Source: a virus
Taxonomy: Duplodnaviria > Caudoviricetes
Virus record (IMG/VR): IMGVR_UViG_3300045285_000049
Location: 1-40,712 of that record
Direction: 5' to 3' (one strand)
DNA: 40,712 nucleotides
Part shown: one piece after another, positions 1-40,712 of the stretch
Layout of the letters: every line of letters starts with the position of its first letter
Position numbering within the stretch: position 1 is the first letter of the stretch
Program-made: the position numbers and the translations under genes
The notes under the pieces: model-generated
What the model was told of the DNA's origin: nothing
The model's input: only the letters and a program-made list of their open reading frames with translations
Databases searched by the model: none

Positions 1-202
1 CAACGATCCGGACGTGATGCCGGAGCAGGTGGACCTGACGTATCCTAGCTACGCTCTCGGCGCCCTGGCGCTGGCCGCACGGGCCGGCGTGCCGCAGGCA
101 CAGGCGTGTTACGACTGGCTGCTGGAGCAGATGCAAGCCAACACCGACGGCAACAGCTACTGTCGGCGCAAATGGGCGATGGCTTCGCCGGCGGGTTACT
201 GA
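1..202 (+). CDS. C-terminal end of the 572-aa protein that starts at 39196 (wraps the circular junction)
   Basis: Terminal GA (40711-40712) plus C (1) gives GAC, followed in frame by AAC GAT CCG GAC GTG ATG CCG to TGA at 200-202. Confidence 0.85.
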   Translation, partial: NDPDVMPEQVDLTYPSYALGALALAARAGVPQAQACYDWLLEQMQANTDGNSYCRRKWAMASPAGY

Positions 203-203
203 C

Positions 204-407
204 GTGGCTGAGGAACCGCACGTGAACGGCGTGCTGGCGTCGCTGCCAGACAAGCTGATGCGTGTGCTGCCACCGGCGATGGTGATGCTGTGTCTCATCA
301 ATATCGCATTCCTTGGCACCACCATGTGGTTGGTGCAGCACAACGCGGATTACCGCAACCAACTGCTCACCAGGATCGTGGAGTCGTGCCTGACGCGCCA
401 GCAGTGA
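204..407 (+). CDS. Small single-TM membrane protein (holin-like position, unproven)
   Basis: 67 aa, hydrophobic stretch VLPPAMVMLCLINIAFLGTTMWLV; last gene of the rightward late region. Confidence 0.55.
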   Translation: MAEEPHVNGVLASLPDKLMRVLPPAMVMLCLINIAFLGTTMWLVQHNADYRNQLLTRIVESCLTRQQ

Positions 408-448
408 CGTGCTAGGATGGCGCCTTACCGAACCATCCTCGGCCTCGG

Positions 449-478
449 CGCCCCCAAAGCCGGGGCCTTTTCTTTGGC
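449..478 (+). terminator. Possible intrinsic terminator ending the late transcript
   Basis: GCCCC...GGGGC stem followed by CTTTTCTTT, between convergent gene blocks. Confidence 0.35.
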
Positions 479-568
479 CTCGGGGCAAATAAGGCACTCC
501 TGCATATGGCGTGGTAAGCAGATTGAGCGAGGTTACGATGCGGGGCGTATAAGCGAGAGTTCCGTCCG

Positions 569-748
569 CTAAGGTGTGTTTTCGGACGTAACGCCGTCGC
601 TTTCACACGCCGCCTCGGCCGCCAGCAGCAGCATCGGCCCCGTCAACTCGGCGTTCGGCCGGATCACCCTGTAATGCACCAGCACGTTGCCCAAGGCTTC
701 GGCCAGCAGGTTGCGCTGGTGGCGCAGGCTCTCGATCGTATCGTCCAT
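569..748 (-). CDS. Hypothetical protein
   Basis: MDDTIESL..., GGAGG RBS upstream of ATG 748. Confidence 0.6.
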   Translation of the reverse strand: MDDTIESLRHQRNLLAEALGNVLVHYRVIRPNAELTGPMLLLAAEAACESDGVTSENTP

Positions 749-761
749 CGGGCTACCTCCG

Positions 762-953
762 CTAACTGGTCTTGTCGCGGGTAGGGGCGCCATACCCGTC
801 GGGGATCACGCGCCCCTCGATCTCGCAGGGCAGCGACGGATCGGCCATGAGGCGTCGGATGGCATCCTCCACCTCGGCGTCCTGTTGCCGGCGCTGCGCC
901 GGTATCAGGCGCAGGACACGCTGCCAGACAGTGCGGCGGCGAAAGGCGATCAT
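762..953 (-). CDS. Hypothetical protein
   Basis: MIAFRRR..., AAAGGTAG RBS-like sequence upstream. Confidence 0.55.
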   Translation of the reverse strand: MIAFRRRTVWQRVLRLIPAQRRQQDAEVEDAIRRLMADPSLPCEIEGRVIPDGYGAPTRDKTS

Positions 954-957
954 CAGG

Positions 958-1332
958 CTACCTTTCACAACGTCGATTAGCGGAGGTAAGCGAGCGACCA
1001 ACGATCCAGATCGGCACGCCAGCGACCCGCGCCTTGCGGATCATATCGGCGGTGCCGGCGCCACCTGGAAACGCGATAACAGCATCGGGCCGTTGCATCA
1101 GCATGGCGGTGTTACGGAGCGGTCCGGCCGATCGGCCTCGGCGCCAGTCTGCCGGAAACGCCAGCGCCTCGACGCCGTGCTCGGTGGCCCAGCGCGCCGC
1201 CAGTCGGTCTGCTCCGCGAGCGTCGCCGTGCAGGATGGTGGTTATGCCGTGGCGAGCGTGGAAGGCGCCAAGGCGCCGCCCCAGCGTCTCCACGTCTGCG
1301 TAATCTCTGCCACCACAGACAATCACGCGCAT
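958..1332 (-). CDS. SLOG family (DUF2493/YspA-like) protein
   Basis: [39 protein letters not shown] motifs. Confidence 0.85.
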
Positions 1333-1353
1333 CGGCCACTCCATCAAACGCGA

Positions 1354-1485
1354 TTAGCGGAGGTAGGTGTTTCGCGGCAGAAACCGCCTCTGGTGTTTCA
1401 GCCTCCTGGCCACTAGGCGGCCAGCAACGCGCGTGCGGCAGTCGAAAATGAAGTCGAAGATGATGCGGTCATAAAACCGAAGCAT
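1354..1485 (-). CDS. Small hypothetical protein (43 aa, not in ORF track)
   Basis: MLRFYDRIIFDFIFDCRTRVAGRLVARRLKHQRRFLPRNTYLR with GGAG RBS. Confidence 0.5.
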   Translation of the reverse strand: MLRFYDRIIFDFIFDCRTRVAGRLVARRLKHQRRFLPRNTYLR

Positions 1486-1509
1486 CGGCCACTCCTGCAA
1501 TCGAGGGGT

Positions 1510-1704
1510 TCACTTGCCTGGAAGTTCAGGCACTTTGCCGCAGCCGCCGCATACCGGGCAGGAGCCGGGCAGGAACATCCTGGCCCGCTCCGTCAGGTCG
1601 GCGCTGAACAACTGCCCGAGACCGGTGCCGTCGCAGTTCTGGCAGACCTTCCAAGCCGGCTTCGGCATCGCCGCCGCCATCGCCGGGCAAATCAATGGGA
1701 TCAT
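1510..1704 (-). CDS. Small zinc-finger protein (CxxCxGxG repeats)
   Basis: CQNCDGTG ... CPVCGGCG; AGGAG RBS. Confidence 0.6.
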   Translation of the reverse strand: MIPLICPAMAAAMPKPAWKVCQNCDGTGLGQLFSADLTERARMFLPGSCPVCGGCGKVPELPGK

Positions 1705-1726
1705 GGCCACTCCTACAAACGAGCGT

Positions 1727-1933
1727 TTACGGGCGCTTTGTCGATTTGTAATTCCGGGCCGGAACCTGCAACCGCTCTAGCAGCGTCAGCATCACGCCGA
1801 CCCATTTCGGCACATCCTGCTCTCCGTCGATCCAGCGGCGCACGGTGCGCTCGTTGACGCCGGTATAGGCCGCGAATCCGCGCTGGCTGTGACCAACGCG
1901 GGCAAGGGCGGCTCGGAGTTCGGCGGCGGTCAT
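1727..1933 (-). CDS. XRE/Cro-like HTH protein
   Basis: MTAAELRAALARVGHSQRGFAAYTGVNERTVRRWIDG; overlaps the upstream stop codon. Confidence 0.8.
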   Translation of the reverse strand: MTAAELRAALARVGHSQRGFAAYTGVNERTVRRWIDGEQDVPKWVGVMLTLLERLQVPARNYKSTKRP

Positions 1934-2148
1934 AGACCCTGCCAGCCACGGTTGCGCCAAGCTTCGCTGATTTCGTCGTCGGACTTTGCTGGGAGCGCTC
2001 GACTTGCGAAGATGGCATCCAGGGCAAGCCGTGCGGCTTCGACTGTCGAGTGCCGGCTGATGATCCTATTGCCGTATAGCACGCGGATGTCTGTCTCAGA
2101 CTTATGTTGGATACAGTGCGTGAATGCCGGACGCCGGATCTTGGTCAT
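1930..2148 (-). CDS. Hypothetical protein co-transcribed with the HTH gene
   Basis: MTKIRRPAF..., RBS-like AAGGGA upstream. Confidence 0.6.
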   Translation of the reverse strand: MTKIRRPAFTHCIQHKSETDIRVLYGNRIISRHSTVEAARLALDAIFASRALPAKSDDEISEAWRNRGWQGL

Positions 2149-2176
2149 CGTCATTTCCCTTTCGGTGGGCACCATC

Positions 2177-2220
2177 GCCCTGACAAGGGCAACATAGGGC
2201 ATGACGCCCTATCCGATCAA
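2177..2220 (-). promoter_or_regulatory. Putative promoter (TTGATC-18-TATGTT) with operator palindromes
   Basis: ATAGGGC-N5-GCCCTAT at 2194-2212 and GCCCT-N4-AGGGC at 2177-2190. Confidence 0.5.
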
Positions 2221-2471
2221 TGTAAATCTGCATCTATTTTCAGGGCCTCCTCTTGCCGGATACCACCCTTGCCGCAGCGTGGGCAGGACGGGCCTGGGGC
2301 ATAGGCGATCTTGCAGTCGTCACACCACCACAGGCTCATGGATCCAAATCTCGGACGGATCGTATAGACATTGCCGCCCCGGATGACCCACGCAATCAGC
2401 GCTGACATGCCGGCGACAACTGCGAGCATCAGGCCGCCACACGATAGCCCAACGGCCATGTTCCAGTTCAT
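2217..2471 (-). CDS. Membrane-anchored protein with C-terminal CxxC...CxxC
   Basis: Hydrophobic N-terminus; CDDC and CPRC motifs. Confidence 0.5.
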   Translation of the reverse strand: MNWNMAVGLSCGGLMLAVVAGMSALIAWVIRGGNVYTIRPRFGSMSLWWCDDCKIAYAPGPSCPRCGKGGIRQEEALKIDADLH

Positions 2472-2553
2472 CGCATCAGCCTGTCCAAAGGATCATTCCC
2501 GCCGCCTGACGGCATCGTGGGCCTCTGCCCGGATGACATTCGCCCATTGCATA

Positions 2554-2736
2554 TCATCGGCCATCGTGAGGTACGAATTGCGCAAGTTGTGGTGCAAAGA
2601 TCATCACCAGAAAGGCGGCACAGAACGAGTGAATCGACGCGACGATAGCCTCCGCCCCTGTGAGTGTGCCGAACACCAACTGAGGTAGCACCAGAATGGC
2701 GGTTAAGGTGCTGGCGACAATGATTGATGCTTTCAC
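2554..2736 (-). CDS. Small two-TM membrane protein
   Basis: 60 aa, largely hydrophobic; overlaps the ERF stop codon. Confidence 0.45.
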   Translation of the reverse strand: MKASIIVASTLTAILVLPQLVFGTLTGAEAIVASIHSFCAAFLVMIFAPQLAQFVPHDGR

Positions 2737-3653
2737 GCCACACCCTCCGTCTCCGGCTCGTGCGCCTCGGTGCCGTCGTCGGCCGGCTCGGCAAATCGCT
2801 TGTAGCCGTTGGCCAGCAGTTCTGTGACACGGCGCTTAACATCCACCGGAGCACGCTTATCAGCCAGTGTGTTGCTGACCCTGAAATGGCCGCCGATCGC
2901 CAGGATTTCCTCCTGATCGGTGGCGGTCACCATCAGCAGGGTTTCCAGGTTCTTCAGCCACGTTGGGCCGTGATCCTCAAGCAGCGGCGATAGGTCAATG
3001 CTGACCGTGGGCGGTGGCGGCGCCTGGTAGGCATCGTTGGCGTCCACCGGAGCACGCTTGACGGGGGCACGGGACGTGGTTGTAGCAACGGCGCGGCGCG
3101 AGCCTTCGCCGTCGTCATCCTCGCCGGCCATATCCGCCAGCACGATATTGAACACCATGCCGAGCAGATACCGGCGCAGATACGTGACGACGCTGCCCAC
3201 AGCCTGCACCGGCGTCATGGCGATGCGACCGCCCTGCGAGCCTTGTGTGGTCACGGGGCTGTCGAGGTAGTTTTCCTCGAAATATCCCGCGTCATGCGCC
3301 ACGGTGCAGGTTATCCGCATCCAGCCGGGTTGTGGCGGTGGAGCTGAACCGAACCGCACAGAGAAGCCGTGACGTGTGTAGATCGGCCGCATCTGCTGGT
3401 CGATCGCTTCGAGCTTCGCGTATTTACTGCGCACACCGGGATTGGTGGAATCGCGCAGCACCGGCTCCATCTCGCTCTGGCATGATGCCATCGCGGCGTT
3501 GAACGCCCGGCGCGACTGGTCGTGGGCCTCATCACGGCGCACGCGCAGCAGCGTCTCGAACTTCGCCACGTCGAAAGTTTCGTCTTTGGCGGCACGCTCT
3601 ATGAACGACATCAGGGCGCCGTTGGCTGGAATGATCTCGTTCATGTCAGGCAC
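2733..3653 (-). CDS. erf: ERF-family ssDNA annealing recombinase
   Basis: SKYAKLEAID, HGFSVRF and QAVGSVVTYLRRY...EDDDG are ERF signatures. Confidence 0.85.
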   Translation of the reverse strand: MPDMNEIIPANGALMSFIERAAKDETFDVAKFETLLRVRRDEAHDQSRRAFNAAMASCQSEMEPVLRDSTNPGVRSKYAKLEAIDQQMRPIYTRHGFSVRFGSAPPPQPGWMRITCTVAHDAGYFEENYLDSPVTTQGSQGGRIAMTPVQAVGSVVTYLRRYLLGMVFNIVLADMAGEDDDGEGSRRAVATTTSRAPVKRAPVDANDAYQAPPPPTVSIDLSPLLEDHGPTWLKNLETLLMVTATDQEEILAIGGHFRVSNTLADKRAPVDVKRRVTELLANGYKRFAEPADDGTEAHEPETEGVA

Positions 3654-4113
3654 TCCGCAGGGTCAAAACTGGCGTCAGGTTCGATTGTTCGGCGCCCTCG
3701 ACCGGGCCGGAGCGTAGCGCTTTGGCTATGGCCAGCATGTCGGGCGATGTGCGCAGCAACTCGGGCGGGAGCCTGCCGGCGTCGGTGACGATCGCCTTGC
3801 TGCGGTAAGCAACTGATGCCGTGTAGAGCGGGCGCTCTGCGCCTTCGATGCCGGCGGCTTGCAGTAGGCGCTGCACCTTGTCGCGGTTCACCTCAATGCG
3901 GGCCTCGATACGCTTGATGCGTTCGCGGGCAAGCTCGACAAGCTTGGCGTCGGCAATCGCTAGTTCGGCCACATCATCGAGCAGGGCGAAGAAGCGCGTT
4001 TCGCCTTCCAGCGTGTCGTAGCGCAGCTTCATATCGTCGTCCGGCATGTCCGCGAGGATCTGCGACACCTCGGACATCACGCTCTCGATGCGGTAGGGGC
4101 TGATATTAGCCAT
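3646..4113 (-). CDS. Siphovirus Gp157-like protein
   Basis: YDTLEGET, coiled coil, PDMLAIAKALRSGPVEGAEQSN C-terminus; adjacent to the recombinase. Confidence 0.7.
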   Translation of the reverse strand: MANISPYRIESVMSEVSQILADMPDDDMKLRYDTLEGETRFFALLDDVAELAIADAKLVELARERIKRIEARIEVNRDKVQRLLQAAGIEGAERPLYTASVAYRSKAIVTDAGRLPPELLRTSPDMLAIAKALRSGPVEGAEQSNLTPVLTLRSA

Positions 4114-4333
4114 TGACGACCTCCAGTGGCGCCTTGCGGCGATAGGGTCGCGCGCTGGCGCGCTTCATCATCGAGAACTCCTGCTCGTGGATCTTGACGC
4201 CGGAGTCCTTCATGGCGACGGTGAACTGCTGCCAGGCAGCGGCTACCTTGGCGAGCGTTGCGGCCATCTCGACGGGATCTAGGGGCAGCGCAACGCGGAT
4301 GGTCGCTACTACCTGTTGAACACGGTCAGCCAC
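4106..4333 (-). CDS. Hypothetical protein
   Basis: Overlap-coupled ORF in the early left operon. Confidence 0.55.
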   Translation of the reverse strand: MADRVQQVVATIRVALPLDPVEMAATLAKVAAAWQQFTVAMKDSGVKIHEQEFSMMKRASARPYRRKAPLEVVNG

Positions 4334-4559
4334 TGCAGTCGCTCCACATGAGATCTTGCATCACCTCGGCGGCGCGCTGGCGAGCGTCGATCGCGCGCAT
4401 GGCGTCGGTTACCTGCTCAGGAAGTTCGAGGTCGGCGATCGAGCGCAGCAGCGCGCTCGCACGGTGGCGCCAGTGGCTGTCGCCGTTCACGGCGGCCTGG
4501 AGCGCTGTCACCAACTCCTGCGCGCGTAGCTCGGCTACGATCCTCGCGGCATCGATCAT
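4326..4559 (-). CDS. Hypothetical protein
   Basis: GGAGG RBS, ATGA overlap with the upstream ORF. Confidence 0.6.
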   Translation of the reverse strand: MIDAARIVAELRAQELVTALQAAVNGDSHWRHRASALLRSIADLELPEQVTDAMRAIDARQRAAEVMQDLMWSDCSG

Positions 4560-4759
4560 GCGGCCCTCCTGACTTGGTTGCGTGCGATCGCCGCCTCGAA
4601 TGCCAGCCTTTCCGGCCGGAGGTAGCGGCGGCGGAACTCGCGGATCTGGCCGAGCGCGATGCCGCGCCAGTAGTCGCGGTCAGCGCCGGTGGCGTGGGAC
4701 CATTCCGCTATGGCAGCGAGCATGTCTCGTATGCGTGCGTCACGCATGTTTTTTGACAT
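4556..4759 (-). CDS. Hypothetical protein (start uncertain)
   Basis: MSKNMRDARIRDMLAAI...VRRAA; first gene of the left operon. Confidence 0.5.
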   Translation of the reverse strand: MSKNMRDARIRDMLAAIAEWSHATGADRDYWRGIALGQIREFRRRYLRPERLAFEAAIARNQVRRAA

Positions 4760-5265
4760 TTGGCAAAGATGCGCCACTAGACCACTCCCGGCAGATATCC
4801 GGGCGGCAGCGGCACCGGGAAGCGCGGCCTGGGGATGGGGTGGCAATCCGTAGCAACGGTATTGGGTTGCCCGGCAATGCTGAGATAGTAACGCACCCGC
4901 TCGGCAGAATGTTCCGCAGATGCATTCACGCTGCATTCACGGTGCGACTGGGATTGTATGTGTGCGCGCAACAATTCTTCGCTTGCACGCAGGTAGTTTT
5001 GCGTTACAGGCTTGTGACCCCCAGCGTCGCAGGCGCGGATCTCCGGGCGTGGTGGGATGCCGCCGTCAGTGGGCAAGGCAATTAGGTCAGGGGGTGTTGA
5101 ACAATGCTCCACGTGCCGGACTCCGAGATAGGTCTATCTGCGGAGTGCTTACAATCTGTAAGCATGAGACGCAAGATTAAATGTCCGTTGTGTGGGCAAA
5201 AATCTTTGTGGCTGAGTGAAGTCGATGACGCGGGTAGCGGGTGGGACAGGCAGCCGCAGGCGGAT

Positions 5266-5628
5266 TTACGAATGCACGCCCTGGCGGTTGCCCTCTATCT
5301 CGACGCGAACCCCGAAGCTTATGCGCATGAGTTTGAGCAGGTTCTCGCGCTGCCGCTTTGACATGCGGCGGTAGGTGTCAAGGAGTTCCGTTTCCTCGGG
5401 AAGTACCTGATGGGGTTGGTATTTCCCGTGGATTTCGTCGAACAGCAGCCACGCCGGCTCTTTGAAAGTCAGCTCGGCGATCTTGCAGACGGTGGTGACT
5501 GATGGATCGCGCTGGCCGGTCTCCCATAGCGCGATGGCGCCATGGGTAACGCCGAGGGCCTTGGCCAGATCGCGCTGGGTCAGGTCGGCTTCTGTCCTGG
5601 CTTCTCTGATTCGGTCGGCGACGCTCAT
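5266..5628 (-). CDS. CI-like XRE HTH repressor, no S24 peptidase domain visible
   Basis: RIREARTEADLTQRDLAKALGVTHGAIALWETGQRDP; divergent from a cro-like gene. Confidence 0.85.
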   Translation of the reverse strand: MSVADRIREARTEADLTQRDLAKALGVTHGAIALWETGQRDPSVTTVCKIAELTFKEPAWLLFDEIHGKYQPHQVLPEETELLDTYRRMSKRQRENLLKLMRISFGVRVEIEGNRQGVHS

Positions 5629-5740
5629 CCAGTACATTCTAAGCCCTACTTGGTGAGGTAAGGTCAACAAGTCTCGCATTGTGGCCGCCGCCAGGCAACC
5701 GCCCCGCTTGCTTACTTGGGATCACGGGGCGTAACCTGCC

Positions 5741-5941
5741 ATGAGAATGTCATCCGGGGTGGAACTCCTTCGCATGGAACGGGGATTGCTATCACTGGTG
5801 GCGCGTAGCCTGGGGGTAACCCGTGGCGCGGTAGCGAAATGGCGCCACGTACCGGCGGAACGTGTGTTGGCGGTCGAGAAATGCACCGGCATCCCCCGTG
5901 AGCGGCTGCGGCCCGACCTTTACAAGCCTCGGCGGCGGTGA
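5741..5941 (+). CDS. Cro/YdaS-like repressor
   Basis: VARSLGVTRGAVAKWRHVPAERVLAVEKCTGIPRERLRPDLY. Confidence 0.85.
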   Translation: MRMSSGVELLRMERGLLSLVARSLGVTRGAVAKWRHVPAERVLAVEKCTGIPRERLRPDLYKPRRR

Positions 5942-6345
5942 TGCCGGTCTATTTCATACGTGTCAGCGATACAGGTCCGGTCAAGATCGGCTGGACGGGC
6001 AACGTCGAAGTCAGGCGCAAGAACCTCCAGGGCAACCACGTTGAGCCGCTTCATCTACTCCGCGTCATCGAGGGCAGCCGGCAGCGAGAAAGGTGGTTGC
6101 ATCGGCACTTTGCGGCGCTAAGGCTGACGGGCGAATGGTTCCGGTTCGACGCTGAGATGCTGACCATTGAACCGCCGGAGTTCAATGGGTTGAAGCCACC
6201 GAAGGAGCCGCCCCCGCCGAAACCGCTGCCGGCGCTGGTTTCATGGGCGCCCAGCTATCCGAAGCCGAAGCCGTCGCGCCTGATCTCATGGGCTGCGGAC
6301 AGATGCACGATCTTCAGCCCGTGCGCGGAGTGCCGCGTGCCATGA
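5938..6345 (+). CDS. GIY-YIG (T5orf172/MUG113-like) nuclease-domain protein
   Basis: VYFI...VKIGWT...RRKNLQ...ERWLHRHF...GEWF. Confidence 0.8.
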   Translation: MMPVYFIRVSDTGPVKIGWTGNVEVRRKNLQGNHVEPLHLLRVIEGSRQRERWLHRHFAALRLTGEWFRFDAEMLTIEPPEFNGLKPPKEPPPPKPLPALVSWAPSYPKPKPSRLISWAADRCTIFSPCAECRVP

Positions 6346-6629
6346 CCGCCCGCCCGTGGACCTGCGGCGAGGTGATCCGCGCACGCAAGCGCGAGGCCGC
6401 CGGCATGTCGCACGCGGACATCGCGCTGGGCCTGGGCCGCACGGAGCGGGCGGTGCGGGCGAAGCTGTTCAAGGAGCGCGGCGGTGCTCGCCCGAAGCCA
6501 GGTCCGGTGCCGATGCCGCACGCGGCGCAGCAGGCCCGCGAGGCACTGGCTTGGGAGTTGGCTGTTGCCCGCGCCGAGCGTGCCACGGCGCCGCTGCTGC
6601 GGTCCTGGCCTAGTGGGCTGTGGCCGTGA
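6342..6629 (+). CDS. Small HTH protein (resembles GcrA N-terminus)
   Basis: RPWT...AGMSHADIALGLGRTERAVRAKL. Confidence 0.6.
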   Translation: MTARPWTCGEVIRARKREAAGMSHADIALGLGRTERAVRAKLFKERGGARPKPGPVPMPHAAQQAREALAWELAVARAERATAPLLRSWPSGLWP

Positions 6630-6799
6630 CCGACGATCCAGCGCCTGTGTTCGTGTGCGACCTGTGCGCCGAGCCGGCGATCTCTATCGCGCCGGGCGAT
6701 GCACCGGAGGTCTGCGATCTCTTCCGCCTGAGCCGTGGCACGCCGCGGCGTCAATGGTGCCTGGCCTGCTGGCCGGCAATGCGGGAGATGGCGGCATGA
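6626..6799 (+). CDS. Small Cys-rich protein (57 aa, not in ORF track)
   Basis: GTG start overlapping the upstream stop; CDLC...WCLAC; stop overlaps the next ATG. Confidence 0.55.
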   Translation: MTDDPAPVFVCDLCAEPAISIAPGDAPEVCDLFRLSRGTPRRQWCLACWPAMREMAA

Positions 6800-7203
6800 G
6801 CGGCGGCGTGGTCACGGCCTCGCTGCTGCCGGAGCGTGGGGTTAGGCGGCGGCACGAGGAGGCCGACACCCAGCACACCGTGATGCAGTTCCTGGCCCGC
6901 GCGCTGCCGGACAACGCCATTGCGAACCACTCACCGGGTGAGGGCAAGCGCAGCAAGGCGGCACAGGTCGCGCTGCGGCGGTCAGGCTATCAGGCTGGCT
7001 GGCCCGACATTGAGATCCTGTGGCGCGGCAAGACGCTGTTCATCGAATTGAAGTCGGCGGCCGGGCGGTTATCACCGGCACAGAGGGAAACGCAGCGGAA
7101 GCTGATCTATTGCGGGTTTGACGTGTGCGTCTGCCGTTCGCCCGAGGACGTGCAGGCGGCGCTGCTGGAGATCGGCATCCCGCTGCGGGCGCGACTGTCA
7201 TGA
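6796..7203 (+). CDS. VRR-NUC domain nuclease / Holliday junction resolvase
   Basis: AGWPDIEIL...FIELKSAAGRLSPAQ PD-(D/E)xK motif. Confidence 0.85.
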   Translation: MSGGVVTASLLPERGVRRRHEEADTQHTVMQFLARALPDNAIANHSPGEGKRSKAAQVALRRSGYQAGWPDIEILWRGKTLFIELKSAAGRLSPAQRETQRKLIYCGFDVCVCRSPEDVQAALLEIGIPLRARLS

Positions 7204-7496
7204 CCGCGCGCAAGCCCCCTGCGCCGCCCGGGCGGCGTGTGATCGCGCACAACGTGCTGCGGCCTGGTCCCGATGGCGGATACCTCGGCGATCTCGCGTG
7301 GTGGGCCTACCGCTACGGCGTCGAGGTCCGCCGGCATCCTGATGGCGTCGAGGTCACGGTGTTCGAGGAGGTCGGCCGGGCGCCTGGTATGCCCGCGGCC
7401 TACCGTCAGCCGGCGATCGACGGGGAGACACCCCGTGACCCGGACGAAGTGCTGGCGAGCGTTATATACCACCCGGCGGACGGGGAAGCGGTATGA
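7200..7496 (+). CDS. Hypothetical protein
   Basis: ATGA overlaps at both ends. Confidence 0.55.
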   Translation: MTARKPPAPPGRRVIAHNVLRPGPDGGYLGDLAWWAYRYGVEVRRHPDGVEVTVFEEVGRAPGMPAAYRQPAIDGETPRDPDEVLASVIYHPADGEAV

Positions 7497-7894
7497 GCCT
7501 CAAGCTGTGCAAGGACTGCCGCTGGGTCGATTGGTATCTGCCCACGCTGGGCAAAGACATCCCTGGCAATGCGATGTGTCGGCATCCGACATCGATCAGG
7601 CCGGCCCGGACGAATCTGATAACCGGGGCTGTCAGGCCGGCAGAGTCTGCGTCCTGCACGGAAGTCCGCCAGTCATTGGTCAAGGACCGGTGCGGCGAGG
7701 TTGGCCAGTGCTGGGAACCCAGAGGCTACCAAGCGTCTGTTGAGACCGAACTAGAGGATGCTCGCAATGAGGAATGGATCGTAGCGCTGAAGGCTCTCGG
7801 CAAGTTCATGGACGAAGGGTTGGACTTTAGGAGCGCATGCGGGCGGTGGCTCGAAGAAAGAACGCGTGGGGGCTGTGATGCTGCAAGCACATGA
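7493..7894 (+). CDS. Cys-rich hypothetical protein
   Basis: CKDCRW...CRHP...C...CGEVGQCW. Confidence 0.6.
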   Translation: MSLKLCKDCRWVDWYLPTLGKDIPGNAMCRHPTSIRPARTNLITGAVRPAESASCTEVRQSLVKDRCGEVGQCWEPRGYQASVETELEDARNEEWIVALKALGKFMDEGLDFRSACGRWLEERTRGGCDAAST

Positions 7895-8696
7895 TCTGAC
7901 GCTGCTGGACGACGAGCCGCGGATTCTAGATCTGCGGGTTGCCGAGGCGTTGGACTTCGATCGGCCACGGAATATCCGTAAGCTGATTGAACGAAACACT
8001 GAGGAGTTAGAACGGCATGGGACTTTGCTCCACCATGGAGCAAAGTCCACTGGAGGCCGTCCGTCGGCTGAGTATTGGCTGAACAGAAACCAAGCCATCT
8101 GTATCTGCATGAAGTCGGACGCGCCGCGCGCGGCGGAAGTCCGGGTTGAAATCATCGCGGTGTTTGCGGCGTGGCTGGATGGCCGGCTGCTGCCTAGCAC
8201 CAGCGTGCCGATCACAGCCGAGACTATCGGCTCCATCTTCGAGATGAAGCTGATCCCGGTGAGGCACGATATCCAGCAACTGGACACCAAGGTTGCCAGG
8301 ATTGATGCGAATGTGGTGTTCCTCAACAATCGCGTCGATGACATTGTGCCAAATCGAGCATTCTCTGTGGCATGCACACGTCAATGGAAAACCGTAATAC
8401 TTAAGTATTATAACGGGGAATGCCCAAGTTGCCGCAAGATCACAATCGTGGATGATGCTGGTAGTTCTATCGATGGCGTTTGGAACGACGATCACTTCGA
8501 GGGTCGTGAGCTTAATAGGGTGGCCAACGGCTGGGGTGTCTGTTGCGGCTGCAATCAGAAGATGAAGAACGACCCCTTGTTCAAAATCAGCCGTCGCCAG
8601 CACTTTCAGGTGTTCCATGACTATCGCGTGGTGCTGTTTGGCCGCGACAGGTTGCCGCGCGAGGCGGTGGACCAGATGGAACTCAGCCTACAATGA
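7878..8696 (+). CDS. Antirepressor-like N-terminal domain, coiled coil and HNH-like C-terminal domain
   Basis: DLRVAEALDFDRPRNIRKLIERN...GGRPSAEYWLN; C-terminal CPSC...DHF...CCGCN. Confidence 0.6.
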   Translation: MLQAHDLTLLDDEPRILDLRVAEALDFDRPRNIRKLIERNTEELERHGTLLHHGAKSTGGRPSAEYWLNRNQAICICMKSDAPRAAEVRVEIIAVFAAWLDGRLLPSTSVPITAETIGSIFEMKLIPVRHDIQQLDTKVARIDANVVFLNNRVDDIVPNRAFSVACTRQWKTVILKYYNGECPSCRKITIVDDAGSSIDGVWNDDHFEGRELNRVANGWGVCCGCNQKMKNDPLFKISRRQHFQVFHDYRVVLFGRDRLPREAVDQMELSLQ

Positions 8697-8860
8697 CCCG
8701 CTCGATTGTGGACATTACGGTAGAATCAGCCGTAAACAGTTGCGCCGTCCCGGCTGGAACCGGAACGGCGCTGGAACTGTATCAACTGGCCAAGGCCAGG
8801 CTGAATGGGCACTGTGCAGCGCCTATTTTGCAGACCCCTTGGCCCAGGTCAAGGAGAGCT

Positions 8861-9193
8861 GTGCCTATGTCTCCCAAATGTCCCACGATCGCCGCCATCC
8901 AGGCGGCGGTGGCCGCGCGCTTCCGCGTCACGGTCCTAGATCTGCTGTCCGCCCGCCGCGGTGTGGCGTGCGCGAGGCCACGCCAGGCGGCCATGTGGCT
9001 GTGCCGCCACGCCACCCTGCACACGCTGTCCGAGATCGGCCGCCAGTTCGGCGACCGGGATCACAAGACGGTCCTGAACGCCATCCGGCGGGCTGACGGC
9101 CTGATTGCGGGTGGTGGGGAGTTTGCCGACGCGGCGACCGGGCTGCTGGCCCGGCTGCGTGAGGATCATTCTGGTCGGAGGATTGCGGCATGA
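8861..9193 (+). CDS. Stand-alone DnaA C-terminal (domain IV) HTH protein
   Basis: ARPRQAAMWLCRHATLHTLSEIGRQFGDRDHKTVLNAIRR matches the DnaA domain IV signature; AAGGAG RBS before GTG 8861. Confidence 0.8.
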   Translation: MPMSPKCPTIAAIQAAVAARFRVTVLDLLSARRGVACARPRQAAMWLCRHATLHTLSEIGRQFGDRDHKTVLNAIRRADGLIAGGGEFADAATGLLARLREDHSGRRIAA

Positions 9194-10020
9194 GCGCACC
9201 GGCATTTGCGTGGGCGATGGAGCGGGGCGCGACGCTGAAGCTCAAGCCTGCCGACCGGCTGGTGCTGCTCTACCTGGCGGACATGGCGAACGGTGAAAAG
9301 GTGTGCTGGCCGGGGCAGGAAAAGATCGTGGAGTTCACCGGGCTGGCACTGAGGACGGTGCGGGTGTCGCTCCAGCGGCTGCATGGATTACAACTCATAC
9401 GTGCGGAAACCAGGGATGGATTTGTCACCCGGTACCACGTCCTGCGCACCGACACCCCGGCAAATCACCCCGGCAATTCGTATCAGGGTACCCCGGCAAA
9501 TAGTCTCCCCCTACCCCGGCAAATTATCCCTACCCACCCCGGCAAATCATGCTCCGAACCCCGGCAAATGGTGGCCCTAACCCCGGCAAATTGTCCCCCC
9601 GACCCTTTTAGTACCCAAGAAGAGACCCTTAAGACGCGCGTAGGCGCGCGCGAAGGCAAGCAAGCGAAGGTTGAAGATTCAGGAGAAGAGGCAAGCAAGC
9701 CCGCCGCTCAGGTGTCAGAGCCACCCAAGGCGCCGGTCATCGGGGTTGCAACTCCCGGTGGTGGCCAGAGCTACACTCCCCCCAAGGCCGAGGCAGACCC
9801 GCTCGATGCGCCAGTTGACCCGGAGACGGTGCGCGCGGCGTTCGCCGAGATGCGCCACGCCCTGCGGATGAAAGCCTACCCGCCCAGAGCCGCCGTGCTG
9901 TCGCGGCATGAGCAGATCGCGCTGTGCGATGACCGGCCACGTCCCAAGGCGGCTTACTTGACCCGCGAGCAGATCCACGCCGCGTCGATGGTCCGGCAGT
10001 TGGCCGTGATGGGAGGCTGA
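9190..10020 (+). CDS. Phage replication initiator (N-terminal wHTH, lambda O-like)
   Basis: LVLLYLADMAN...CWPGQEKIVEFTGLALRTVRVSLQRL; contains iterons. Confidence 0.8.
   Translation: MSAPAFAWAMERGATLKLKPADRLVLLYLADMANGEKVCWPGQEKIVEFTGLALRTVRVSLQRLHGLQLIRAETRDGFVTRYHVLRTDTPANHPGNSYQGTPANSLPLPRQIIPTHPGKSCSEPRQMVALTPANCPPDPFSTQEETLKTRVGAREGKQAKVEDSGEEASKPAAQVSEPPKAPVIGVATPGGGQSYTPPKAEADPLDAPVDPETVRAAFAEMRHALRMKAYPPRAAVLSRHEQIALCDDRPRPKAAYLTREQIHAASMVRQLAVMGG
9454..9591 (+). repeat. Seven iterons ACCCCGGCAA(A/T)T, probable replication origin
   Basis: Copies start at 9454, 9467, 9490, 9513, 9536, 9558, 9580. Confidence 0.9.
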
Positions 10021-10023
10021 CCC

Positions 10024-10188
10024 ATGGGCCTGATCGTGCTGCTGGTCGTGCTGCTCCTGCTGTTCGGCGGTGGCGGCGGCTACTACCTCCACGGCGCATA
10101 CGGTCCCGGCTGGGGCTACGGCGGCGGCCTCGGCCTCGTGCTGATCGTGATCCTGGTCTTCCTCGTGTTCCGCGGAGGTGCGTGGTGA
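10024..10188 (+). CDS. DUF3309-like Gly-rich small membrane protein (54 aa, not in ORF track)
   Basis: MGLIVLLVVLLLLFGGGGGYYLHGAYGPGWGYGGGLGLVLIVILVFLVFRGGAW; GGAGG RBS. Confidence 0.7.
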   Translation: MGLIVLLVVLLLLFGGGGGYYLHGAYGPGWGYGGGLGLVLIVILVFLVFRGGAW

Positions 10189-10343
10189 TCTCGCTCATCC
10201 TGCTCGTGTTCGCGTTCGTCTGCGCTGTCCTAGCCGCGTCGGCATGGCCCGTAGCGCTCTCTCGCCCACACCTCGGCTGGGCCGCCATCGCGTTCTGGAT
10301 CGCCGCCGAGCTGTTCGGTCGCGCCGGCCCGCTGCTGCACTGA
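10185..10343 (+). CDS. Small two-TM membrane protein (52 aa, not in ORF track)
   Basis: VISLILLVFAFVCAVLAASAWPVALSRPHLGWAAIAFWIAAELFGRAGPLLH; GGAGG RBS. Confidence 0.65.
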   Translation: MISLILLVFAFVCAVLAASAWPVALSRPHLGWAAIAFWIAAELFGRAGPLLH

Positions 10344-10912
10344 TGCTTGACGCAACGGTTGCAGTGTCGCTAGATGCCCACAACCGCGACGACATCGCCG
10401 CGTGCGGTAGCCGTTGGGCCGTCTGCCAAACACATCCCCAGGCCGAACGATGGGCACTCGCAAACCTCCAGCGCCAGGGCTATGCCGCGTATCTGCCACT
10501 CACCGCAGCATGGCGCCGCGACCGCGCAACGCCGACGCTCCGCCATCGGGTGCTGGTGCCATTGTGGCCCGGCTACCTGTTCGTGGTGCCAGGCTCGCTC
10601 TGGGCGCCAATCCGCTCCACAGCCGGCGTCTCACGGCTGCTCATGGCAGGGCTGAAACCGCACATGCTCGCTAGCGGCCTTGTCGAGGCGCTACAGGCCG
10701 GCGAAGCGGTTCGCGCTACACCCCTAGCCGGGCATTCGCTCATCGTCTCTGGCGAGGCTGTGGTGGTCAGCAAAGGGGCTGCCAATGGCATGGTCGGGGC
10801 CGTCATCAGCATCCACGGCGATCTAGCACGGATTGGCTGTATGTTCTTCGGCCAGTTGCGGGAAATCACCATACCAATTGCTAGTCTGGAACGACGCGAT
10901 CTCATACAGTGA
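10343..10912 (+). CDS. NusG/RfaH-family transcription antiterminator
   Basis: RWAVCQTHPQAE...QGYAAYLP...PLWPGYLFV (NGN) and GEAVVVSKGAANGMVG (KOW). Confidence 0.85.
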   Translation: MLDATVAVSLDAHNRDDIAACGSRWAVCQTHPQAERWALANLQRQGYAAYLPLTAAWRRDRATPTLRHRVLVPLWPGYLFVVPGSLWAPIRSTAGVSRLLMAGLKPHMLASGLVEALQAGEAVRATPLAGHSLIVSGEAVVVSKGAANGMVGAVISIHGDLARIGCMFFGQLREITIPIASLERRDLIQ

Positions 10913-11280
10913 GTGCTAGCACAAAAAAGATGCCTGTCGCAGCCTGGAAGCCAGGACAATCTGGCAATCCGCGCGGCAGACCGCCAGTAAATATCGATAT
11001 TTCCGCGCTCGCTCGCGTGCATGGTCCGCGCTGCATCGAAGTCGTCGTCGAAATGCTCAAGGACGAAGATCCGCGCGTGCGTCTCGGTGCTGCCAATGCG
11101 CTGCTCGATCGCGGTTATGGCAAGCCTGCGCAGCGCATCGAGGCCGACGAAGCTACGTCGGTTGTTCTCCTGCATCTCGCTGCAGCTCGTGCTATGTCAG
11201 CGCAACTCATCGATGGACAGGTTGAGCCTGCGCCGCAGCAGGAAACCAATCTGCTCGATGCGCCGATACCAACGGAATAG
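10909..11280 (+). CDS. terS: Terminase small subunit (DUF5681-type)
   Basis: WKPGQSGNPRGRP and LLDRGYGKPAQ motifs; upstream of terL. Confidence 0.75.
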   Translation: MSASTKKMPVAAWKPGQSGNPRGRPPVNIDISALARVHGPRCIEVVVEMLKDEDPRVRLGAANALLDRGYGKPAQRIEADEATSVVLLHLAAARAMSAQLIDGQVEPAPQQETNLLDAPIPTE

Positions 11281-11487
11281 CTACCGCACGCGCCAGTTCT
11301 TCGGTGCCGGATGTTTCAGATGAAATTGCACCAGCTTCATAAGCCACGCTTCAACGCGTGGCGGGATCTCAACCTCACCGCGTTCCCATGCGAGTGGCAG
11401 GTTGGTGTCGCATTTGATGTGCCGGACCAGCTCTCGCTTTGACCAACCCAGCACATCGAGCGCAGCAGTGAACTCAGTAGGGGTCAT
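11281..11487 (-). CDS. HTH protein, similar to 1727-1933
   Basis: MTPTEFTAALDVLGWSKRELVRHI...WERGEVEIPPRV. Confidence 0.7.
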   Translation of the reverse strand: MTPTEFTAALDVLGWSKRELVRHIKCDTNLPLAWERGEVEIPPRVEAWLMKLVQFHLKHPAPKNWRVR

Positions 11488-11729
11488 GCGCGTTTCGCCC
11501 AGTGCCACATGCCGCGACGCACGCCGTGGATACGCATCAACTCTTGTGCCTCGTCCTCAGTGATCTCGCACTCGTCAAACATGATCTCGATCAGGTCAAG
11601 GATCGCTTCGCTCTCTGTTGATCCGTAGCCGATCGATGTGCTGCCCTCATATGTATCATCCTCGATAGCGGTAAACCGGCAATCCTTTGGCGCAAAGCCG
11701 GTGTTGTCCTCGTGGACTACGATGCTCAT
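11484..11729 (-). CDS. Small acidic hypothetical protein
   Basis: D/E-rich, GAGGAG RBS, TGATG coupling with the upstream ORF. Confidence 0.65.
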   Translation of the reverse strand: MSIVVHEDNTGFAPKDCRFTAIEDDTYEGSTSIGYGSTESEAILDLIEIMFDECEITEDEAQELMRIHGVRRGMWHWAKRA

Positions 11730-11905
11730 CACTCAATCTCCTCTGTCACGGTGACATCCTCGAGCAGCGCGGTGCTGTCGTAGGGCTCGGTCTTGGCATC
11801 GCAGCACGGGCAATATGCCGGCGCTACAACCATCGCCTCGTCGCTCCATTCGTTCGGGCAGGCGTCGCAGAGGTAGTGGTTGCGGAAGATGCGGAAGGCT
11901 TTCAT
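11729..11905 (-). CDS. Small acidic zinc-finger protein (58 aa, not in ORF track)
   Basis: MKAFRIFRNHYLCDACPNEWSDEAMVVAPAYCPCCDAKTEPYDSTALLEDVTVTEEIE; AGGAG RBS. Confidence 0.65.
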   Translation of the reverse strand: MKAFRIFRNHYLCDACPNEWSDEAMVVAPAYCPCCDAKTEPYDSTALLEDVTVTEEIE

Positions 11906-11936
11906 GGCTCAAATCTCCTGATGCAGCCTGGGAAGC

Positions 11937-12074
11937 TCACGCTTCCCAGTTTTTGGTTACATTGGTTTCGGAATAGTCGGTCAGAACTCGGTAGGCTCGT
12001 TCGGCCATTTCCAGTGTCGGGTAAGTCTCAATCCTGGTGCCGAGAAGGTCTGTGATCGTGAGGCTGTAGGTCAT
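11937..12074 (-). CDS. Small hypothetical protein (45 aa, not in ORF track)
   Basis: MTYSLTITDLLGTRIETYPTLEMAERAYRVLTDYSETNVTKNWEA; GGAG RBS. Confidence 0.6.
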   Translation of the reverse strand: MTYSLTITDLLGTRIETYPTLEMAERAYRVLTDYSETNVTKNWEA

Positions 12075-12101
12075 CTGTCTGTCTCCGGTTTCGATAACGA
12101 C

Positions 12102-12130
12102 AAAATAGCGTTGGAGACCGGCAATGTCAA
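12102..12130 (-). promoter_or_regulatory. Sigma70-type promoter of the leftward operon
   Basis: TTGACA-17 nt-TATTTT on the minus strand. Confidence 0.65.
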
Positions 12131-12216
12131 CGACGAAATGGCGTTGCGATGCAGTTATTTTCAGGCACTAACATCGTGCAATGTCGTGATGTATCCGCAA
12201 ACGACCGTTTGAAGGG

Positions 12217-12495
12217 GTGGCCATGCACAGATGGACGGACGAGGACGCGTGCTTCGCCGCCGCGCAGTGGGCCAGTGGCATCAAGCAGCGCGAGATAGGC
12301 GCGGCATTCGGTTACAAGTCCGCGTGGGCCGTCTGCACGCAGATCGGCGGGTTCATCAGCAAGTATGGCCCCAGCCTCTATGCAGAGCCGAATCAGCATG
12401 GTTATCGCCACAAGGCGTGCGACGGCGAGCGCCGCGCTCTCGTCAGGCCAGCCATCGCCGAGTTCGTCAGACAGCGGAATGCGCGGCTGTCGTGA
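12217..12495 (+). CDS. Hypothetical protein, possible HTH
   Basis: RWTDED...GIKQREIGAAFG. Confidence 0.5.
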   Translation: MAMHRWTDEDACFAAAQWASGIKQREIGAAFGYKSAWAVCTQIGGFISKYGPSLYAEPNQHGYRHKACDGERRALVRPAIAEFVRQRNARLS

Positions 12496-12525
12496 GCCAC
12501 GCTGAAACCCTGTCGCCAGACTGGC

Positions 12526-13059
12526 TTACCTATGGGCGAACTCACCTTGCAGCAGTTTCGCTACTGCCCACCGGGCTGCTGCTGCCTCTGCTAGCGTGGC
12601 GAATTTACCGATGTGATATCGCTTCCCGTTATGAGTGATGCTAACCACGAAACCACCATCTTGAATACGCACACCCTTGACGCCCGAAGTATTGTTGCGT
12701 CGGCGCGGGCCGTTGGCCAGATTCTGTCCATGGGAAGCCGCTCGAAGATTCCTGGCCGCATTATTGGTCTTATTGTAATCGATATGGTCGATAATATCGG
12801 GCACAGGTTCACCGTGCACCAGCAACCACACGAGACGATGAGCCAGATAGTTCCCCGGTCTGATCCTGACCACGAGGTAACCGCCGCCACCCAGGCAGCC
12901 AGCGAGCTTGCCGGCATATCTACCGTTCCACCATATGCACCGGTTCATCGTATCAAAGTGTGTTCGCGCCCGGCTTTTCCAACGAAGCGTGCCAGTTCGC
13001 GGGTTGTAATCCAGAAGCTCGCGTACGAGGGCGCGATCTGGCAGTTTCCTGAGAGCCAC
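12526..13059 (-). CDS. HNH endonuclease with AP2-like C-terminal domain
   Basis: YLAHRLVW...IDHIDYNKTNN...NLR; NTSGVKGV...HIGKFATLAEAA; GTG start after GGAGGA. Confidence 0.9.
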   Translation of the reverse strand: MALRKLPDRALVRELLDYNPRTGTLRWKSRARTHFDTMNRCIWWNGRYAGKLAGCLGGGGYLVVRIRPGNYLAHRLVWLLVHGEPVPDIIDHIDYNKTNNAARNLRAASHGQNLANGPRRRNNTSGVKGVRIQDGGFVVSITHNGKRYHIGKFATLAEAAAARWAVAKLLQGEFAHR

Positions 13060-13125
13060 ATGATCCTCCATAACAGGTCATTGGTGAGGAGAGCGGTGGC
13101 GCGGCAAACGCCCCGTTCTCCGCTT
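13054..13125 (+). ncRNA. Two-hairpin element, copy A (candidate structured RNA)
   Basis: AGCC-stem-GGTGAG-long hairpin-CGCTT. Confidence 0.55.
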
Positions 13126-13137
13126 GAAACATAGCAC

Positions 13138-14592
13138 ATGAACGACGCCGAACACATGCCGTCTAACTGGGGCGACGCGATAGCTGCCGCGCAAAATCCC
13201 TTTGCCGTAGCCATGGCACGCTATGGTAGGGCACCGATTGCCTTCGTGCGGGAGGTTCTGGGCGCGGAGCCGGACCCGTGGCAGATCCAGGCATTACGGG
13301 CTTTCGCACGAGGCCATACACGGGTGTCCATCCGCAGCGGGCATGGCGTTGGCAAGAGTTGTCTCGCTGCCTGGGTCATGTGCTGGTATGCAAACACCAG
13401 GGCTCCATTCAAGGTCGCGGTAACTGCACCGACAGCACCACAACTATCAGACGTTCTTTGGCCAGAAACTCAGAAATGGTTCAATATACTGCCAGAAGGT
13501 TGGCGCAGTCTGTGGTCGATCACCAACGACCATATTTCCTTAAAGTCGGACCCTGAGTCGTTCATCACGGCCCGCACATCGCGGCCTGAGCAGCCAGAGG
13601 CTATGGCGGGCATCCACTCGACCAACGTGCTGCTGGTGGCCGATGAGGCGTCAGGCATACCCGAGGCGGTATTCGAGGCGGCGGGTGGTTCTATGTCCTC
13701 CCCAGGCGCCACAACGCTCCTGATCGGCAATCCCGTTCGCAGTTCTGGCTACTTCTGGCGAACGCATGTCCTCGAACGCGACCGCTGGCATTGCATCAGG
13801 GTGTCCAGCATCGACAGCCCGCGCGTGGCAAAAGGGTTTGCTGAGGAAATCGCCGAGCGGTACGGCCAGGACAGCAACGCCTACAGGGTGCGCGTGCTTG
13901 GCGAATTTCCGGCTCAGGACGACAACACCCTGATCCCGGCTGGCTTGGTTGATTCCGCCATGGTGCGTGACGTGGCGTTGGACATGACCGCAACAGAAAT
14001 TTGGGGAGTCGATATCGCTAGGTTTGGGAATGACGCCAGCGTGCTGATTAAGCGTAGGGGCAATGTCGTACCAGAGATGCCGCGTGTTTGGCACCAGGTG
14101 GATACGATGAGCTTGGCAGGGGCGATCAAGGCTGAGTATGACGCGCAAATCGGCTCCAAGCCAGGGCTTATCTGCATCGATGTGATTGGTGTCGGCGCGG
14201 GTGTTGTGGATCGCTTGCACGAGCAGAACCTGCCAATCCTTGGGATTAACGTTGGTGAGACATCCTCCGTCAGTGGGCGGTTTGCCAGATTGCGCGATGA
14301 GCTTCTGGTGCGTGTGCGGGAATGGTTGGAGACGCGGGCGGTGAGGCTACCTCGGCACGACCAACTGCGGGATGACCTCGTGATGCCGCGTTATGCGTTC
14401 CTGAGTGACGGCCGGATGCAGGTGGAGAGCAAGCAGTCCATGCGCAGTCGTGGGTTGCCGTCGTGCGATCACCTCGATGCATTGGCGCTGACGTTCTGCG
14501 AGCAGGGCCTGGGGATTGCCAGTGGCATGACCTCGGGCCTGCACGACAACCGCGCGATGCGCATGGACCTCACGGCAGGGGATTACGTATGA
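13138..14592 (+). CDS. terL: Terminase large subunit
   Basis: Walker A SGHGVGKS, Walker B LLVADEA, LLIGNP, nuclease GVDIARFGND. Confidence 0.95.
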   Translation: MNDAEHMPSNWGDAIAAAQNPFAVAMARYGRAPIAFVREVLGAEPDPWQIQALRAFARGHTRVSIRSGHGVGKSCLAAWVMCWYANTRAPFKVAVTAPTAPQLSDVLWPETQKWFNILPEGWRSLWSITNDHISLKSDPESFITARTSRPEQPEAMAGIHSTNVLLVADEASGIPEAVFEAAGGSMSSPGATTLLIGNPVRSSGYFWRTHVLERDRWHCIRVSSIDSPRVAKGFAEEIAERYGQDSNAYRVRVLGEFPAQDDNTLIPAGLVDSAMVRDVALDMTATEIWGVDIARFGNDASVLIKRRGNVVPEMPRVWHQVDTMSLAGAIKAEYDAQIGSKPGLICIDVIGVGAGVVDRLHEQNLPILGINVGETSSVSGRFARLRDELLVRVREWLETRAVRLPRHDQLRDDLVMPRYAFLSDGRMQVESKQSMRSRGLPSCDHLDALALTFCEQGLGIASGMTSGLHDNRAMRMDLTAGDYV

Positions 14593-15005
14593 GCGGCATG
14601 ATGCCACCAGAAGATGATCTGCCGCGTGGCTACGATGTTCGGCGGCAGCTCAAGGATATCATCTATCAGCTCGATCCCGACGAGGCGCCGCTTGCCGAGG
14701 CTGCCATGCGACTTAGGGCGAAGCAGATATTGGACGAGCTAGTGCGTGCTGACCCGCGGTGGGCGGCTGAACGGCGAAAGCGTCGCCGTGAACTGAAAGC
14801 CTGGAAGCGAGAACAAGACCGCTTGGCAAGGGAGGTCGGACAGCTCCAGATTCCGTTTATTGTCGCTGCGGTGAATGCCCCTGATGCTGTGCGCGATGTG
14901 GCAAATATTGTGTTGAATGTCAGTAAATACCTATTCGAGAGTCAAGCGCCAGCGGATCTCATCCGCGATCTGCTGACGACCACCCAGCAATGGCTGCCAA
15001 GATGA
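14589..15005 (+). CDS. Hypothetical protein inserted between terL and portal
   Basis: First 21 nt identical to the portal start. Confidence 0.6.
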   Translation: MSGMMPPEDDLPRGYDVRRQLKDIIYQLDPDEAPLAEAAMRLRAKQILDELVRADPRWAAERRKRRRELKAWKREQDRLAREVGQLQIPFIVAAVNAPDAVRDVANIVLNVSKYLFESQAPADLIRDLLTTTQQWLPR

Positions 15006-17737
15006 GCGGCATGATGCCACCACCGCCCGGTGCTCCGCCGCCAATGCCGCCAGGTAGCCTGCTTGGCCAGTCGGCGCAGTCGTTCGGGCCACCGCCGATG
15101 CCGCAGATCCCCGGACTGGTGCCACAGGGCATGCGCCCCGCCGGCATGCAGCTCGGCGCCGAGCAGGTGCTGGCCTATCTGCTGCCGCCCAAGGACACCG
15201 AGGCGGACACCGACACTGACGACCAATTACCGGCCCAGCTTCGCAAGTATGCGGCAGGGTTGCGGCCTGCCGCCAAGCCCGATGGGGCATCCTGGCAGCA
15301 GGAGATCATCTTTGAACGCCTCGGCAAGACGGACGAGGAGATTACCTCAGTTGCGCGGTATTACTTCAAGATCGCGCAGAACTACGACCAATACTTAAGC
15401 CGCGAGCGTATTACTGCGAGCCAATACTATGCCGGCCGGCCGTTCGGTGATGAGGCCACGGGCCGGTCCCAAATTGTCCTCACGGTCGTCAGGGACACCA
15501 TCCGGCAGACACTGCCAAGTCTGCTGCGGCTGTTCACGGCGGTGGAAGATCCGGTATCGTTCGAGCCGATCAGCAGCGAGATCACCGGCAACGACCAGCT
15601 TGCCACCACGCTGGCGCGGCAGGCGACGGATTACTGCCGCTGGGCGCTGTTCACCGCGAACAAGGGGTGGACGGTGCTGCATGACGCGCTACTCGATGCG
15701 CTGACCCGCAAGGCCGGTTGGGTGCGCTGGTACTGGGGCAAGCGGCAGCAGATCCGCACCGAGGTGTGCGAGGGGTTGCTGCTGCCGCAGTTGCAGATGC
15801 TGCTCGCCGAACCTGGCATCGAGGCGCAGCGCATCGTGCGCCGGCCGATGCTGCAGCGCGAGCAGGAGGCGTTGGCCAAGACACCGGACGGGCAGATGTA
15901 TCTCTCGCAGGGCGCCCCGGCGGAATACTGGTCGGCGACTATCACCCGCAGCGCCCAACAATCGTGGCCGGTGATCGAGGCGGTGGCGGCGGAGTGCGTC
16001 TGGGTAGTCGCTGACGCCGCCACCGTTGAGGGCGCGCGCGCGGTGTTCCATGTGCGGGATGTCGCGGCCTCCGACCTGATCGAGATGGGGCTGCCCGAGG
16101 ACAAGGTGCTGGCGCACCGCGATTCGATGATGCGAACCCGGCAGCGCCAGGAGATCATCGCGCGGGACTATGCGCAGGGTTACAACATCAAAGGCGCGCC
16201 ACCCAACGACAGATCCATGGGTATCGTGCGCTACGCCGAGGGTTGGATCAGGTGCGACACCGACGGCGACAACCGCGCCGAGCTGATCCATGTGCATATG
16301 CTGGGCGATGCCTCGACGCTGGTGCAGTGGGAGCGCTGCGACGAGATCCCGTTGGCGTGCTTCACGCCCTACCGGGAGCCGGGACGGATCATCGGCAGCA
16401 GCCAGGCCGATATGGTCATGGACCTGCAGCGGGTGGAATCCCGCGTGATGCGTGCGGTGCTGGACTCGCTGGGTCAGGCGATGTTCCCGCGCACGGCTGT
16501 CGTCATTGGGCAAGCGAATTTAGCGGACGTACGCCAGACGGCGATCGGCAGCATAATTCGGGTGGCCCAGCAGGGCGCGGTGGCGGAACTGGTGAAGCCG
16601 TTCGCCGGTAAGGAAGCGCTGCCGGTCATGGACGTGCTGGAGGCCATCAGGGAAAGCCGCACCGGCATCACCAGAGCCAGCGCCGGGCTGACGGTGGACG
16701 AGTTGCAGTCCACCTCGCCGGTGGCGGTGAGCCAGCAGAGCAGCGCCGCGCAGGACCGCCTGGACATGGTGGCGCGCACGCTCGCCGAGACCGGCCTGGC
16801 ACCGCTCTATGCCGGCATTCTGCGCATGATGGCGCGTCAGCAGGACCGGCCGAACGTGGTGCGTATCCGGGGCGAGTGGATCTCCATCGACCCGCGGGCG
16901 CTCGCGACGATGTGGGAGACCTCCATCAACGTCGGCGGCAAGGGCATGCCGCATGAGCGGCTGGCGATGCTGCAGGCGATTGCCCAGAAGCAGGAACAGA
17001 TCATGCAGGTGGGCGGGATGGACAACCCGCTGTCCGGCATTCCCGAGTATCGCAACACGCTCGCGCGCATGCTGGAGACGGTGAGCATCTCGGACGTGAG
17101 CAGCTACTTCAAGGCGCTGCCGCCGGGATTCAAGCCGCCGCCGGCACCGCAGCAGCCGAATACGGACATGCTGCTGGCGCAGGTGCAGCAATCCAAGACT
17201 GCAGCCGATATCGAGGGCGACCGCGCGAAGCAACAGACCGACCGCGCGCGGCTGCTCATGGAGGACGACCGCGAGCGTGACAAGGCGGCGCTCGATGCTT
17301 GGTCCAAGACCTGGGTTGCCGCTGCGCAGTTCGGCACGCCAGCGCCGAGCTATGACGAGTTCAAGCAGGCGATGCAGAGCAAGGTGCCGGCCGTTGGGCT
17401 GCTGTCCAGCACGCCCAGCCCGATGTCGCCGCAGCCGCCGGCCGTGGGAGCGCCGCCACCACAGCCGCAGGGCCCGCCCAGGCCGCCGCAGCCGATGATG
17501 CCGCCGCCGGGCGGTGGGATGGCGCCACCGCCGCAGCCACGGCCGTCCGGACCGCCTGGGGGTGGGATGGACCCTGCCACGCAGGCGGCGATCAAGAGCG
17601 CGCTGATCGGCGGGCGTGGGCCACCGGGTGCGTATGGATTGCTGACGCAGCGTGCGGCGATGTCGCCGCTGATGGGACCTGGTGGGCCGCCGCTGCCAGG
17701 ACCGCCGCAGGGCGCGGCAGCCAACGCAGGAGGATAG
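15002..17737 (+). CDS. Portal protein with Pro-rich termini
   Basis: YYAGRPFGDEATGRSQIV...LPSLLRLF...EP...ARQATDY; position after terL. Confidence 0.9.
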   Translation: MSGMMPPPPGAPPPMPPGSLLGQSAQSFGPPPMPQIPGLVPQGMRPAGMQLGAEQVLAYLLPPKDTEADTDTDDQLPAQLRKYAAGLRPAAKPDGASWQQEIIFERLGKTDEEITSVARYYFKIAQNYDQYLSRERITASQYYAGRPFGDEATGRSQIVLTVVRDTIRQTLPSLLRLFTAVEDPVSFEPISSEITGNDQLATTLARQATDYCRWALFTANKGWTVLHDALLDALTRKAGWVRWYWGKRQQIRTEVCEGLLLPQLQMLLAEPGIEAQRIVRRPMLQREQEALAKTPDGQMYLSQGAPAEYWSATITRSAQQSWPVIEAVAAECVWVVADAATVEGARAVFHVRDVAASDLIEMGLPEDKVLAHRDSMMRTRQRQEIIARDYAQGYNIKGAPPNDRSMGIVRYAEGWIRCDTDGDNRAELIHVHMLGDASTLVQWERCDEIPLACFTPYREPGRIIGSSQADMVMDLQRVESRVMRAVLDSLGQAMFPRTAVVIGQANLADVRQTAIGSIIRVAQQGAVAELVKPFAGKEALPVMDVLEAIRESRTGITRASAGLTVDELQSTSPVAVSQQSSAAQDRLDMVARTLAETGLAPLYAGILRMMARQQDRPNVVRIRGEWISIDPRALATMWETSINVGGKGMPHERLAMLQAIAQKQEQIMQVGGMDNPLSGIPEYRNTLARMLETVSISDVSSYFKALPPGFKPPPAPQQPNTDMLLAQVQQSKTAADIEGDRAKQQTDRARLLMEDDRERDKAALDAWSKTWVAAAQFGTPAPSYDEFKQAMQSKVPAVGLLSSTPSPMSPQPPAVGAPPPQPQGPPRPPQPMMPPPGGGMAPPPQPRPSGPPGGGMDPATQAAIKSALIGGRGPPGAYGLLTQRAAMSPLMGPGGPPLPGPPQGAAANAGG

Positions 17738-17742
17738 GAACG

Positions 17743-17961
17743 ATGGCACGCAAACCGCAGACGAGGCCGCCAAGCTGGACTCCGGGAGCGACTCCAACCA
17801 AGAGTACGCCGGCAACCGGAAAGACAACCGGGCCTGCCGCCACGGCGATGTTCAATGCCATGCAGCGCGCGCCCAAGAAGACAACAGGGCCGGCGGCCAA
17901 TGCCATGTTCAACGCAATGCAGCGGACGGTAAAGCCGGCTGCGAAGGGCAAGAAGCGCTAG
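17743..17961 (+). CDS. Small basic protein with internal duplication
   Basis: KTTGPAAxAMFNAMQR twice; AGGA RBS. Confidence 0.6.
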   Translation: MARKPQTRPPSWTPGATPTKSTPATGKTTGPAATAMFNAMQRAPKKTTGPAANAMFNAMQRTVKPAAKGKKR

Positions 17962-17967
17962 CGTGAC

Positions 17968-18228
17968 ATGCCGCAACTGACCACCGACCAGATCATCGCC
18001 GCCGAGGGCGCCAAGCGGCTGCTGTCGGACAAGATCTTCAACGACGTGCTCAACACGCTGATCGAGGACGCCACGACGAAGGCGATCATCGCCGATGACG
18101 CGGTGCAGCGCGAGGCCAACCGGCAGATGGTGCTGGCGCTGGGGCGGTTCCGCGGCGCGCTGGAGGCGGCGGTGGATTACGTCGATGCGGCGCGCGACGA
18201 AGCCGAGCGCGTCAAGGCGTTTGAATAG
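17968..18228 (+). CDS. Small head-module protein
   Basis: Helical 86 aa ORF between portal and scaffold. Confidence 0.7.
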   Translation: MPQLTTDQIIAAEGAKRLLSDKIFNDVLNTLIEDATTKAIIADDAVQREANRQMVLALGRFRGALEAAVDYVDAARDEAERVKAFE

Positions 18229-18235
18229 GTGACCC

Positions 18236-19297
18236 ATGAGTGAATCTACCTCCGCACCCGCCGCACCGGCTGAAGGTGGCGGCGAAAGCTCTCCGCCGCC
18301 GGCATCGCAGCCCGCTATCTCCGTCTCCGAGGCCGCTCGGCTGCTCAGTCAGCAGCGTCGCCAACAGGGCGCACCAGAGTCCACAGCACCCGAGCGCAGG
18401 CCAGCGCCCAACGACGCCATTGCAGGCGCTCAGAAGCCTGCTGAGGCACCCAAGGCACCTGACGCGGCACCCAAGGCCGAGACCGGTCTCAGTGCCATGG
18501 AGCGTGCCCTGGGCGTGCCTGGTGGCGCACCACCGGAAGGCGCACCGGCGGCGCCGACGATCGATGGCACAGCCGTCGAGATCGAGGGTCAGCGCTACAC
18601 CACGCAGCAACTGCGCGAGGCGGTGCTGAAGTCGGCGGACTACACCGCCAAGACCCAGGAGATCGCCCAGCAACGGCGGGCGCTGGCTGCGCAGCAGGAG
18701 GCCCTGGCCACCGTGCTGCCGTATATCCAGCCGGAACTGCAGCGACTTGCTCAGACGGTGCAGGGCGTGGCGCGGCCTGACGTGGCGCTGCTGCAGTCTG
18801 ACCCGCAACGCTACCTGCAGGAACTGGCGCAATACGAGGCGTCGCGCGAGGAACAGGGGCGCCTCGGCAATCTCACGGCGCTGCAGCAGCAGGCGCACGA
18901 GAGAGCCATGGCGCAGCAGGTGGCAGCGGCCAATGAGCAACTGGCCAAGGAGTTCCCTTTCTGGAGCGACCCGACCGAGCGGGCGCAGGCGCAGCGGCAG
19001 ATCGTGGAATGGGCCACCACCAAGGGCGGCTTCACGCAGGACGAGTTGCGCGGTCTGACCAGCGCTCACCATTTACGCACCATGATGAAAGCGGCGATGT
19101 TCGATCGCTGGGTGGAGGGCGCCAAGACCGCAGCACCGGCCACACGGCTACAGGCGCCAGTGCGGGGCGCACCGCCGCCGCCGGCACCCACCGAGCGCGT
19201 TCAGGTCGCTGAACAGGCGTTCGATGCCAAGGCCAACGTCAGGAATGCAGCGGCTTTGTTGGCAGCCCGCCGCGCCAATGGTGCGATGCCGCGTTGA
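18236..19297 (+). CDS. Capsid scaffolding protein
   Basis: Disordered N-terminus, VEIEGQ...DYTAKTQEIAQQRR, coiled coil; upstream of capsid. Confidence 0.85.
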   Translation: MSESTSAPAAPAEGGGESSPPPASQPAISVSEAARLLSQQRRQQGAPESTAPERRPAPNDAIAGAQKPAEAPKAPDAAPKAETGLSAMERALGVPGGAPPEGAPAAPTIDGTAVEIEGQRYTTQQLREAVLKSADYTAKTQEIAQQRRALAAQQEALATVLPYIQPELQRLAQTVQGVARPDVALLQSDPQRYLQELAQYEASREEQGRLGNLTALQQQAHERAMAQQVAAANEQLAKEFPFWSDPTERAQAQRQIVEWATTKGGFTQDELRGLTSAHHLRTMMKAAMFDRWVEGAKTAAPATRLQAPVRGAPPPPAPTERVQVAEQAFDAKANVRNAAALLAARRANGAMPR

Positions 19298-19341
19298 CGA
19301 CCGCCAAATGTACTAAACGCTAGCAGAACGGTGTGATGGTG

Positions 19342-19350
19342 TGATATAAT
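19342..19350 (+). promoter_or_regulatory. Extended -10 promoter (TGnTATAAT) for a near-leaderless HNH transcript
   Basis: TGATATAAT ends 9 nt before ATG 19360; no SD. Confidence 0.5.
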
Positions 19351-19359
19351 CTAGCGATT

Positions 19360-20169
19360 ATGGCATCACCGACACTGATTTCCAGACAGGAAGCCCATGC
19401 ACTCGGCTTAAAGCGATGGTTCAACGGCGTTCCGTGCAAGCGTGGCCATGTGACCGAGAGGTGGGTTAATCCGAATTGCTGCTGCGAATGTATGAGGCTC
19501 AGGAATCTAGCCTACAGTCGCGCAAACCCGGAATATTTTAAGGCACAGTCCACTCGATGGGCGAAAGCCAACCCGGAGAAGGTGAAAGCCAAGCAAGAGC
19601 GTTATGTAAAGAGGAATGCGGAGAAGATCGCTGAGAAGGCCCGAAGGGCAGCCTTAAGGCAGCATCACGAAAAGTACCAGACGGACCCGGCGTATCGTGC
19701 TCGCAAGAATGCCGCGACAAAGCGATGGGCGGAGCAGAACTATGAGCGAAACAAGGCGCATAAGCGCGCTTGGGCCGAGCGTAATCGACAAACCGAACGG
19801 GAAAAGGCACTAGAACGCCGTTTGGCTGATCCAGATAAGGCGAAGGCTGACCGGGCTGCAAACAAGACAATGCGCAAGGCTGCTATAGGGCGGTTCACGG
19901 CCGAAGATGTTCAGGCGCTGCTGGAGCAACAGAGCTACCGTTGCGCTGCACCACACTGTCGCGTTGATGTGTTGCATGATTTCCACTGCGATCATATCCA
20001 ACCGCTCAGTCGTGGTGGCACTAATTCGTCAGACAACATCCAAATCCTCTGTCCGACGTGCAATTTGACCAAGAACGACCGAACAATGGAAGAATGGCGA
20101 GTCGCTCGTGAGGCGCAGCAATCTCGCGATGCAAGTGTTCGCCCATATCGTATTGACGGGCGCGGTTAG
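19360..20169 (+). CDS. HNH endonuclease
   Basis: FNGVPCKRGH N-terminus; CAAPHC...HCDHIQPLSRGGTN...NIQILCPTCNLTK. Confidence 0.9.
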   Translation: MASPTLISRQEAHALGLKRWFNGVPCKRGHVTERWVNPNCCCECMRLRNLAYSRANPEYFKAQSTRWAKANPEKVKAKQERYVKRNAEKIAEKARRAALRQHHEKYQTDPAYRARKNAATKRWAEQNYERNKAHKRAWAERNRQTEREKALERRLADPDKAKADRAANKTMRKAAIGRFTAEDVQALLEQQSYRCAAPHCRVDVLHDFHCDHIQPLSRGGTNSSDNIQILCPTCNLTKNDRTMEEWRVAREAQQSRDASVRPYRIDGRG

Positions 20170-20190
20170 TGACGCCATACTGACTTTTGA

Positions 20191-20370
20191 TACGTCGCGG
20201 AGTGCTCGCACCAACCGTTGCGTATGACGTGCCGTCGCGAATGCTGACCGCATCAGCCCCTGAGAGTGCTTGCACCAACTCAGAGTGAGCTGCCGGACTT
20301 CATTGCGAACCAAACCCAATGGTTCAACCGCATGAGGCGCGTGAATATGCGCGCCCATGCTGCAATGGAG
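20191..20370 (+). ncRNA. Candidate structured 5' leader of the capsid gene
   Basis: Two copies of a hairpin motif plus a three-way junction pairing the GGAG SD. Confidence 0.6.
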
Positions 20371-20377
20371 ACTCGCT

Positions 20378-21361
20378 ATGGCGGTCGGCGCACAGGGTGC
20401 AGCACCAGCCGGAACCTATATCGAAACCGCAGCGATCGGTGTCAAGGAGGATTTGCGGGATATCATAGAAAGAATAGACCCGGACGAGACCCCACTATAC
20501 TCGGCACTGCCCTCGGTGGACGCCCAGCAGGTGCTCACCGAATTTCTGGTGCAGGAACTCAATCAAGCCGCCGACAATGCCCAGCCGGAAGGTTTCACTG
20601 CGGTTATGCAGGTGGTGGTCAAGCCGGTGCGTTTGAATAACGTATGCCAGATCCTGGCACGTACGGTCGGCGTATCGAATACCCTGCGCGCGGCCGACAT
20701 GGCAGGCGGCGAGGACGAGTACAACCGGCAACTCATCCTGCGTGGCATGGAGGTCAAGCGCGACCTGGAACTGGCGATCACCTCGCCGCTGGTGCGCACC
20801 ATCACCGACCCGCGCCATATGTCCGGGTTGCCATGCTACACGGTCAACGGCTCACGCGGTGCCGGCGCTGGTGTGATGCCCATCGGCGACGGCTCCAACG
20901 CCGGCACCGCCGGCACCCTGCGCGATCTCACGCTGGCGATGGTCGATAGCGCGATGCAGCAATGCTGGCAGGCCGGCGGCAAGCCCACACTGGGCATCAT
21001 GTCGGGCAACGTCAAAGCCTACTTCGCCACGCTGTCGCAGGGCGGGACCGGGAACGCCGTGGTGGCGCAGAACATCCAGAACGTCACGGCCTCCGAGCAG
21101 GTGACGATCCAGGGCGCGGTGGACGTGTATCGCACCAACTTCGGTGCCATCCAACTCGCCCCCGACCGCTTCATGCCGGCGCACCAGATCATCCTGGTCA
21201 GCACCGACTACGCCGAGATGGCGCCACTGTCGGGTCGGTCGTTCGTGGACCAAACGTACGCGACTACTGGCGATAATACGCAAGGCGGCGTGGTTTACGA
21301 AGGTTGCATAAGGCCAACGGCCCCCAAGGCCCATGCCACCATATTCGACCTCAATCAGTGA
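20378..21361 (+). CDS. Major capsid protein (DUF5309/SU10-like)
   Basis: KEDLRDIIERIDPDETP...NNVCQI...EVKRDLE. Confidence 0.9.
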   Translation: MAVGAQGAAPAGTYIETAAIGVKEDLRDIIERIDPDETPLYSALPSVDAQQVLTEFLVQELNQAADNAQPEGFTAVMQVVVKPVRLNNVCQILARTVGVSNTLRAADMAGGEDEYNRQLILRGMEVKRDLELAITSPLVRTITDPRHMSGLPCYTVNGSRGAGAGVMPIGDGSNAGTAGTLRDLTLAMVDSAMQQCWQAGGKPTLGIMSGNVKAYFATLSQGGTGNAVVAQNIQNVTASEQVTIQGAVDVYRTNFGAIQLAPDRFMPAHQIILVSTDYAEMAPLSGRSFVDQTYATTGDNTQGGVVYEGCIRPTAPKAHATIFDLNQ

Positions 21362-21371
21362 CGGCACGGCG

Positions 21372-21689
21372 ATGCCGCTGCTCTATGAGAACTACGACCC
21401 GGTAACGCTGCGTGCCACCGAGGTCGATACCGACGCTGAGGCCGGGTTGGTGTTCACCCACTCGCAGAATACCCGGCCGATTGTCGAGAGCGCCAAGCGG
21501 ATCGCGGCATCGGCCGACCCGTCTGCGGCATGGCGCCGCAACGGCTGGGTTCATGTTGCCCGTGTCCCCCAGGTCGTTTGGCAGCGCTGGGAGCGCATGG
21601 GGATCACCAAAGACCCAAAGGCGCTGGACGCGATGCTCAACAGCCGTGAGTGCCGATTGTTCCGAACAGATGACGGAAGGAAACTCTGA
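21372..21689 (+). CDS. Conserved phage protein downstream of capsid
   Basis: SQNTRPIVE...HVARVP...LNSRECRLFRT. Confidence 0.7.
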   Translation: MPLLYENYDPVTLRATEVDTDAEAGLVFTHSQNTRPIVESAKRIAASADPSAAWRRNGWVHVARVPQVVWQRWERMGITKDPKALDAMLNSRECRLFRTDDGRKL

Positions 21690-22021
21690 TGGCCCTTGCA
21701 ACCCACGAGAACCACGCTGACGCGCCTCGGCAGCGTCCGTCCCCCGGTGTCGGCATGCAGGGCAAGGCGCCCGTGACAGGCTCCGTCGAGGCGGCAAAGC
21801 CGGTGCTGATCGAGGACATCGATCCCATCCTGCTGGTGCGCCTCTATCCCGAAGCCACCTCGGCTGGAGACATGCGCAGTTGCGCGCTCGCCGCCGGGAA
21901 TGCCACCTACGAGGCCGGCCAGACGCTGGTTGCTTCGCAGCAGGAGCCGGTGCTGGGGGCCGGCGAAACCCCGACGCCAACACCCACGCCGACGCCGCAT
22001 CCGCAGCAGCGCCGGGACTAG
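21689..22021 (+). CDS. Hypothetical protein
   Basis: Coupled ORF with a PT-repeat tail. Confidence 0.6.
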   Translation: MALATHENHADAPRQRPSPGVGMQGKAPVTGSVEAAKPVLIEDIDPILLVRLYPEATSAGDMRSCALAAGNATYEAGQTLVASQQEPVLGAGETPTPTPTPTPHPQQRRD

Positions 22022-22027
22022 CCAGCG

Positions 22028-22693
22028 GTGGCGAGCCTGCAGCAGTTGAGCGATGACGTTGTCGGCTGGTTGAACCGACGCGATATCGTTGATCGCATTC
22101 CCGGCTGGGTGACCATGGTCGAGACCGAGATGGCCGAGACCCTGCGCGCCCGCTGCATGGTGGTGACCGTCACCCAGCCGATCGACAATGCGTATATCTC
22201 GATGCCGCCGGATTTCGCGACCATGGAGAGTATCCGCGACGCGACATCCGGCGAGCTGTTCGAGATGAAAGACGAGTGGTCGGGGCACTGGACCGGCGCG
22301 CAGACCAGTGCGTGGCAGGGCGCGGTGGGTAGCATTCTCGGCCAGCCCTGTACCGCATACCGGCTGGTGCATGACTGCATCGAGTGGTTGCCACATCCCA
22401 TCATTCCAGATCCGCCAGACCCAAACTGGAAACCGCAGATGGTGATGATGGGCTACTACGCCCGCCCCAAGCCGCTGCTGCTGCCATCCGATACCAACCC
22501 AATCCTGGAGCAGATTTACGCTGCCTACCTCTACGGCGTTTGCAAGCAAGGCGCGCTATTCGAGTTGGACGACGATCGCTCGCAGCAGATGGACGGGTTG
22601 TGGCAGCAGGTCATCACCCGCGCCAATCTTTGGAAGCAACAATCGGACTACAGCGGCGCGCCATTCCGCAGCGAGTTGGCGACGGTGTTCTGA
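22028..22693 (+). CDS. Head-tail adaptor (tail tubular A-like)
   Basis: WLNRRD...IPGWVTMVETE...LR...YYARP...TNPIL...YLYG. Confidence 0.8.
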   Translation: MASLQQLSDDVVGWLNRRDIVDRIPGWVTMVETEMAETLRARCMVVTVTQPIDNAYISMPPDFATMESIRDATSGELFEMKDEWSGHWTGAQTSAWQGAVGSILGQPCTAYRLVHDCIEWLPHPIIPDPPDPNWKPQMVMMGYYARPKPLLLPSDTNPILEQIYAAYLYGVCKQGALFELDDDRSQQMDGLWQQVITRANLWKQQSDYSGAPFRSELATVF

Positions 22694-23850
22694 TGGTGCT
22701 GGTGCTCACCAGATCGACCAAGCAGGCGGCGCGCTACATACCGGGCGGTGGCGCCGAGCGCTGTAGCCAGTGCCGGTTCTTTTACCCGCAGGGCACCTGT
22801 GGGCGCATCATCGGCCCGGTGTCGCCGCGTGGCTGGTGCAAATACTACTCGCTGGAAGTGGTGCAGCGATCCCAGCCTGGCAGCACGCTCAACAGCAGCA
22901 CGCCTCCCTCGCTGGACTTGGATTTCTCCACCGGCACGTTGGACCCGCGCATTACGTTCACCCGCGCCAGCACAGCGACGTATTTCGACGTGGCCGGCAC
23001 GCTGCAGACAGCGGTCACCAACGCCCCGCGCTTCGACTATAATCCGGTGACGCACGCGGCTCGCGGGTTGCTGGTCGAGGAGGCGCGGACCAACCTCGTG
23101 CTGAACAGCGCGACGCTGGTAACCCAGAGCGTGGCTGTGACGGCACAGGCCTATACGCTGTCGTTCTATGGCACAGGTACCGTCACGCTGAGTGGCGCGT
23201 CTACAGCCGGACCATTGGTTGGTGCTGGCGCATTTCCGGCACGCACCACGCCGCTGACATTCACGCCAACCGCCGGCACGCTGACGCTGACGGTCACCGG
23301 GTCAGTGCTCAATGCCCAGCTTGAGGCGGGTGCGTTCGCTACGACCTACATTCCCACCACCGCTGCTGCCGCGACGCGGGCGATAGAGTCGGCGACGATG
23401 CCGACTGCGGCCTGGTATAATACCAACGCGTTTACCTATGTGCTGGACGGCACAATGATCGGGGTTAACGCGTTCAATCAGCAACTCGTGTCTTTCAGTG
23501 TGGGCGGAAGCGCCAACGACCGGACCAACATATTCCTTCAGCCTAACGGACAGCCAACCTTAACCACCATCGTTGGTGGAGCCGCGCAGGTTAACGCCAT
23601 GGGCAATGGCGGCTTGTTAGCCGCCGGGACTTTCTTCCGGGCGGGCGCATCGGTTTCGACTGGCCTGAACGCTTTCAGTGTTAACGGCGCTGTGGCATCG
23701 ACAGTAACATCGATCGGCGGCCTCATGCCGGCGTCCAATATCCTGCGTTTGGCCGGGTTAAGTGCCACGAACTCAGACCTGGCAGTCAGCAGGTTGCGTG
23801 TCTGGCCCATCGCACTATCCGCCGCACAGCTACAGGCGATCACTCAATGA
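22693..23850 (+). CDS. Head spike/fibre-like protein with N-terminal HiPIP-like domain and probable LamG-like C-terminus
   Basis: CSQCRFF...C...GWCKYY; then LDLDF...ITFTRASTATY...PRFDY...GLLVEEARTN...QLEAGAFATTYIPT. Confidence 0.75.
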   Translation: MVLVLTRSTKQAARYIPGGGAERCSQCRFFYPQGTCGRIIGPVSPRGWCKYYSLEVVQRSQPGSTLNSSTPPSLDLDFSTGTLDPRITFTRASTATYFDVAGTLQTAVTNAPRFDYNPVTHAARGLLVEEARTNLVLNSATLVTQSVAVTAQAYTLSFYGTGTVTLSGASTAGPLVGAGAFPARTTPLTFTPTAGTLTLTVTGSVLNAQLEAGAFATTYIPTTAAAATRAIESATMPTAAWYNTNAFTYVLDGTMIGVNAFNQQLVSFSVGGSANDRTNIFLQPNGQPTLTTIVGGAAQVNAMGNGGLLAAGTFFRAGASVSTGLNAFSVNGAVASTVTSIGGLMPASNILRLAGLSATNSDLAVSRLRVWPIALSAAQLQAITQ

Positions 23851-23855
23851 GTGCA

Positions 23856-24017
23856 TTATGGCTCGGACATATACTGGTGGAACGGTCGCAGCACCGCTTC
23901 CTCGCGGTCCATGCGCTCGGCGAACGCGCGGGTGAAGATCGCCAGCAGATTGCGCTGCCGCTCATCGCACTGCTCCAGCAGCGCGAGAACGGCGGATCTG
24001 AGTTCTTCATCGGTCAT
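23856..24017 (-). CDS. Small counter-oriented hypothetical protein
   Basis: MTDEELRSAVLALLEQCDERQRNLL...; fills the gap between two structural genes. Confidence 0.45.
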   Translation of the reverse strand: MTDEELRSAVLALLEQCDERQRNLLAIFTRAFAERMDREEAVLRPFHQYMSEP

Positions 24018-24040
24018 GTCTGTTCTCGGTCGGTGTTCTG

Positions 24041-25624
24041 ATGGACGGTAGCGCCAGCATCGGGCTTGAGCAGGCCCTACTCGGCCACAGCCTGGGCTTT
24101 GCGCCGATGGCCTCGCCGACGCAGGTGTATGTGGCACTGTGCCTCGCCTCGACGGCGCCATCCGAGACGGTGCGCGGGCTTGAGGCGTCGGGTGGTGGCT
24201 ATGTCCGCACACCGGCCACCTTCGCGCTGATCGCCGGGCCGTCCAACATCGCCGCCAACACCACGTCCATCGAGTTCCAGCAGGCTACGTCCTCGTGGGG
24301 CGTCATCGGGTTCTTCGAGCTGTGGGACGCGGCGAGCGGTGGCAATCGGCTGTATTGGGGCCAGTTGGTCGATCCTGCTGACTTCACCACGCCGCTGACC
24401 ATCACGGTATCGGCCGGCGATATCGTGCGGTTCTCGGCTGGCACGCTGGGCGTTCAGGCAGCGACCGGCTCAGGCGGCACGGCCAGCATCGGGGCCTATT
24501 TGCCGCTCGCGGGCGGCACGTTAAGTGGGCCGTTGCTGCTGGCCGGCGATCCCACCGATCTGCTGCAGGCCGCCACGAAGAGCTACGTTGACGCGCATAG
24601 CGGAACGGGTGGTGGTCCAGGGTTTCTGCCGCTCAGCGGTGGCACCATGCTGGGGCCGCTGTCGCTCTCCGGGCCGCCAACTGCGGCGCTGCACGCTGCC
24701 ACTAAAGCCTATGCTGACGGTTTCGTGCCGCTCACTAACGTCGGTTATGCCATCGGCAATATCCCTGGCCCGATCGTGTCGCAGGGCGGCATCGCGGCGC
24801 TCAGACCGCCGGCTGAACTCATATTCCAGCGCAATGCGTTTGCGGCAACGGATGGTGGTGACTTCCGGTTCCGGCGTGCAACCACATTCACAGGCGGTAC
24901 GCCGTCGAACATCAATAAGACGCTACAGGTCGAGTTCGGCAATACCGCAGGCAATGGCTGCCAGGAATGGCCGTTCCTGGTTAAAGCCATGAACAGCAGC
25001 ACGTCAGGCGGTCAGTTGGTCAGTGCCTACATCCAGGCATGGCGCAATGCTGGTAATGGCTTGACCACTGGACTGATCACCGACGTTGCGGATTTCCAGG
25101 GCACACCGTCGTCAACTTCCGGCCAGCTTACCGGCATGGAATGGGATTTGAACGCGACTGGTGCGGATGACGGCGCGAACGGCAGCCGGTTCGGCGGCAT
25201 TGGCATTCGCCAGATGGTGCATGCCGTGTTCGCGAATATGTCGAGCACGATCAACAGCGAATACACCGCCGGCATCTGGTTTGGCACCGGGATCAACGGC
25301 ACGGCGTCTGCCTACGTGGATAGCCTGCTGTGCGTGCAAGGCGGTGCCGGGCAACCCACGCTGATCCGCAACTTCCTCGACAGCCGTGGTGCTGCTCCAC
25401 CACCCGGTGTGACCGACCCGGTGGCGGCGGTGCGGATGAGCGCAGGCCACATCGTCGATTTTAACGGGGGTCCCGCGCTGACCAGCGCGCCGGGTGCGTA
25501 TCTCCGCTACGACGGCGCCACCAGCAAGCTGATCTATTACGTCTCCGGCGTCGCGAAATGGAGTGTGGACACATCCGGCAACATGCGCTGCGCCGGCACC
25601 GTCACCCCGAGCGTCGCGCCCTGA
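24041..25624 (+). CDS. Fibre/spike protein
   Basis: VYVAL...EASGGGYVR N-terminal domain; duplicated LPLxGGT...AATKxYxD fibre repeats. Confidence 0.75.
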   Translation: MDGSASIGLEQALLGHSLGFAPMASPTQVYVALCLASTAPSETVRGLEASGGGYVRTPATFALIAGPSNIAANTTSIEFQQATSSWGVIGFFELWDAASGGNRLYWGQLVDPADFTTPLTITVSAGDIVRFSAGTLGVQAATGSGGTASIGAYLPLAGGTLSGPLLLAGDPTDLLQAATKSYVDAHSGTGGGPGFLPLSGGTMLGPLSLSGPPTAALHAATKAYADGFVPLTNVGYAIGNIPGPIVSQGGIAALRPPAELIFQRNAFAATDGGDFRFRRATTFTGGTPSNINKTLQVEFGNTAGNGCQEWPFLVKAMNSSTSGGQLVSAYIQAWRNAGNGLTTGLITDVADFQGTPSSTSGQLTGMEWDLNATGADDGANGSRFGGIGIRQMVHAVFANMSSTINSEYTAGIWFGTGINGTASAYVDSLLCVQGGAGQPTLIRNFLDSRGAAPPPGVTDPVAAVRMSAGHIVDFNGGPALTSAPGAYLRYDGATSKLIYYVSGVAKWSVDTSGNMRCAGTVTPSVAP

Positions 25625-25854
25625 TGGCAACGCCACGCCCCTATGGTCGCGGCCCGTATGGCGCCTCGGTCTATGCCACATACCGCACCTACGAGATCGG
25701 CGGCCTCTCCCAGGTGGCGTTCGGCGCCGAGGCGGCAACGCTGATCCGCACCTGGCAGCAGCCGACGCAGATGTGCAGCGCGGGGGCGTGGCAGCAGACG
25801 CCAGACTGCAACTCCGGCACATGGACGCCGGCTGACCTGGAGTTGGCGGCATGA
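25624..25854 (+). CDS. Small virion-module protein
   Basis: MATPRPYGRGPYG...; overlap-coupled. Confidence 0.6.
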   Translation: MATPRPYGRGPYGASVYATYRTYEIGGLSQVAFGAEAATLIRTWQQPTQMCSAGAWQQTPDCNSGTWTPADLELAA

Positions 25855-26132
25855 GCGACTACACCACCACGCCGAATTTGGGGCTCTATAAGCCCACCCC
25901 GAACGCCGATGGCGATATGTGGGGCGACCACCTTAACGCCAACGCCGACATTCTCGATGCGGCAGTTGGTGGAGGATCTGGCGGCGGCCCGTTTGTGCCG
26001 CTGAACGGTAGCGCACCGATGACAGGGAAGCTGACCGCACCCGGACTGGTCCTGACCGGATTGCCCACGAGCGCGTCCGGCCTCGCGGCTGGCACGGTAT
26101 GGAACAACGGAGGCGTGCTGTGCATCGCTTGA
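25851..26132 (+). CDS. Short fibre-anchor protein
   Basis: N-terminus resembles that of 29176-30240; ends GLPTS...GTVWNNGGVL. Confidence 0.65.
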   Translation: MSDYTTTPNLGLYKPTPNADGDMWGDHLNANADILDAAVGGGSGGGPFVPLNGSAPMTGKLTAPGLVLTGLPTSASGLAAGTVWNNGGVLCIA

Positions 26133-27796
26133 TCGCACTGGCGGCTGCCTTTGCGCTCACGGCGCCCGCTATCGCACAGACGCCGACATTCACGACGTTG
26201 ACGGTGCAGGGCGCGACGACGCTCAATGCTGGTGGTGCCTTTACGGGTACGTTCACCTACACCGGCACCGGTTCGGCAATCACGCCAAGTACCGACACGA
26301 AGTGGGGCTACACATACAACGGCAGCAACCCGACCGGCGAGGCGCGCCCGTGGCAGATCACCGCCAATGCCGACTACACTGGCGGTGCTAATGGCAATGT
26401 GACCCTAGGGATTGACGCCGAACTAAACACCATTGTCGGCACGTTTCCCTTCGGCTCTACGAGCTACACGCCACAGAATGCCGGCGCAGGCGAGCATCAG
26501 TCGGCCCTATATGGCCACTCGACGTTGCGAACCGCACCAGCGATGTTCGGCTGCACGCCAGGGACCAACTGTCCAGGCACCACATTCGCGACCAACGGGG
26601 TTAATGCCTTCGCGGATAATGTCAGTACGGGTGAGTTATTCAGCGCGCGCTCGATCATCGTTCACTCGCCGACGAAGGCCAAGAGTTTCACCGCCAATGG
26701 CTACAGCGCTGGCAACGGTGGCACCATCGATATGTGGTCGGCGCTATCGTCCGATGACGCCCGCAGCGGCATCGACGTGGGCCAGGCGGTCGGCATCATC
26801 GTCGGTGCCAATACAACATACCTCAATAATGGCTTTGGTGCCGCGCAGCCGATCGCTCATGTGCATGCGCGCTGCGGTAACCGCACTGACACAGCTACCG
26901 GCTGGGTGAGCGGCAACACGCTTTATCTCGCCACATCTCCGGCGACAGCGCTGGCAATGGGGCCGGGCAATGTCGTCACCGGCACAGGCGGCTTTGTCAG
27001 CGCGCATCTGATGCAGGCGGTGAGCACCGCGCCAGTAGCTGGTGTCACGCCGGGCGGATTTATTGCGTATTTGCTCGATGGTGCAGCGCAGACTGTCGGT
27101 AGCCAAGCCTCGCCGGTTACCCTGACGTTCACTGAAACCTGCATTCCGATCGTGGCCAACAACTTCTCAAGTGGTGGTCTTGCAACCATCGGCTTCATCG
27201 GCGGCAGCAGTGCCACAAACGCCATCCTCGCCTCGATCGACCAAGGCTCGGACAGCACGGTGCCGCTCGGAAACTATCTCGACTTTCAGGTCAACGGGGC
27301 CATCTCGGCCTATGTTTACAGTCAGGGCGGGGCGCGACCGGCCGGCATGGCGATCGGGTTCACCGCGCCGCCAGCCAGCATACCGCTCGACGCCCTGTGG
27401 GTGAACGGCAGCACGATGACCGATATCCTGCGGGTCAATGCAAGCGGTGCTACGTCGATTACGACGACCGGCAATGTCGGCATCGGCGTGGGTCGCGTCG
27501 CCGTCGCTTCGCGTCTCGTCGTAAAAGGGCCGGATACGACGAGCACGACGTTGCAGTTGCAGGACAGCAATGGCGTGGAAGCATTCCGCGTTCAGGCCAA
27601 TGGCGCCATCATTAGCGTCGGTCGGATACAGGTGACGAGTATGACGGCCACAGCCGCGCCGGCGGCAACGTCTGCTGGGCAGGTCGCCATTGGCGGCACG
27701 ACTGGCCCTGTGACCAGTTGCGGCAGTCTGGCGGGTTCAAACGGGTGTCTCGCTATCAGCGTCGCCGGCACCACGCGCTATGTGCCGTTCTACTGA
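26120..27796 (+). CDS. G/T/A/S-rich beta-structured fibre-like protein with apparent signal peptide
   Basis: GGAGG then GTG; HRLIALAAAFALTAPAIA-Q; GNVGIG repeat; ends GTTRYVPFY. Confidence 0.7.
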   Translation: MHRLIALAAAFALTAPAIAQTPTFTTLTVQGATTLNAGGAFTGTFTYTGTGSAITPSTDTKWGYTYNGSNPTGEARPWQITANADYTGGANGNVTLGIDAELNTIVGTFPFGSTSYTPQNAGAGEHQSALYGHSTLRTAPAMFGCTPGTNCPGTTFATNGVNAFADNVSTGELFSARSIIVHSPTKAKSFTANGYSAGNGGTIDMWSALSSDDARSGIDVGQAVGIIVGANTTYLNNGFGAAQPIAHVHARCGNRTDTATGWVSGNTLYLATSPATALAMGPGNVVTGTGGFVSAHLMQAVSTAPVAGVTPGGFIAYLLDGAAQTVGSQASPVTLTFTETCIPIVANNFSSGGLATIGFIGGSSATNAILASIDQGSDSTVPLGNYLDFQVNGAISAYVYSQGGARPAGMAIGFTAPPASIPLDALWVNGSTMTDILRVNASGATSITTTGNVGIGVGRVAVASRLVVKGPDTTSTTLQLQDSNGVEAFRVQANGAIISVGRIQVTSMTATAAPAATSAGQVAIGGTTGPVTSCGSLAGSNGCLAISVAGTTRYVPFY

Positions 27797-27803
27797 GGCC
27801 GGC

Positions 27804-28022
27804 ATGAAACCACTCGTTGTCATTGCGGCGCTCACGATGACCCCAGCCGCCGCTGCGCAGGAGCCGTCGTCCAACGAGGCAAAGGCGCTCGGCAGTATGA
27901 TTGTGGATGCCGCCCAGCGCGAGGCGCAACTGCGGGCGCAGATATTCGCTCTGCAGGACGAGGTCGCGCGGTTGAAGGCGCAGGCCAAGATCGCTGAAAA
28001 CAAGGAAGCGCCGAGGCCATAA
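27804..28022 (+). CDS. Small coiled-coil protein with apparent signal peptide
   Basis: MKPLVVIAALTMTPAAAA-Q followed by a heptad-like helix. Confidence 0.6.
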   Translation: MKPLVVIAALTMTPAAAAQEPSSNEAKALGSMIVDAAQREAQLRAQIFALQDEVARLKAQAKIAENKEAPRP

Positions 28023-28219
28023 TGATCGACCCCAACACGCCGATCGCCGTCAGCATGAGCGCGCAGCAGTGGGGTGTCGTGCTAGAGGCGTTGAGCCATG
28101 CGCCGTATCGCGTGGTAGCGCCGATCTTCGTCGCGATCCAGCAGCAGTGCATGGAGCACGACGCGCCGATGCGCGTGTCCGGCGGTGCCAACGGCGCAGA
28201 TCCCCATCCCGAGCCATAG
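28022..28219 (+). CDS. Small hypothetical protein (possible fibre chaperone)
   Basis: QWGVVLEALSHAPYRVVAPIFVAIQQQ. Confidence 0.6.
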   Translation: MIDPNTPIAVSMSAQQWGVVLEALSHAPYRVVAPIFVAIQQQCMEHDAPMRVSGGANGADPHPEP

Positions 28220-28249
28220 GAGGCGGTCATCGCAACGCTCGCAGGACAG

Positions 28250-28546
28250 ATGTCGCAGACTCCACCTGGGGATCCTCAGTGGGTCGCGGCGGATGGGCGG
28301 TACCACCACGGCTATGCGCCGCTACCCAACCCGCCCCGGCCGCATGCCGGCGTCTCTACTGGCACCAGGCGCGACTACTGGCGCAACAACGGCGGCTGGG
28401 CGCGGACCCGTGGCATTGGCGGTTGGATGATCGGCACTCCATACGATCCGGCAGCCACTTGGTTCATCTCTCTGGCAGATGACTCGGCTGAAACTACCAT
28501 TCCGGCCGCACCGACGCCGATGAAACCGCCGCCGGGCGTGAAGTAG
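28250..28546 (+). CDS. Hypothetical protein
   Basis: AGGA RBS; 98 aa. Confidence 0.6.
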   Translation: MSQTPPGDPQWVAADGRYHHGYAPLPNPPRPHAGVSTGTRRDYWRNNGGWARTRGIGGWMIGTPYDPAATWFISLADDSAETTIPAAPTPMKPPPGVK

Positions 28547-28547
28547 C

Positions 28548-29084
28548 TCAGATGCCAGAGAGAACCAACTGCGGTGCGCTGTTCTCGCGGTTGCGTTGTA
28601 GATACGCAATCAGTTGCAATAGATGGGGTATTGAGTCTTGGACCATGCCCAGTGCGTGGTTGCATCTCTCACAGATCCATCCCCGGAAATGGCCGTGTTG
28701 ATGGCAGTGATCGAACACAATACGCTTCGTAGCCTTAGAGCATATCTCGCATACGTCGGGGCGCGGGCGTCCGGCAAGACGTTCTCTGTTGCGAATGTGG
28801 CTCGGCTCGGTGTCGGCCCGCTTCGGTTTTACCTTGATATTGTATTCATCAGTTTTCTGCGGGTTTTCTGCACGATAGGCACGGCTGTAATGGCGTCTGC
28901 GGGCTTTGCGGCCAGGTTCCGCATCGTAGGCTCGCTTTTGTTCCTTGATCTCCAGGTAATGCTGATTCGCCTGTTCGCGTATCCTGACTCGATTGGCAGC
29001 GTAGTAGGCGCGCTGCCGCGCTGCGATTTTTTCCTTGTTTGCTTGGAGGTAGCGCCGAAGCGCTTCTGGGTCTTTAAGAGGCAT
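28548..29084 (-). CDS. Endonuclease VII-type His-Me homing endonuclease
   Basis: CEIC...[24 protein letters not shown]. Confidence 0.9.
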
Positions 29085-29085
29085 C

Positions 29086-29159
29086 AGCCTAGATCCTTGT
29101 TCAGAAGGGTCCTGGTTAGGGGCGGTAGCAGTGTTTGCAGCACAGCTACTGTCCCGCTT
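29086..29159 (+). ncRNA. Two-hairpin element, copy B
   Basis: AGCC-stem-GGTTAG-long hairpin-CGCTT. Confidence 0.55.
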
Positions 29160-29175
29160 CTCGCGGGGGCTAGTT

Positions 29176-30240
29176 ATGCCTGATACTTACACCACCAACC
29201 TAGCGTTGGTAAAGCCCGAACCTGGGGCGAGTCGCGACACATGGGGTAGTAAGACTAACGCGAATTGGGACACGATTGACCAGCTTCTGAGTATGGCAAT
29301 GCCGATTGGCAGCATCATCGACTACGCTGGTCCTACCCCACCGCCTGGTTACCTAGTTTGTGACGGTAGGCTAGTCAGTAGAGTGACTTTCGCGGCGCTG
29401 TTCGCTGTCCTGGGCACCTACTGGGGAGCAGGCGACGGTTCCACGACGTTCGCACTGCCCAAGGTGCAGGGCCGCGCTCTGGTCGGCCCAGGCACCGTCA
29501 CCGACCCGAACGGCACCACGCTGTCGCTGACCTTCGCGCAGCAGCTCGGCTGGCTGTCTAACCAGATCCTGCAGACGCATCTGCCCAACTACGCGCTCAC
29601 CGTCACAGCGGCTGGCGCGCATACCCATGGCGGGTCCACGGTGGGGGCTGGCGGCCATAGCCACACCACCGACGTGCAGGGCGGTCATAGCCACGGGGGA
29701 GCGACGGGGAACGAGAGCGCCAATCATACCCACTCTGGCGCTACCGACTCGCAGGGCGATCACAGCCACACCTACGCCGGAATGTACGTCGCGGGGTCTA
29801 CGAATATCGGTACCGGGCCATTCGCCATGGGCGGCAATGCCACCACGTCCACCAATGGCGCGCACACGCACAGCTTCACCACTAGCGGGGAGAGTGTGTC
29901 GCACTACCACGGTATTTCTGCAGACGGCGCCCATGGGCATGTCATCTCGGTGGTGGGCGATCATACCCACACCATCAATTCGGACGGCAGCCATACCCAT
30001 ACCATCAACCTCGGCGGCGGTGGCACGCTGTACAGCCTGATGCAACCCGTCATCGTGGTCACTAAGATCATCTACGCTGGCGCTCAGGCGGTAACGCATG
30101 CCGTGGGTGAGGTCGCGCCGACCATCGAGGGCCGCGACGAGCTTGCGGTAATCCGTGAGGAGTTGGCGCAGTTGCGGGCCATCCTCGCACCGGCACGTTC
30201 GCCACGGCTGCTCAGCGCGCCGGCGAGGGGCATGCACTGA
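29176..30240 (+). CDS. Tail fibre with tail-collar domain and HxH repeats
   Basis: [11 protein letters not shown]...PPGYLVCDG...[21 protein letters not shown]; ten HxH motifs. Confidence 0.9.
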
Positions 30241-30241
30241 C

Positions 30242-31789
30242 ATGCCGCGCGTGGCTCAGGCACCGCCGCCGGGGATCGTCAGGAATGCCACACCAGAGGC
30301 TAGTCATGGCGTGTGGTATGACTGCAACAATATTCGCTTCCGCGGCGGGCAGTTGCAGCCGATCGGCGGCAACGTGGCACAGCCCGGTACCACCGTTACC
30401 GATCTGCCGCGCGATCTGCTGACCTGGCACGACAACGCCCGCGTGCGATGGGCGGCCTTCGGGACTGATACCAAGCTGTACGCGTATCGCTTCGACCTGC
30501 AGACGCTCTACGACATCACTCCGTCCGGTGTCGGGCCGCTCGATCCGCCTGGCGCGCTGGTCGGCTACGGCATGGGCGACTACAGCGCCGACGCCTATGG
30601 CACCTCACGCGATGCCGCCGATATCGGCACGCAGGACATCGCCGCCACTATGGGCGACCGCTGGAGCCTCGATACGTTCGGCGAGGATCTGCTGATCGTG
30701 CCTACGCAGGACGGCCACCTGTTCCGCTGGTCGCCGCAGACGCCCGCCACGCTGCCGGTGTTGGTGACCGCCGCCCCCATCAACTGCCGTGGCGTAGTGG
30801 TGACGGATCAGCGCCACGTCGTGCTGCTCGCGGCCGGTGGCGACCCGCGCAACATCGCATGGAGCGACCAGGAGAACCCCGACGTTTGGCTGCCCGATGT
30901 GACCAATCTCGCCGGCAGCAAGCTACTGCAGACGCAGAGCTATACAATGACCGCGATCAAGATCAGCACCGGCATCCTGATTTTCACCGCGAATGATGTC
31001 CACCTCATGACGTACGTTGGAGCACCATACGCCTACGGCATCGTGCAGATCGCCTCGGGATGCGGGCCGCTCTCACCGCGCGCCGTGGTGGCTATCGGCT
31101 CGTTCGTGGCGTGGCCTGGGTTGCAGACGTTCTGGGCGTACAGCGGCAATGTTCAGGCGCTGCCCTGCACGGTGCAGGATTGGTTCTTTTCGCTGGTCAA
31201 TCGCACCATGGCCGGGCGGTTGTTCGGTTCTCCTAACCCGTCGTTCAGTGAGCTGTGGTGGGACTGGCCGGACGAGGACAGCCTGGAATGCAACCGCTAC
31301 ATTGCGTTCAACTACGCCGACCCGGCGCATCCCTGGACGATCGGCGTTCGCTCTCGCACTGCCGGAGATCCGACCGGCACGATGGACTATCCCGTGCTCG
31401 GAGGCCCGCTGGCCGATGGCGGGGCGCTCTACCTCCATGAGTTCGGGTGGTCAGAGAATGGCGTGCCGCGTGCGGCCACCGGCAGCATCTATGCCGAGAG
31501 CGGCAACATCGTGATCGGCGAGGGTGACAAGCGTGTCCACGTCAAGCAACTCGTGCTCGACGCCACCACCGCGGTGGACGGCATGCTGGGGTATCGGTTC
31601 TTTCCCCGCGAGCAGCCCTACGACAGCGCCAGTGAGTTCGACACCGGGCTTTATACCGCCATCCACAACGGACTGATGGATATCCGGTTCTCCGGCCGCT
31701 CGACGCGGATGCGGATGGAAGCGACCGCCGACGGGCCGTTCGCAGTGGGACGGCCGCGCCTTGAGATGCGCGCTGGCGGGCGCCGCTGA
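30242..31789 (+). CDS. Tail nozzle / DNA stabilisation protein (P22 gp10-like)
   Basis: WYDCNNIRF, WSLDTFGEDL, IAWSDQENP motifs; precedes the ejection genes. Confidence 0.8.
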   Translation: MPRVAQAPPPGIVRNATPEASHGVWYDCNNIRFRGGQLQPIGGNVAQPGTTVTDLPRDLLTWHDNARVRWAAFGTDTKLYAYRFDLQTLYDITPSGVGPLDPPGALVGYGMGDYSADAYGTSRDAADIGTQDIAATMGDRWSLDTFGEDLLIVPTQDGHLFRWSPQTPATLPVLVTAAPINCRGVVVTDQRHVVLLAAGGDPRNIAWSDQENPDVWLPDVTNLAGSKLLQTQSYTMTAIKISTGILIFTANDVHLMTYVGAPYAYGIVQIASGCGPLSPRAVVAIGSFVAWPGLQTFWAYSGNVQALPCTVQDWFFSLVNRTMAGRLFGSPNPSFSELWWDWPDEDSLECNRYIAFNYADPAHPWTIGVRSRTAGDPTGTMDYPVLGGPLADGGALYLHEFGWSENGVPRAATGSIYAESGNIVIGEGDKRVHVKQLVLDATTAVDGMLGYRFFPREQPYDSASEFDTGLYTAIHNGLMDIRFSGRSTRMRMEATADGPFAVGRPRLEMRAGGRR

Positions 31790-32010
31790 TGGCCCGCCCC
31801 TACCATCCGCCGGCGCCGTTCACTGCGCCAGTCAGCGGCAACCTAGAGCAGCGGCTGGCAGCAATAGCCGATGCGCTGAACCGCAAGCAGGATGCGGGCG
31901 GCACATCGACGGCGTTTCCGTTCATCGGAATGGTCTCGCCGAACGGCACGACATGGCGCTTGTCGGTGGACGATGCCGGCACCGTGGTGACCGAGATGGT
32001 GCCGCGATGA
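31789..32010 (+). CDS. Small tail protein
   Basis: SPNGTTWRLSVDDAGT. Confidence 0.7.
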   Translation: MARPYHPPAPFTAPVSGNLEQRLAAIADALNRKQDAGGTSTAFPFIGMVSPNGTTWRLSVDDAGTVVTEMVPR

Positions 32011-32378
32011 GCCTGAGCAGCGAGGAAAAGCTGCGGCGACTGGAACGCTCTCTGGAATATGGCGGCGGCACGCACACGGTGCAGGACGTGGTGAAGTGCG
32101 TGCGCGAAGGCTCGGCGCAGTTCTGGAGCCATGGCGATGGGCTGATCGTCACGGAGCTGCATTCCTTCCCGCGCATGAAAGCCGCGCACTATTGGCTCAT
32201 CTCGGGCGCGCTGCCGGATTGTCTCGCGCTCGATGAACCGATCAGCCAATGGGCCATCCGCGAAGGTTGCAGCGTCGCGACGGCGACCGGGCGCAAGGGT
32301 TGGGGCAAGGCTGGCGCGCCCTATGGCTGGAAGCCGCACATGTACACCTTCGTCAAGGATCTGTGCCATGGCTCGTAA
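32007..32378 (+). CDS. GNAT-like fold phage protein
   Basis: IVTELHSFP...WLISG...WAIREGC...TGRKGW; usual position after the nozzle. Confidence 0.65.
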   Translation: MSLSSEEKLRRLERSLEYGGGTHTVQDVVKCVREGSAQFWSHGDGLIVTELHSFPRMKAAHYWLISGALPDCLALDEPISQWAIREGCSVATATGRKGWGKAGAPYGWKPHMYTFVKDLCHGS

Positions 32379-32847
32379 GCAGGGGCTGCTCGGCATCATG
32401 CCGGAACCCGCGGTCGACGTGGCGGCACAGGTCAGCGCAGTGGCCAATCCGTTGAGCGCCAAGACCGCTGCTTTCATGGCGCCTGGCACGCCGGTGCCGC
32501 GCACGGTGCCGGCGGGCACGATGAAGGTGACGCGCCCCGAAGGCACACTGGTCACCAACTCGGCGCAGCAGGCCAGCAAATTCGCCAAGGCGCGCAAGGT
32601 GACTGACGCGCATGTGGCAAAGCAGTTGGGCTATCCGGAAACCAAGGCTGCCGCGATGAAAGCTGGTGCGCCGCGTGTGGTGCAGGGTCGCACGGCGTCT
32701 GGTGCGGTGGCCCACGAGAGCGTCGCAAGCCGGGCCGGCATCCCAGCAGCGATACGGGCGGCGGCTGCTGCCGTGCCGGGCGGCCGGGTCGTGGTGACCT
32801 CGCCGCGCGCCGTGTTGCTGCGGCGTCTCGGCAAGCGCGGGACATGA
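32368..32847 (+). CDS. Basic Ala-rich hypothetical protein
   Basis: AAGGA RBS; MARKQGLLG... Confidence 0.6.
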   Translation: MARKQGLLGIMPEPAVDVAAQVSAVANPLSAKTAAFMAPGTPVPRTVPAGTMKVTRPEGTLVTNSAQQASKFAKARKVTDAHVAKQLGYPETKAAAMKAGAPRVVQGRTASGAVAHESVASRAGIPAAIRAAAAAVPGGRVVVTSPRAVLLRRLGKRGT

Positions 32848-32851
32848 TGCC

Positions 32852-34027
32852 ATGATGTGGACCCCAGGCGGGCAACCCGATCACCTGTCATTCGCGGGTC
32901 TGCGCGGCAGCGGCGGCAAAGGTGGCAACACCACCACCACCACCGGCCAGCAGGGCATGACTGTTACCCAGATCCCGCAGTGGCTGCAGGATGCTGGGCA
33001 GAACGCGGTCGGCACGGCGCAGCAACTCGCCCAGCGGCCATACACGCCATACACCGGCCAGATGATTGCCGACACGCCTGCCGATACGCAGCAGGCGTAC
33101 CAGGAAACGCGCGATCTGCAGGGCATGCAGAACCCGGCCTTCCAGGCTTCGGCGAATGCGTATCAGGGGCTGCTGGGCAGCGCAGCACCGGTCACCGCCG
33201 GTCAGGTTGGTGCCGATACCGGGCAGCTTTACAGCGGCTACCAGCAGAACGTTATGAACCCCGCGCAGGGGTTGTTGAGCGGCTACCTCAGCAACGCCTC
33301 GCCGGCCACCGCGCAGCAGGTTGGCGCCAACGCCACCGCGCTGATGTCGCCATACAGCCAGAACGTCATCGACCCAATGCTGCAGGCCGGGCAGCAGCAA
33401 CTGGCACTGGCAAAGCAGGGCATTGCCGGGCAGGCGGCCAACGTTGGTGCGTTCGGCGGCTCGCGGCAGGGTGTGCAGGAGGGCGTCGCCGACGCGCAGA
33501 CCGCGCTCGGCACCCAACTGCAAGTCGGGAATATGCTGAATAGCGGCTGGGGCCAGGCGCTGACGCCGGGCTACAACCTCGCCAACCAGGCATCGCAGCA
33601 AGGTTACGGCGCTGCCGGGTTGCTCGCCGGCATGGGCCAGAGCGGCTACAACGCGGCGCAGCAGCAGGCTGGTACCATGGGCGCCAACAACCTGCAGGCG
33701 GGGTTGACCGCTGCGCAATATCTGCCGCAACAGGCGTATCAGAACGCGCAACTGACGCAGGCGCAGATCGGCGGGTTGCAGAGCGCGGGCACTGCGCAGC
33801 AAGCGCAGCAGCAGGCGCAGCTCAGCGCCCAGATGGGCCAGTTCTACGAGGGTCAGGACTGGCCGGTGCAGAACCTCGATCTGCTGCTGTCCTCGGTGGG
33901 CGCGATACCCTACGGCACTACGTCCAACACCTCGGGGTCTGGCACCTCGGTCGCGCAGAAGAACCCAGGGCTTCTGGATACCATCGGCCAGGTCGTTGGC
34001 ACGGCCGCCACAGCTGCGTCGATATAG
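32852..34027 (+). CDS. DNA ejection/pilot protein
   Basis: GGKGG...IPQWLQDAG, MSPYSQNVI, GAFGGSRQGV; Q/A/G-rich. Confidence 0.75.
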   Translation: MMWTPGGQPDHLSFAGLRGSGGKGGNTTTTTGQQGMTVTQIPQWLQDAGQNAVGTAQQLAQRPYTPYTGQMIADTPADTQQAYQETRDLQGMQNPAFQASANAYQGLLGSAAPVTAGQVGADTGQLYSGYQQNVMNPAQGLLSGYLSNASPATAQQVGANATALMSPYSQNVIDPMLQAGQQQLALAKQGIAGQAANVGAFGGSRQGVQEGVADAQTALGTQLQVGNMLNSGWGQALTPGYNLANQASQQGYGAAGLLAGMGQSGYNAAQQQAGTMGANNLQAGLTAAQYLPQQAYQNAQLTQAQIGGLQSAGTAQQAQQQAQLSAQMGQFYEGQDWPVQNLDLLLSSVGAIPYGTTSNTSGSGTSVAQKNPGLLDTIGQVVGTAATAASI

Positions 34028-34039
34028 GAGAACGATCCG

Positions 34040-34462
34040 ATGTCAGGCGGTGGTGGCACAGTAACCCCAGCGGATCTTGGTGGGCATGCTTCCTTACAGG
34101 ATATCGACCCAAATCTTGTGGCCCTTTCGCTCCCGCAAGGCGCGACACTGCCTGACAGCCTGCCAATCGGCCAGGCGCCATACAGCTCAGGCCCCGGTAC
34201 GGACTGGGGCAAGGTTGCCGCCGGGCTTAAGGACGCTGCCAAGACCTTGCAGGACGATCAGAAGCAGCAGCAGCAGGCAAATGCGCCAGCGGTTGTCGGG
34301 CAGTCGCAATCCGGCGGCATCGGACGGCCCACCACGCAGGTGTCACTCGATGCGCTGGTGCGGATGCTGGCCGAGCGGCGCAACCAGTATTTCACCAACG
34401 CCATGAGCGGCCACGCCGCGCCGGTGCAGCAGAGCAATACGCGCGGGTTATTGGGGTTCTGA
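34040..34462 (+). CDS. Putative ejection protein
   Basis: AGGAG RBS; ends GLLGF. Confidence 0.6.
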   Translation: MSGGGGTVTPADLGGHASLQDIDPNLVALSLPQGATLPDSLPIGQAPYSSGPGTDWGKVAAGLKDAAKTLQDDQKQQQQANAPAVVGQSQSGGIGRPTTQVSLDALVRMLAERRNQYFTNAMSGHAAPVQQSNTRGLLGF

Positions 34463-34465
34463 TCA

Positions 34466-36880
34466 ATGGCGGATGACACCACCGCTCCGGCACCGGTACC
34501 AACACCGTCGCCAGATGTGCTGTCGCAACTCGCGCCGTATCTGGCGCTGTTGCAGCAGGGCCAGGCGCAGCCGACCCGCGACATGACGCCGGTAGAGCAG
34601 GACTGGCGATCGAAACTCGGCGAGGCGTTGGGCGGCCCGGTGATGATGCCGAATATGACGCCGGCCGAGCGGCAGGCGTCGGGTTTGATGGCGCTGCGGC
34701 ATTTCGGTCTGGGGATGCTGGGTGCCACCGGTCATGGGGGCACCACCATCGGTGGGCTGCTGTCGGGCGCATTCGAGGGTGCGGAACGTGGCGCGCTCGG
34801 CGCGCAACAGTTCGATGCGTCCACGCTCGCGGCGCAGCAGGAGTATCAGCAGAAGCAGCAGGAGTTGCGGATTTCCGCGATTAAGGAGGCGCTGCCGCTG
34901 CTGTCGCTGCAACAGAGCCAGCAGCGTCTCGGTGCCCTGGGTAATCTTCCGTCATCGCTTGGCGGCCAGACAACGACCACCGGCACCAACATCGCTACGG
35001 GCGGCAGCATCGGCGCCGCTGTACCCCGAGATCCGTCGATTCCCACTATCGGCCAGCAGGGTAACAATCCCGGCAATATCAGCGCGGGCGTCCCCGGCAG
35101 CACCGGCTACATCACGGCTGCGGACGGCCAGAAAGTTGGGGTGTTCCCTGACTTGCCGTCCGGCATTGCAGCGCACAGCGATACCCTATCGGGCTATGCC
35201 GCCAAGGGCATCAACACGGTGACCGACGCGGTGAAAGCCTGGGTCGGGCCGAATGCCGATCCGGCTGTCATCAAGGGTTATGCCGCTGACGTGGCCAAGC
35301 GGATCGGCGTCGATCCAAATGCCAGGGTCGATCTGACGGACCCAACGGTGCAGCGCAACTTTATCCTAGCCCAGCAGCCGCACGAGAGCGGCAAGGCGTG
35401 GCTCAAGCCGGAGGACGTAGACAAGGGCCTAGCCATAGCCGCAGCGCGTCGTGGAGGCGGCACACAGGCCGCTACGCCACCAGCAGCACCGGCGCAGCAG
35501 ACGCCGCCTGCGCCCGCTCCCAGGGCGCCTATAGGCACGCCAGCCGATGCACTGCCGGCCGGTGGCGCGACCGTGGCGGGACCAGCGGGTGCCGCTACCG
35601 TCGGCGCACCTAAGCCACCAGGACCGGCGGTGCCGGGCGACGTGAATGCCATCATCACCGGCATGACCGGGGCCGGGGCCAATGCCGGGACGCTGGCACC
35701 AGGTGGGGCCGTATCAGCGCCGCAAGCGCCCGCTCAGGTGGCGACAACCGCGCCCGTGGTGCCCGCAGCAGATCAGACGCAGTCACCGCCGGCCGCGCCA
35801 GGCGGGCCGCCTGCGTTCAATTACGTCCCGCGCCAACCGCCGCCTGGCACGATCCAGGGTGGCGCTCTGACGCCTGATGAGCAGCGCGTGGTGCAGGACG
35901 CCCGTAACTCCTATGGCGTGGCAATCCGTGCCGCCGCGCTGATCCCCGATGCTGCCAAGGCTGCCGAGGCGCGTGCGCAGGCTGAGGCGACGCTACAGGC
36001 GACGCTGGACAAGGAACTGACGGCGCGCACCGGGCGGACGGACGCCGGCGCCAAGCAACTCACCGACTGGTACAAAGAGGACTTCACCCAGCAGCGGGAC
36101 GTGCATAAGGCTGCCGTCGATGCGTTCTACAAGAACCAGGACACGCAGCAGCAACTAGAAAACCAACTGAAGCTGAAAGCTGCGGAAGGCGAGCAGGCCC
36201 GTCTCACCAACAAAGACCAGGCTGTCAACGCCGCCAATCAGAACGGCCTGATTGCGGCGCAGAAAGAGCAGTCCGAGTCACGCGACAAGGTGGCCGCATT
36301 GGACGGGTTCCGGGCAATCGCCGACGGGGTCGGACAGCCGGGATGGTTGCAGACCACGAAGATGCCCGGCAGCGATAAGACTATAGCGGAGCAATTGGGC
36401 CAACTCGGGATGCCATTGAGCGATACCGGGGGCGTGCAGTTGTTGCACGGCGCCATGACCAATCTCACCAGGGAACTGCGCACAGGTTTGGCGATGGGGA
36501 CGCTATCAGACCGCGATCTTGATTTCGTCGCGCGGTTGGGTCCGACAGATTGGATGGACCCTGACACACGCGCTGCGGCGGTTGGTTATCTGCAGCAGGC
36601 GTATCGCGCGAAGATGCGGTTTGCTTCCGATTTGCAGAAGGAAATGAGCCGCGGCAAGAATTACGGCGACGCCTTCGATGCGGCCGATGCCAAACAGAAG
36701 CCATTCGTGCCAAGTGCCCCGGCTGATCTGACGGCGAATTGGAATGACAATAGCGACGCGTGGGTTAAGGCTCGCACCAAGTGGGCACAGGAGAACGACG
36801 TGCGGCCTGGCACGCTGTTCCATCTCAGCGACGGGTCTATCCATGTGATGAAATCACCTAAGCGACAGGGGCAACCCTGA
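34466..36880 (+). CDS. Internal virion/ejection protein with putative lysozyme-like domain
   Basis: NNPGNI...VFPDLPSGIAA...GINTV...W...Y...VAKRIGV...HESG resembles virion muramidase-like domains. Confidence 0.7.
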   Translation: MADDTTAPAPVPTPSPDVLSQLAPYLALLQQGQAQPTRDMTPVEQDWRSKLGEALGGPVMMPNMTPAERQASGLMALRHFGLGMLGATGHGGTTIGGLLSGAFEGAERGALGAQQFDASTLAAQQEYQQKQQELRISAIKEALPLLSLQQSQQRLGALGNLPSSLGGQTTTTGTNIATGGSIGAAVPRDPSIPTIGQQGNNPGNISAGVPGSTGYITAADGQKVGVFPDLPSGIAAHSDTLSGYAAKGINTVTDAVKAWVGPNADPAVIKGYAADVAKRIGVDPNARVDLTDPTVQRNFILAQQPHESGKAWLKPEDVDKGLAIAAARRGGGTQAATPPAAPAQQTPPAPAPRAPIGTPADALPAGGATVAGPAGAATVGAPKPPGPAVPGDVNAIITGMTGAGANAGTLAPGGAVSAPQAPAQVATTAPVVPAADQTQSPPAAPGGPPAFNYVPRQPPPGTIQGGALTPDEQRVVQDARNSYGVAIRAAALIPDAAKAAEARAQAEATLQATLDKELTARTGRTDAGAKQLTDWYKEDFTQQRDVHKAAVDAFYKNQDTQQQLENQLKLKAAEGEQARLTNKDQAVNAANQNGLIAAQKEQSESRDKVAALDGFRAIADGVGQPGWLQTTKMPGSDKTIAEQLGQLGMPLSDTGGVQLLHGAMTNLTRELRTGLAMGTLSDRDLDFVARLGPTDWMDPDTRAAAVGYLQQAYRAKMRFASDLQKEMSRGKNYGDAFDAADAKQKPFVPSAPADLTANWNDNSDAWVKARTKWAQENDVRPGTLFHLSDGSIHVMKSPKRQGQP

Positions 36881-38385
36881 TGGCAGACGAAGCGCTTGAT
36901 CCGGCAGCCAGTTCAGTGATGGTGGCGCCCGGCGGTCCTAGCGGTGCCACCGACCCTGGTGCCGGTTACTCTGATCCCGGCGGCTCCCCGCCCTACCCGG
37001 AGATGACGCCGCAGCCACCATCTCCCCTTAAGAACAGCTACCATGTGGTGCCGTCCGATACCCGGAGCGGTATTTGGGACGAGATAAAGAATGCCGCCGG
37101 CCGCGTCGGCACGGAGGCGAGCGACGCTTATCAGAACACACCGGCATTGCTGACGGCACCGGCGCGCGATGCCCTGCGGAACTCAGGCTGGCTCGGCAAG
37201 GCGGCGGCATTTGGCGGCGATGTGGGGAGCACAGCGCTGGCGGATTTCTCTGCTCTAGGTGCTGGCACGACCGCTGCGCTCTCCGAGATCCTCAGCGGCG
37301 GCGATCCGCAGAAGGCCAGGGATATCCACGCTGGATTGACAATTGCCCCCGTGCTGCAGTCCGGCGCGCCGCCGTTCGCCGGTCCCAATCTGGGCGGGCG
37401 CGAGCCGTACACGGGCGGGGAGCCACTGCAGGCCAAGCGGATCAATACGCCGGAAGGCGGGATGGAGTTCTACAAGCCGCAGATCAAGATGGCCGAGCAG
37501 TCGGATTTCCGCCTGGCACCGAAATTCACCAACGACTGGCTGGCAAGCCTTGAGGATCACACCACGACCTCGCCCGCGGGCAAGGCGGTCAACCCGGAAG
37601 CCCCGCCGGTCGCCAAGCTGATCGGGGATCTGCGCAATGCGGCCAGTGCGCCGCTGGACAACATCAAGAGCATCCAGGAGGTCGATCAAAGGATACAACG
37701 CGCCATATCGGAGCAGTCCGGTTCTGGTGGTGATCCGAACCAGGTGCGGCAGATGCGTGGCATCCTGCAGGACTTCCGGGACCGCTACGGCAATGTGCCG
37801 CCGGACCAATACACCGGCAGCCCGCAGGGTGTTGCGGCCTTTCAGGACTCGCTCAAGAGCTACGCCGCTGTATCGAGACTACGCGAAGTGCAGGGCCTCA
37901 TTGATAGCACGGAGGGCAACCCCAACCGCTCGACGTTGCTTGCCTCTCGGGTCAACGCCTTCCTCAACGACTCGCGCAATACCAAGGGCTGGAACGATAA
38001 TGAAATCGCCAGCATGCGTCAGGCGGCCAATTCCGGCTTCATGCAGGAATGGATGCGCGCTCAGGGCAGCCGCCTAGTGGGTATTGGCTCTGCTGTTGTC
38101 GGTGGCCCAGCGGGTATGGTTGCAGGCGTGCCGATGCAGGTTGGCCTGTCCTATGCGCTGCGCAACGCCATGGAGGATATGCGGCTCAACAAGGTGCGGG
38201 AGGCCATGGGCGTCCTGGGCCAGCGTGTGCAGCAGCCGGGAACGGTGCCGGCACCACCACCGCCATTCAGACCACCGCCATCGGCTGTCACGGCCGCCCG
38301 CTATGCACCGCTGGTGGGGCTGCTGGGGCAGACGGCGGATCAACCTCGCGACGGTCGCATCTTTCCGCCTATCGGCGGTCAGTAA
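36880..38385 (+). CDS. Internal virion/ejection protein
   Basis: Coupled to the previous gene; helical; position. Confidence 0.65.
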   Translation: MADEALDPAASSVMVAPGGPSGATDPGAGYSDPGGSPPYPEMTPQPPSPLKNSYHVVPSDTRSGIWDEIKNAAGRVGTEASDAYQNTPALLTAPARDALRNSGWLGKAAAFGGDVGSTALADFSALGAGTTAALSEILSGGDPQKARDIHAGLTIAPVLQSGAPPFAGPNLGGREPYTGGEPLQAKRINTPEGGMEFYKPQIKMAEQSDFRLAPKFTNDWLASLEDHTTTSPAGKAVNPEAPPVAKLIGDLRNAASAPLDNIKSIQEVDQRIQRAISEQSGSGGDPNQVRQMRGILQDFRDRYGNVPPDQYTGSPQGVAAFQDSLKSYAAVSRLREVQGLIDSTEGNPNRSTLLASRVNAFLNDSRNTKGWNDNEIASMRQAANSGFMQEWMRAQGSRLVGIGSAVVGGPAGMVAGVPMQVGLSYALRNAMEDMRLNKVREAMGVLGQRVQQPGTVPAPPPPFRPPPSAVTAARYAPLVGLLGQTADQPRDGRIFPPIGGQ

Positions 38386-38468
38386 CCGAGCTTTTCCATG
38401 ATGGCACCGGTCAGGCTGGCCAGCCCCCAAACGATTAGGGGGGCGAGTGCGCAAAAAAGGATGATCAT
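38379..38468 (-). CDS. 29-aa hydrophobic peptide (not in ORF track)
   Basis: MIILFCALAPLIVWGLASLTGAIMEKLGY with GGAG RBS. Confidence 0.5.
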   Translation of the reverse strand: MIILFCALAPLIVWGLASLTGAIMEKLGY

Positions 38469-38486
38469 CTAGTCAGTCTCCAATGC

Positions 38487-38512
38487 GGGGCGCCAGCGTG
38501 AACCGGCGCCCC
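38487..38512. other. GC-rich hairpin between the two peptide genes
   Basis: GGGGCGCC (38487-38494) pairs with GGCGCCCC (38505-38512); no U tract. Confidence 0.6.
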
Positions 38513-38518
38513 TTGGGG

Positions 38519-38644
38519 TTAATAGCAGGTGCGGGTGCAGGTGTTGCCGTAACAGGTCGTCGTGCAACTCGTGTAGGCGTGGGCGGTGGCCGCGATCGTC
38601 GCGGTGCCCATCAGGAGTGCGGCCAGGAGTGCGAGGGTCTTCAT
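38519..38644 (-). CDS. 41-aa secreted four-cysteine peptide (not in ORF track)
   Basis: MKTLALLAALLMGTATIAATAHA-YTSCTTTCYGNTCTRTCY; AAGGA RBS. Confidence 0.75.
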   Translation of the reverse strand: MKTLALLAALLMGTATIAATAHAYTSCTTTCYGNTCTRTCY

Positions 38645-38763
38645 GTCGAGGTTCCTTCTCGGTTGTGCCCAGGATTAGTCAGCGCGGGGACGGGCGGGCC
38701 GTCGCGCTGGTTCGTGGATGGCTGCTAGTCTGGGTGCAGCCGCGGTCGAGGTTCCTTCTCGGT
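38645..38763 (+). repeat. 19-bp direct repeat GTCGAGGTTCCTTCTCGGT, 100 bp apart
   Basis: Copies at 38645-38663 and 38745-38763. Confidence 0.9.
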
Positions 38764-38809
38764 GGCGGTTAGAGGGCGGCGCCTCAGCCCTGGGGCGTCG
38801 TCCTCGCTT
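38738..38809 (+). ncRNA. Two-hairpin element, copy C
   Basis: AGCC-stem-GGTTAG-long hairpin-CGCTT. Confidence 0.55.
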
Positions 38810-38811
38810 AG

Positions 38812-39000
38812 TCAGTGAATGACATGCGCCACGGCCAGGATGATGCCGGCCATGGCAGCAACGCCGGTTAGGATGCCGGCCAGCGCGATCCATGGCGCCC
38901 ACCACATCTCCTGACGCAAGCGGGCCATGTCCAGGTTGGTTTTGTCTATCTGCGCCATCAGCAATTTATCCTCTAACGCCTGTCGCTCGTCATCGGTCAC
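38812..39000 (-). CDS. Small protein with C-terminal TM helix
   Basis: VTDDERQALEDK...WWAPWIALAGILTGVAAMAGIILAVAHVIH. Confidence 0.65.
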   Translation of the reverse strand: MTDDERQALEDKLLMAQIDKTNLDMARLRQEMWWAPWIALAGILTGVAAMAGIILAVAHVIH

Positions 39001-39148
39001 GCGGCGCACCGTGGCGTCGTAGCCACTCGGCAAGCGCTTTGCGCACAATGTACGACAGCGGCCGATCTACCTTAGCCGCCGCATGCTCAAGCTGAACGCG
39101 CAGCTCCGGCGGTAGCCGGATGGTGATTGTCGGAGCGAGTGCTTCCAT
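38990..39148 (-). CDS. Ribbon-helix-helix (CopG/Arc/Mnt-like) regulator
   Basis: TITIRLPPELRVQLEHAAAKVDRPLSYIVRKALAEWL. Confidence 0.85.
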   Translation of the reverse strand: MEALAPTITIRLPPELRVQLEHAAAKVDRPLSYIVRKALAEWLRRHGAPRDR

Positions 39149-39184
39149 GTCCGACCATGTAAGACATCCAGCGTGAGATTGCAA
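39147..39184 (-). promoter_or_regulatory. Putative promoter and operator of the RHH operon
   Basis: TTGCAA-17-TACATG; inverted ATGTC (39147-39151) / GACAT (39163-39167). Confidence 0.5.
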
Positions 39185-39195
39185 GGAGATTCACA

Positions 39196-40712
39196 GTGCC
39201 TGATCCCATCACCAACGAGATCACGCTGACTGTCACGGCCAACTTGCCCGGCTACGAGCCGCTGGATGTTTCAGCCACCGTCACGCTCACGCCACTTGCG
39301 CCAGAGCCACCAGAACCAACACCACCACCGGACGACGACACGGCGCCGCTGTGCGTACGGATCGACTACGGCGGCGCGTCCTACATCTACGACGAGGTGC
39401 TGGGCGTGGACCTCGGCGACTACCACGAGCCAGGCGGCGCATTCGTCCAGCGCTGCGTGCTCTGCACACTGCCCGACCTGGCAGGCTTCCGCGTGCTCTT
39501 CCGCCGTGACCGCGGCGCCGTGCAGCGGGATGAGGTGGTGTTTGAACTCGGCGGCCTGTGGGACACGGTGCCGGCCAATATGGACGCCTACACCGCGACC
39601 ATCATGCGTGGCCCAAGCACGCTCGCCGTGGTGCAGGCACCGGCGCACTACTGGAACGCCCGCTGGCGTTGGCATAGCGCGCCGCGGCCGATCATCTATC
39701 CCGCCGCCAATTATGCAGGGTATATGCTGCCGAACTACTCCGAGAGCCTGTTCGGCCCGGCAATTCCGCTGTCCAATCCGCGCACATATGACGGGCCGAT
39801 GAGTCTTGCTGGTCTCACGGCCTACATCCCCTCGACCGGCGAGCGCGATGAAATCGGCCTGTTCACCGAGGCGCAGGCTGAGTTCCTATGCCAGGGGACT
39901 GATGTGTCATGGTCCTCGGTGCTGGCGCAGCTTGAGGCCAGCGGGACGTTGACCTGGCACTTTCGCGATGACCGCACCAATGCCCCGCTGGATTGGACGC
40001 AATACCCGAATGCCACGATGTACGGCACCGGTGGCGGCGATCCGCAGATTGAGAATCCGGCGTCGCCGATAACCCTGGACCCAGCCCACGAACCGGCGCT
40101 TGCTTATCTGCCGTTCCTGCTGACTGGCGATCCGTATGCACTGGAGGAAATGCAATTCGCTGCCGTCTATGACGTGGTGTGCCTATCACCAGGTGCGCGG
40201 GCCAATTTCAGCTTAGGCAACGCCATTCGCGCCGTCGCCTGGACACTGCGCGGGCTGGCGCGGGCCGCGACTGTGACGCCGGACACCGTGCCGTCGTGGC
40301 TGCTGCCGCGCGCCTTGTTCAAGAGACGGCTGGACGATCAGCAGAAATGGTTTTTGGACCGCTACGTGTCATCTGACGTGCCGCCGTTCTGCAATCTGAA
40401 CCTGATGTCCGATGCCAAGGGCGCGCCGGTCTCGCCGCCGATTCCGGCGGACAGCTACGTCAGTGTGTGGATGGAGGACTTTCTGACAGCCACGCTCGGC
40501 CACGTCGTGCAACTCGGCCACGAGGATTGGCGGCTGATCCTGGAGTGGAAGTCGCTCGATGTGATGTCCCGCACCAATGGCACCTCGGGCTGGGTGCGTG
40601 CGGTGCCGACGCTCTACACGCTCGTGGTCAAGGCGGCGTCTGATGCGCCGTACGCCGACCACTGGGGTGTTGCCTGGGATCTCAACGAGCATTTCCAGCC
40701 GTCGGCTGTGGA
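39196..40712 (+). CDS. Large protein (572 aa including wrap), possible carbohydrate-active alpha/alpha-barrel; absent from ORF track
   Basis: AAGGAG RBS, GTG start, frame open to the end of the window; DPAHEPALAYLPFLLTGDPYALEEMQF motif. Confidence 0.8.
   Translation, partial: MPDPITNEITLTVTANLPGYEPLDVSATVTLTPLAPEPPEPTPPPDDDTAPLCVRIDYGGASYIYDEVLGVDLGDYHEPGGAFVQRCVLCTLPDLAGFRVLFRRDRGAVQRDEVVFELGGLWDTVPANMDAYTATIMRGPSTLAVVQAPAHYWNARWRWHSAPRPIIYPAANYAGYMLPNYSESLFGPAIPLSNPRTYDGPMSLAGLTAYIPSTGERDEIGLFTEAQAEFLCQGTDVSWSSVLAQLEASGTLTWHFRDDRTNAPLDWTQYPNATMYGTGGGDPQIENPASPITLDPAHEPALAYLPFLLTGDPYALEEMQFAAVYDVVCLSPGARANFSLGNAIRAVAWTLRGLARAATVTPDTVPSWLLPRALFKRRLDDQQKWFLDRYVSSDVPPFCNLNLMSDAKGAPVSPPIPADSYVSVWMEDFLTATLGHVVQLGHEDWRLILEWKSLDVMSRTNGTSGWVRAVPTLYTLVVKAASDAPYADHWGVAWDLNEHFQPSAV

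Follow-up and report, generated by a model that had tools for sequence, protein, structure and literature searches.

A widespread family of phage-carried, neutral disulfide-hairpin peptides that are predicted to be exported

We have identified a widespread and unnamed family of phage-carried, neutral disulfide hairpins that are predicted to be exported and that have been missed by annotation. Disulfide β-hairpin peptides are known mainly as cationic defence molecules of animals, and the phage family is a neutral version of them. The member described here is encoded in a virus record of 40,712 bases, the whole of which is referred to as the window; CheckV rates the record as 99% complete. The family is best filed among phage envelope-modifying accessory proteins. 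As its role we tentatively propose, with a probability of roughly 35%, that the 18-residue product would dock in the periplasm by its free C-terminal strand on a conserved host envelope protein and would thereby exclude later phages. If active, the peptide would reveal a mechanism of exclusion not known before, and it might also offer a new scaffold for attacking the Gram-negative envelope. A peptide of 18 residues can be synthesized, so that its function is directly testable.

The peptide gene and its precursor

The gene and the predicted parts of its product are the following.

38519..38644, minus strand: hairpin-peptide gene, with ATG start, 41 aa precursor and stop
38576..38644, minus strand: predicted Sec signal peptide, residues 1-23, ending in A-H-A (sequence heuristics and an AlphaFold2 helix at 3-13; putative cleavage site)
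38522..38575, minus strand: predicted mature 18-mer with two strands, a Gly-Asn turn, four Cys and a terminal Tyr

The 41 aa ORF translates into MKTLALLAALLMGTATIAATAHA followed by YTSCTTTCYGNTCTRTCY and a stop, and an AAGGA ribosome-binding site lies 8 nt 5' of the ATG. The C-x3-C-x4-C-x3-C spacing of the mature part occurs once in the window; when the window was shuffled 100 times in 2-base blocks, the spacing arose 0.07 times on average and once at most. Taken alone, the spacing is only moderately unlikely to arise by chance; it is the homologues described below that settle the question of whether the ORF is a genuine gene. Comparison with them confirms the observation, made in a preliminary description of this DNA, of a real gene for an 18-mer with this cysteine pattern. 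The doubly oxidised 18-mer would have a monoisotopic mass of 2036.74 Da. Cleavage of the precursor is predicted; so are export to the periplasm, oxidation and a rigid hairpin fold, and for these three the evolutionary support is good. No contig covered the peptide coding sequence in four metatranscriptome runs, which are probably two data sets; the nearest material consists of 151-nt pieces at 38668-38817 and 39023-39173 that may be DNA.

Family size and conservation

A single-sequence search with the window peptide retrieved 6 relatives, in which the N-termini diverge and the mature part hardly varies. A profile search extended the family to 104 proteins among 407 candidates. The profile also gave 34 cluster representatives, one of which is spurious; P0107, an unrelated repeat protein in this set, was excluded. 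A search with the core DNA pattern, which required neither signal peptide nor stop nor terminal aromatic, identified 81 viral loci, many of them near-duplicates. The stop falls one residue past the last Cys in all 81, the last residue is Tyr or Phe in 78, and a signal-like N-terminal segment is seen by eye in every locus except one where no more than 16 codons precede the core.

Over 71 aligned proteins the identity is 31% in the signal region and 77% in the core, or 69% when the cysteines are left out. Between the cores of the window and of locus L050, 5 of the 10 synonymous sites differ and 1 of the 35 non-synonymous sites. The corresponding proportions among 66 distinct DNA cores are pS 0.92 and pN 0.11, the latter being lowered by the search pattern. 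Sequence comparison thus indicates that the mature part is under selection. Members of the family are found in soil, lake and ocean phages and in a few SAR11 genomes, and the core is nearly alike across soil phages, lake phages and SAR11.

The export features of 118 family proteins have been scored by simple heuristics, which, rather than SignalP, also gave the AHA cleavage site of the window peptide. A basic n-region is present in 116, a hydrophobic h-region in all 118, and a small-x-Ala site shortly before the first Cys in 116. Together with the helix at 3-13 of the AlphaFold2 model these features support the earlier proposal of an exported peptide with a signal ending in AHA. The possibility, also raised earlier, that homologues lack the cysteines and the signal is not borne out, both being kept. 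A lipobox directly before the first Cys was found in none of the 118 proteins, all short forms, which speaks against a bacterial lipoprotein identity for the short forms. Three longer homologues have been inspected as possible fusions; two have over-long N-termini and one is an apparent read-through, so that no real fusion protein is present among them.

Scans of the peptide family against PHROGs, NCBIfam and PADLOC were empty, and Pfam gave a sub-threshold signal-peptide match only. No match was obtained with the window peptide in a PDB sequence search, in which very short chains are poorly covered, or by tblastn in 50,697 GenBank phages or 72,556 plasmids. Fold searches with the hairpin model returned nothing significant, and they are weak tests for a model so short. 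Three unnamed clusters under 0.9 in the ESM Atlas serve as leads only. Four core motifs were found in no paper of the literature searched, nor in the supplements of PMC12856327. Topic searches of the literature found no such hairpin family. Fremin et al. 2022, which is said to be a catalogue of small phage genes, lies outside the scope of these searches and may list the family without a function.

Fold, cysteines and composition

The AlphaFold2 model of the precursor has strands at 27-32 and 35-40, with a pLDDT of about 82 in the strand block, and the register of the strands would place C4-C17 and C8-C13 across the hairpin. The predicted strands and paired cysteines are in line with the two-disulfide β-hairpin suggested before. 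Among 172 distinct C-termini the loop has 4 residues in 147 and 8 in 22. With one or the other length in 169 of the 172, the register of the hairpin is kept. A 30-residue long form has in its model a third strand, always added on the N-terminal side.

The cysteines of 21 long forms are gained and lost in pairs. Cys occupies columns 21 and 38 together in 18 sequences and neither column in 3; for columns 27 and 32 the corresponding numbers are 4 and 17. The totals are always 4, 6 or 8. This pattern favours disulfides over metal binding, and the covariation may rest on just two evolutionary events. It is scarcely probable that the two CxxxC motifs bind a periplasmic metal such as Cu(I) or Zn in place of forming disulfides. 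The four cysteines are kept and CxxxC is a known copper-binding motif, e.g. of Sco proteins, but the extra cysteines come in cross-strand pairs and even counts, and His and Met are rare.

The chain ends one residue after the last Cys in 158 of the 172 distinct C-termini. The last residue is aromatic in 164, including 13 of the 14 longer tails, and this terminal aromatic may be a hairpin cap with a purely structural role. A further aromatic or hydrophobic residue at -2 is present in 16 of the 172, mainly in SAR11 forms, and the window peptide has Thr at this position.

The family core is composed of 30% Thr and 3.3% Arg, with 0.3% Val, Ile and Leu together and almost no Lys. The net side-chain charge in a set of 100 is 0 in 50 and +1 in 42. 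The window peptide has one Arg. The hairpin strands are neutral and proline-free with Thr on both faces. The Thr-rich and barely charged composition makes membrane lysis unlikely, in agreement with the earlier view of a nearly uncharged, non-lytic peptide.

It is conceivable, though distinctly doubtful, that in the periplasm such hairpins associate along their edges to build a flat sheet or fibril with Thr/Tyr faces, or that they bind a regular glycan, for example peptidoglycan. Either way the envelope as a whole would be altered, and no one protein would be the target. The neutral, proline-free strands with Thr on both faces would suit this arrangement, as would the growth of the family by addition of a similar strand, and near-identical cores in distant hosts would need no co-evolving partner. 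A polymer would not, however, require a strictly terminal aromatic or the tolerance of both 4- and 8-residue loops.

The cysteine spacing of tachyplesin is identical to that of the window peptide, and that of protegrin is different. Tachyplesin, polyphemusin and gomesin are described, in the part of a review that deals with β-hairpin antimicrobial peptides, as hairpins of 17-18 residues with two disulfides; the examples given there are from animals and phages are not mentioned (PMC13001179). The 18-mer, in its predicted fold, falls within the limits of 11-25 residues, a hairpin and at least one disulfide pair, and its single Arg is the lower bound of the range given for the class in the same part of that review. 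The family resembles the tachyplesin class in size, disulfide number and predicted hairpin. The tachyplesin class is cationic, Arg-rich and amphipathic, whereas the hairpin family is phage-encoded, almost uncharged and Thr-rich, with a probably free aromatic C-terminus. An antibacterial released at lysis, damaging the membranes of neighbouring cells or acting on a periplasmic target in them, would fit the shared size and disulfide number. We regard it as highly improbable, since tachyplesins as described there have Val/Trp/Ile strands and many Arg (PMC13001179), against a charge of 0 or +1 in 92 of 100 and strands without aliphatics in the family, and no constant immunity gene is seen.

The phage genome and the cassette

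The window encodes portal, capsid, scaffold, terminase, ejection-type, Erf, Gam, CI-like and replication-initiator proteins. Its capsid is related at 32-39% identity to those of podophages of Proteobacteria, which suggests a proteobacterial host for the phage. The record is probably circular, since the ORF starting at 39196 reads through into bases 1-202. The early region is lambda-like, with CI-like repressor, anti-repressor-like and replication-initiator genes. The peptide gene belongs to a leftward cassette situated between ejection-type genes and the 39196 gene, and the elements of this part of the genome are as follows.

34466..36880, plus strand: ejection-type protein (phrog_873, E 2e-17) with a muramidase-like domain at about residues 187-329 (35027-35470)
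36880..38385, plus strand: last ejection-type gene, convergent with the cassette, assigned by position and with no family match itself
38379..38468, minus strand: 29-aa hydrophobic ORF, in sieA position
38472..38518, minus strand: GC-rich stem-loop with the next ribosome-binding site, fixed 3' flank of a slot (z -3.6)
38645..38810, minus strand: non-coding leader, 163/166 nt identical in relatives with other peptide alleles
38645..38663, minus strand: 19-nt element with ribosome-binding site, copy 1 of an exact direct repeat (2 matches, 0 expected)
38745..38763, minus strand: copy 2 of the 19-nt element, without a following start codon
38812..39000, minus strand: small protein with C-terminal hydrophobic segment (phrog_6330, E 0.002)
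38990..39148, minus strand: ribbon-helix-helix (RHH) regulator at the cassette head, in mnt position (Pfam RHH_1 over cut-off)
39156..39184, minus strand: candidate promoter TTGCAA, 17 nt, TACATG, read from the sequence, 7 nt before the RHH start
39196-40712 and 1-202, plus strand: 572-aa ORF across the genome ends, in tail-spike position, its identity given by position only

Upstream of the last ejection-type gene, the ORF at 32852 matches a DNA-ejection PHROG, and the muramidase-like domain of 34466..36880 is similar to an endolysin of known structure (PDB 7q47, E 9e-5). No PHROG, Pfam or NCBIfam match was found for the 505 residues scanned of the 39196 ORF. In leftward order the cassette comprises the RHH regulator, the small membrane-anchored protein, the leader of 166 nt, the hairpin gene, the GC stem-loop and the 29-aa membrane peptide. 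The product of 38812..39000 is probably a coiled coil plus membrane anchor, and a different allele of its gene is present in L106. The candidate promoter was not picked up in a consensus promoter scan; with this promoter the RHH gene is possibly leaderless, and the divergent 39196 gene lies about 50 bases away. The leader folds with a z of -1.9 only, and the 3' stem-loop has a match to Rfam BjrC68 that is below threshold. The second copy of the 19-nt element is retained in L105 and L106. Both copies could fold into a short stem whose loop contains GGA. The 29-aa ORF has no family match in PHROGs, Pfam, NCBIfam or PADLOC.

The arrangement mirrors the immI region of phage P22. The P22 order 7-20-16 / sieA-orf59a-mnt / 9 is matched by ejection-type genes, a leftward series of small membrane, hairpin, small membrane and RHH genes, and a rightward gene. 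Like the P22 cassette, that of the window is leftward, RHH-headed and placed between ejection genes and the next late gene. The P22 protein SieA blocks DNA injection, according to the portion of the source that deals with it (10.1101/2023.08.15.553423). SieA is a 164-aa inner-membrane protein, whereas the hairpin is a predicted soluble 18-mer with alleles that do not track the ejection gene, and none of the PHROG, Pfam, NCBIfam and PADLOC families indicates SieA homology for it. The window phage also differs from P22 in having no detectable integrase.

A swappable slot

The slot is hypervariable. In contigs from 4 of 4 independent soil or rhizosphere runs, bases 38529-38641 are swapped for 128 others with the flanks unchanged. 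L108 and L109 keep the RHH gene (157/157 nt) and the leader (163/166) and have 8-residue-loop alleles of the hairpin. A comparison of 13 loci, which includes the window and some duplicates and leaves out L112 as a duplicate of L107, found a hairpin allele in the slot in 9 and another exported peptide, a lipoprotein or a coiled-coil gene in the other 4. The non-hairpin occupants are small proteins, mostly predicted to be exported or membrane-bound. Occupants observed in L107 and L115, where they lie 5' of the conserved stem-loop, and in L116 and L119 are a 45-aa exported Gly/Tyr-rich two-Cys peptide and a 110-aa glycine-rich lipoprotein.

Hairpin alleles and ejection genes have been compared among these loci. 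L118 shares with the window an ejection protein (84%) and the 29-aa gene (82/90 nt), yet it has another hairpin allele. L109 and L119 have ejection proteins 95% alike and different hairpin alleles, and L117 and L119 have one mature hairpin allele in common and ejection proteins without mutual match. Judged by these loci, a given allele of the last ejection-type gene occurs with different hairpin alleles, and a given hairpin allele with different ejection genes. The 29-aa gene, in contrast, stays with its ejection protein, the two being shared by the window, L111 and L118, and the last small membrane gene with the convergent ejection allele is a candidate cognate SieA-like exclusion pair. Similar 21-24-aa genes occupy the last cassette position in L109 and L119, which have a common ejection protein. 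In many related soil phages, small genes that can replace one another are flanked by the conserved non-coding spacers 38472-38518 and 38645-38810, which carry ribosome-binding sites. The arrangement resembles an array of cassettes that recombination at the spacers has shuffled.

The location beside ejection genes could suggest that the hairpin inhibits related virions on their way in, by plugging their muramidase or a different ejection protein. Spackle of phage T4 is reported to be an inhibitor of this kind: a small, early, exported phage protein acting in the periplasm (PMC7677548). The hairpin would share with it the predicted periplasmic compartment and a probable earliness, and one of the neighbouring ejection genes encodes a muramidase-like domain. 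It is, however, much smaller than Spackle, and no single muramidase goes with it. Its alleles are uncoupled from the last ejection gene. In the DNA compared for five phages with this muramidase, which in three extends to 5 kb downstream, no hairpin is seen. In L001 an almost identical peptide occurs with a different muramidase motif, and the lake phages with the hairpin have another surrounding gene layout. We consider a Spackle-like role unlikely. Spackle is absent from the match lists of the PDB sequence and fold searches with the hairpin, which are weak for short chains. A complex prediction for the window muramidase domain with peptide residues 12-41 gave a score of 0.01, the peptide's own fold being uncertain in it, and it weighs neither for nor against such binding.

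AimP of arbitrium is a short linear peptide read by the adjacent AimR in Bacillus phages, and like the hairpin it is made as a short phage precursor with a signal peptide and allelic variants. The preliminary description had suggested a receptor plug or a signal, and one different from arbitrium. A receptor plug would be a plausible role, and the support for a signal is weak. An arbitrium-like signal would be set free at lysis and sensed in later infections, which would alter their strategy. It would accord with the signal peptide and short mature part, with alleles that differ among close phages, with disulfides that would give stability outside the cell, and with the location of some lake copies between cro and the replication initiator. 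Such a signal seems very unlikely. AimR has no counterpart in the window, the match being below cut-off (NF038310, 12.5 bits against 70) and confined to the HTH part. A CI-like repressor is present, but no tyrosine integrase or resolvase was found in the 99%-complete record. No constant receptor gene recurs among the neighbours, near-identical mature sequences in unrelated phages would give poor signal specificity, and a 2-kDa hairpin should not cross the outer membrane unaided.

Lake and SAR11 forms

The phages with the 30-residue form would have freshwater hosts, as judged by GC content and gene content. A tblastn search with the long form matched two phage records, both from spring water. 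In 22 loci parsed out of 23 chosen by hand, the long-form gene is often located directly after ssb or cro, or else ahead of the replication initiator; five such neighbours were confirmed. By its neighbours the hairpin gene is probably early in lake phages. The top BFVD match to the long form (47%, E 0.0014) is UniProt A0A6J5M8Q5, a 49-aa protein of an uncultured phage that was automatically named 'Lipoprotein' and that is very probably a member of the hairpin family. In GenBank MW202462 (L126, 755-895) the long-form gene is unannotated and an opposite-strand shadow ORF has been annotated instead.

Copies of the hairpin are encoded in 4 Pelagibacteraceae genomes. Among sampled genomes it occurs in 2 of 301 of this family and in 1 of 401 of its class, the one being the seed genome; of five SAR11-family matches, three contained stops and were dropped. 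Most SAR11 copies adjoin PrsW and CII-like genes, and the SAR11 forms end in Tyr-x-Tyr. In L020-L022 and L121 the hairpin gene is divergent from a CII-like gene, PrsW and arrays of pentameric ligand-gated-channel-like genes. In L019 it follows the gene of a 1475-aa PDZ-CHAT protease. Ice binding through Thr-Cys-Thr has been considered and set aside, a single hairpin being too small a surface and the SAR11 genome series carrying the hairpin being from warm seas.

The SAR11 termini recall exported microproteins such as MucE and DimA that act through C-terminal aromatics (PMC12780092, PMC8545111, in the portions on these proteins). The terminal aromatic of the hairpin might likewise enter the PDZ domain of a periplasmic HtrA protease and turn on an envelope-stress sigma factor, by which the surface would be remodelled. 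The Tyr-x-Tyr ends and the copy after the PDZ-CHAT gene would be consistent with such a trigger. DimA, as described in those portions, requires aromatics at 0 and -2 for AlgW, whereas a hydrophobic -2 residue is rare in the family. A PDZ neighbour over the Pfam cut-off is found in 1 of the 5 SAR11 loci, the neighbours of three having been scanned. The likelihood of this role appears small.

Proposed role

We return to the proposal that the hairpin binds the host envelope and excludes later phages. The peptide would be expressed early from the RHH-headed cassette, as a signal-bearing precursor that would be exported to the host periplasm and cleaved to the 18-residue product. This is predicted to fold into a two-disulfide β-hairpin, and its free C-terminal edge strand would bind a conserved envelope protein of the host and not of the phage. 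Later phages would be kept out once the envelope protein is bound.

The position of the cassette, the company of small exported or membrane genes and the early site of the gene elsewhere argue for an envelope modification that excludes competitors. Independence from the phage's own ejection allele, together with near-identity across distant hosts, makes the target look like a host feature, and the near-letter conservation across these hosts points to a conserved envelope target or to a general physical property. An always-free C-terminal strand with a terminal aromatic suggests docking by the edge strand. The third strand is added only on the N-terminal side and the terminal aromatic is kept, so that the C-terminal edge looks functional.

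Some observations weigh against exclusion and docking. The 29-aa membrane gene, which tracks the ejection allele, is a better SieA analogue than the hairpin. The SAR11 copies are chromosomal, with PrsW and CII-like genes as neighbours, and they may have a purpose other than exclusion. The two best-known envelope sites that recognize a C-terminal aromatic, strand 1 of BamA and the DegS/AlgW PDZ domain, both demand an aromatic or hydrophobic residue at -2, which the window peptide lacks.

The aromatic end can be compared with known ligands of the envelope machinery. Llp peptides and darobactin on BamA, and MucE and DimA on AlgW, act by a β-strand or a C-terminal aromatic. MucE and DimA are exported small proteins ending in an aromatic, as is the hairpin in 164 of 172 C-termini, with export predicted. 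Ligands of BamA strand 1 carry an aromatic/hydrophobic pair at 0 and -2, according to the relevant part of 10.64898/2026.09.25.754295. The BamA and AlgW ligands have this pair, whereas it is found in only 16 of the 172 in the hairpin family; the account of DimA mentions, in the part that concerns it, no cysteine or disulfide.

A more specific possibility, which we hold to be doubtful, is that the hairpin is a β-strand mimic stapled by DsbA, a viral counterpart of thanatin or darobactin, that jams a conserved outer-membrane assembly or uptake machine in diverse Gram-negative hosts. Such a mimic would be delivered from inside, so that cationic charge would not be needed. If this were true, the hundreds of natural, synthesizable 2-kDa variants would form a library of envelope inhibitors. 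The rest of the probability, after the exclusion proposal and the six other explanations, belongs to roles that have not been considered here.

Of the preliminary interpretation, the export signal, the hairpin and the non-lytic character have stood; the wide family of two- and three-stranded forms, the terminal aromatic and the swappable sieA-like slot had been missed. Elsewhere in the window, immediately ahead of the replication initiator, 8693-9193 (plus strand) encodes a phage protein in which the C-terminal DNA-binding domain of DnaA is recognized (TIGR00362 partial, E 3e-22).
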